From: Laetmonice hystrix
Taxonomy: Eukaryota
NCBI GenBank assembly: GCA_965235115.1
Contig: OZ249437.1
Location: forward strand, 16,182,001 to 16,246,000
Direction: 5' to 3'
Length of the DNA stretch: 64,000 nucleotides
The notes under the pieces were generated by a model. The model was not told the DNA's origin, searched no databases, and saw only the letters and a program-made list of their open reading frames with translations. Below are positions 1 to 64,000 of the stretch, one piece after another; position 1 is the stretch's first letter, and every line of letters starts with the position of its first letter. Both the position numbers and the translations under genes were made by a program.

Positions 1-302
1 TCGCCTGGAGGCCCGGGGCTCGCTGGAGGAGGTCTGATCACCAGCTCGGCATACCTCCTCGGCAGTTCTACCACCTCCTGCACACCTAACACCGTTTTCG
101 ATTCGTTTCTTTCCAGGCCATGCGCGCCCCTCTGGTGTCTGTGGAGACAGTGAGTGTCTCCTTGGGAGTTCAGGCTGTCAGGTAGAAGGAGCGAATCAGG
201 GCGTTTAGCACTCTTACCATTGACGGAGTCGGTAAGAGTTGCGGCTGCCATACTGCCGTTAGTGTTTGGAGAGAAACATGGAGTTTGGTCTGTTGACGCC
301 AT
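1..302 (-). CDS. Partial coding exon of an unidentified gene running off the left edge (MASTDQTPCFSPNTNGSMAAATL...VIRPPPASPGPPG)
   Basis: Minus-strand ATG at 302-300 follows an acceptor-like tttatttgtccag (exon start 304). The frame stays open for about 100 codons to the window edge. No homologue recognised. Confidence 0.45.
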   Translation of the reverse strand, partial: MASTDQTPCFSPNTNGSMAAATLTDSVNGKSAKRPDSLLLPDSLNSQGDTHCLHRHQRGAHGLERNESKTVLGVQEVVELPRRYAELVIRPPPASPGPPG

Positions 303-1736
303 CCCTGGACAAATAAACAAACCACGGTGCCGTGTATATACTATATGCCCTACAGGACTTAGCTATGTCAATCGGTCGCCGCTTGATTGTAAAGAGCTGA
401 TCCTACATGAGGCGTATGTGGGTCAACAGTCCTCTGCCCTTTTTCAGATATACGTTGTCCTATGCGGATAACAAGTGTATATGTCCAGGCGGCGTCACAG
501 AGGTCAGCCCAATCAGCCTTGGGTCCAACTTGTCACAGGTTGTGGCCAGCAAGCAGGGACGACCACGTCCAGGCTACGCCTGCGTGGAGCCGCATGTGTT
601 GCTTGTCATTTCAAAATGATTTCAATCATGTCTACTTTGGCAGCGGAACCGACGGCAGACCTACATAATTATAACATGTTTGGGCCGACACTGTGCCTGT
701 ATTGCCAAAACATCCATAACCTATAGGTATAGCTATATGTAGTTCAACTCCAACCCTGGGCGAAGTCCGACCAATGTAGCCCTGTGCTGTTCAATCCACA
801 GGTGCGCGCGTCTTAGATCTATAGGCCTCTATATAGATGTATTATCCTAGGAGTCCCGCGTCTGAAGTAATAAAAGTCAGGTTCGGTTCCGACCTAGAAA
901 AGGATAAAAACACCCCACGGCGAGGAACAATCAGGGGGCGGGTTCACCACGTACAACGTACTTCTGAGAAGTTAAGTGCTTACGCGGCGTCCCACTCACA
1001 AAGCCCCGGATACGGTGGAGAACGCCTAAAGGGTATACAGGTTACCTACCTGAAGCGGAGAATCTATGATCAGTATACGACCTGGTCACTGGTGAGACCA
1101 TGAGTTTTAACCATGGCTATTTATATAGCCATAGATCTATACGAGGGGGAAATAGGATCTAAGAGTTACATAGCTCATTCAAGAGCGAGTCGTCTGATGT
1201 GAGGTTACATGTATGGCGAATTGGCTCAAAAAGAAAATATAGCCGTTCAGAGAGCAAGTACATAGGCCTATACCTATATATCACGAGGAATTCTCATGAT
1301 AAAGGGTATTTTCTACCGGAACCGACGACTATGAACGGATATATATAGAGCTAAACTCTTAATTGTTACCTCCGAAACGGGAAAAATGGGCGAATGTAAT
1401 GAAGAGAAGTAAAGGGGCAAAAAGAAAGAAAGAACGAAAGGGGCAAAAGACGGAAAGAACGAAAGAAAGAAAGAAAAGATATCAATCCTCCCCTCTGTGG
1501 ATACGTAATAAAAAGAGGGCCTCTTTATTATTAAGAAAATAAATGAAAACAACTTTGACAAACACACTTTGGTTGTTCATTGACAAAGTATATACACCCA
1601 GGATAACAATAACTTTATCGGTTAAACCTCATAACTAATTGTATAACCAGCTCTAGATCTATACGATACTTGGCTTCTGCTGCAGAAAACCATAGAAACC
1701 ATTTAATAATCATTCGAAGCCACCCATATAATATGT

Positions 1737-3431
1737 CTAATCATAGTCCAGTTCATTCTGTGTCTCATATATAAGATTGTTAATTTTGCTTTTCAGAGCT
1801 CTCTTTTGTCTTGGGTCGGTAATGCTGCGAAGTTCTGAGGCAACATATTTGGCATAAATATCATCTTCATCCTCTGTGCGAAGATGAATTGGTTGAGGTT
1901 GTATGGGATCAAGAAATGACTGTCTGATAGCGAGTGTATTCTCATCCTCGCTGTATTCTCTCGGACGTTTATACGATCTCTGAACTATGGGACTGTCTGG
2001 GGGTACTATGGAATCCTCCATCTGTGACGTGTCCGGTTGACTCGACCACGGTTCATAGTTGGAGTCATCCTCAGCTTCCAACTTTAGGATTTCATCGGTC
2101 ATACCTTCACTTCGTCTGAAGCAAGAGAAGAAAAACAGTTTTTTAAAAAGTCACAAACGACATGAAAAAGGGCACTGATACTTTTTTTTCCATTATAAAG
2201 AAAACACAGAAATTCTTGCACGTACATATATTGGTGTCCAATTTCACACCTTTTTTATTTATTTATTTTTTTGCTCTAAAGTCAGAATAAATGTAAGGAT
2301 TTTTTATTACTGAGAGTTACCAAGTCTCACAATGGGTTCGGGGAATAAATTCTTATGCTCGATTCTGGGCAAGAACCTTGATGCCTAATTGTCAACTTGT
2401 AACAATATTAAAACATTTTTAAAGAAAGAGTTGCAACTCACATTCGGATCTGAATATATGGTTTGAGGAAACCCATCATTTCAAAGAATCTCCATCGAAC
2501 TGGTCTTCCCGATCCGTCCTTCGCTTTAATCTCTTTCTTCAGTTCTCGGATATAGACATCTCTCATGTTGCGGAACTTCTTATGTGCTTGATCCTCTGAA
2601 AACCAACATCAGGATCATATCTATAGCTCTCCAACATAACTGACTCCCCGCTTGTAAAAATTCAGCTCTAAGCTGGTTTTAAACATTTTAGTTTCTTGTT
2701 TTATATTAATATAAATTTATTTAATAATCATTTGGCAGTGCAGAAACACGAGAAACTGGCGAGTTGTTGTCATGGGGGGGGGGTCTATTTAAATACTATA
2801 TCTGAGTTAAGTTTATTATATATTTTATAAAGAACTTTTTTATTAAGCAAAGAAGTACGGGTACGTGTATATTACAAACTGCCATAATATATATTGTATA
2901 CTTGATGATGTTAGAAATCGGCGTACACCACACGCGGCTAGCCTACTTTATCACATCATTATATGAGAGAGGGAGTGACCCAACTGCAGTCGTGGCGCCA
3001 TCTATTGATTGACGAGTGCACTATCCCCAACACACAACACACTCACACGCCCGTTTCACTTTTAGTGTCAGACTAAACAAAAACCGCGCGAGAATGACGT
3101 CATTAAAATACAGACGATCACAACTAAATCCGGTACTGGGAAGCCTAGATCTTCCTAAATCAAGGTCCCTTTTTAACCAGCCTGCGCCCCGACAGTGGCA
3201 GTGGACAGAGAACAGTCTGTTCCGGGTAGGCCGGCCGGAGTTTACAAAATGGCGGTCGCTACTCGTAAACCTACTTGACATCCCGACCGTTGCGCCGACA
3301 TCTCTCCACGCCATCTCTCTCACTTCCAGATGGCCGTAGTCCGGTGTGTCCTTGGCGTACAGACATGGACGTTTAGCCACCTCCTGTATGAGGGTGGTGG
3401 TGATTTTCTCCGGAGTCATTCTACGATCCAT
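1737..3431 (-). CDS. MADF (Myb/SANT-like) DNA-binding protein with a C-terminal BESS-like motif; 3 exons
   Basis: Exons 3431-3275, 2595-2442 and 2115-1737, all GT-AG and in frame. They join to give LIQEVAKRPCLYAKDTPDYGHLEVREMAWRDVGATVGMSKDQAHKKFRNMRDVYIRELKK...WRFFEMMGFLKP (MADF signature) and DEDDIYAKYVASELRSITDPRQKRALKSKINNLIYE (BESS-like). Confidence 0.85.
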
Positions 3432-3585
3432 GGCGACGTGCTGGCTCCGCGATGTGTCGTACGACCGTCGACAATCGTTGGGGCTTGTTCTCGGAGTGCA
3501 CGACGCCACGACCGGATGGAGCGGTGAATCAATTAGGGCCGACCTGACTATTGCCAGCCGACTGCATGCGTCCAAAACCAATTTA

Positions 3586-3694
3586 GGCCTAATTAAAATT
3601 AGATCTCAGTTATTTCGCATGCGCTCAGCAGCACTGACACAGCCGAGATAGACGCGGAATACCAAGATCTATCGAGCCTAATTTTAATTAGGCC
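3586..3694. mobile_element. Small inverted-repeat (MITE-like) element
   Basis: GGCCTAATTAAAATTAG at 3586 and its reverse complement CTAATTTTAATTAGGCC ending at 3694. No clear TSD. Confidence 0.45.
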
Positions 3695-5029
3695 CACGCC
3701 TAGATTGCGTCAAAACTGGAGAACCGGGAAATTAATATTTTGGCGGGAAACTGACAGCTGCTATTAAAAAAATAATACTAGGCCTAAGTCTAGAGGGTCT
3801 AGGCCTAAGAGAATCGATAATAGGCCTAGGTCCGGCTCTCGGCCCTTTCCACGGGGGGGGGGGTCAAGGCAAATTCCGTTTTTCAAAATGGCCACTTCCG
3901 GTTTTTTTTCAGTTATTTTTTTACTTTTCTTCTGTTTCCAGATAGTTTTTCTTTTTAAAAAAAATTACACGTAATTCTAACAGAATATTTAGTAAAAACG
4001 CGCCTGTAATATAGGCCTAGATCTATATATAGCCTACATAGGCCCTATAAGCAACAAATAAACACTTTTCCCCAAAAAATAGGCCTAATGATTTTATTGC
4101 TGTTAATTCTTTTGTTTGAAAAAATAGGATTCCGTTTTCGTCAAGCAATTCGGATTATTCCGCGAATTCCGCTAGTTTTCCGTGATCGCGGAAAACAGAT
4201 GGCCCTATATATAGGCCTGCATGCAGCATGGTGCTGGTCTATAGACTCCTGAGGATGTGACCCTTTCCTTCATTCAGCAATGCATTAAATATGATCAGAG
4301 TTAACTTTTGGATCTGCCAAATAGGCCTATTGGATTCAAATCTGTGAATCTGTTTGCTGGGTAAGCAAGCCTCTGAAGCAAAATACATTGCCCTTCAATA
4401 TAGGCCTACCCGACCAATAATTATCCTATCCGGACTGACGAAGTGGTTAGAAAATTATATCAAAGCCATTAGGCTACAAGTGTGTCTATATGCTGCTTCT
4501 CAAATCCAAAAATTTGTCAGTGGGAGGAGTACTTTCTCAGGAAAATCGTAAATACTTCTCAAGTGTGGGCTTGGTCCTCAGCAAATTCCTCATGCATGAG
4601 TAGGCCTATAACAAACTTCCTCATCAGACAAGACGTCTAGGCCTACTGCTGACAGAAGTTCCATGCTGCCATGGGTAACACGAAGAGAACACGTTCCAAT
4701 GAGTGCCTACTTTTCCACCTGAAATCCTAAAGACACGCCGCCCTGCTTTCTATTTTTTGTTTAGACTTCAGTCTGTTCTGATCACTTTCCAAATGTTTCT
4801 GGCACACAGATTCAAAGTGTGAAATCTAAAGTAGACTCTACACGTATTTAGATTTATGTTGTATTATTAGCACATTGTATTAATTGTGCGGGCGGAAAAT
4901 TTCATAGATCTATGGGTGAAATTTCATAGAATGGGCCGATGCCTCATTAAATTCACCGCGTGTGCACAAAAGTTGCACTCTTCAAAGGCATGTGAAACGG
5001 GCCAATGGCCGCATAACCGGTGTACCATC

Positions 5030-5098
5030 AGAGGGACTCAAACAACTCTGCCTGGCGGAACCTGTACGGGTGGTCAGGTCGTGACCTTGCCTCACGTA
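5030..5098 (+). repeat. Dispersed repeat; second copy is inverted at about 15525-15597 in a WLS intron
   Basis: aacaactctgcctggcggaacctgtacgggtggtcaggtcgtgaccttgcctcacgta matches the reverse complement of tacgtgaggcaaggtcacgacctgaccaccggtacaggttccgtcaggcagagttgtt. Confidence 0.75.
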
Positions 5099-5807
5099 TT
5101 TTTGTCGCACGTCGTGTATATTGCAAGTCGCACCCCGAAACAACAACCTAAGCGGCTGCCTGCCCACTCGGTGGCACTGCTGCCGCCCGACCCTTGTGTC
5201 GTAATCCGGTAAATTTATGTGACTATATACCTGCACCGCGTGCGGACTGTTACCTCGTATTTTAGGGTAGGCCTAGAGGTAAGGTTGTAAACCCGTTGGT
5301 GTGGTGGGGCCTAGTTTGGGGCTGGTAATGATGGAAAAGGACTGCCATAAAGTTCACCAATAAATCTACTAGGGGTCGCTATAATATAGTCGAGTCTTTT
5401 GGGGAGGCCCAAATGGTATTGCTAATTGGTGGCATGGCTTCCCCCTGCCCAGGTGTAATGCAACCCCACCCCCACCCCCTCAAAAGGTCCTGTGCACGGC
5501 CCTGACGAAAATACTGCAATATATTTTTCTTTTTTAATTTTTCAAACACTACCAGAAAATGAACATTTCCATGGATATACGGTATGTTAATTTGTGATGG
5601 CGAATTAGTAACTGACATTTCTGTGTACATGTATACATAATTTCAATCCACTTGAACAATACATTTATATGTACTACAAATAAACATGTGACGGAACGCT
5701 TTTAACTAAGTTTTATCCCAAGCCGTGCATCAACATTCAATATTAACCACAATAAGCAGTATGCAGTAACTGTCCAGTGTCCATAGCCAGCCATTATTTA
5801 GGAAATG

Positions 5808-7214
5808 CTAGGCTATATCTTGGTATAACATTCCAAGGGCACCCTTGCACTGGTTTAGTTCACTTTCAGTCTTAGCAATGCGGTCGAAGGTAGCAAAGAG
5901 TTGCTGCAGCTTCTGTTGCATAATTTTACTCTGCTGGTCGTACATTCCGAACATGGCCTCCTCCACATCGGTTGTTATTTTTTCAACCTGGTTTTGAAAA
6001 AAAGATCAGAAAAATATTAAAATAAAGTTCTGTAAGATAGGATATAGTTAGAGTTATGCTCTAACTGAGCTTTATACAATTACTACATACCAAATAAAAT
6101 TTTATATCTAGATCTAGTAATAATATACATGTACTTCAATATTTATTCCAAATATACAATCAACGACTTAATTTATTATAATATAGGATGATTATAAAAT
6201 GATATAAAATGATTATATAAATTGGTACATTTGTAAGGAGAGCTTTCTTGAAGTCCAGAAGTAATTGTGAATCTTGTTTTCTTTTGTCGTTGATATCATC
6301 AATCAACTGCTGTGCCTCTTTCCTCAAGTTTTCCTTGGTATCAACATCGTCCATGCCTGGGCGAACGACACTAGAGATTTGTGAAGGATCTCCGACAACA
6401 GGCTGAGGTTCACCCTGAGAGTCTGAGACACCCTCAACTGCAGACTCGAGGGCGCTGAAACAAAAGTATGGTCATCACATAACATAAAGCACTCCTCCGT
6501 TGTAGTCCTGCTATTCCTTTTTTACTCAGGTTACATGTTTGCTCATCTGTTAAAGTAACTTAACCCCCATTGTTTTCATTAAAATGTAATCCTCTCATTG
6601 TTCAGAATTAAGATGAATGCGAGGTACATTTATATTGGTATAGAAACTACAGATTTCCAGACTCTCTGGCTTGGTAATTCACGGCTAGATCGTTTGTTGT
6701 TGACAGCGCAATAATATACGAGGAAACTGTCGCTGCCATACGCTTTGAACTACTAGGCCTAGTACAATGGGGTTTTAGAGATCTATGAAACAAAGCTAGT
6801 CAGCTGAAGATAGTGGGAAGAAAAAGAGCAAGAAGTGGAGCTACTGCAGGTTCTTTTATTTTTCACGATGAAACGACTATAATTTCGTTACATGTGCAGA
6901 AACGTAGGTCACAGGAAGAAATAATTGCGACCAAAGTAGACTTTATTTAGTTAAGCTTACTGTTAGCCTCTTATTCTCGACATGAAAAAAAAGGAGAGAT
7001 AAATGCTGTAAAAATGGGATGTCTGATGTTTTCAATACTTAAAAATGTTTTTTAACCTGGCAGGTTTGTCAACTGGTTGAGTTGTTTCAGCCTGGGTGTT
7101 ATTCTCTGTGTTATTCTCGCAATTGTTTGCCAGAGAACTCTCAACAGGCGTGGTTGAACGTTGCGTGGTCGGTTCCCCTTCACAGCGGAGATCACTGGCT
7201 GAGGTCTCATCCAT
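5808..7214 (-). CDS. SYCE2: Synaptonemal complex central element protein 2 homologue; 3 coding exons
   Basis: Exons 7214-7057, 6454-6229 and 5987-5808 join in frame. The C-terminal coiled coil LRKEAQQLIDDINDKRKQDSQLLLDFKKALLTNVEKITTDVEEAMFGMYDQQSKIMQQKLQQLFATFDRIAKTESELNQC resembles the vertebrate SYCE2 core as I recall it. A probable 5' UTR exon ends near 8280 (donor gtaggt). Confidence 0.75.
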
Positions 7215-7478
7215 TTCGATACGGTATCAACTAAAATGTTAAATACAGTCATAGCTCGTATCACTCTGGGTCAGCTGTTCATTTGTCAGGAATAAACCGA
7301 TAGTTAGTGGTAACTTGTCAGGGCCATCCGGGTGGGGGTGGGGGGTGAGTGGGGGTGGGGGTGGGGGGGGGGGTGCAGTCATCTAGTCTGAGAAACTCAG
7401 ACTGGTCGTTCAGCAGTCATGACAATCAGTCGTCCAGTATTCCTAATTTTATATTTTTATGGGATATTTGTTAATAAC

Positions 7479-7915
7479 CAGGGCTCGAAAAATCACGTGC
7501 CCGAGTGCCCGGGGGCACCTAAATTTTTATCAGGGCACCTAAAAAAGGATTCTGTCATGAAAGAACGTGCCCAGACGGGCACCTTCAAATGACTCAGGCC
7601 ATTACACATACGTACAGTCACTACATGTAGGCCTGTACTTAGACTCATGACAGTCAGACTTTCATGGCTTGATATCATCCCCCTCCTCCATGCCAAATTT
7701 GCCCTCTATCTTCTTCTTGTCACAATTCACAGTCGCAGAAGTTTAAGAAAAATATAGTAGACTAACTCTTAGCATGACATTATCATTCAACTCTTAATGG
7801 CCGGACACCAACTCAGAATGGCCGGGCACCAAGAATTTTGAGAATAGATACTAAGATAGGGAAAAACTAGGTGCCCGGGAGGGCACCTAGCGTTCAGAAA
7901 ATTTTTCAACCCCTG
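7479..7915. mobile_element. CAGGG-ended MITE (same family as 53080-53594)
   Basis: Ends CAGGGCTCGAAAAA and TTTTTCAACCCCTG with a flanking 5-bp direct repeat ATAAC. About 120 bp of the interior matches 53475-53594 in inverse orientation. Confidence 0.75.
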
Positions 7916-9017
7916 ATAACCCCTCCCCGGATTCTAATTTTTCTTTTTTCTCCATTAAACTTTCTGAATCGACCATGCTACCCCCCCCCCCCCCCCAAGC
8001 AAATTCTCCCCCTTAACCCCCTCTCCTAGGTATCTACAGACTATAGCCAGGGCGGATTCAGGATTTTGGAAATGGGGGGGGGGGGGGGGGCGTGGGGGGG
8101 GGGCGTGGGGTCTGAGACTGAGAGTGAGACTCAGTAAGCTCGAAGCGAAGGATCAGGCGCAGATCGATGCACAAGCCCCCCCCCCCCTCCCCCCCGGATC
8201 ATGTACCGCCCCTGATCACAATATTTAAAACGGGACTCCCGGTAACTCAACCTCACCTAGTAGGCCCTACACCTACTCAGCGTCACCCAGTTGCTGCTGT
8301 CAGTCGCCTCAGTGCTGGTTTGTTTATTTCTCCCAGCTGATTACAGCAGAATGTCGTCTGCTAGAATTTGTCGAAACGTGGTCACGTCTTGCGTCTCTGC
8401 GGAAATACACCTAATATTAATAATATATCATTTCTCCTGGAAAACTAATATCATAAAATGTTCTTGTCCTACTGTCTGAACTAGGGAAACTTTAACTGTG
8501 TTGTGCTTCGAGAAACAGCCTAGTTTACAACATTGTCATTGACATCTAGCCTAGTTCGTGTATTCCGCCTCCCCCGTCGAATCATTCATGCTGTTGAAAA
8601 TGGCCGCCGAGGGACGAGTTCATGATTATGGGGGTTAAGGTAGGCCACTATGTACTACAATATCTTTTAAACGTCTCATAAACTACCTATCAAACAGCTA
8701 ACATGATGTTTCAACTAATATAATTTGCTGTTTCTGTCTACATACATGGATAAAAGTAACTGTTTCATAAATGTCATGTTGACCCAAGCTGACGCCCCTA
8801 TAGAATATTTCTATGAAAAAATCGACCCTTCCATTCTCTCAAAGCCGAGGTTGAGGACGGCAGCCTCGTAGCCATCCCGAGACCGATAAAGTTGCAAGTG
8901 AACGGCGGGGATTTGGTGGAGTATTTGATCAGGGCTGGCTGTGTCCTGTAATAAGGCCATCTTGCCGACAGAGCCACATGTCCTGAGGTTGCAGAGGTTG
9001 ATATAAGAAGCTGCAAA

Positions 9018-12000
9018 ATGGCGGGGGTTGTTCTGGAGACTCTGAGTAATCGCAAACTGATTACACTTGCGGTGACGATCTTCGTGGTGTTGGTCGTATT
9101 CTTCCTCATCGGTGGGTTGATAGGTAAGTCGAGTGGACCATTTCTTATTCTTACACCGCACTCGTAGATCTCCTAGGCATCTCAGGATTGCTTTGATTCG
9201 TTTTAAACTTTAGCGTAGCATCTAAATAGGACACTGTTTGCCTGCTAAACAGATTTGTTTTGAAACGACCTGGGTCAAATAGTCTGTGTTATTCCGCGGA
9301 CCCTCTGACCGGGTGCACTGGGCCAGACACAGTCGGCGGCGAGCCGCGCTGAGGCCGCGGGTTCTGACGGCGTTCGTCACAGACGAACTCGGTCAAGGCT
9401 GGCAGTGCTCACCCGGGCATGTGGACGCTGTGCAGCAGCGCGTCTAATGACTGACAGAAAGCTAGCCAGAGCTCTGTCCGTTCTGTAACAAGGCAGGCTA
9501 CAAGTTGAAGAGGTACCCAGGGGGAGGTCCCCCCCCCCGCCCCAACAAAACAAAATAGCTGACCCAAGTTGAAGTTGCCCATGTTTTATTGTTTAGTATG
9601 AACCACGTTTGTCAGATTTCTTACATGGAACCCCCCACCCCACCCCTCAGCCCAATCATGGGTACAGTCTTTTAGGCAGTTCCGAGAAGCGCTTTTGATA
9701 TCCGCTACTGACAATCTTCAGGCATATCCTGGATATGTAAAAGGATGGTCGATCTGTCGAGCAATCATCCGTGTTTTATCCATATAAAGCTTAGAACTCA
9801 ATGTCAATTCATTTGTTTGTGATGTGCCAAAGTTTACTGGTCGGATTTTGGCCAGTTCCGATACACTTCCGGTAGTTGCGAGAAACGCCATCTCGTGAAA
9901 AGATGCCGGCGATGAGGGCCCGTTTCAAGATGTTATCGTGCCATATTATGGGCCTAATAAACCACTACATTATGGTAAATGAGCTTTTCTTTGTCAAACT
10001 TTTGATTTTTCATAGTAAGACAGACGAGTACGAGTACACCTACAAGCGCTGTGGATGTGGGCATCCATCTTTGCATACAAATTTGCATGTCACTAGATGG
10101 CGTGTAGATCTACGGTCCTACACGCCATCTAGGCATGACTTATCGCAACTACCTGAATTGCCACACGAGCATTTATGCTGCTAATATTCTGGCACTACGT
10201 GTAAACATCATACAACTTTGCCAGTTTATTGTAGTGGTATTGTCACTTCACCTTAGCAAAAAAGAAGGTTAAGCTCAGTTTGGTTTTGGAGAAACGGTGC
10301 TCCAATGTTCGAAGCTCCCGTTTTGCGTCAGCGCCCGCTAATGTGTGCCGTCCGCAACTGGATGTAACCTGCTGTGTCACGCGAACACGGATGGCCAAAA
10401 TATCGCGATTTTTTCATCAGAGCCAGAAAATATGTAAGGCTTTACTACCCTGACATCAAATATGTGTCAGAATGAAATCTTTCAAAACTACGCCTGAGCG
10501 AATCTCACATTTCTCGCAACTACCTAATTCTCGGAACTGCCTAAAAGACTGTACAGCCGTACAGCACTACAGTACAGCCAGGCCTTGCAACCCTAACCTG
10601 AACGTACATTCTCAACTTGCCATTGGCACCAAGTTTTCTCTCTCTTTTTTTCTTCTCATTTCAGAATCCTTGACCCTATTCTGTATTAGTTAATGAAATT
10701 TAGGAAAACTTTGTTCTGAAAATAAAAGGTCCTTGAATCCAAGGCAAGAGGCAGGGCAGTGCAGAAATTGCAAAGCAAAATGTAAACGAATCATCTAGGA
10801 CTAGGGTGCGTTTCAATAAGGAAAGATGTCTTTGCCGAAAGAGTCTTTCAAAAGACGTCTTTTCGGGACCAGTGTTAAAGATTGTGGAAACACCACGTCG
10901 CCGCAAAGACTCTTTGGGGGTTCCCTGAGGGTCTCAAAGAGTCTTTTGGGCTTCATAGAAACGCACCCAAGTCTTCCTCAAATCAGTCCAATTACGTGGG
11001 CGTCTGCAGGGGGGCAAGGGGGCAGCCCCCCGGATCATCCGCCACCTCCACGTTTCTGTTGCCTTATTAAGTTCACATATGATTTTCGTCAAGTTTGCCC
11101 CTAAAATATTTCCTGCTGATGCCCATGTCGAGTTATGATATCAGGGGCGGATCTAGGGTCTATATTCAGGGGGGGTCCGAGGGGGGTCCAGCATAAAAAG
11201 GGCAAATCGAGGGGGGGGGGGGGTCCGTTGTAAAACCAAAAGGCATTTTGGTTATAAAAAATTAAATTTGGCAAATTTGAGGGGGGGTCCGGACGTCGCC
11301 GACACCCCCCTGGATCCGCCACTGTGATATAGATAATACGGATAGCATATTGGGAAAAGAAAGTTTAAGAAATGCCACACTGGGAGTGGGACGATGCAGT
11401 CAGTCTTTCAGAGTGACAGAGGTGCTGTATTAACTTGCATTAATAAAACACGGCATCAATGACACTTTGGTAGGCACCCAGTCCCAGGTAAGATCGGTGC
11501 AGGGTTGGGTAACATTACAATCGATGGCACAAGATTATAGAATAATACTGATGTGTGAACAGAAAGCTGTGGATCTGACTGTGGTGATGTGTTCAACACA
11601 GCATAGTTATTGATTGGTGGTCACTGAAGCCATCCGTATAATGTGTCCCTAGGGGTCAGTGAGAAATGGGCGTATTCTAGATCAGAGTCCAGATGGCTGA
11701 TACCTCGCCCCCTAGTGTACACCACAGGGAGTACTCGGTCTACAGACACAGAGTAAGCTGAGCAATTTGTCTCTGTCTTTATGGTTTACTCATGCATGCT
11801 AATTGGGTGGCAGGAGACACAGAGTGCTGTTGGTGACTAATAAAGTATAATAAACCAGCTCCCCTCTCCCCAGAATTCCAACATGGGGGGGGGGGGGGGG
11901 GGGTAGGTACCCGAAGAGAACGGCAGGCATGCAATTGCATGAACACCATCACACAATTTGTAAAATCAATCTTGGTACGCAAAATCGCAAATTAAAATCA

Positions 12001-15000
12001 AAGTTACCTGCCATCTCTTGCCTGTATCAGGACATTGTGGGAGGGGAATTCATCTTCAGTTTTACTGCAAACAAAATTTCCAGTTACTTAACAGCTTGCA
12101 TGGGAAGAGAGAAAAGTAAGCAGGTTTCTCACCAGAGATTTACGACAGCATAGGGGGACCGGAGGGGTGAAACCTCCCCCCCCCCCCCCTCCCAAGCTCT
12201 GGTAATTTAGGCTATTGTAGAGCCTTATCTTGCAGTCTAGATCTAAGCCAGATGAGAAAGGTTTGCTAAATTGGACAGTGAGTAATTTGAGTAAACAATC
12301 AACATTTTACCAGTATTCCTGTGGGTTCTGTTAAATTTAAACAAGTTTTTACCAAGTACATGAATACACAACGTAGCAACCCAGTATGCAGAAAAAGGCT
12401 GGCGAGAACACTGGTATGATTAAGAATTCTTTCCAGTTTTTTTTAAACGACAGTATAATTTATGATATATGCTCTCATTCATGGTTTTCTTTTCAGCGCC
12501 AGCCCCATCAACAGTAACTCCGATCTTGGGAACCAAGTGTTTGGATATTGGGAAACACAGACACAAGCAAGCATGGTTCACATCGAGAGGTCCGGGGAAC
12601 TGCAGCCGAGTCTCACATTTAGACGACAAACGCATCATGGAGGAAGCAATCACAACCAATCAGATTGTTTTCACGTTCCAGTTCCCACTACCACGTCAAC
12701 ACATGGAACTGGACATGTCTCGATGGTTTCAGACCATTCTAACAGTGCTACAAGTTGACGTGGATTACAGCACTAAGGCACCGATGAGTGAGTCAAGTTT
12801 TATGTATAATCTGCCAGTGAACTGTTTTACAAGTTCTGGTTTTGCTAGGGAGGGGACACTTTCACCTTGCAATACATCTAGGCCTACAGTGTTACTCAAC
12901 TTACTGCTATGTATTGTACTGATAGCCAGTTACTGGCAGTTAGATTTTAATTTATCAGGTTGGGTGTCCAATTTTAAGCCAGAATTAACAGGTTTGCTTC
13001 CTTGAATATTCCTCAATTCAGCAAATTATACAAACTTTTACAGGAACTGCTTTTCAAGCTTTGAACTACATTATGTTTTATGAAAATGATTTCATAGTGT
13101 TCACCCAGGATTTTATCATTTTTTAGCAGGTGGAAAAGCCTTGCTCACTATGGATGTACGCCTGGGTTATCGAAACAAGGGGGAAGAGAATTGGACTGAA
13201 ATTGTACGGTCAACGGAGGAAAGAAATCTCAGATGTGAAGTGCAGCAGGTAATCAAAAATATTGGTTTTAAATAAATCAATAAGTGATAATTTATCATTT
13301 ATTTTAAACTAACACACACACAAAACTTTGGGACTTGAAACTTGCAGGACTGATAAAAATGTAGAGATTACAGTTCTAAAGAAAAGGTCTTTTCAGGGGG
13401 GGAAAAAGTTCTCCGCTGACAAGATTCTACCTCTCCGATATCTGAATATCTTCTGCTCTGATGTGTACACACACTTAACAAGATTGATTGGATGCAGATT
13501 ATTAACATGGTGATTATGTACTAACGTTTTCTTTCCCTCAATGGTTGTCTATTTTTGCTTGCCTTTGCCTCATAGAATGGGACTTCTGTCCATGCGGTAA
13601 GTTTTGAAAGTGTTATGCTGAATATAGGTCTGAAAAATACAAGAGAAAGTTCTGATACTCTGTAATGTTACAAAGTAATGCTACGACTGTTAGACAGCTC
13701 CAATGTTATGTTTCTATACATAGCTGCTTGAAATCTAGGAAAAGTGTGCACAGAATGATTGGTGTACATGTTGTACATATTTATACACAAAGGTCTTAGA
13801 ATATATTAAGGGGTGGTGGCCAGCATAAGAATTAGGGTCTCTAAAGAAAAAGTGAATGCTGCCCCCCTTCCCCCACAAAAAACTCTCAAAGCGAACAATG
13901 GTGAACTGACTCTTTAGGGGAACTATGTGTTTAAAAACTTGTGAGAACCTTCCCTTTGGCAGCATGGAATATGCCAAAAATCCCTCAAAGGCTAATAAGG
14001 AAAGGGTTACAGCCATGGTTCTGGGAAAAAGAATGGGTAAAATTGGTGAAAATTATATGTAGGTTCTAAACAACACTTGTACGAAACAATTCCACTTGTC
14101 TGCATGTCAATGAAATACATTGATTTGAAAAGCAAAGTACATAGACGTGTCATTTCTCTTACTTGACATTGCAAACAGAATGGAACGCTCATTCAAGTGG
14201 TAAGTACAGGTCTACAAAACTGCCAATTTAGTTACTCATCACCTATCATTTTAAATACCCGGTAGCAAGAAACATAATTGGGCTGCTAGAAAAGATCTAG
14301 CTCTGAGACAATTTGCAAAGATTATCACAAATATGCGTGCTATGTGCATTTTTGCCTTAACTCCTGGGTCATGAATAAATTTTGTACATTTTCACAATGG
14401 TAATTGACCCCAGCCAGTAGTACTACCAATATTGTATACCGAATATCACATGTACTATGTAGTGGTAAAGGTTCATTGAAGACCCAAAAATCGGATTTTT
14501 TGGACGCAGAGTTCAGCGACTGTCTTTGCTGACTGATACAAAAATAGAGAATATCATCACAGTTGAACTAAGAATCCAACTCGACTCCTCATTTATATTA
14601 GAACTGTTTGTGGATGATAATAACAACCTTGTTGACCTGACTAGTCCCGGACCCCTGATATAATTTGTGTACCCTGTCCTCGCCCCAGAATGGCACGTTT
14701 ATCGAGGTAAGTCTCCCGTTGAGTTGGAGGAATTACTAGTTATTGTTAGCAGAGCTGTTGTCCTAGTTATATAAAATAGTTTGACATTTGTGGTGCACAT
14801 GTAACTGTAGATCATCTATCATTCTGTAAAAAAACTCGGAATTGAAACTCACAGAGCTGCTGTCCCAAGATAGATTAGACTAGATTTTATTGACGAAAAC
14901 TGAATACAACTTACAAGGCAAGGCGATTATCTGACTTTTCATAATTCTAGATACAGACTTTGCTATATATGGTAACGCAGAACTTTCAAAAAGTGTATGC

Positions 15001-18000
15001 AGCAGGGCTCATAATTTAAATGTTTTGTTTAATCAAGGGAAAGCAGCTCTGGACAGTGAGCATTGAGAATGAGTCCCTGATCAAATTAGAATATCATATC
15101 ACATAAATTATGACATCGTCTCCAATATCAGACTCAATATTCACTTCATTTCCTGTGACAAGGTGGACATCACCAATGTTTTGTATTTTGCCAAGGACTA
15201 TCAGCACTTGTCCAAGATAGTACCCCTTCTAGCGTGCACCTGGTGCATCACTGCATGGATCTGTGCCTAGTACGATTTCTGATTTTGTCTAGAATCAGTT
15301 TTATGGCTTGTTAATTTGAATCTGTCAGGCTGTCACTAGTAGCACTGCACTGGTCATGTGCTCACAGTACGAGTAATTTGTTGTTCCCCTTTGTTTGGTC
15401 AAGGTTGTAATATCAGGAAGGTAATTACCAAAGTTAACATTGATGAGTGATACAGATTCTGATCCAAGTCACTCAAAGTTCATGTGGTAACTAATAGAGA
15501 GGTTTCACCACACGTTTTGCACCGTACGTGAGGCAAGGTCACGACCTGACCACCGGTACAGGTTCCGTCAGGCAGAGTTGTTTTACTATGAGTCCCTCGA
15601 ACGCTCTAGCCTAGACCCCTGTGCATTGGGCACAGTTTAGTTTAAGTTAGGACAGAGCTGGTCAGGAGGCAAAATGTGCTCAGTTTAATTCCATATTATC
15701 ACTTATTTCCAACCATGGTTTACATGTCAAACACTTGAACTCAACATACATGTATGTTTTTATGGTACATACGTGTTAAGGTTATTCTGCAATTTAATCT
15801 TATATTTAAAAAAAAATTTTTGGGTACACGGTACTGGTAAACTCGCCTCCAGACGTCCGATGCATGGTCTTTACGGGTACCTTTATCAGATGAGTGCACA
15901 TTTCGGTCAAAGTTGTGTCACCCGTCAGTCTACCCGTACCCGTTCGGACCTGCAAAACCTCGCTAATATTTAAAGGTGGGGCCAGGTAGGCAGACAGGAA
16001 TTGAATTGAAATGTACGTTTTTTCCAAAGAGTTTTGGCTGTGGCAGTTCATCTAATGTTCTCTCCTCCTGTCGTGGGTTTTAAAATGAGATACAGTGAAG
16101 TGATTGGTGTCGATTTATCATAACTTGGAGCATAAGTTGGTAATGTACAATATATCTGAGACTCCGAGGGATTGTGCATTGTAAAACTTGGAGTCAGATC
16201 GGATGTAAAACTTGAGTAATAATAGTTTGACAAACTTAGACTGTTACAGAAATTGTAAGACTGTTCATTTTACTTTGTGCTTCATTTTCGAACAAGGTGA
16301 TTTTTTGAAGGCTTTTGGTCCTTATCTATTTCTTGAAACTTTCTTGTGACTTTGAATAGTTTTTTATTTCTTTTATGAAATAATTGTGATTAATATTTTA
16401 ATATATTAGTAACACAGGCAGCAAATTTTAACAAAAACTTGCTAGAGCTGGAGTCAAATACTAAATCTTGGTTTTTAAAGATACATGTATAAAGTAAATT
16501 GTGAATTCTGTTCTCTCTAAATCTCCTTCAGACCGCAGAGGATTACCCGATGAAATGTGACATCTTGCCATTCTTTGAGCTCGGGAGCTCACACCATGAT
16601 TTCTACCTCGTGAACATCCGACTCCCTGTTCATGTTGAGTCTGGAATGAACATCGATATTGGAAAAATAAAGGACTTGTGGCTTGTTGTGAGTAGACTCC
16701 AAGTAATATTGTATTTGAGAATTGCCCTTAACTTGCTTTTATCTTTGGTTGAAAAACTGGCTCATCTCAATAAAAGGCCATGGGGCAGAGTTAGAAGAAG
16801 TTTTAGCTGCAGGTTATTATACTTTATATCATATAGTGATCTTGATATGATGATATTAGGCTAAACATGTTTTGTTATTTTAATGTAAATCCCCATGATT
16901 GTGACCCAGGAGATACACCAGAACGGAGGGTTCACAAAGGTTTGGTTGTCGATGAAGACTGTCGTCTTTCCCCTGCTCCTTGTCATCCTCTGCTGGTTCT
17001 GGAAGCGGATTGTACAGCTTGACCGCACATCCATGCTGCTAGAACGGTTTGTGCACATTGCCTTTAGAATCAACTAAAACTCCTTGTAGCACTTCTAGAA
17101 TGTATTGTTGAATTGAAGTTTAGACATTTTTGTTACTGGGAGTTTCTGACATGGTAAGTTACAAAATGTGCCTTTACTTTACAGGACCTTGTTTGCCCTC
17201 GGACTCGTGTTGAGTCTCCAGAACTGTAAGTGTAAAACGTCCTAGAAACCATGATCTGCTGCACATTAGTTTTGTCGCAGCTTTTGATTTGGAAAATATT
17301 ATTAGATATTTTCACTCCCAATTTCCATGAGCGTCTCTACCGTGAGTGATATGACTAAGGGTGGTAATGTATTTTTTGCCCGGGCAGTACCTCTGGAATG
17401 GCTGACTCTCCATTTCTACATGCCGTACATGATGCTGCTAGGCGACATCCGTCAAGGTCTCTTCTATGCCATGCTGCTATGTTTCTGGATTATTTTTACT
17501 GGAGAGCACATGATGGTAGGTGCTATTGTTACTTTGGTGTTTCCCAATATGACATTTCTCAAACATTAAACAGTATTACCAATAATGTATACATTTAATA
17601 AAGAATAAGTTTTTTTTCTTTACCTATACACATGAGTTCAAGACACTCCCTGTGGTATTGTAAAATTTCAGAAGAAAGAGACAATAGATTTTAGCAAACT
17701 GTGTGAAGCATAGATTGTAATTGACCTATATAATATATGTGTGACATATTTCAGGATCAGATTGAGAGAAACCGACTGTTCATGTACTGGAAACATCTTA
17801 GTGCTGTCATCTTTGGCTGCATTTGTCTGTTCGTCTTTGAGATGTGTGAAAGGTACGTTCTTTGATTGATCGTGTCATTACCATTACAATCTGTCATCTG
17901 GATTTTCAAAGAATGTGAAACTATGTACAATTTTAATATTGATTGATGGTGTCCCAAGTTAAATGTTGTTAACCTTATGTTTGCAGACAAATTTTGCTCT

Positions 18001-20820
18001 TTGCACTGAGTTGTTTCTTGTCTTGTTTTTCTTGCCCAGTTTTGCAGTTTTACTATGTGATTCTCATGACTTTTCTAACATTTGTTTCAGAGGCGTTCAA
18101 CTCACCAACCCATTCTACAGTATCTGGGTCACAGAAACTGGAACAACGCTTGCCGTATCCTTGAACACTATTATGTCATAGTGAGTGCCAAAGTTTCATT
18201 TGGTACTACTGAGTTTGAGCTTGCGTGACCTTCAAAAGTCAATTACACATAATTTAGAAAACATAAAATGTCCTTAACTTATTTGTTAGCTGGCATTCAT
18301 TGTCCTAGCGGGAGCGGCAGCATGTCTCTATTTCCTCTTCCTTTGCTACATGATCTTCCGTGTCTTCCGCAACATCTCAGCCAAGAAGAGCGCATTGCCC
18401 TCAATGAACAAAGCGCGTAGAAAATACTACATGGTAAGTGTGTCCCCAGAAATCTTAAAATTTTACATTGTACTCCTCAAAGATTAAATTTTTAACTGTA
18501 GCTCATGTAGATGACAGACGTTTACATTATTGGAGTGCTGACGTAATTGCAGGCAAGATACTTTAGTAAAGCTTCAACTACCTTGATGTGAAATTATCAT
18601 GATGGTTGCTGAGGTCCCAGGCCACCCTGGAACATTCACTAAGATGATAAACACAGGACATAACCAGTTCTTGAAACCAATTTTCTCATTATTTTCCGCA
18701 TCTCTCGGGGCAATAAGTTGATCTGTATTATGTTGCTGATTGCAGGGTCTGATCTACCGGTTCCGCTTCCTGATGGTGGTGACCCTGGTGGCTGCGGCGG
18801 TGACGGTGATCTTTTTCATCATCTCGCAGGTCTCGGAGGGACAGTGGAAGTGGGGTAGTGAGGAACCACAACATTTCACTCTCGAGTACACATCAGCTTT
18901 CTTCACCGGTATGGCACTCTACTCTCTACCCTAGTTTTTCCTCCCTAGGCTCTTTGTTACAAAATCATTTTCTATGGATTTGAATAATCTTGAAAACTCA
19001 TTCCTGGATCCTCAGTAGCAGGTTTGCCCTAATGTGCACTAATGTGACACGTTTACCATTTCTTTCAGAACATTTTTCTCTCAAACAAATGATCTCCCAG
19101 AATTTTCACATTTTATACTAGCCTCTAATTGCTTGTGACTATATTGTGCTTGTATGAAAGGAATTAAATACTGTCAAACAGTTACTGAGTTATAAATGGT
19201 GTATTTTTATTGAAGATCTCATTGTCATGTCTTAATGGTTGTCTTGATGTATTAAGTAATGTTATTAAGTATGTAATTATTTTAGTAAACTGATAATAAT
19301 TACCGTACATTAATTGTCAGTTTTTTATTAGACACGCATACCTTCAATATACATGTAGTTGTATTTTATAGTGAAAATAAAATAGTGAAATGAAAATAGT
19401 GAAAGACATTGGTGTCTCAGTAAGAAAATGTGTAATGACAAGTGTACCCTAAATTTGAGCCCCAAGTTATTCAGGTTACCATGATAACATTGTATTGATT
19501 GGTTCAGGTGTGTATGGTATGTGGAACCTGTACGTGATTGCTCTCCTAATACTCTACGCCCCGTCACACAAACACATCACTGTGCTCGAGACAGGTAGGT
19601 GGCTCTATATAAAAAACAGGGATTTGAAGTTGTCTTGGATCAGTTGGTTTTTTAATCAAATGAACCAACATAACCTTTTTTAAAATCGTTAAAATGAGTA
19701 GCATCATTCATTTCTCTACAAATTTTTTTATTAATGATATCTTAGCAAGACGTTTATTTCCTTTCTATGTCTCCCGGGGGTTGTGCTGCAAAAATAAAAA
19801 GATTCAGCGAGTGACTTGCCTACCTGCTTGGTGGATGATCAGTCTCAACTCCTGGGCCCGGTTTTTTTGTTTTGTGCTTACCGTGAGCTGAGAAGTTGTG
19901 AGCTGAGCAGCATTTTACTGCTCACGTGAGCAGTGCTCACCGTGAGCAGCTATTCGGGTTTTTTTGTTTAATCTGAGCAGCTGCTCATGTGAGCACTTGC
20001 TCACGGTGAGCAAGACACCGTAACCAAGGATATATGACGGAACAGTCTATTGTCATCACTCAGAGAAGGTGACGTCACAGTACTTTTGGAACTATTATAG
20101 ACTTGAACAGTAGGGCCTCATTTCTAACGTCACAATGACAGCTGTGCCTGTGGCCGCGGTGTGACCCTGCCATGGCCAGAGTGGACACTGTCAGAGTATT
20201 TTCAGCAACAGGCTGCTCTCAAAATCCTTTTTAAATTCAGAAACGTTATATGCAGGCTTATGGAGAACAACATTCTGCTCCCCGTGGTCAAATTAAGTAA
20301 AAGAAAGGAAGACAAAATTTATGTAAATTTGAGTGAAATTCTCCCTTGCTCACCCTTGCTCACGACACCGTGAGCATCCTCCTTAGCTTGCTCACGTCTC
20401 ACGGAAATTTCGTGAGCAAATCTCACGAAAAGTGCTGCTCACAAAAACAAAAAAACCGGCGCGCTGTGCTCAGCCTGAGTCAGCTCACGAAAATGCTGCT
20501 CAGCTCACGAAAAGTGCTGCTCAGCTCACAAAAAGTAAACAAAAAAACCGGGCCCTGACCTCTAGACTAGCATAGAAACTAATGACAGTCGGATTGATTT
20601 AAAAGCTGACATCGTGGCGTATATTCGTTTGGCCATGCTCAGTGAAACCGTATTTTGTTATATCTCAAATTAATTTGTTTTAAAATACAAATAAAATTTT
20701 AAAATATGGTAAATGTTCTTTGTTACAGAAGAGAGCAATGAAGAAGAAGTGGAGTTCACAAACATCGCATCGGAAGCTTCGGTCTTGACGGCATTTGCCA
20801 AGAAGGCTGCTGCGGATTAA
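9018..20820 (+). CDS. WLS: Wntless (WLS/Evi/GPR177), Wnt secretion mediator
   Basis: Exons 9018-9123 ([17 protein letters not shown]...FFLIGGLI), 12497-12787, 13130-13248, [microexons 13576-13596, 14179-14199, 14689-14706], 16532-16687, 16910-17046 ([11 protein letters not shown]), 17185-17225, 17388-17515 ([25 protein letters not shown]), 17755-17852, 18091-18154 ([13 protein letters not shown]), 18290-18433, 18746-18908, 19508-19594 ([20 protein letters not shown]) and 20729-20820 (stop). Frame is continuous. Confidence 0.97.
10804..10968. mobile_element. 165-bp MITE in WLS intron 1
   Basis: TIRs GGGTGCGTTTC / GAAACGCACCC. The interior is made of AAAGA(G/C)TCTTT-like palindromic motifs. 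Confidence 0.6.
11142..11324. mobile_element. CAGGGGCGGATC-type MITE with 6-bp TSD
   Basis: TIRs CAGGGGCGGATC / GATCCGCCACTG; TGATAT is duplicated on both flanks. Confidence 0.8.
13576..13596 (+). CDS. WLS: WLS microexon 1 (21 nt, NGTSVHA)
   Basis: tttttgcttgcctttgcctcatag|AATGGGACTTCTGTCCATGCG|gtaagt; phase 0-0. Confidence 0.75.
14179..14199 (+). CDS. WLS: WLS microexon 2 (21 nt, NGTLIQV)
   Basis: cttacttgacattgcaaacag|AATGGAACGCTCATTCAAGTG|gtaagt; phase 0-0. Confidence 0.75.
14689..14706 (+). CDS. WLS: WLS microexon 3 (18 nt, NGTFIE)
   Basis: ccctgtcctcgccccag|AATGGCACGTTTATCGAG|gtaagt; phase 0-0. Confidence 0.75.
18155..18289 (+). other. U12-type (minor spliceosome) GT-AG intron in WLS
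   Basis: Donor GTATCCTTG; branch motif TCCTTAAC at 18271-18278, 11 nt before the end of the intron; no long polypyrimidine tract. Confidence 0.85.
19854..20555. mobile_element. About 700-bp TIR element in the last WLS intron
   Basis: TIRs GGGCCCGGTTTTTTTGTTT / AAACAAAAAAACCGGGCCC, with many subterminal GTGAGC/GCTCAC motifs. No clean TSD. Confidence 0.75.
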
Positions 20821-23439
20821 AGAAGCATGGTTTCCTCCTGGCTGATTTCTGCCTCGACATCCAGCAATAATTGGACATATATCAGTAAGATTCTTAGTGA
20901 TAGCTTTCAATTTTATCTGTATTATCATCATGAATAGATCATACTCTTAGGTGACTAGAATTTTTTACATGGTGTTGCAGATTTTTGCCAGAAATTAAAA
21001 ATATGTATTGTAGGCATCAGCCAGAGATTTCCCCAGATTCTAAAAGTCTTAAAATCTGTATAACTATGAGATTTGAATTTCTCCTTCTTCCTTTTTCTTA
21101 AATCATGTACACGTATTTGTATTGTCGGTTATGGACAGCTCGACCTTATGTTATACTGCCATTGTCACTGTGAATTATCCGATATCTTTGCTGCCGTGTA
21201 ATCAGCACTGGTAGAAAGGTTATCTACCACAATGACGTGTTGAAATCCTGCTGTCTCCATGAGTGGTTCTACAGGGGACCTGATGTCGTTAAGATGAAAC
21301 AGATTTTTTAAAATCAAAAGCTCTACAACAGACTTTTTTTAGAACCCTTTTTCACAAAATGTGCAACGACTTTCAGTGTGCACCTATTTTGTGATCTTCA
21401 TGTGCCAAAGGTTTGCTGGACAAAAAAAAGTCCCATTTGACAGGGTCCAGGATGCAATAAACCAGAGATCAAATCAGACTAAGAAAAGAGACCATCTAAT
21501 TTCATTAGATGAGGAGAGAAATTCATGCATTATACGTTTGGCTATTTCCATGGAAATAGAAGAGAAAATGGAATCTCACTTGGTCTATGATACGTGTATT
21601 TAAAATGTTGTGTCGAACCGTCAGATGTATAGTTCCATATTGATGTAGTTACTATTTCAATTACTATTATTTATAATTTTATTATCGCATACATGTTCCC
21701 TACAATAATATGGTGAGGGTTCTTGTATAGGCCAGGTAGTAAATGTATTACAGTTTGTTCGTGTAGTGTTGGTATCTGCCTTTATCATCAGAGGAGACGT
21801 TTGAGGGTAGAGATTGTGGGTTTGTGCGACCGTCTGGAACCCTCTCTAAGTTGAAGGCATCAATCGTTGTGATATCTTCAACACAACGTCCTTAGTGACG
21901 ACTTAACCAGAGGCAAAGGCGTCGGATACCAAGTGTGGTTCTCGCACCGTTGTCAGCATCCACGCAGCATTTATTTTCTGTTAAAGGGTATTTAAAGTTT
22001 GTTTTTTGAGCAACAAATTGGTGAGAGGACAGAATTTATTAATGAAAAGTATCGATTTGTTTTATTTTCATGAAATGGGCCAAATTTGAAGTAGGTAAGC
22101 TGTGACACTAACAGATAAAAGATTTACTAACGTGCATTTATTTTGAAGTTATAGATCACAATGTTATAATGATTGGTGAACATGTGGTCGCGTGGTGGAG
22201 AGGCCAGATTTGTCGTAGTTATAAGGCATGAATACATTCTTGTAAATAAGTGTTGTCTACTTGTAGATCAAAACAAAATGTATTCATTTTGTGAAATCAT
22301 GTCTGTTAGTACTGGTTTCGAAAAACCAGAATCAGTTGTATTTGTTTAAAAAAGTCTAAAGTTGAAAATGATAATGTGAAAATGATACAATTATATGGGG
22401 ATCTACCTGGTCACAGGGTCACAAATTTTCTGGATTAGGAATGGTTCCCTAATCACTTTATTTTTGTGCATCATGTTTATTTTTGTAATAAGAAATAATT
22501 TTTTGAGAAGGATTTGTTTTGACTTTGGTAATTAAGAGCATGGACACCCTGAACGTTGAGAAGGTCAGCTGGCCACAGATGGGGCAGGGTAGGATGGTGC
22601 TAGGATCTAAAACGCCAAAGAACACACCTTTATATATATATATCATTATATTGACAATAGTTTTGGCCCGTCAGCCTCAACAGGGTCAGTTACACCAATG
22701 CTAGCGACTAGAGTGGAAAACTTCTGCAGGGTACTTGGAAGGGTTAAATTACAAAAACAAATCTTTAATAGAAAACATAATATTGAATTCATTAAAATAT
22801 ACCAGCTGCTTTAGTACGATTTATATTTTGAAAAGCAGATTTATGACAAGTAAGAAAACCAAAATCTCATGTTGCAGAATTGTATTCAAGAATTCATGAA
22901 TGAAAACGAACAAGATTTATAGGAAACCATGACATAACGAGGGTGCATGATGCTCGAGTCCCATTTTGTATGGCATGGTTTCTCGGAGGAATGACGTCGT
23001 GACTAAAAACTTTTTGATGACACGATATTCACAGGTATCACAATGGAATAAGTCTCCATGTACCCGGTATTCTAGAGACTATTTCAGGTATTGGAATGTT
23101 TAGAATGTCGGGCATTGTAAGGTACTTTTATGATGCTATTTCATCCATATTCTACTGTAGAGATTTATTGTAGAGATTATTTTTGAAATAAATAGATATA
23201 AATATCCTAAAGGCTGCTTTGACTTTATCTTGAGTAGTATTGATATGTTGAAGGCACTCATGCCCGATTTATTTATGAATCATATATTTATACCAGTCCG
23301 GTTTGTAGGCCACATTCCCTGGCTATGCACCACCTAGGTCTTCCACTGTGTCCTATAATACAATAAAGAAAGGGGATCCCTCCATATCTAATTATATACT
23401 GGTAATAGAATATATGAAGGGATCTATTACAGGGAATAT

Positions 23440-23675
23440 AGGTCAATCAGACCTTGGGATTCCGGAAATATAGGTTAATCAGACTCAGAGATTCTGGGAA
23501 TATAGGTCAGTCAGACCCGGGGATTCTGGAAATATAGGTCAGTCAGACCCGGGGATTCTGGAAATATAGGTCAATCAGACCCAGGGATTCTGGGAATATA
23601 GGTCAATCGGAGCCAGGGATTCTGGAATAGTTTATAAGTCAATCAGACCTCGGGATTTTGGGAATATAGGTCAAT
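23440..23675. repeat. About 31-32-bp minisatellite (about 7-8 degenerate copies) between the convergent WLS and ARMH1 genes
   Basis: Unit approximately GGATTCTGG(G)AATATAGGTCA(A/G)TCAGACCCGG. Confidence 0.85.
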
Positions 23676-24845
23676 CGTATCGGGGGGACTTCGAACTATG
23701 TTACACTTGATCTAGTCTAGTAGAGTACTTTACAGGTGCCTGCTGTATTCCTTCCATAAACATAAAGTACTGGAATTAAGCAGACCTAGTTCATCTTATC
23801 CCCGACAGGGGGATGATAGAAGAGCTAGGCTCAACCTTTTTCTTTCGTTCTTTCTGGTTTTAAACCATGTCACAGACATATCACACATGTATAATAGTAG
23901 TAGTAGTATTTATTGACAAAAGTGTGGTACTGTACAAGGGGAAAATTAGGGCTAAGCACGGTCTTCTGTCCAAAGGTGAAAAGAACAAAAAGATAAGATA
24001 ATGAAAAAAAAAAAGAAAAAAGAAAAATGTTACTTTTGCTTGGAGCGGAGTTATACTGTAGACTGAAAATCGGTAAACTATAATCAGGAAATCACAAATA
24101 TATACATAATACAGGAATAAATTACTTAAACTTTTCAAAAATGTCCCAGCACAGTCTAGCAATTTGTTTGCTCTGCCCCTCGGTAGGGTCAAGGTTGATG
24201 TGGTTCATTGGTTGGCCTATGGCCTCGGAGCAGCGCAAACGGGCAGCTAGAGTCAATGGGCACTGGGTCAGGACAATACAAATCGACAGTTGTGTTTATG
24301 ATTTTATTGACATCAACTATGTACAAGCAAATTTTTTATTTGACATGATTTGACTAGTCTTTTGTTTTAAATATATTTGAAACTAATATGACATACGTTA
24401 TTACCATAAAGATTCGCGATATCAATTTTACTACTTTTAGATATGGAGTACTAGTTATAGACCAGTTAGCCGTATTGTAGAATTTCTTGACCCACGCCGA
24501 CATATCTCTGTGCCCCCAAATTACTGGTTGGCAGTACAGGTAAGGGATTTGCTGTACGGAAATATTTACAAAAAATACCAAGAATTCGCTTCAAGTTATC
24601 TCTTTATAACAAAAGCAAATTTTCTTTTATTTGATCTTTTTTCATTTTTTATTCTTATTATTACTTTTTGTATCTTTGCCAAAATGTAGGACAGCATGTT
24701 CAGCTTCTAACAAACGCAGTGCATGGTCTACATCCAAGGGAACCGTTGGACTCCATTCTTGTGCTGTGATCGGAGTAGTTATACCGTACCCTCGGCCACT
24801 GCCAAACACAGACCACACACTTGGTATCTTCCATCTTCAATGTTA

Positions 24846-25020
24846 AGTTTATCATATGTAGTACGCTGAGATAAACAATTACTTTTTTTAACGTACATCT
24901 TCAATGAGTACACTAATGGTAAGTTTATCATAGTACGCTGAGATAAACAATTACTTTTTTTATCCTACATCTTCAATGGGTACACTAATGGTAAGAGTTT
25001 ATCATAGTACGCTGAGATAA
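24846..25020 (-). repeat. Triplicated 72-74-bp segment containing an acceptor site at the ARMH1 3' end
   Basis: ttatctcag|CGTACTA occurs three times on the minus strand, with exon starts at 25011, 24937 and 24865. Confidence 0.75.
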
Positions 25021-25109
25021 AAGATTTTCGGGTATGTTTATAACACTGTTTGACTGTACAGTACTTTACATGGAAAGGAAGACTACGAGTAGAGACCAGA
25101 CTCATATAC

Positions 25110-29385
<4,276 letters not shown>

Positions 29386-30250
29386 GGTCAGTGATACGTC
29401 ACAGATTGAGAATTCTATCTAACCAATCCAGGGATCCACAATATTAGTGCCACAGTAGTGGCTGTTTATGGACTTTTATGCTGATGCTATTAATGTTGTT
29501 CAGTTGAATTCCTGGAACAGAGATGACAAAAATAATTTATCACAACTAAACATGACATATGATTTGATTATTATAATAATCAGATGGTCATGGCTTTATC
29601 ATTTGCCAGTAAAGTCGTCGTCTGCTCATTGGAAGCGTTCAGGTTTCGCACTCCCATTTCATTGTAATTCATGTCGACTGAAATTTAGGCCTGGACTTTT
29701 TTTTACTGCGAAAATGTCAGTTGTCGCTTGTCGATTCTGATCGCTGGTGTCTCTTTATTAATTGAGGTTTAAAAAAAAAGTAAAGACCGAAATTATATTG
29801 CTTGTCAATAATTATTTTGGCCTTTTGTCGCCTGTCAGTAAACCCTCTGATAACCCTCGTCTTGCTCTGAATTTATGACCAGTTCACGTCCCTGCCCCTG
29901 CCCCTGGCACTGCCCCTGCCCCTGCCCTGGTCATGGACCGGTGCGAGTGACTGGTCAGCAAAATATTATCATCCTCATCACGTCACACAAACTTTTTAAA
30001 CTTTCAGCTGGCAATTTCTTATTTTTACTTACCACTTTTCCCTTTGAATTCCATACATACCAGCGGAACCTCTTCAGTTTATCCTCATCATGTGCAACAC
30101 GCCTCCAGAGGCCATGCATGTTGTTGTTGTTGTCATTCTCGTATCCAGGAAGATATGCCGACCGTAACACTACGTGCCGGCTGATTGGTCCTTTCAATAC
30201 GAGGCTGCGCAATCAGATTGCGTGTAACAAACGGATCTGGAGTTAGCGTC
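29386..30250. promoter_or_regulatory. Probable bidirectional promoter region shared by ARMH1 (-) and TMEM53 (+)
   Basis: The start codons are divergent and about 865 bp apart. A GC-rich (CCCTGC)n tract lies at about 29890-29930. Inferred from gene geometry only. Confidence 0.55.
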
Positions 30251-32338
30251 ATGGTATCCAAGATGGAGGGCAACGATGTGTCGGAGGAGTTGGATTATCA
30301 CATAACATTTCCGTCGCCGACGCCTGAGAGTGATTACGATAGCGATGAGGAGGAGGAAATACGTGAAGTGATATCTGTCACACAGAGAGAACCAGTTGTC
30401 ATCCTCCTTGGGTGGATGGGTGGTGTCGATAAGCACCTGGCCAAGTACAGTGCCGTCTACGATCAGAAAAAGTGAGGCATGGAGGGGAATCTCGTCGTTG
30501 TGTTGACATTTGACATTTTTCTATCTCCAACATTCACATTGACAGATACTGTCAGTAGGGAGAGCACACCACAATTTCATCTTCAACATACTTTCTTTTT
30601 GATTACTTCATTTGATAGATACTGCATTGATGAACAATTAAGCAAAGAAATTAGGCCAATAGTGAATAGAGTCTACTCACTACTGGAATTGGAAATGAAG
30701 AAACTTAGTTAATCTATGTTTTTTTTTCAATATTTGACTTCCACCCTCATTTCGTGGCACTGACACAATGTAGAAACTTGGTAAATTGCAGGCTAATTTG
30801 CAAACACCTCTCACGCAATAAACTTTTACCTTGACAGGCATCAAACTTTGGGATATGGCAGGGTTTCTTCCAGGGGAGAGAATGGGGGGAATAGGCCCCC
30901 ACCAATTTTCAGTATTACCACATAGGGTCTAACGTTACAGACATTTCCAATGTAAGTTCTACTCTAGTCATGAGTGCGGTTTCCTGCACAAGCTAATGGG
31001 ACATCCCTGCCCACCCTCATCTCCTCCCCCTTCCCGCTCGACTGCTGGGACATCCCCATCCAATCTTGTTCCCCTCCTCCCCGTCCTGCCCGACTGCCAG
31101 GACAATCCCGCCCACCCTGGCTGCCACAATGGCCAGGCCAAGCAAATGGCGCTGACGACATCCATTCAATGTGTACACAGGATCCACCAGCTTCCTTATT
31201 TTTGCATCCCTCCCAATTTCATTGTGTAAATTGGTATATCGGATGGCATAAGCGCGAACCCTGCATTGTAGTCCAAATTGTAGGATGTGAATAACTTGTA
31301 AGTTATAGTAGACATGGGGCCCGTCTTACTAAACATCGTTAAGCCCGATCTTGTTAATTTATAGCTAGTTAATAACCAGAAATCGTTATTAACTAGAGCT
31401 GGTTAAAACCCGTCTTACTAAGGTCTAGTTAGTAGCGTAATGTATAGGGAACCGTCTAGTTAACTTAACGACTGGGGAGGGGGTGCCGCTAACGTTGTAA
31501 CGTTGTCTGGTTGTCGCCTTGACGACGGCCTACTTTACCAGCAGTTAACTATATCGTATAACGACGTTTAGTAAGACGGGGCCCTGTCCAGTAACTTAGA
31601 ATACATACTGCAGTACGTGTACTAAGATAGTCCCATTTGTAATTGAAACTGACTATTTACCTTTCCAGATGCATCACCATCAGATACACAGTGTCAGCAG
31701 AAAGGGTTTTCTACAAACAATCCACCCTGCATCCCATGGCTGTTCGAATCCTTGAAATGATTGAAGACTTAAGTCTGGAGGACAGCCCAATTCTCTTCCA
31801 CGTCATGAGTAATGGAGGTTGCCTTGTCTATGCTCACATCACTGAAATCCTACACACTGACCCACACTTCAGTCACCTCAAGGTCCGTGGTTGTGTGTTT
31901 GACAGCTGCCCAGGACAGCGGCGGGTGGCAAGCGGAATCAGAGCGTTCTTCTCAAACTTAAAGATCAACACCATCCTTGCTTACCTGGTTACGTTTGTTT
32001 TTGCCATCTACATGTATACCCGTGTGCTGGTAGCTGTGGTACTGGAAAAGGTCGGCCAGTCCACTGGATCTGTTGATGATTTCTTCAAAAGGATGGCAGA
32101 TGATCCTTCAAGATGGCCCCAGCTTTATTTATACTCCATGGCTGACAAACTTATTAACTATCAGGATGTTGATAAAATGATTAACGTGCGCAGATCCAAG
32201 GGTGTCCTCGTCATGTCTATATGCTGGGAGGATTCCGAACACGTGTCACATTTAAGGCAGCATAGAGAGACCTACATGAAGCAGTGTCATGATTTCCTTG
32301 ACCTGTGTTTATCTGTTGAAAATTCCATGGAAATCTAG
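30251..32338 (+). CDS. TMEM53: Transmembrane protein 53 (DUF829 alpha/beta-hydrolase-like); 2 coding exons
   Basis: Exon 30251-30471 ([24 protein letters not shown]) joins in frame to 31669-32338 ([45 protein letters not shown]). Confidence 0.93.
31316..31584. mobile_element. MITE in the TMEM53 intron
   Basis: TIR-like ends GGGGCCCGTCTTACTAAAC / GTTTAGTAAGACGGGGCCC; an internal copy of CCCGTCTTACTAA is also present. Confidence 0.7.
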
Positions 32339-34248
32339 CAACAAAAACTTCCCACCGAACTGCTTGACAGAGTGCTTCAGTCTGAAGCAAACAGAAATGG
32401 AGGAATTATATTATACTTGAACATGAAACAATATGAGTGTGGTTAGTCTATGAGTGAAAAAGTTAATTGAAAATTTAAGTGCTTGATCGTGTAAAACCAT
32501 GGAATATAATATACACGTATGACAAATGGTAATATTCCATTAGAGTGTCTGATGTTTTTTTTCTTTCTCAGAGATTGACACATTTTAAGAATTAATGTTA
32601 TAAACTGAAATAATTGTTTTCAGTCTTTCTTGTAGTTACTTGTAGAGTTTAACACGTAGCATTGTGAGCATTTTTGGCTTTTGCAGAAATCGTGACCAAG
32701 CATATGATGTCAGGTCATGTGATATCATGTTCTGCTGTAAAATATTACCTTAGCCTATGAATGAAAAATGCATATTAAGCTTGAGGTTAGACATGAGGTG
32801 ATGTAAGCTCAGGTCACGTTCCAGCAGCGTCCCAGTGAGACTTGTACAGAACTAGAGAGAGGCAAGCATGGCTTACCAATTATCTAACCAGGAGCACAAA
32901 TCCTACTGTCCTTTCTCACACCAGTTTGGACAGTCACAGTGACATGCCATTTTCGTTGTATATGAAGATGCACAGCATTTGCCCACAAGCAGCCAAGTAT
33001 ACATTTAAATAAATGAAGATTCTCATCCATCAGGCATTGAGAGGTGGCGGGATCCATGCAGGAAGCACACTCTGACATTTACATAACTGTATTTTGATTT
33101 ATCGTATACCTTTATGTAGACCTCATGTTAACCCATTAGGTTTCTCAGATATTGATATAGTAAATATTTTATTCAGAACTCGTCACAAGTGCTTCGGAAA
33201 ATGTAAAACAGGTTTTTCATTAGAACTGATGGCTTATATCGAAACATTTCCATGCTTCAGGGATATAAAATATATTTCCGTCCCAAATGAGTTTTTATTT
33301 AAGGATTTTACTTGCCTCCTTTGATTGTACAGTTATATCGTTTTGGAGACCTTGAGTGTACCAGTGACAAAGACGGCTTTAAGAAGTCAATATTAGGTAG
33401 GCCCACTAGGCCCTACATTTCATATGTTGGAATAATTTGTAGGGGGGGGGGGTGCTATAAATCCGTCCATTGTATCTCTCAAAAACAAAGGTTCCTACGG
33501 TAGTTATTCTGTTTGCTATATGTGTTGTTGCACATCGTGCAGCATAATGCATTTATTGCAAATTGTTATTGATTATCTTGTGATGGACAAGCTGTTTTCG
33601 TTGGTACAGCAGGCTAGCTGTGACCTGCAAACTTAATGTGTTAAACCAGAACGTATTTAACTTGGCTTATCTAGAATAAAGTACATGATCTGGAGCTTTG
33701 TGTCTTCATAGTCTTGACGTTGGCCGCGAAGTTGGAGCCAGCAGCTCAGACCTGTCGTTTGCAGGGGGGGTGGGGGGTGGGGGGGGGGGGTCAGAAGGTT
33801 TCTGCGCCGAATATAAAAGGCCATAGATGCTATTTCCCGGCTTCTCAGCATCAAACTGAAGAGCTTTTGGTGCTGACCTTAGTTTTGGTCAAAATTAATG
33901 TATTAGTAGGCCTACGGGGATCCAGGGGGGGCTCAGCCCCCTTAGATTTCCCTTTTTTGTATGAATTCATTCATTAGTATAGCCACAATGAAATCATGCC
34001 GAGCGTAGCGAGGCAAAACTATTTTTTAGGTGAGCCCCACCACGTTATCAAAATCCTGGATTCCCCACTGATTAATGCATGTTTATTGGAAAGAGAGGGG
34101 CAATGGCCTGGCGTCACTCTCAACCAAGAAAATATGGCCGACACTGAGCTTTTCCACGAGGTGGCGCTATCAGCCGGATATTGTGGTACTAACACTTCCG
34201 TCAGGTGGCGCCACATATGGTCCGACCAAAGAGGCCGGGGCAAATTAC

Positions 34249-34306
34249 GCTGGAGACTGCCATCTGCCACACCAGTTTCTGGTGTGGCAGATGGCAAGTC
34301 TCCAGC
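34249..34306. repeat. Near-perfect 27-bp-stem inverted repeat
   Basis: GCTGGAGAC-TGCCATCTGCCACACCAG-TTT-CTGGTGTGGCAGATGGCA-A-GTCTCCAGC (one bulged A). Confidence 0.9.
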
Positions 34307-35032
34307 CAAGGGGAAAATGGAACTGCAGACCCGGCCCTGTTCCCACGAGGGTCTGATCGGGCGGGAGTTGGGGCTTTGGTATGCTAATAATAACAAGTGC
34401 AGGTCACCAAAAGGCTACATGTACCCCAATATGACCCGGTGCTGCATGGTTTGGCTGGCTGACTGACCCAACGATTGTCGTAATGACAATAAGGCCACCA
34501 AAAAAAAGAAGAAAACAAAAAAGAAATCCCGGTTCCTGGTGTGCGCGCGCGTCACTTCAGAAGTGGTGCTGCCGCATCAGCGATTTTTTCTTGCCCTCAC
34601 TTAGTGTGAATGTGTGAATTGTGCTACCACTGTTGTAATGGATATTTCATTAACACCTCAACGGGAGTGTGTTGTATTCAAAGCAATAACAGCCAAGGTT
34701 ATGGTCCTAGTTTATATGGGCTCATTTGACATGACATTAATTATTCTTATGATGCTTTCTATTTTAGTCAGCTGTTACCAAACAAAAAAAAACAAATTAA
34801 CAGAAACCGGGAATATTTGGGGGAGGGTTAGTTAGGTCTATATGTCCTACCCTAGCAAGGCAAGGTAGCCGTATTCTTTAAATAAGGAGATTACTCAATA
34901 TACCATTCTAACACATCAGTGGGTTACTCACAGTTTAATTAGCACATAGTATTTGTAAGGGGATGGGAAGACTTTGATAAGGGGTGTGGTTAGCCTGATC
35001 AATTCAGAAAGTTATATGGGGGAAAAAAAGAA

Positions 35033-35134
35033 ATATTGGTTACCAATACGGGGGGTAAAAATTGGTTACCAATACGGGGGGTAAAAATTGGTTACCAATA
35101 CGGGGGGTAGAATTGTTTACCAATACGGGGGTAA
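35033..35134. repeat. About 25-bp tandem repeat, 4 copies
   Basis: AAAATTGGTTACCAATACGGGGGGT units, each containing a near-palindromic ATTGGTTACCAAT. Confidence 0.85.
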
Positions 35135-35534
35135 ACACCTGATCAATCAAGATAACCAATCTTCTTTGTGGTTTGTAGTTTTTTCTTCAAAATGACCAGT
35201 TTCGGCCTATTATTACAGTCTATCATACTACACGGGGAACGTTTGCTCAGTTTCATTTGTCACTATACCAGCATTTTACTTCACCCAGGAGTGATTTGAG
35301 AGGTCAATCAAGATATTTTTTTTCATATGCGGTCTCATGCTTACAAAAGTATACGACAATACGATGGTGAGCTTCCAAAGATCGAAGCTGTAAGAGGGTC
35401 GTGGGAACAATTTGGAGATAGGCCCAGATTGTATCAGTGTTCGTGGACTCAAGGTTCAATCGTCAGACCTATCTATTGATCTGTAATCTCCGTACCCCCG
35501 ACTACCGAGTGACAGGGTCACGTACGTTGCTGGC

Positions 35535-38500
35535 CTAGATCCAGATATCCGATGTACAATCACCCCCCGGATAACGCATCTCGTGAGCCAAGGCAGGCCC
35601 GCCAGGCTCGGCGCCGAAATCGATACAGAAGTCACGGTTTAGTGCCAGCCCTCCTGTCTCTGTGTTAACGTCGACCTGCAGCATCCACGTCCCCGACCTG
35701 TGGAAAGACAGCGATCCGTGAACGGGTTGGTGGGTCTGGAATGCCGCTATATGACCCCATTTCTTCCTGCCCCCTTTCTTCTAGATTGCCTGGGTTTGTC
35801 AGGACCTACTTTGATACTTACTTTGATAGGTCGGGGTAGAACTGGTTGTCCCATACACTGTACTGTGAGGTGGTGACTTACTTTGGCAGGTCGGGGTACA
35901 AAATTTTAATGGTTGTCCCATACACTATATAGTGAAGTGGTGACTTACCTTGGCAGGTCGGGGTAGAACTGGTTGTCCCATACACTGTATAGTGAAGTGG
36001 TGACTTACTTTGATAGGTCGGGGTAGAACTGGTTGTCCCATACACTGTATAGTGAAGTGGTGACTTACTTGATAGGTCGGGGTAGAACTGGTTGTCCCAT
36101 ACACTATATAGTGAAGTGGTGACTTACTTTGATAGGTCGGGGTAGAACTGGTTGTCCCATACACTATATAGTGAAGTGGTGACTAACTTTGATAGGTCGG
36201 GGTAGAACTGGTTGTCCCATACACTGTATAGCGAAGTGGTGACTTACTTTGATAGGTCGGGGTAAAACTGGTTGTCCCATACACTGTATAATGAAAGGGT
36301 GACTTACTTTGATAGGTCGGGGTAGAACTGGTTGTCCCATACACTGTATAGTGAAGTGGTGACTTACTTTGATAGGTCGGGGTAGAACTGGTTGTCCCAT
36401 ACACTATATAGTGAAGTGGTGACTTACTTTGATAGGTCGGGGTAGAACTGGTTGTCCCATACACTGTATAGTGAAGTGGTGACTTACTTTGATAGGTCGG
36501 GGTAGAACTGGTTGTCCCATACACTGTATAGTGAAGTGGTGACTTACTTTGATAGGTCAGGGTAGAACTGGTTGTCCCATACAGTGTATAGTGAAGTGGT
36601 GACTTACTTTGATAGGTCGGGGTAGAACTGGTTGTCCCATACACTGTATAGTGAAGTGGTGACTTACTTGATAGGTCGGGGTAGAACTGGTTGTCCCATA
36701 CAGTGTATAGTGAAGTGGCGACTTACCTTGGCAAGTCGGGGTAGAACTGGTTGTCCCATACACTATATAGTGAAGTGGTGACTTACTTGATAGGTCGGGG
36801 TAGAACTGGTTGTCCCATACAGTGTATAGTGAAGTGGTGACTTACTTTGATAGGTCGGGTAGAACTGGTTGTCCCATACACTGTATAGTGAAGTGGTGAC
36901 TTACTTTGATAGGTCGGGGTAGAACTGGTTGTCCCATACACTGTATAGTGAAGTGGTGACTTACTTTGATAGGTCGGGGTAGAACTGGTTGTCCCATACA
37001 CTGTATAGTGAAGTGGTGACTTACTTTGATAGGTCGGGGTAGAACTGGTTGTCCCATACACTGTATAGTGAAGTGGTGACTTACTTTGATAGGTCGGGGT
37101 AGAACTGGTTGTCCCATACACTGTATAGTGAAGTGGTGACTTACTTTGATAGGTCGGGGTAGAACTGGTTGTCCCATACACTGTATAGTGAAGTGGTGAC
37201 TTACTTTGATAGGTCGGGGTAGAACTGGTTGTCCCATACACTGTATAGTGAAGTGGTGACGTACAGCCGTTTGCCGTCGAGACTTAGCTGTAACATTTGT
37301 GGGCCGCCAGCCATCCGCTTACCGTTCAACGACAACGGCTCTGGTTGTTCCTGCATGGAAGCAGATCCAGACATATAAATATATGCATGATCGAGTCTCA
37401 AGCCCCCCCCCCCCCCTCCATCTCTTTGGCACCCCTTTGTTTCTAAGGACACTTTCGCCTAGGTTTTAGTGTCACCACTAGGCCTGATCAGCCCCCGCTT
37501 TTTGAAACGACAGTTAGTACCTCTGGGCCACCGTACAATGTGGGCCTACAAAACCCGGTCCCGCTGTTATGAACACGTACCTTCCCATGAGACAGCAATT
37601 TCAGAATAATCCATGCATATTCCTGCTATATTTAGAAATGGGAAAGTAGGACAGGTAAAATGTTAAAATTGGCGAGAGAGATAAAAGAAAACGTACCTTG
37701 AGTTCTGTGTCCTTGACGACCTTCACGTTGTCCCCGCGACAACAGCTGCCGCCAAGCCAGACCTGTAACCCGAGAACATTCGCTATGTTAGGAATCTCAT
37801 AAAATAGTATATAGGTCCTGCATATCGTGATGAAAAGTCACACTTGAACGGATTGTTTTACCATCGCAAAGACAAAATGGATTGGGGGGAGGGGGTCGCA
37901 GGGATGTAGGAAGCAAATTTTTGGTGGAGGGGCCAACTTGGAATGGTGAGGCGGGCCGTAGCTAAAAATTTCTGAGTTGGGGGGGGGGGGGCAGACATGG
38001 GTGAATCGAGGAATTTTGTAGAGGGGGCCCTCCTTCAGAAACAAATGGAAATTACAGGGCCAAATACGCGTTTTCCTGGCATGTGCCATGATGTGGAAAA
38101 TAAGCGGGGGGTCTGGGGGGCCATGGGTGGATCCAGGAATTTTGGAGAGGGTGTGTCCCCATACAAGCGCCGAAGGCATGCGCGTGGGGTCTGGGGGAAA
38201 AAAAGGAAATTACAGGGCCAAATACGCGTTTTCCTGGCATCTGAGAAATAAATCCAAGGTTTCCCGGGGGGGGGGGGGCAGTTGTCCCCTAACCCCCCCC
38301 CCCCCCGCTAGCTACGGCCCACACCATCTTGTGGAGAATAAGGAAGCAGATGTAATAATATAAGCATATCATGCTTATAATATTTTGTGAGTCCTAATGG
38401 TTCCAAGATCGCAATGACAGTGAGCTAAGTGCATCAGTGTGAACCCCCGATGTACAAAGATTTAGGCTGTAAAGGACAGCATCTTGGACACCTGGTGCAC

Positions 38501-41500
38501 AGAATGGTGACGTTATAGTTGTAACTTTTCCACTATGCCAGAAAAAGAAGTTGCATAGATAAGGAGTGAGGGGGCCAAACCTAAGGATATTTATAGGACC
38601 ATTTTAGTGGGGGGCCAAAACATACGTTGGCCCCCCCACTTTCTTTGGTGAGGGGGCCATGGCCCCTGTGCCCCCCTGTTTCTACATCCCTGGGTCGAAT
38701 TGGGTGGCTAGCCCTCCCCCTTCCAGCCGCTTTTTTTTTTGGGGGGGGGGGGGTGGAATTAGAAACTACATGACTGCAAAGCTGCATGAATAATGGTATA
38801 GGCTATATATTGACCGACATCTGGTTGGATCTTTGGACCTTGTCAGATTTTTGGTGGGGATGATGCCTCAGTCCCTATCTGTCCGGCCAGCCTGGGGTGT
38901 TGTGGGTCAGAGATACGATGGTCCCTTACCTATCCGCCCAGCCTGGGGTGTTGTGGGTCAGAGATACGATGGTCCCTTACCTGTCCGGCCAGCCTGCGGT
39001 GTTGTGGGTCAGAGATACGATGGTCCCTTACCTGTCCGGTCAGCCTGGGGTGTTGTGGGTCAGAGATACGATGGTCCCTTACCTGTCCGGCCAGCCTGGG
39101 GTGTTGTGGGTCAGAGATACGATGGTCCCTTACCTGTCCGGCCAGCCTGGGGTGTTGTGGGTCAGAGATACGATGGTCCCTTACCTGTCCGGCCAGCCTG
39201 GGGTGTTGTGGGTCAGAGATATGATGGCCCCTACCTGTCCGGCCAGCCTGGGGTGTTGTGGGTCAGAGATACGATGGTCCCTTACCTGTCCGGCCAGCCT
39301 GGGGTGTTGTGGGTCAGAGATATGATGGCCCCTACCTGTCCGGCCAGCCTGGGGTGTTGTGGGTCAGAGATACGATGGTCCCTTACCTGTCCGGCCAGCC
39401 TGGGGTGTTGTGGGTCAGAGATACGATGGTCCCTTACCTGTCCGGCCAGCCTGCGGTGTTGTGGGTCAGAGATACGATGGTCCCTTACCTGTCCGACCAG
39501 CCTGGGGTGTTGTGGGTCAGAGATACGATGGTCCCTTACCTGTCCGGCCAGCCTGGGGTGTTGTGGGTCAGAGATACGATGGTCCCTTACCTGTCCGGCC
39601 AGCCTGGGGTGTTGTGGGTCAGAGATACGATGGTCCCTTACCTGTCCGGTCAGCCTGGGGTGTTGTGGGTCAGAGATACGATGGTCCCTTACCTGTCCGG
39701 TCAGCCTGGGGTGTTGTGGGTCAGAGATACGATAGTCCCTTACCTGTCCGGCCAGCCTGCGGTGTTGTGGGTCAGAGATACGATGGTCCCTTACCTGTCC
39801 GGCCAGCCTGGGGTGTTGTGGGTCAGAGATATCGTATTGACGAATGTCACCGTGAAGCCAGTTACTAAAGTAGAGGAACCGGTCGTCTAATGATATCAGG
39901 ATGTCCGTGATTAGACCTGTAAACAGCAATCAATAACTCAAACCCAGGTACTCATGTCCGGGTCGTGGCGGTGCTCGGAGGGGGGGGGGGGGGGGCTACA
40001 GTGGTAGGAACACGACATTAATATGGAAGAGAATAATGCTCGGGGGCCTATACTCAGGTTTCTTTTTATATTTAAATTTAAGAATGCAAGTCTTTATGCT
40101 TATATATGCCTGCTTATGAATGCATTCATTTCAATGTCCTTTTTAAAAATTTACTTTATTTGCCCTGGCATGACGTCAGCGTTGCCGCTGGTTTACAACT
40201 GTCTGCCAGCAGGTATAACAAGGTCTGGCATATTCATTACAAGTACAGTATTCAATGACAAACTATTAAAATAGCATTCTCATGGCTCGTCATTGATATC
40301 CGTAGTATGGCTAGGCTATGTCCTAGCAATTGTGCCATTCTCCCTGGGAACGTTAAATTGGTCACTTAACTGGCATATCTGGTAGGGCCCATCCTTCAAC
40401 TGTCTTTGGCGGGATAGCGATGACTTTGTCGGCAGCCCAGTCTCCGCGCTGCAGTGTCACGTGACATAAAACGGGTGAGCGCTATACCAGAGATCTTTGC
40501 CCTACTACCACTACCACCATCTCTGACTATACCTTCTTTTGTCTTTGTATTTACTATAATGATCTAATAACCACATAATAATTATAGTCCGTTATAGGAT
40601 ACAGGGGGTTAGAGCTATATTAATTAACGTAAAAGGTTGCATTGGAAATTGCTGAATAATTTTTGCCTATGTCAGCGGAGCAAGGCTCATTTAGTTCAAA
40701 GCGACGCCTACCGGAGTTTTGTAGAACCGGAAGACGGTGCTGCTGAGCGCGCATCCCACAAAACCTTGCGTGGCATCCGGGTCGTGAAGGAAGCGGATCT
40801 CTAGGGGAAGCCATCCCTCCGGGCCAAGGTCAACGCGCTGGAGGAGCGTTCGATCTTTCCAGTCCCACACATTTAGACTATTACCGTACATGCCTAATGG
40901 ATAGATAAGTTGTTCCTCTAAATGAAAACATGTATGGTTAAGGGATTTTAATTGGCTATCTTCACTTGACCAACCAAGCAAATATGCGTAATCACAGGGA
41001 AAAAGTAAATTACACGCTACAGGAGAGGACAGGGAACTATTCTAGTTTGTGCCGGAATGCACCTTTTCAAGTTATTTCAAATATAGAATTAAATATTTTC
41101 CTGGGGAAATTTACCAACACCCCATAGCATATTATGGCAACTTAGCCCCTATATAGATAAGAAAGAAGAGAAAAAAAGGAACCAAAAAAAGGGTAGAACG
41201 ATAAGAAGAAAGGGGAAGATGGCCTGTGATATATTTGAGCAACTCTGACCGTTGGCGACGTCGTTTGGATTGAATCCCTTCTTGATGGCATTGGGAGCAC
41301 CCCACTCAGTACTGATCATGACATTGTGTCGGGGTTGGTACCAGAAGTCGTACCCATATGGAGCAGAATCCCCATCTTCCCACGTCCCCTTCACGCCAAA
41401 GTCCTGCCCGTCCAGCAGGATAAAGCTACCTGAAAAAAATCCATCGGATAGTAAATTACGGTGGCCCAATACCAGTTTGTACTCCTGGGCTACCGTAGTA

Positions 41501-43784
41501 AAGGTTTTTATGGTCTATGCATATCATCCTCGGACGCACAGCGAGAACACATGCACGCATCTCTAATATGTTTTCTACTTCATGAAATAACCAAATTTCC
41601 ACGGAGAAAGATTGTTAAGATACCATGACCCCATGGCAAATAGAACTAATCGACAGAGATTATAAGAGAGGAGAAGGGTAGTCTCTTGGGTCTACCTTTG
41701 GCGTTGCCGTTACGGTCCCCGATGGCACTTATCATGATCTCGCCGTTCGCTAAACAGTGAGTTGTGTGCAACATGCTGACGTCAGCAATACCCTGAATTT
41801 CAGACGTCTCAACCACCTAAAATCCCAGACAAAACAACCTCAAATTCTAATTGCATTCCGAGCACCAAGTTCAGAGAAAGAATTGCATTTTATGTTCTTT
41901 CCGAAGAGGGGATATAGTGACGAATCTATTGAAAAAGACATCACACAGAGTGACATTAGGCTCGGCCTATATAGGCCTCGCTCTATCGGACAAGGTAGTT
42001 ATACGTGTACATACTGCTTGCGTGATGCCTCAGTTAATCATTATTCTATTATCAGTTCCTCGCATGAAGAGAAAACACTCCTTAACCAACAAAAGGAGAG
42101 AACGTTACAAGTAATGTAATCAGAACGCTACACGTAACGTAATCAGAACGCTACACGTAACGTAATCAGAACGCTACACGTAACATAATCAGGACGCTAC
42201 ACGTATCGTAATCAGAACGCTACACGTAACGTAATCAGAACGCTACACGTATCGTAATCAGGACGCTACACGTAACGTAATCAGAACGCTACACGTAACG
42301 TAATCAGAACGCTACACGTAACGTAATCAGAACGCTACACGTAACGTAATCAGAACGCTACACGTATCGTAATCAGGACGCTACACGTAACGTAATCCTC
42401 TCTTCATGCAGTCGAGTCAGCCCACCTTGTGAATTTTAGGCGCGCGTGGTTTCGTCTGCACGTCGATGACGTAGATCCGGTTTGAAGCGAGGCCGGGAAC
42501 GATGAGTCGGTTTCGGATTTTTGTTGGGTCGTTACAACAACTGGAGCAGGCGTTCCATCCAGTGTGGTGGAGCTCGTCCCCAACGTTAGGCATCTCCAGG
42601 CGGTGGACCACCTGATGGCAAAGTAAAGTCAGTAGGGGGGCCTATAGAATGCCTTTTAACGGTTCGGGTTGCAGGCCTTTTGGTGGTTTGTTCAATCCCT
42701 GCAAAATTTACGCGCGTCTATGCGCGTGTATTTTTCTTGTTTGTTTTCTGATCGTTTTCTCTTTTTTTTTTGGGGGGGGGGGGGTCATTATTCACAGGAA
42801 AATGATATTTTCACCTTATTCAGGCGTCTAAGAACAGTATCTTAATTATCTGCGATATGTTGGTCAAAAACCAGATGGTCATATCGCATAGGTTCAATAC
42901 TTTCTGCACATTACCGTATTTAGACTTCCCTTTAATCCGTAATGCTAAATTCTACCATCAGCCCCTCCCTTGATCAGCTAACCTGACTATAGGTTGAAGA
43001 TTTTGGGTCGACGTCGACGGTAGCCAGATAGTCTGGGCGGGCTGACTGCGTGGTGTTGGCGTAGATACAAGGCATGTAGATCACCTGTTCCCGGGGGCCG
43101 TCCTTCATGGCCGACAGAGGGCTCTGGTAGCCTGGCCCGGCACAGCACGAGTCAGCCAGGCCTGGATCACACAAACTTACAACTATACACTATCGCTGAC
43201 ATTGTGTAATCATTGCTATATATCAGAGGTGCAGGAAGAAAAAAATATTATCGGGAGGGAGCAGATTTTTTTAAAGAATGACGTCCTAATGACTTAGGTC
43301 GACGGCCCTTACTTGACGTAGGTACGTCGGCCCTGGGTTGAGACTGTAGTCAGTTTCTTGTGGAGGTCCAGTAGCGTACCCAGGGAAGGGGGGGGGGGGG
43401 TGATTGGGGGTGTTTTTTGGTGCGCTTGTTCCCAATTTGCAGCGCCTACGACGTTGGTTATTTCCAGCACCCCCCTGGGTCCAGTTTCTGGGGACGCCAC
43501 TAAAGTCGGTGGTGGTTAGGGTTTGATTTCAATGGGTGTGCGTTCGTCCAAAGTCCAAATTAGGAGTGGTTATGATAAACAGAAAGTCCAAATTGGGGGG
43601 GGGGGGGGGGGGGAGAATGACATCCCCCAAGTATAAATATAAGGAGACTCCACTGCATACCGACTCGTGTGTACTTTAATTTTTTAAGGAGAGAGAGCAC
43701 GCAGTCGCTCTGGTTTGTTGAATGTTGACAAAGTTGCAGGATGATATCAAATTGTACCTTTACTTTCGAGGTCTGCTGACCCAT
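35535..43784 (-). CDS. SELENBP1: Methanethiol oxidase / selenium-binding protein 1 (SBP56 family); one donor site is non-canonical
   Basis: Exons 43784-43781 (ATG G), 43161-42983 ([24 protein letters not shown]...[10 protein letters not shown]), 42611-42426 ([15 protein letters not shown]), 41816-41696, 41429-41250 ([21 protein letters not shown]), 40893-40712 ([10 protein letters not shown]), 40448-40370, 39916-39795 ([30 protein letters not shown]), 37762-37697, 37350-37205 ([31 protein letters not shown]) and 35697-35535 ([17 protein letters not shown]). Confidence 0.95.
35810..37260 (-). repeat. 60-bp minisatellite (about 24 units) made of the SELENBP1 penultimate-exon end plus its donor
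   Basis: Minus-strand unit GTCACCACTTCACTATACAGTGTATGGGACAACCAGTTCTACCCCGACCTATCAAA|GTAA. Units are identical near the exon and carry substitutions and 1-bp indels distally. Confidence 0.97.
37899..38692. mobile_element. CAGGG-ended TIR element with 5-bp TSD in a SELENBP1 intron
   Basis: TIRs CAGGGATGTAG / CTACATCCCTG; GGTCG is duplicated on both flanks; the interior contains internal duplications. Confidence 0.7.
38870..39830 (-). repeat. 51-bp minisatellite (18 intact donor-bearing units plus a degenerate one) made of a SELENBP1 exon end plus its donor
   Basis: Minus-strand unit ATCTCTGACCCACAACACCCCAGGCTGGCCGGACAG|GTAAGGGACCATCGT. Two units are 50 bp with GTAGGG donors. Confidence 0.97.
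42110..42398. repeat. 23-bp minisatellite (about 12 copies) in a SELENBP1 intron
   Basis: GTAATCAGAACGCTACACGTAAC units. Confidence 0.95.
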
Positions 43785-43959
43785 TCTGACCGCAGTGCAC
43801 CGATGCTATAGGTTCAGTCATTTTTCAGGAATTCCTTCAGCCGCGGACGAAATGGTGCATGAGAGCTGAAAAAAGATAAGCAATTTAAAAGAAAGCATAT
43901 AGGCTATATAGGCCTACTGGTGTCAATATATCATTATGTAAATATTCGGTCTTGCCCGA

Positions 43960-44352
43960 CTCCATTTCACTGGCCCCGACTCCATTTCACTGGCCCGACT
44001 CCATGCAACTGACCCCGACTCAATTCAGCTGGCCCCGACTCCATACAACTGGCCCGCCTCCCCCCCCCCCCCCCCCCAACTGGCCCGACCCCCCCCCCCC
44101 CCAACTGGCCCGACCCCCCCCCCCCCCTCAACTGGCCCCGACTCCATACAACTGGTCCCGGCTCCATACAACTGGCCCCGACTCCATACAACTGACCCCG
44201 ACTCAATTCAACAGACCCCGACTCCATACAACTGCATGGCCCATCGCCCCCCCCCCCCTCCTCGCCCCCAACTGGCCCGACTCAATACAGCTGACCCCGA
44301 CTCCATACAAAAACTGACCCTGACTCAATTCAACTGACCCCGACTCCATACA
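43960..44352. repeat. Degenerate approximately 20-bp C-rich (G-rich on the minus strand) tandem repeat upstream of the SELENBP1 start
   Basis: ACTG(G/A)CCCCGACTCCATACA-type units interspersed with poly-C runs. Confidence 0.85.
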
Positions 44353-45045
44353 ACCAACGAGAGTAGACAGACCGGAGGTCCAGCTCGGCTCACGGGCTGG
44401 GCCTCTTTGGGGGCTCCAGACCCGAGCTTGTTTTCAAATTAGTCACAGACGATTACCAATTAACGCCAGTAAAGGGGTGAGGAGGGGTTGGGAGGGTACT
44501 GTCTAGTCTCGTTGATACAACTGACCCCGACTCCTCAACCAAGGTGGAGGTCGTGCAAAGGACCGTGCAGCAGCTGACGGGGAAAAGGCAGCACAGTAAG
44601 AAGCACTCCCAAACATGCAGATCGTGGCACAGGTACATACGTACTTGTCACCACCGGTGGTCTTGAAAGGGTGTCAAATAAAGTGGTGTCACTCGGAGAG
44701 ATTATCCTGCCCTGAATGGAGGCCATGTTCTCTATTTTTAGGAGAGGACAAAGTTCTCGCGCTCTGAGCAAGGTCAATCAGAATCTGTTCAGCAATAAGC
44801 ACCTGTTGGTATCGAGGGCCGACGTGATTTAGGGAACCTATTGTCATAACCTTCAAGTCAGTTGCTGCAGCTCAGGGCTTCCATTCTTGAGAAAGTTTAG
44901 GGGGAGATTTTGAAAATAAGTATGCTAAATGGCGCATTTGTGGGTAATCTGTGGCATTGTTTTCTTGTTTATTCGTCAAATAGGCCAGCCTACTCACTGC
45001 TGGGTGGTGGCAACATTTGGCATGTAGTTAATGCACAGTCTATGT

Positions 45046-45320
45046 CAGGGCCGGATCCAGGGGGGGGGGGGGGGCGTACGCCCCCTATTTTTGGCAGAGT
45101 AATGATTTTTTAAACTGGAATTTTACCAGTACTTTGCCCCCTGAAAAAAAGGAAGTTCTTTTCTCAGATGCCGGGAAAATGCATCTGACAAACATGAATT
45201 TTCAAATTTTTCGGGGGGAGGTTCCCCAGACCCCCCCCCTGGGGCTTTGCGCCTTCGGCGCTCGCAATCTTCTCCAGGGGCTACGCCCCCCCCTTTCTAA
45301 GAATCCTGGATCCGGCCCTG
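45046..45320. mobile_element. CAGGGCCGGATCC-type MITE with 5-bp TSD
   Basis: TIRs CAGGGCCGGATCCAGG / CCTGGATCCGGCCCTG; TATGT is present on both flanks. Confidence 0.8.
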
Positions 45321-45955
45321 TATGTATGGGTTGATAGGCCTATATCAGTGATCCAGAAATTTCTAAGGGGGATTTCCGAAGTTTAGGTACTTCAGAGATG
45401 GCCATAAGGCCATGCTCCTCTAGGAAATATAATAATAAAAAAGACTATATTAATAAAAAATAATGTACTCTCGGGACATCTTGTGTAGAAATATGATCTT
45501 CCTTTGTGTGGAAGTATCCAGTATCTGTGGACAGACCACCTTGTGTGGCCAGCCGTGCGGAAAACGCACGCGGTCATCGCTGGCTGTTTGCAAAATGGTA
45601 AAATGCAATATGTCCTACTGTTTCTGTGCATTTTTATAGGAGGGACATTGTTTGCCGTATAGGCAGGGATTTTCCCGGTTTCCACTATCAACTGTTCGGT
45701 TTTCTGGTCCTCTTCCTTCCGCCCCATCCTGCTGGCTGCTAGATGGTAAAATGGAATACAGATCACCCTGGGATCATCAGGTGCAAGGTGGTGTGACCAC
45801 AAATGCTGGATGCCTATTGGCTGAATGGATGATCGGTCGAGGCAACACGCCGCGTGATACGCACAGAAACCTATTCTGAGGTTTCGGTCATTTCACGCTG
45901 CGGTCGCAATGCGTGTTTTTTAACGCCAAGCCGAAGTGTGTGGTTTCCCATTGTA

Positions 45956-47401
45956 AAGGCCTCCACACACTTGGCAGTTCACGCCGCGATGTGACGTCGC
46001 GTGAAACGCGTCGCGAAAACGCGTTGTAACCCATAAAGGCCTCCACACACTTGGGCAGTTTAGGCTACGTCAGCACGCCGCGTGAAACGCCCGGCGTAAC
46101 CACTGGGCGTTTCGCGCTGCGATAAAATGATTCCCACTTGCGCGGAAAACGCACGCGGTCATCGCTGGCTGTTTGCAAAATGGCAAAATGCAAAATGCAA
46201 TATGTCCTACTGTTTCTGTGCATCTTTATAGGAGGGACATTGTTTGTCGTATCGGCAGGAATTCTTCTCGGTTTCTACTATCAACAGTCAGTTTACTGTT
46301 CGGTTTTCTGATCCTCTTCCTTCCGCCCCATCCTGCTAGATGATAAAATGGAATACAGATCACCCTGGGATCATCAGGTGCAAGGTGGTTACAGATCACC
46401 CTGGGATCATCAGGTGCAAGGTGGTGTGACAAAAGAGTGTAGAATGACCACAGATACTGGATGCCTATTGGCTGAATGGATGATCGGCCGAGGCAACACG
46501 CCGCGTGATACGCAGAAAAACCTATTCTGAGGTTTTGGTCATTTCACGCCTTTTCTACAGGCCTTTACTGCAGGAGAGGGAAACATATAGTATGGAGAGT
46601 ACCATCACTTTCTTTTCAACATCCTTGTACTCATGCCATGGACTTGTCATAGAGGCTGGGGTGTTTCTCAACCTATACTATCAGAGCTCGTATCCACTAA
46701 GCCGATTTTCCTTGCGACGTCCATGCGATTTTGACATCACCCTTTTATTTTACTGTTATTTTGAGATTAAAGGATGGAACCCATTTCCTGAAACAGGGAA
46801 GGCCAGCCAGGAAAACTTTCAGCATGGCAGGTAGGCGAGTACTATCTCCTGATTACGTCCACTTTCTCGTATATTCTGGTCTAAATGTACTTGGTGGATG
46901 TGCTTCTGTAGCAGGATGAGGTCGCCGGTCTTTGGATGTCATGATGCCACCACACAATGGTATGACCTACGCCCCGCTGCGGTTAATCGCTTCGAATGCT
47001 ATTTTTGCAACGGATTTTCCCCTGTGCGTCGGCCGCAGCGGGGTCAATCAGATATTTTTGCCGCATCGCCCAAGTAGAAATCATTCAGTTGTACCAATCT
47101 CGGGTGGGTATTTGGGGTTTTACGCCTTGCAACAGCCAGGGTCATATCACGGCGGTGAAGATGATGATGAAAGTCAGTTTTTCTTGGTGGAGGAAACCGG
47201 AGTACCCGGAGGAAACCACCGACCATCGGGAAGGAACTGACTGCCAAACCTTTCACACATGCAGCCCAGGCCGGGGATCGAACCCGGATCGCAGCGGTGT
47301 GAGGCGATGGTCCTTGGCGTCATGAGCCAACACCAATCTCGGCGTTGTGCGTCGCGCTTTCCCGCAGCGGTAAAACGCGATCGATAGTGGGTACAGGCCT
47401 T
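45956..47401. mobile_element. Composite or nested non-autonomous DNA-transposon-like region
   Basis: TA|AAGGCC...GGCCTT|TA ends at 45956/47401 and again at 46036/46565. About 350-400 bp is duplicated between about 45560-45900 and about 46140-46550. Confidence 0.5.
47100..47330 (-). mobile_element. tRNA-derived SINE
   Basis: The minus strand has a B-box-like GGGTTCGATCCCC, followed by GGTGGTTTCCTCCGGGTACTCCGGTTTCCTCCACCAA, a core I recall from aquatic-invertebrate SINEs. Confidence 0.7.
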
Positions 47402-49205
47402 TAAAAACGGGCCGATGGTCCCGTGTTCGACGAACATGTGTGGAACTACAAACAGGGGAGCACATTGTGTGCTTGTGAACCACAGTACACACATATAAAC
47501 TGTGCCTCTCGTCCTGCCCTTGACTTTACAAACATTCACTGTTTTTTAAAAAGTAGCTAGATATATGTCAGCTATAGGCCTATCTGCCGCCGATCAGCTG
47601 TCCATTATAGGCCTATCCGCGGTTCCGACGCCTATAGCTATTAATTCTATAAATTCCCTGAAATCGTCGACTAGTTAAGGTTTTTTTCCACATTAGACAG
47701 AGTTTAGATTTAGATTTTATTTATTTGGTATAGCTCGGCCCTATATCCTATACGATAAGTATGCACCGTTTGAGAATGTCACCTTACCACGTGGCCTCCT
47801 CGCAGATTACACAATCATGGCCACGGTCCTCTCGTTCCCTTCCCAGACACTCCCAGATCTAATCTATAACTTTTTCACTTGGCGGGGACGTTAAACAAGT
47901 AATTTTTTTAATGCGGCCTTTTCTCATTTCTACCCTTCATGAAGGATATATATAGGCGCCCTAAGTGAAAGTAAATCTAGGTCGTCAGGCATAGCGACCT
48001 ATATTTTGCTCATCGACAGGGAGATTGAATTTACATTAGGCGCGTTCGTTCCCCACGAAATCAAAAATCTTGTGACGCCTTGGCCTGGGGAATGAGCGAC
48101 ATTTGGGGGGGGGTTGGGGTTGGGGAGGGGGGGGGGGGGTTGTCCGGAACCCAGGACTGATGCGGATGTAGGTTTTTTTAAGGGGGGAGGGGCTGTAGCC
48201 GTGGGCAGGGCGAGCGCTGAAGGCGTGAAGCCCTGCGGGTCCGGGGGCACCCCTGGACTATAATTGTGGAGCCCATATATTTGGAGCCCATTCGCCACCG
48301 AATTAATTCATATATGTATTCTACCTCAATTTAGTTAGGCCTACCTACTTAGGCCTATATTATTGCGACAGCGAAACACTAACAGCGTGAATCAGTGCTC
48401 GTTTTTTTTCTTGGCACATGGACTTCTCATTCTCAGAAATTGACGTCATTAGGAATTTTTGTCATCTTCACATAGGTTGACATCTCTGGAGATGTCAAAA
48501 GTGAACATAAAAAGAAAAGAAAAAGAAAAGCGGCTCGAAGGGACCAAATTTACTCCCCTCCCGGAACCCCACCCCTTTCGCCCTAACAATATAACATGGA
48601 AATTTGATAATTTGCAAAGTTTGGACCTCCCCCCGATCCATTTTTTTTAGCCCCCCCCCCCCCCTCAAATCCTGGCTAGGCCTACCTATATACCTTCCTC
48701 TCGGTGCGGTGCTGTGTGGACCACCTGCGGTTATATTCCAACAACACGACGAGCTCTACAACCGATCACGTCTCGCTCCGAGTGGGAACGGTCCAAGGAG
48801 TGCGAGCAATATGGGACAGAAGGCTAGGGCATTCTTCAATGGGTCACACACCGGCATGTACGATGGCCTCGAGTCACCTATTAGAGAATTCACTCCTTGG
48901 GATTCGTCACAGTGGACCGGGGCGGCGGGGGGGGGGGGGGGGCAGCAACAGTCCAGCCGGACAGGACGGGCAGTTATACCAATTGAGAAGTCGAAGTGTT
49001 CCGGAGTGTAGGCCTATACAAGTTCTTAAAGGGAAATGTGAGTGTTCGACGGAATTTGATTGACCACTAGAATTTTCAAAATATTTTCAAAATATCAGCC
49101 ATATCTCAGGCGAGACTCGAAAAAAATAATCAAGCTGTCAGTTGGTCTAAAAAAGAATTTCCGACTCTCCCCCCCCCCAAAAAAAAAAGTCTGCTAAACT
49201 TAAAG

Positions 49206-50541
49206 GGGTCATTCTCCTGAAAACGTATAGGCCTAAAGTGACGTCACTGCTATTTATATCAGAATATTTCTAGAGAAAATGAACAAGACCACTAATTTCG
49301 AACGTAATATGATTAATTAATGTATTTCTTGTAAAAAAAACACTCTATTTATAGTATATTATGTGGTAATACAATTTTTTACAGCCACTGAGGAATCAAA
49401 AAATGAGCAAAATCGCTTGTCACTAATGTTGGCCTCAAATGTTGTTTCTTCCTTCAAGCACATTAATAATTAAATGTGCTTGAAGTTACTGATATTTATA
49501 TAAAAGAATGATGCCTTTAATTAATTTATACAAGAAAAATATTGATCATACAGTAACACGTTATTCTCTGAAAAATTACACTACAACGGCCGTCACCGCA
49601 TTTTTTGTCAGTGGTGTTACCAGACACCAGATCTCACATTTGAGATAATAACTGATCCCTGAAGTTCCATTTTTCAACACGAGAGGGCAGTACGACTTCC
49701 TGGCCACAGACACACGTGAAACAGTTAGCGAAGTTTTACAGGTTTTTTAAAAAAATGGAATTATTTTGGTCAAGTCTCTTCAGTAGATCTATTTTAATTA
49801 GGTGTCAGTAGTGTTACCTTAATATCACCCTTATTATACCAGATATTCTTAAGAAATTATATGTGCAGATTAAGTAAGTGTAGCCCTGTGTCAAAACACA
49901 ATTAACCTTGATGACAGGGTCAATGGTCAGGAGCAGTCATTATTTTAACATAAAATGTCAGTGGTGTTACGCGTCAGTGGTGTGACACCTACTGGTAACA
50001 CCACTGACATTTTGAGAACAGTCAAGGTCTCTACAGCATGTTAAGTTCTTTTAGATGGTTCAATACTAGATGTTAAGCTGGAAACACACGCATGCTGTCT
50101 GTGATGTTTAACTCAATTTAGGCTAAGTCACTGGTGTTACTTGCCGTCAGTGGTGTTTATGTAGGCCTAATTTGTCAGTGGTGTGACCAGTGATGAAATC
50201 ACTGCCATATTATAAAGATCACTTTTTTCAACTACAGGAAATATAGCTATATTTCCTGTCCAGGTGACCTAAGTGGACAACGCACTATTAGAATTCAACA
50301 TCTTTGCAGTCAGTATGCACCAAGATTTGTGGGGGTCACACCACTGACAAAAAGGTCATGGGTTAGGAACATTTCCTCCAAAAATTTCAGGGTTGTATGA
50401 AGGTGGGAGCTCAAGGATATGTCATTTTAAAATGTTCATAATAATGTATGTTTCAGATAATAAAAACGAATTTGATTGGAATAGATTTTTTTTGGTTGGT
50501 TTTTCGTTTCGGGTTTTATAACGTTTTCAGGAGAATGACCC
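49206..50541. mobile_element. 1.34-kb non-autonomous TIR element directly upstream of ABCD3
   Basis: Perfect 21-bp TIR GGGTCATTCTCCTGAAAACGT; candidate 4-bp TSD AAAG; about 9 internal GTCAGTGGTGT(T/G)AC-like motifs in both orientations; no ORF. Confidence 0.8.
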
Positions 50542-50711
50542 AAAGGCCCCGAAAACAGATTTGTAGGCTAGATCTATGCTCCACCTAGCGGTCCCTTGTA
50601 AAACAACTGCAGCGCCATCTCTGAGAGGGACGTTGAAGCAGATTTAAGCTCTCTTTGACGAAGGGAGGAAAGCGACGTCGTCATCGAGACCACGTGATTG
50701 TCGTTATCAAC

Positions 50712-53700
50712 ATGGCGGCCTTCAGTAAGTTACGAGAAGTTCTCACGCCGCGAAACTCGGCATTGACTGCTATAGCCATCACATCAGTGTGGGTGGCATC
50801 GCGAAAGTTGAAAAGGAAACGGCCAAGAAAGTAAGTATAGAGGTCTGAAGGGAGAATTCAAATTGTTATTGGAGGAGTCGCACTACGATTAGGGATGGGC
50901 GTGCCGGCCTTAGCCTGGCTCAGGCTACTCCAACAAGTCAGAGTACTGACTCCTAGTCCTTACGTCCATACGGACTCTGACCGTCGAGTACAAATGCGCC
51001 AGCGACTGCTATCCTGCCGTGGTTCTATCTCGGTCCTATCGCGCATCATCGCCTCAAAGTCATGTTTCAGACCACTTTTGGCACTGAAACTTGCTGAGAG
51101 TACACAAAAGAGGTTACTTCAACAGATACGTAAATGTATTTTGTTGGATGTTATCTTAGTAGGTGAAATTCTCAGTTTGTTTGGTCAAATACAGCGCAGC
51201 GCGGGTGACGAGCGGTGACCCAGTTTATCGCGTGTGCGTATTTTCGACCTCTAAAGTGGATCCGGAACGGACCGCATAAGTAGGTCGCGCTCTGTTCAAG
51301 CAGACGCTGACGGCACAGAGTGAAGCTACCCGTTTCGGGTACCAGTAGCGATCTAACTTTTATCAGTTCCCGGTCACTCGGTGCACCGCAGACGGCTGAC
51401 GGACCTACGGACCCGACATGCTCGTAAACAACCGGACCGTGTGGACGTTATATTTGTCCAATAATTATAATCAAAGTAGGAATAGAAATTTCAATACCGT
51501 GGCTCTCTATGAAAATCGATTTCATACTCCGTGGAAGAGGTTTAGTACCAAAACGAAGGCCGCAAAGTTGCGATAACGGACCTCTTCGCAGAGCGCCCAT
51601 GAGTCGCTAGGCCAGCGTCACTCGACAACTAAACGGTGTTCTGGAAGACACCGTTTAGAAACTGAACTAGGCTCAGGCATGCAGGCCCATGCCTGCTTCG
51701 TCACTCAGCCAGTCAGTGTCGTTACTCCCTTCACTTTAGCTTTGAACACCATGACCATACCAGCTAGGCATAGCCCCAGGCCCACGGCCAGGCCTAGTTC
51801 AGTTTCTAAACGGTGTCTTCCAGAACACTGTTTATTCAGTTTCTAAACGGTGTCTTCCAGAACACTGTTTATTCAGTTTCTAAACGGTGTCTTCCAAACC
51901 ACTGTTTAGTTGCGAATTAGTTCTGCGAATAGATTTCTCATCGCAACTTTGCAGCCTTCGTTTAGAGTTTCTATCGGCACGACAGTCGTGCCGATACAGA
52001 ACTACGGCAGTATCTATCTGCATGACAGTCGTGCCGCTACAGAAATGTATTTGCATGACTGTGCAGATGGGAGTGTCTATAACACGTTAGGGGTTAGTCT
52101 TGTCAAAGGGGCTCTGGCCCTACTATATTCAATAGTTATGGGTCAGAGCGCACTGTCATCTACAACGCGTGGATCTGTGTGTTCACCCCATTTGCGAAAG
52201 CAACCTCCACATTCTGAGTGTCCCAGATTATTGTATAACCTATGAAAAATAAAACGTGAACGTTTGTCTTTCCAACCCTCTATCGTAAGTTTCTATGATG
52301 TTTCCCAGCCGGATTTTCACATCTTCCCGGCGCCATTATGCGAAGCGAGCTCTATACCCAAGGAGCTGCATACCGTGCATCGATTGGATATGAAAATCCG
52401 TGGAGGTTTTGGTGGTATTACGGAGCCGGCAAAATTGGAGCAATCTGATCGGCTTAAATTGCACTGCATCGAAATTCAAATTTCCGAAATACATGGGAAT
52501 CTACAAACCGCTTCCTTATCTGCCACTTCTATAAACAGATTCCAAACATTTAGTGACTTTTCCATTTGATTCTACCTACTATTCACGTCAAATCGCCTGT
52601 CCAAAACTTAACGGCCAATCTCTCCCGTTTACGGCCGCTTGACCAAAGTGAAAATGGTGGAAAACGTAGCCTGCTAGACTTTGGATTTGGAACCCGATCT
52701 GTTGAATTCCACTGTGATGTCACAATATCGACATAATTATGCTTATTCCAAAGTCTACTGTGACGTCACAATATTACCATGGTCATCATAAGACGACAAT
52801 GGGCGTTGCTAAGTGACCTATTACGCACCGCAGGCGCAGATCAAGAGGGAGGTTTTGGGGGTCATGACCCCCCTCTTCTCGGCCATTTTATAATGACAGA
52901 TGATAATTTTTATCAATTTAATTTTGAGCAAAAGGTCAGCACCGAAAGCTCTTCAATTCTATGGCCTTTTATATTCCCAAAAATTTTCAGTCGAATGGCC
53001 CCCCCCCCTTGGCGCGGGTAGCAGTTTCTCTGAACCTATCCCAGTTTTAACTCTTTTTCATACACAGTACTGCTTTATGCAGGGGTTGAAAAATTTACGA
53101 ATGCCCTCCCGGCACCTAGTTTTCCCCCATATTGGAATTCTTGGTGCCCTACCATTCTGATTTGAATTCCAAACAGCTAAATTTATTCAAATGTATTTTG
53201 TTAAAGTATCAATTTGTAGGTTTTTTTAATTGAAAAGTAGAAAATAAGTAAGAAATATTATACACAGGGGCAAGTCACTCATAACTTCATATTGTCATGC
53301 TAACAAGAGTTGCAGCTTGCTACACTTGCAGGCGTGGATCCGGGGGGAAGATCAGGGGTTCAAACCACCCACCCTTTGTTGAGCCCCAAAGTGCCCTTCT
53401 TGCCTAACTTTTGTAGGTTATATCATTCAGTGTGATGTCCCTTTAAGAAGACCCTGAACACTGTCTTGCACTGGCCTGGGTCATTTGAACGTGCCCGTCT
53501 GGGCATCTTCTTTTGTGACAAAATCTTTCTTTAGGTGCCCCAATAAAAATCTAGGTGCCCATGGGCACACGGGCACGTGATTTTTGGAGCCCTGTTTATG
53601 TCAGAAGTTATACAGTTTTGTGCGATCCAGTTTGTGGGCTGTGACTCCAACAGGGTGTTCTAGCCTTTATCCCTCCCCTACATTATTTCACACTGACCAT

Positions 53701-56700
53701 GACCAATGAATTTCGACCCCAGCACATGCTGGAGGAACAGAGTTTCAATTTTTAATTCGTTTTTGAGTAGGCAGGGATTTTCAATTGTCAGTTGGTCTAA
53801 TTTATCTTGGTCTGCGAAACAGGGATGTGCCAACGCCAGGGGGCATGCCTGGCACCAATTTTAGCCGCCAGGCACAAAACTAAAATGGTTCAAGTGCTGC
53901 CCGGCAGGACTTTTTATTAGGCCTATAATCTGAAAAAAATAGCCCCCTACCCGCACCTGTTCTCTGTTGCCAACTGAAAATCTTGTGCCTTTGGTGCTAG
54001 CGCAAAACTACTGCCCGACACTCAATTTCTTCTGGGCACATCCCTGGTCATATTTTGATAAAACTTTATTCTAGCATTTAAGTCCAACTGTAATCCTTAA
54101 AACCATAAACCGGATCTTGCAGCAATGAAAAATGCAGTACAGTCTGGCAAGTTTTCCTGCATCCATGTCCAGTGATGTTCGAGCAAAATTTTGCAAAATT
54201 TATTGCTGAGATTTTCAGTGTATGTAAACGAGTCGTCATGTCCAGTTTATAGCAATCTCTGGGCTTGATTTTTCAGTGACAATTGACGAGTCAGAGTGTC
54301 TGTCAGGTCATGACCCAGTGCAGTCTCAGTCTGAATTACAAAATGGACTTTGGAAGTTTGCCCAAATTAAAGTCGAGTGAGAACTAGATAAGCCATGATT
54401 CTTGAGTGTCATTGAAAGTATTCCACAATTGAGATGACGCACTCTGAAAGATTTACAGTTGTTTTTATGTGCAATAGCAATAGGTGTCAGAGTTTTCTGC
54501 AGTTTCTTTTTTTTGGAGGGGGGGGGGGGGCGACTCCTCTAAAAAAAATCTGTTACTCCCCAAAAAGGTTGTATTTTAAAACTAAGTTATCCCCCTCCAA
54601 AGTCGGTCGAACCCTCTCCCTCTCCAGGGAGTCCTGAGTATATTTTATAAATGGAACCCTTAAACTAAAGGTTTACTAATAATATTCTTCTCAACATTTC
54701 CTTCAAATATCGTCGTCTGCATGGAATGGTGCCTCGGCCAGTGAAACAAGTGATGATGGTTTTACAAGAGTTTGTATTAGACTATAGCTGTGGCTACTCA
54801 TAATCTTTAGCCATGCATTTTTAGAATTTAAGAGGTATGAAGAGATTTAGTCCTGGTACTTTACTTTATTACTAATGAGTTGAATTCTTTAAGCTGCAGA
54901 TTAATTATTAAATGGAAATGTGATCCTGAACATAGTTTTTACAGTGAGCCAACCTGACTGCTGAAATATTCAGAAAGTTTGAACTTCTTTATGATAAGTT
55001 GAAGTCTAAAATGAAGTTGCTATAGTAATTTTTATATGTTTAATGCTGACCATTTTGTTTTTGCAGTAAAACTCCTGAAATTGCGGTTGTTTTCGGAGAG
55101 GTATGTTGTTTCGATGGGACAGATTTAGGGCATACTGGAGTTACATATTGTAGTTCTGAGAAAGGTTTTATATAGCCAGAATTTGATGGTGATTTGAGGG
55201 TTTATTACCAGGTTTACTATGAGAACTCATACAAATAATGTTACAAGCATAATTTGCAACTTACATTTTAAAAACAGAAAAGAAGAAAGTAAGAAACAAA
55301 CAAAACACTTTGTAGTATGTGTATATCTAGCCTTTGAATGATCTTTTTGTCAACCTCCATATCTTGTTAATTTATTGCCCTGAGTACTACACTCGGCACT
55401 GGTTACTAAATGAGCACTGACACAATGTAATCAAACATAAAAGACCTGACTCAGTCAGTAATATTTTTCAGAAAAAGGAGAAGAAGGACAAAGCAGCAGT
55501 GGATGCAGTATTTTTCAAGTGAGTATATATAGATTAATATTGTAATAAAATGTAGTTTATTCTTGGTTTGTACTGAACAAAGGGCTCAAGGCATAATTTA
55601 TTACTGGAAAAAAATACGTTGTGGCATAACCAACTGATTGTTTTTATACCATTGTCAGGTGGCAGGCACTGATTCAGGGTTCACTGAAGTGAAATTAGAA
55701 ATATGGAGTTGTTTGAACCTTTCAATCAGTTTATTCTTCGTTACAGGCGGTTATGGAGAATATTGCGAATTTTAGTTCCTGGGTGGTTCACATCAGAGGT
55801 GAGTTGATGGTCACTTTATAATACGTCCGTTACTCATTTTTCTTTATTAAGGAACAATTTGTTTATTTTGTTAAACAAAAGCAATTCCCTCTCTCCAATA
55901 TGTTATACATGTGTTACTGCTGGCAGGCCTGGTATATCCTACTGGTTGCTGGGGCCCTAACAGCAAGGACAGTGTGCGACGTTTGGATGATCCAAAATGG
56001 AACGCTCATTGAAAGGTACATCTCCAAGATTATAGATAATGAGAGGGTTAAGGTGACCACAGCACAGGGAAAAAATGATGGTGTGCTCAGTCAAGACACT
56101 GGTTAAAAGCCATATTGGATCATGGGGAAGATTTACTGTAGCACAGGGAAAACATATTTTAAAATTGTAATTTGCATGGTCACCTTGGAGCAGGGCATTT
56201 GAAATACCATTTTGGTTCATGTGTTTAAAGATATTTTGGTTCTGTACAAGTGTGAGGAGAAAAACACGCTTTCTATTTATCAAATATTACAAAATACAAA
56301 TTATTTTGAAGGAAGTCTCGTCCCAGGTTGCACCTGATAAATGTTGTCAGTCATTCTATGTTGTCCCTCTATTTTGCAGTGCTATCATTGGAAGGAATGT
56401 GGACCTCTTCAAGAAATACTTATTTAAATTTATATATGCAATGCCTATTGTAAGTATTTTATGATAATGCCTCAATCCTATTTACTGTCTGTAATGTAAT
56501 ATTGATAATAATAATATGGCAGTATATTATGTAGCTATTTATCTAGGTTACCGGCAGTTATTTAAATAGAATTTTTCCGTCATTGAGTTGGTATGGAAAA
56601 CCATGTGAAAGCGAGTTTTTTTTATCCTTGGGCAATAATTGTAATTCACATCTCTTTCAGATATCCATGGTGAATAACACAATGAAGGTATTTGTCATAT

Positions 56701-59700
56701 ATACATGTACATTATAAGCTACTCCATGAATATATTATTTTTTAATAAAAGCAGGGATGTGCCCACACCAGGCGGGCCTGCCCGGCCTTGCTTTTAGCTG
56801 CCCACCTGGCACAAAACTAAAAAGGTTCAAGTGCTGTGCAGCAGGAATTTTTATTAGGCCTATCATCTCAACATTACATGTATTATCTTTACATATTAAC
56901 TTGTCATACCGTCTCTTATTTATTCATACCACAGCGCTAACCAAACGGCCTCCACCTGCACCCCTTGCTAACTAAAAACCTTGCACCCTCGGTGCGAGCG
57001 CAAAACTACCACCCAGCACTCAATTTTTTCTGGGCATCTCCCTGTAAAAGCATATTCTAGAAGTATATAATTGAGTGAATATGTTGTTATTTAGACTGAA
57101 GTCATATTAACTGCATTAGCAATATAAGCAAGAAATGGTATCAATAGCATTTAATTTCAAAACAATATCTGGTACAATGGATCATGATAGGTTGATGAAA
57201 CATAAACATCTATTTTTCAGTACGGCCTCAATGAACTAAAACTCTGTTTCCGGACACGGCTCAATGACCACTTGTATAACAACTATCTCAGGTGAGAAAA
57301 TCAAAACATAATTACACTGTCAGAGGTCTCCACTGTGTGACCTAGTATAGGGATCGAAAACTAATTTAATTTCATTGATAAAAACATGAAACATGTTCCT
57401 CTGATTCTTTTTTTGGTTGAAGTACAGTATGCTTATCACTCTGATATTATTACAGGGGATTTACCTACTACAAAATGAGTAACCTCGATAACCGAATATC
57501 AAATGCCGACCAGCTGTTGACGCAAGATGTAGAGAAATTCTGTAACAGTGTGGGGGAACTCTATTCCAATCTTAGCAAGGTAAGCAGACTAATGTGTGGA
57601 GTTTGGGTATACTGATTACATGTACTTATTTCTGAACATTTTATGTGACTATTTCTAGATATGTAAGAATACCATCTTATTGGTAAATCGTTATTTGTGT
57701 TGATAACTTTAGGTGCACGTCATGATTTTAAAAGATCCCTCATTTTGTTTCAGCCTCTTCTCGACATATTTCTTTACTCCGTGAAGTTGGCTAGTGCTAT
57801 TGGAATCCAGGTAATGAATCGAGACATAGCTCTCCATCTCTCTCCCCAGTACAATGTATAGTTTAAGATAAAAGGAACGACTCAGGGAGGGGTATAGTTC
57901 TTTGAGTGTGTCTACTCAGCCGATTCACCAGTGAAAAAATACTTTATTGAAACAAAGAAGTATCCAGTAAGAGAGTTAACTAATGTGGTTATGAGCATGA
58001 CAATTTATGTCCAGAGAATAGTATTTCCGTGTATTTCTATAAATGGAGAGGGTCAGAGACTCAAGAGTCAAGGTTTACAATTGTGACCCTGAGTCAAGGT
58101 TTACAATTGTCACCTTGAACTTTCGTTACACAGGGGCCAGGATGGATGATTGCGTATTTGGTCGTGTCGGGGCTGATACTGACTCGGTGAGTTTTCAAAT
58201 CTTACTCCTTTGTCATGTACTCTACTTAGCTTTTTTTCAATGATTTTAATCTGTAAAACTTGTTCTGATTTTAGTAGAATTGATTGGTTTTTACGCAAGT
58301 GAAAAACATTTGCTATATGAAGCAACATTGACATTTTGCAGGCTCCGTCGACCCATAGGTCGAATGACGGTGAAAGAACAAAGACTCGAGGGAGAGTTTC
58401 GTTACGTGAACTCCAGGCTTATCACCAACAGGTTTGTGGAAACATTTGTTGTGTTTTCATATCGTGTTCTACTTATATTGGTAATGTCAGTACTGTGTAT
58501 GGAACCAGAAATAGTATGCCACTCAAGTACATTGACATAGAGAATAGATCTCTGGTGGTTTATAGTAGAAGTGTTATTGTTGTATAGACTAACAACTTTT
58601 TTATTAGTTGATAAACATTGTTTGCCAATGTTTCAGTGAAGAAGTTGCCTTCTACCAAGGTAACAGCAAGGAGAGAGACACGATTTTGGCAACATTCAAG
58701 AAATTAGTAAGTATAACGATTTTGAAAGGGAACGATGGGAAATTACTCAACAGTAATATATGTTGCTGGGTAATGCTAGCCTGTTTTATAAAGCAGGTTT
58801 TCAAGTCTGTTTTGGGGTTGATGCCTCAATATGTTTGAACAAATTCTTGTGGAACCAAATTGATGTCAATACCTCATCCTGTGTACAAGATATTGAAGTA
58901 TTTCGTGTAGGCGTTGTTGTAGGGACATGAAGTATAACCAAAGAATCAGTGCGTTTTACCTTGTATAATTTACGAAGAAGATATTAAAGTATTTCGTGTA
59001 GGCGTTGTTGTAGGGACATGAAGTATAACCAAAGAATCTGTGCGTTTTACCTTGTATAATTTACGAAGAAGATATTAAAGTATTTCGTGTAGGCGTTGTT
59101 GTAGGGACATGAAGTATAACCAAAGAATCAGTGCGTTTCACCTTGTATAATTTACGAAGAAGATATTAAAGTATTTCGTGTAGGCGTTGTTGTAGGGACA
59201 TGAAGTATAACCAAAGAATCAGTGCGTTTTACCTTGTATAATTTACGAAGAAGATGTTAAAGTATTTTGTGTAGGCGTTGTTGAGGGACATGAACTATAA
59301 CCAAAGAGTTGATGATTTTACACCTTGTATAATTTAGGTGGACCACCTGAGGACGTTCATCTTCTTCAGGTTTAACATGGGTATGGTCGACAACATTCTG
59401 GCTAAATGTAAGTGCACCTGCTCTCCGGGACTTTGTTAAAAAACAAACTACGATTCTCACCTATGGGATACTTTGTTGTTTTCTGCATGGTAAAGTTGAA
59501 TGTTACTGTAATTTTCTTTTCATCACTTTCTATAATGGTAGTCTATTAAGTGAGTTTCGTATATCGATATTTGTTTTTTTCTCAGACTTTGCCACAGTTG
59601 TGGGTTACCTGGTGGTGAGTAGGCCCTTCCTAAACCTGACCAACCAGCGCCATCTTCACAGCAGTCCAAGTGAGCTTCTCGAAGATTACTACCAGAGTGG

Positions 59701-62700
59701 CCGCATGTTGGTACGGATGGCCGAGGCCATCGGCCGAGTAGTCCTGGCTGGTCGCGAAATGACCAGACTCGCTGGGTGGGTTTAAGTTATTTCCAACATG
59801 AATCTTAAATTCATTATTTACAGACCATGATGTATGATGAAGGCATTGTCTGTCATTGTTACTTTTCATGACTGTATATCATCAACCATATATGTTTTCA
59901 GGTTCACGGCTCGGGTCACAGAGTTCATGAGTGTCCTTGAAGATCTCAACAAGGGTAAATACGAGCGAACCATGATCACAGCGGAAAACAAGCAAGGATC
60001 AGGTACATCAGTCTTAGGAGGGATGTTTTAAAACGAGGATGCCTTTTCAAATGATCCCTTGAAATTGCAATAACAAAATATGTTCATGAAAATGTAAGAT
60101 TCAAAAGGTTTATTTCAGCAGAAACTGTTTCCTTTCATTTAGGTTAAAATTTGATGGTTATATAGAGTGATATTGATACCTTGAAATCACCAACACGTTG
60201 TTAAGTTAGGGAGGTGGAATGAACGTTTAAAAGTTGGTGGTGTTCTTACAGCAGAAAGCAAGTCAAGTTCTGCACTCCAGCCAGGCACTGGTGTCATTGT
60301 AAAACAAGACCACATCATCAAGTATGTATTTTGTATCTTTCTATTATCATGTCATATCAGTGTAGTCTTTCCTACTCTATAGTTAGCTAACACAGTGTTA
60401 GCCAAATTCTTTCTGCTATCAGTAAACTGGGCCTTTAAGATTTTAAGATACTTATTGAACCTGAAATACAAAAATATATATTCATTTAGAGGGAAAAAAG
60501 TCAGAACATTGATTGTTAAAGATGATTAGGTTCTAAATGAAGTTTCTCAACTGTTCTAGATTTGAACATGTGCCACTGGTGACACCAAATGGAGATGTGC
60601 TCGTCCAGGAACTAAACTTTGAGGTAAGTTACATAAAACTATTTCCTAACTGGTACGATGGGAAGTAATAAAAATTATCACTGATTTTATTAAATCAAAA
60701 GTGATAAAACATGTAGCGATGTGCTGCTATTGATGTAAATGGTCCATACAGCAATTTCTTCTGATCACTTTAAAAGAAATGAGTGATTTCTGCAAGTATT
60801 CGGTGCTACAGATTGTGTTGTGTTTAGAAATGATATTATTATTTTCCATCCCCAGATCACTTGCATGCAGAGTGGAGTGAATTGGTTGTATTCTCAGGTA
60901 ATATATACATGTAATTGTACTAATTGTAGTACTGTAATCAGGTAATATTCTCCACCACAGGTTTCATCTGGGAAGAATGTCTTGGTGTGTGGACCAAACG
61001 GATGTGGTAAAAGTTCTCTGTTCAGAATACTTGGAGAGGTAAGTCAGAGTTTCATATGATCTTTATGTTGCATACTAAAACACTATTTGGCACACTGGTT
61101 GCACTATTTGGCACACAGGCTTGCCTTCACACATGGTCCAGCTATTTCAGTATCCTCGATACCCTTGCACAAGTCGAAGTTGTTAATACTAGTGGTGGAT
61201 GAACAAACTACAGAATCAATTTGATTCATGGATTGACAGAGCCGAATAGTGATTGGTCAGAAACAAATTGATTGTGTTCATTTTCATACTCCGCTCTGCA
61301 TCTTTCCAATGTCTCATTGCAGCTGTGGCCACTCTTCGGAGGAACAATGACAAAACCAGACAGCAGAGAACTTTTCTACATTCCACAGGTAAAATTGATT
61401 AACTGTTTACTGTTAATATATTTCATAAAAAGGAATGAAATATTCTGAAACATGTGTCCAAACATATTTGAGAGACTGTGAATTTGTATTTGATATTACA
61501 GCGGCCTTACATGACACTGGGTACATTGCGGGAACAAGTCATCTACCCACACAACAAGACTGAGATGTTGAAGAAAGGGTTCAGTGATACTAAACTACAG
61601 GACATTCTAGAAAAGGTTAACATTCTATAGAAACCAGTGTAATTTACTCAGATTGATCAGTAGATGCTTTCAGTTAGATGTACGGTAACCTGGTACTGAA
61701 AGTTTCATTATTATTTTCTCTCAACATAATGAGTTTTGACGGTGTAGCATATTAAACGGATATTGATATTTTCCTTACACAGGTCCAGTTGTCCTACATC
61801 CTGGAGCGGGAGGGAGGATGGGATGCTGTACAGGTAACATGAATTGTCTGCTAAGACTACAAAGCTGTATTAAGTTAAACTATATGAAGATAAATTACCA
61901 GTACTATTTGAAATGTGGAATGGCAGCTTGTAGAAGGAAATAAAGGGAAAATAGTGATGTTTTGAAATATAGCCTACTTTATTTGTATTTTATTTTCAGG
62001 ACTGGATGGATGTCCTGAGTGGGGGTGAAAAACAGAGAATTGCTGTAAGTTATTTGGGAATAATGTCGGGTTGTTAGCAGAGAGTTAGAATTGTAATTCA
62101 TTGCAGGCAGTATGTTATGTGTGTCAGCTTGTTAGCATAGAGTTAGAATAATGTCAGCTTGTTAGCATAGTGTTAGGATTGTAATTCATTTCTGGAAGTA
62201 TGTTATGCGTGTCAGCTTGTTAGCATAGAGTTAGAATTGTAATTCATTGCAGGCAGTATGTTATGTGTGTCAGGTTGTTAGCATAGAGTTGGGATTGTAA
62301 TTCATTGCCGGCAGTATGTTATGTGTGTCAGCTTGTTAGAATAGAGTTAGAATTGTAATTCATTGCTGGAAGTATGTTATGTGTGTCAGCTTGTTAAGAT
62401 AGAGTTAGGATTGTAATTCATTGCTGGCAGTATGTTATGTGTGTCAGCTTGTTAGAATAGAGTTAGAATTGTAATTCATTGCTGGAAGTATGTTATGTGT
62501 GTCAGGTTGTTAGCATAGAGTTAGAATTGTGATTCATTGCTGGCAGTATGTTATGTGTGTCAGCTTGTTAGCATAGAGTCAGTTAGGATTGTAATTCATT
62601 GCCGGCAGTATGTTGTGTGTCAGCTTGTTAGCATAGAGTTAGAATTGTGATTTATTACTGGCAGTATGTTATGTGTGTCAGCTTGTTAGCATAGAGTTAG

Positions 62701-63485
62701 AATAATGTCAGCTTGTTAGCATAGAGTTAGGATTGTAATTCATTGCTGGCAGTATGTTATGTGTGTCAGGTTGTTAGCATAGAGTTATAATTATACTTTA
62801 TTGCTCGAAGTATGTGATGTAATGTCTGTGCAAGTTTATGTGAGCTTTCTTGCAATGTTAGTGCCCATGATGGAATGACCGAATGATAAAACTGATATCT
62901 TGTTTCCAGATGTCACGACTTTTTTACCATCGTCCCCAGTTTGCCATCCTTGATGAGTGTACGAGTGCTGTCAGTGTTGACGTTGAAGGTTTCATGTACC
63001 AACATTGTCGTCAGGTAAGTTCCACACAGTGGTCTCTTACATACGATACGTGTCATCTTGCTGATGTACTTTTCTTCTGTCATTTAACAGATTTAATATG
63101 CATATCTTAAACACATCAATTGTCATTTTTATAGGTTGGCATCACACTGTTCACCGTGTCTCATCGCAAGTCCTTGTGGAAACACCATGAGGTAGGGTTC
63201 AGTCAGTTTGGTCAGAGTCAGAGAGATTACTTGAAGTGCACATCATCAGCTGAAATAATAAATATGACAGAATTAGTTTCTGTAATTTTAATTTTTCAAA
63301 TATTTAGGTATGTGTTTTTTTCTAATCCACATTCCCTTTCTGACAGTACTGAAAGTGTCACTGTACAATTAAGTGTTGATCACAAGATGTTGATGCTGTC
63401 ATTGCAGTACTACCTGTCAATGGATGGACGGGGATCGTTTGAGTTCAAACCCATCACACCTGAGACGATTGAATTTGGATCGTAA
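50712..63485 (+). CDS. ABCD3: Peroxisomal ABC half-transporter PMP70; about 26 exons
   Basis: Starts MAAFSK (50712-50830). Further exons: 55067-55100, 55471-55518, 55747-55798, 55927-56015 ([13 protein letters not shown]), 56380-56449, 56661-56687, 57221-57291, 57456-57579, 57754-57810, 58134-58186, 58342-58431 ([14 protein letters not shown]), 58637-58706 (EEVAFY, EAA-like motif), 59338-59407, 59586-59775, 59902-60002, 60252-60320, 60560-60623, 60961-61038 (Walker A GPNGCGKS), 61323-61388, 61502-61615, 61783-61833, 62000-62044 (LSGGEKQR), 62910-63014 (ILDECTSA), 63135-63191, 63408-63485 (EFGS*). Confidence 0.97.
51625..51910. repeat. Inverted repeat with one arm tandemly expanded (MITE-like) in ABCD3 intron 1
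   Basis: AAACGGTGTTCTGGAAGACACCGTTTAGAAACTGAACTAGGC pairs with GCCTAGTTCAGTTTCTAAACGGTGTCTTCCAGAAC, and the latter is repeated about 3 times. Confidence 0.7.
53080..53594. mobile_element. CAGGG-ended MITE with 6-bp TSD (family of 7479-7915)
   Basis: CAGGGGTTGAAAAAT...ATTTTTGGAGCCCTG; TTTATG on both flanks. Confidence 0.75.
53820..54046. mobile_element. CAGGGATGTGCC MITE (family of 56752-57044)
   Basis: TIR CAGGGATGTGCC / GGCACATCCCTG; the interior is similar to 56752-57044; no TSD is retained. Confidence 0.7.
56752..57044. mobile_element. CAGGGATGTGCC MITE with 6-bp TSD
   Basis: CAGGGATGTGCCC...GGGCATCTCCCTG; TAAAAG on both flanks. Confidence 0.75.
58890..59335. repeat. 91-bp tandem repeat (about 5 copies) in an ABCD3 intron
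   Basis: Unit AAGTATTTCGTGTAGGCGTTGTTGTAGGGACATGAAGTATAACCAAAGAATCAGTGCGTTTTACCTTGTATAATTTACGAAGAAGATATT recurs with a 91-bp period. Confidence 0.93.
62068..62810. repeat. About 58-bp minisatellite (about 12 copies, some truncated) in an ABCD3 intron
   Basis: CAGCTTGTTAGCATAGAGTTAGAATTGTAATTCATTGCTGGCAGTATGTTATGTGTGT units. Confidence 0.95.
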
Positions 63486-64000
63486 TAATCAACACTAATC
63501 CTACCGTAGTAATGTTTGAAGACTGGCAGTGCCCAGTCCACTCCATGGCATAGTATATTTTCATTGCATGAAAAGATGTAATCTGGGTATAACAAGCCAA
63601 GCTTGGTGGAAATATTTAATGTCAATGTTTCTGAATGATGATTTTACAATTGTGAATTATGACATTACTGTATCCTGTCTGAAAATAATGTACGGTACCA
63701 ATCGATAGGCATATATATGAGATATTTAGGTAATGCCATGAATGCCTTTTATATAGGTATAAAATAATATATGATCCTGAGGCTGTGAAATAAACATTTT
63801 ATATTGTAGTTGCCAGCCAGTGTTTGTGTATATAAGATTACGGACACATGGTGGGTGGTATCTGCAGGTCTCCATGATATCATGGATATTTGTAGCAAAC
63901 ATTGGCTGCTGAAAAATCAATATTTCCAGTTACAAAGTTGACATCAGTAAACTGAATGCCTGCAGGTTCCCTCCTTTATAACTTGGGAATAAATAACGGT

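What the first reader, a model, noticed from the sequence alone, without database searches (positions are those of the whole stretch)
13576..14706. Three paralogous microexons in Wntless, each encoding an N-glycosylation sequon (NGT): a possible splice-controlled glycan switch
Seen in sequence: the 3.3-kb intron 13249-16531 holds three 18-21-nt segments, each bounded by AG and a perfect GTAAGT donor. All are phase 0-0 and all begin AAT GG(G/A/C) AC(T/G), giving NGTSVHA, NGTLIQV and NGTFIE. The third codon positions differ while N-G-T is kept, which suggests selection on the peptide. Microexons 1 and 2 have TGC motifs just upstream of the acceptor. Established: N-X-T is the N-glycosylation sequon; this position lies in a variable loop of the large luminal/extracellular WLS domain, just before the conserved C-D-I-L-P-F motif; intronic UGC motifs upstream of microexons are bound by SRRM4/eMIC-domain proteins in the neural microexon programme. 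Inference: tandem microexon duplication allows 0-3 extra glycans (up to 8 in-frame isoforms, or mutually exclusive choice), possibly tuning Wnt binding or trafficking by tissue. I do not know of this arrangement being described for WLS.
Basis: partly seen in the sequence, partly recalled or inferred. Interest (0 to 1): 0.85.

Follow-up and report, generated by a model that had tools for sequence, protein, structure and literature searches.

The report
Three NGT microexon candidates in Wntless
One intron of a marine worm's only Wntless gene (the receptor that carries Wnt signals out of cells) holds three tiny, related, perfectly framed mini-exons, each of which would add a sugar-attachment site to an exposed loop; the sequence says they are kept by selection, but no RNA data could show them in use.

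Summary
Intron 3 (13249-16531) of an intact, single-copy Wntless gene holds three segments of 21, 21 and 18 nt. Each has the form AG|AATGGNAC...|GTAAGT, is in frame, and has no stop codon (NGTSVHA, NGTLIQV, NGTFIE). They are the only three GTAAGT and the only three AATGGNAC on the sense strand of that intron. Genome-wide, 3 of the 7 pattern hits lie here. Their flanks no longer align, the region is single copy, and the copies differ at synonymous positions, so they look like old duplicates kept by selection. They would insert into the Cys-to-Cys luminal loop, which is 10-17 aa in 167 of 170 other WLS proteins.

Expression is unproven. The only RNA-like run (assembled contigs) confirms splicing of the neighbouring exons but does not bridge exon 3 to exon 4. 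Its exon-4 contig begins with letters that fit direct exon 3-exon 4 joining.

No counterpart exists in the orthologous intron of five relatives, in the closest relative's transcript, or in annotated isoforms of other lophotrochozoans.

Verdict: probably real, lineage-specific alternative cassette microexons. The glycan-switch and neural-control ideas remain inference. This is a new member of a known kind, of moderate interest.

The parts
9018..20821 (+). Wntless (WLS) coding region, 13 constitutive exons; the skip isoform is 542 aa and intact
   Evidence: Exons were mapped by tblastn with a WLS orthologue and by splice-site inspection. Pfam WLS_GOLD and WLS-like_TM hits occur only here in the genome for GOLD. 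RNA-like contigs confirm three joints: 12787>13127, 16687>16910 and 17225>17388.
13127..13248 (+). Exon 3, ending ...LRCEVQQ, with a weak donor CAG|GTAATC
   Evidence: (acceptor at 13127 confirmed by a spliced contig).
13249..16531 (+). Intron 3 (3283 nt, phase 0). Its position within the loop is conserved in Lineus, Ridgeia, Owenia and Capitella.
13519..13525 (+). TACTAAC, a perfect branch-point consensus 51 nt upstream of the M1 acceptor, followed by a long pyrimidine tract
   Evidence: Read directly.
13556..13568 (+). Three TGC motifs within 20 nt of the M1 acceptor (13556-58, 13560-62, 13566-68)
   Evidence: Read directly.
13576..13596 (+). Microexon candidate M1, 21 nt, NGTSVHA, AG|...|GTAAGT
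   Evidence: The heterozygous SNP 13581 G>A is synonymous (GGG>GGA).
14170..14172 (+). TGC motif 7-9 nt upstream of the M2 acceptor
   Evidence: Read directly.
14179..14199 (+). Microexon candidate M2, 21 nt, NGTLIQV, AG|...|GTAAGT
14689..14706 (+). Microexon candidate M3, 18 nt, NGTFIE, AG|...|GTAAGT. There is no TGC upstream; CTGAC and CTGAT branch-point-like motifs lie 35-50 nt upstream.
16532..16687 (+). Exon 4, starting [19 protein letters not shown]; it aligns to human WLS residues 177-222
   Evidence: donor at 16687 confirmed by a spliced contig.

Best explanation
The three segments are real, lineage-specific cassette microexons of Wntless. They arose by two old tandem duplications of one microexon inside intron 3.

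When the spliceosome includes one or more of them, 6-7 residues of the form N-G-T-x-(V/I)-(H/Q/E)-(A/V) are added per exon. They go into the loop between the third and fourth conserved cysteines of the luminal beta-sandwich (GOLD-like) domain. The loop then grows from the usual 12 residues to as many as 32, and each insert brings one N-x-T sequon into the ER lumen.

The default product is the skip form, which has the loop length seen in nearly all animals. Inclusion is regulated and probably minor or tissue-restricted.

Shown here: the anatomy, the statistical excess, the selection-like pattern among the copies, and the location in the protein.
Inferred: that the segments are spliced in, that they are glycosylated, and that UGC-binding SRRM-type factors control M1 and M2.
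For: Exact, non-random anatomy:
- The only 3 GTAAGT and the only 3 AATGGNAC in the intron are paired at 18-21 nt, each after AG, in frame and without stops.
- 3 of the 7 genome-wide pattern hits are here.

Selection signature:
- Flanks of +/-100 nt are not alignable.
- The 1.4-kb region is single copy, so it is not a transposon.
- Even so, AG, AAT-GG-AC and GTAAGT are identical in all three copies.
- The fourfold-degenerate positions differ (GGG/GGA/GGC; ACT/ACG/ACG), and the remaining residues keep their class (S/L/F, V/I/I, H/Q/E, A/V) with different codons.

Splice signals:
- All three have the perfect donor GTAAGT, which only 3 of the gene's 12 constitutive donors have. Exon 3's own donor is weak, GTAATC.
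- Branch-point consensus sequences and pyrimidine tracts lie upstream.

Polymorphism: the one heterozygous SNP inside a microexon is synonymous, like all five SNPs in the neighbouring exons.

The site tolerates change:
- The Cys-Cys loop is 10-17 aa in 167 of 170 WLS proteins, but 23-43 aa in three.
- 10 of 170 carry a sequon there, including NGT in a limpet.

Skip form: it has the modal loop length of 12 aa. The RNA-like contig over exon 4 starts with one unaligned letter plus CAG. That matches the end of exon 3 (GCAG) and not the end of any microexon (GCG, GTG, GAG).

Precedent: NLGN1 splice insert B carries N303, whose glycan lowers neurexin affinity.
Against: - No read or contig shows any microexon in RNA. 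The one RNA-like run has no contig across 13221-13248 to exon 4.
- No counterpart was found in the orthologous intron of Lineus, Ridgeia, Owenia, Capitella or an unnamed relative.
- The closest relative's transcript (69% identity) is the skip form.
- No annotated isoform of six other lophotrochozoans differs at this loop.
- M3 lacks UGC motifs.
- The loop is not among the WLS-Wnt contact residues named in the papers read, so an effect on Wnt binding has no support.
Confidence: 0.6

Rival explanations
1. Mutually exclusive choice. The three paralogous microexons are alternatives, so a transcript takes none or exactly one. This would give four loop variants rather than up to eight combinations.
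For: Tandemly duplicated exons of near-equal length with homologous peptides are the classic source of mutually exclusive exons (established knowledge). The three peptides share one pattern.
Against: None of the usual enforcing devices is visible. The lengths are multiples of three, so double inclusion keeps the frame. The inter-exon introns are 582 and 489 nt, so there is no steric block. The repeat search found no docking site complementary to three selector sequences. The exons are optional additions to a loop that is complete without them.
Confidence: 0.15
2. Non-functional pseudo-exons. The resemblance is a relic of a duplication or a coincidence, and the spliceosome ignores the segments.
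For: There is no RNA support. They are absent in all reachable relatives. The skip form is the form seen in the closest relative.
Against: Flanks have diverged beyond alignment, while the splice sites and the first and second codon positions of N-G-T stay identical in all three copies. Three perfect donors and acceptors, all in frame and stop-free, are very unlikely without selection.
Confidence: 0.12
3. RNA-level element rather than coding exons. The AG|AAUGGNAC...|GUAAGU units would act as decoy or helper exons that recruit U1/U2 and a sequence-specific factor. They would control how fast or how well intron 3 (with its weak GTAATC donor) is removed, and would rarely or never end up in mRNA.
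For: Perfect U1 sites sit inside an intron whose own donor is weak. The conserved AATGG-AC could be a protein-binding motif. No inclusion is seen in RNA contigs.
Against: A decoy needs neither an open frame, nor a length divisible by three, nor conservation of amino-acid class along the rest of the unit. Variation falls exactly on synonymous positions.
Confidence: 0.08
4. Constitutive exons. All three are always included, so the true protein has a 32-residue loop and there is no switch.
For: All three have strong splice signals.
Against: The RNA-like contig over exon 4 is preceded by CAG, which fits exon 3 and not M3, which ends GAG. The skip form matches the loop length of 167 of 170 other WLS proteins.
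Confidence: 0.05

Closest known systems
Neuroligin-1 splice site B insert (carries N303)
   Same: A short alternatively spliced insert in an extracellular or luminal domain whose main feature is an N-glycosylation sequon. The glycan changes ligand affinity and maturation (PMC10679506).
   Different: That case is a single insert in a vertebrate synaptic adhesion protein, and both its inclusion and its glycan are experimentally shown. Here there are three paralogous inserts in a Wnt cargo receptor, and neither inclusion nor glycan is shown.
Alternative exons born by tandem exon duplication (cassette or mutually exclusive arrays; for example the two agrin z-site microexons, which combine to give 0, 8, 11 or 19 residues)
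   Same: Adjacent, homologous, frame-neutral small exons in one intron that can give several in-frame isoforms (established knowledge; the agrin example is from my own knowledge and was not checked here).
   Different: Each unit here starts with the same sequon. The array is unknown for WLS and absent from every other WLS gene examined.
eMIC/SRRM4-dependent neural microexons
   Same: Length of 27 nt or less, a multiple of three, strong donor, and UGC motifs between the pyrimidine tract and the acceptor for M1 and M2. The genome has one SRRM_C match.
   Different: M3 has no UGC. Neural inclusion is untested. Classic neural microexons are deeply conserved, whereas these are lineage-specific.
Known WLS isoforms (human variants including the C-terminal WlsX; predicted isoforms in molluscs and nemerteans)
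   Same: Alternative splicing of WLS exists (PMC10112924).
   Different: The described and annotated variants change the C-terminus, the N-terminus or the exon 7/8 junction. None changes the luminal Cys-Cys loop.

Membership tests
Wntless / WLS | Luminal WLS_GOLD domain (PF21883) followed by the WLS-like 7TM domain (PF06664) in one intact reading frame | tested here: met
   PF21883 hits on exons 2, 3 and 4 and nowhere else in the genome. PF06664 hits on later exons. The spliced model is 542 aa without stops and 69% identical to the nearest WLS. Exon 4 matches human WLS structures at E about 4e-12.
Cassette microexon | Very short (about 27-30 nt or less), bounded by AG and GT, length a multiple of three, no stop codon | tested here: met
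   21, 21 and 18 nt; AG|...|GTAAGT; open in phase 0.
Cassette microexon | Found in mature mRNA in some transcripts and absent from others | tested here: inconclusive
   Only assembled contigs of one RNA-like run were available. Neighbouring junctions are confirmed, but exon 3 to exon 4 is not bridged. The start of the exon-4 contig fits the skip form. A junction-peptide search found nothing because this species' RNA is not in the protein collection.
Cassette microexon | Conserved in related species | tested here: not met
   No candidate in the orthologous intron of Lineus, Ridgeia, Owenia, Capitella or the L008 relative. All of these are distant (69% identity or less), and no close relative was reachable.
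eMIC/SRRM4-type neural microexon | UGC motif(s) close upstream of the acceptor | tested here: inconclusive
   Three UGC within 20 nt for M1, one at -9 to -7 for M2, none for M3.
eMIC/SRRM4-type neural microexon | An eMIC-bearing SRRM gene in the genome | tested here: met
   One PF15230 (SRRM_C) match, 29.9 bits against a cut-off of 27, at G000:C18:20459758-20459838. It is a single short hit and was not examined further.
eMIC/SRRM4-type neural microexon | Inclusion enriched in neurons | not testable with these tools
   No tissue-resolved RNA runs exist for this organism in the index.
Mutually exclusive exon cluster | A device that forbids joint inclusion (frame incompatibility, too-short intron, or docking/selector RNA pairing) | tested here: not met
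   All lengths are multiples of three. The introns between the exons are 582 and 489 nt. No one-to-three complementary docking site appeared among the inverted repeats.
N-glycosylation site | N-x-S/T with x not Pro, in a segment that faces the ER lumen | tested here: met
   N-G-T in all three. The segment lies in the luminal domain by alignment to human WLS residues 36-227.
N-glycosylation site | A glycan is actually attached | not testable with these tools
   This needs a PNGase F or Endo H shift, or glycoproteomics.

The most novel reading that the evidence does not exclude
Splice choice sets the number of N-glycans (0 to 3) on the luminal domain of the only Wnt cargo receptor of this animal. 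The result would be a graded, tissue-specific change in WLS folding, trafficking or Wnt hand-over: a combinatorial glycan dial built from three duplicated microexons.
Probability: 0.2. Interest if true: 0.7.

Novelty: new member of a known kind. Interest (0 to 1): 0.45.

Why it matters
WLS is single-copy and essential for secretion of all lipidated Wnts. Its luminal loop is nearly fixed in length across animals, and which residues of WLS carry N-glycans is still unknown even in vertebrates (PMC10112924). A natural array that can lengthen that loop and add up to three sequons would show that the loop is a tunable site. It would also give a ready-made set of isoforms for testing whether glycans on WLS affect its maturation or Wnt release. 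For splicing evolution, it is a clean case of microexon birth by tandem duplication, with selection visible on the peptide. The value is limited because the array seems confined to one poorly sampled worm lineage and its expression is not yet shown.

Tried and rejected
RNA evidence:
- Two run searches found only four runs of one sample, all held as contigs. X4 behaves as RNA (spliced joints).
- The single read-laying run shows no contig across the exon 3-exon 4 junction, so expression is neither shown nor excluded.

Junction peptide search: a 65-aa peptide (exon 3 tail + M1-M3 + exon 4 head) against the 5.8-billion protein set found no candidate sharing words. Even the known exon-4 contig peptide was not found, so this species' RNA is not in that set and the blank is uninformative.

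Close relatives:
- The best hit is an unnamed Logan transcript at 69% (P0142, run SRR6255879). No paper mentions that run.
- The representative search with exon 2 found nothing above 62%.

Orthologous introns in L008, Lineus, Ridgeia, Owenia and Capitella: no candidates.

Annotated isoform pairs in Tubulanus, Haliotis (two species), Babylonia, Pomacea, Biomphalaria and Ostrea: all differences lie elsewhere in the protein.

Transposon or repeat origin: rejected. The 1.4-kb region is single copy and there is no fourth degenerate copy in the window.

A second WLS gene that could carry a comparable array: none; WLS_GOLD hits only this locus.

Docking/selector RNA pairing for mutually exclusive splicing: only short, chance-level inverted repeats.

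Placing the loop on the WLS-Wnt interface: the tools give no coordinates. Text searches of two papers for human loop residues 171-177 and Cys162/179 found none named as contacts. This is a weak negative only.

Folding the included isoform: not done, because a spliced sequence has no reference and would have had to be typed in full.

Full report
**What is in the sequence**

The window carries one Wntless (WLS) gene on the + strand. I mapped 13 constitutive exons from 9018 to 20821. Spliced together they give an intact 542-aa protein that starts [10 protein letters not shown] and ends AFAKKAAAD. Pfam WLS_GOLD matches exons 2, 3 and 4 and nothing else in the 627-Mb assembly. WLS-like_TM matches the later exons, plus one other locus on another contig that has no GOLD domain. 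WLS is therefore single copy. Exon 4 aligns to residues 177-222 of the human WLS cryo-EM chains at E about 4e-12.

Exon 3 ends at 13248 (...LRCEVQQ, donor CAG|GTAATC). Exon 4 starts at 16532 ([19 protein letters not shown]). The intron between them is 3283 nt and phase 0.

**The three segments**

| Segment | Coordinates | Length | Peptide |
|---|---|---|---|
| M1 | 13576-13596 | 21 nt | NGTSVHA |
| M2 | 14179-14199 | 21 nt | NGTLIQV |
| M3 | 14689-14706 | 18 nt | NGTFIE |

Each is preceded by AG and followed by GTAAGT.

**Is it more than chance?**

Yes, by several measures:
- On the sense strand the intron contains exactly three GTAAGT and exactly three AATGGNAC, and they pair one to one.
- The full pattern is not expected in shuffles of the window.
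- In the whole genome it occurs seven times, three of them here within 1.14 kb. A reversed control pattern also occurs seven times, all scattered.
- The bare architecture (AG, open frame of 18 or 21 nt, GTAAGT) occurs three times in only 4 of 5000 dinucleotide-preserving shuffles of the intron, before the shared AATGGNAC is counted.
- No fourth, decayed copy exists in the window.

**Signs of selection**

- The 100 nt on either side of the three units do not align with each other.
- The 1.4-kb region is single copy in the genome, so the units are not parts of a repeat family or a recent duplication.
- Against that saturated background, AG, AAT, GG-, AC- and GTAAGT are identical in all three copies.
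- The two fourfold-degenerate positions differ (GGG/GGA/GGC and ACT/ACG/ACG).
- The rest of the peptide keeps its residue class with different codons: S/L/F, V/I/I, H/Q/E, A/V.
- The DNA contigs of the sequenced individual show six heterozygous SNPs in the coding parts of the laid stretch, five in exons 2-4 and one in M1 (13581 G>A). All six are synonymous third positions. One SNP is weak evidence on its own, but it points the same way.

**Splice signals**

- All three units have the perfect donor GTAAGT. Only 3 of the gene's 12 constitutive donors have it, and exon 3's own donor is the weak GTAATC.
- M1 has a TACTAAC branch-point consensus 51 nt upstream, a long pyrimidine tract and three TGC motifs within 20 nt of the acceptor.
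- M2 has one TGC at -9 to -7.
- M3 has CTGAC/CTGAT branch-like motifs but no TGC.

**RNA evidence**

Only four runs, all from one sample and one study, hold this locus, and all are kept as assembled contigs. One of them, X4, has 59 million letters and its share of sampled words rose from 0.26 on a half-intronic query to 0.77 on the last exon plus the sequence just downstream of the stop codon (presumed 3' UTR). X4 behaves as RNA: its contigs skip 12788-13126, 16688-16909 and 17226-17387 at GT..AG borders, which confirms three of my exon junctions.

X4 has no contig over 13221-13248 and none in the microexon region. Its exon-4 contig begins with one unaligned letter followed by CAG and then exon 4. 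CAG is the end of exon 3 (GCAG) and also the end of the intron (TCAG). The unaligned first letter speaks against the intron, whose letter there would have aligned. None of the microexons ends in CAG (they end GCG, GTG, GAG).

So the little there is fits a direct exon 3-exon 4 join, meaning the skip form exists. Nothing shows or excludes minor included forms. Contigs drop rare variants, and a contig made of 18-21-nt pieces could hardly be laid. A search with a junction peptide found nothing at all, not even the known exon-4 peptide, so this species' RNA is not in the protein collection.

**Comparison with other species**

The nearest WLS proteins are:
- an unnamed transcript from a public run, 69% identical;
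- the nemertean Lineus longissimus, 62.6%;
- then molluscs and annelids at 55-63%.

Notes from earlier agents call this genome a polychaete. My data agree only as far as "lophotrochozoan".

The nearest transcript has the skip-type loop CEVQKDEDGYPMKC. I fetched the orthologous gene from Lineus, Ridgeia, Owenia, Capitella and an unnamed relative on a metagenome contig. The intron sits at the same place in the loop in all of them, with lengths from about 57 nt to 2.4 kb, and none holds a comparable candidate. Predicted isoform pairs in Tubulanus, two Haliotis species, Babylonia, Pomacea, Biomphalaria and Ostrea all differ elsewhere: at the C-terminus, the N-terminus or the exon 7/8 junction.

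The array is therefore lineage-specific as far as can be seen. All comparators are distant, so this neither supports nor refutes function.

**Where the inserts would go**

The site lies between two invariant cysteines of the luminal beta-sandwich domain, Cys162 and Cys179 by my count from the alignment to the human chain. Among 170 full-length WLS proteins the intervening loop is 10-17 residues in 167, with modes at 12 and 14, and 23, 31 and 43 residues in the other three. Ten of the 170 carry an N-x-S/T sequon there, including NGT in a limpet. The skip form here has 12 residues; full inclusion would give 32.

The human luminal domain (residues 36-227) has two disulfide bonds. That the two cysteines flanking this loop pair with each other is my inference.

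The WLS residues named as Wnt3a contacts are Thr40, Met101, Met103, Phe107, Ile113, Gln115, Glu205, Val222, Ile224 and Gln454. None lies in the loop, and text searches for loop residues in two papers found none. An effect on Wnt binding is therefore unsupported. An effect on folding, quality control or trafficking is as likely.

An alternative to the glycan reading is structural. N-G is a strong turn former, and T-x-(V/I)-x-(A/V) is strand-like, so the units could add short hairpin elements. The two readings are not exclusive.

**Mode of use**

Nothing enforces mutual exclusion. The lengths are multiples of three, the introns between the units are about 500-600 nt, and no docking site pairs with three selectors. 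Because the loop is complete without them, independent cassette use is the simplest reading, but only long reads can tell.

**Regulation**

The UGC motifs before M1 and M2, and one SRRM_C (eMIC-type) match in the genome, fit the neural microexon programme. This is circumstantial, and M3 lacks the motif.

**Known and new**

Alternative exons born by tandem duplication are a well-known kind. A splice insert whose key feature is an N-glycan is known from neuroligin-1 site B. WLS isoforms described so far concern other parts of the protein, and the residues of WLS that are glycosylated are still undefined. No paper in the library links Wntless with such microexons.

I therefore class the array as a new member of a known kind. 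My estimate is about 0.6 that these are real alternative cassette microexons, and about 0.8 that they are spliced in at all, in any mode. The glycan-dial idea is an attractive but untested extension.

Noticed in passing
window 15358-16053: This part of WLS intron 3 has DNA contig depth of 400-1900 against about 50 elsewhere, with many loose ends. It is a high-copy repeat (probably a transposon insertion), and RNA-like contigs also hit it.
   Followed up: no
window 16207-16350: An unspliced RNA-like contig (145 nt, depth 4.7) lies in single-copy intron sequence about 180 nt upstream of exon 4, while the rest of the intron has no RNA contig. It could be pre-mRNA, an unannotated transcript or low-level DNA carry-over.
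   Followed up: no
window 62087-62493: Four copies of a near-identical 29-nt match spaced 116-146 nt apart: a tandem repeat array near the end of the window.
   Followed up: no
G000:C6:13915585-13918392: A second locus matches WLS-like_TM (PF06664) over four exons but has no WLS_GOLD match. It is probably a TMEM181-type paralogue, not a second Wntless.
   Followed up: partly
P0319 vs P0159 (Tubulanus polymorphus WLS isoforms X1/X2): The nemertean's predicted isoform X1 has a 14-aa insert (DLTVDLETIVHKSK) at the junction that corresponds to exon 7/8 here, in a cytoplasmic or TM-proximal segment. Pomacea X1 has a 7-aa insert in the C-terminal tail.
   Followed up: partly
window 14750-14763, 14852-14871 and 15032-15051: Two direct copies of CAGAGCTG(T/C)TGTCC just downstream of M3 are both complementary to one site at 15032-15051 (20 nt, 85%). 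This may be chance or a small hairpin-forming element.
   Followed up: no
G000:C18:20459758-20459838 (- strand): The only match in the genome to SRRM_C (PF15230, 29.9 bits), the C-terminal region that contains the eMIC domain of SRRM3/4-type splicing factors.
   Followed up: no
P0163 (unnamed Logan transcript, 61% identical): This WLS has a 31-residue Cys-Cys loop with an N-F-T sequon. It is an independent lengthening of the same loop in another lineage.
   Followed up: partly
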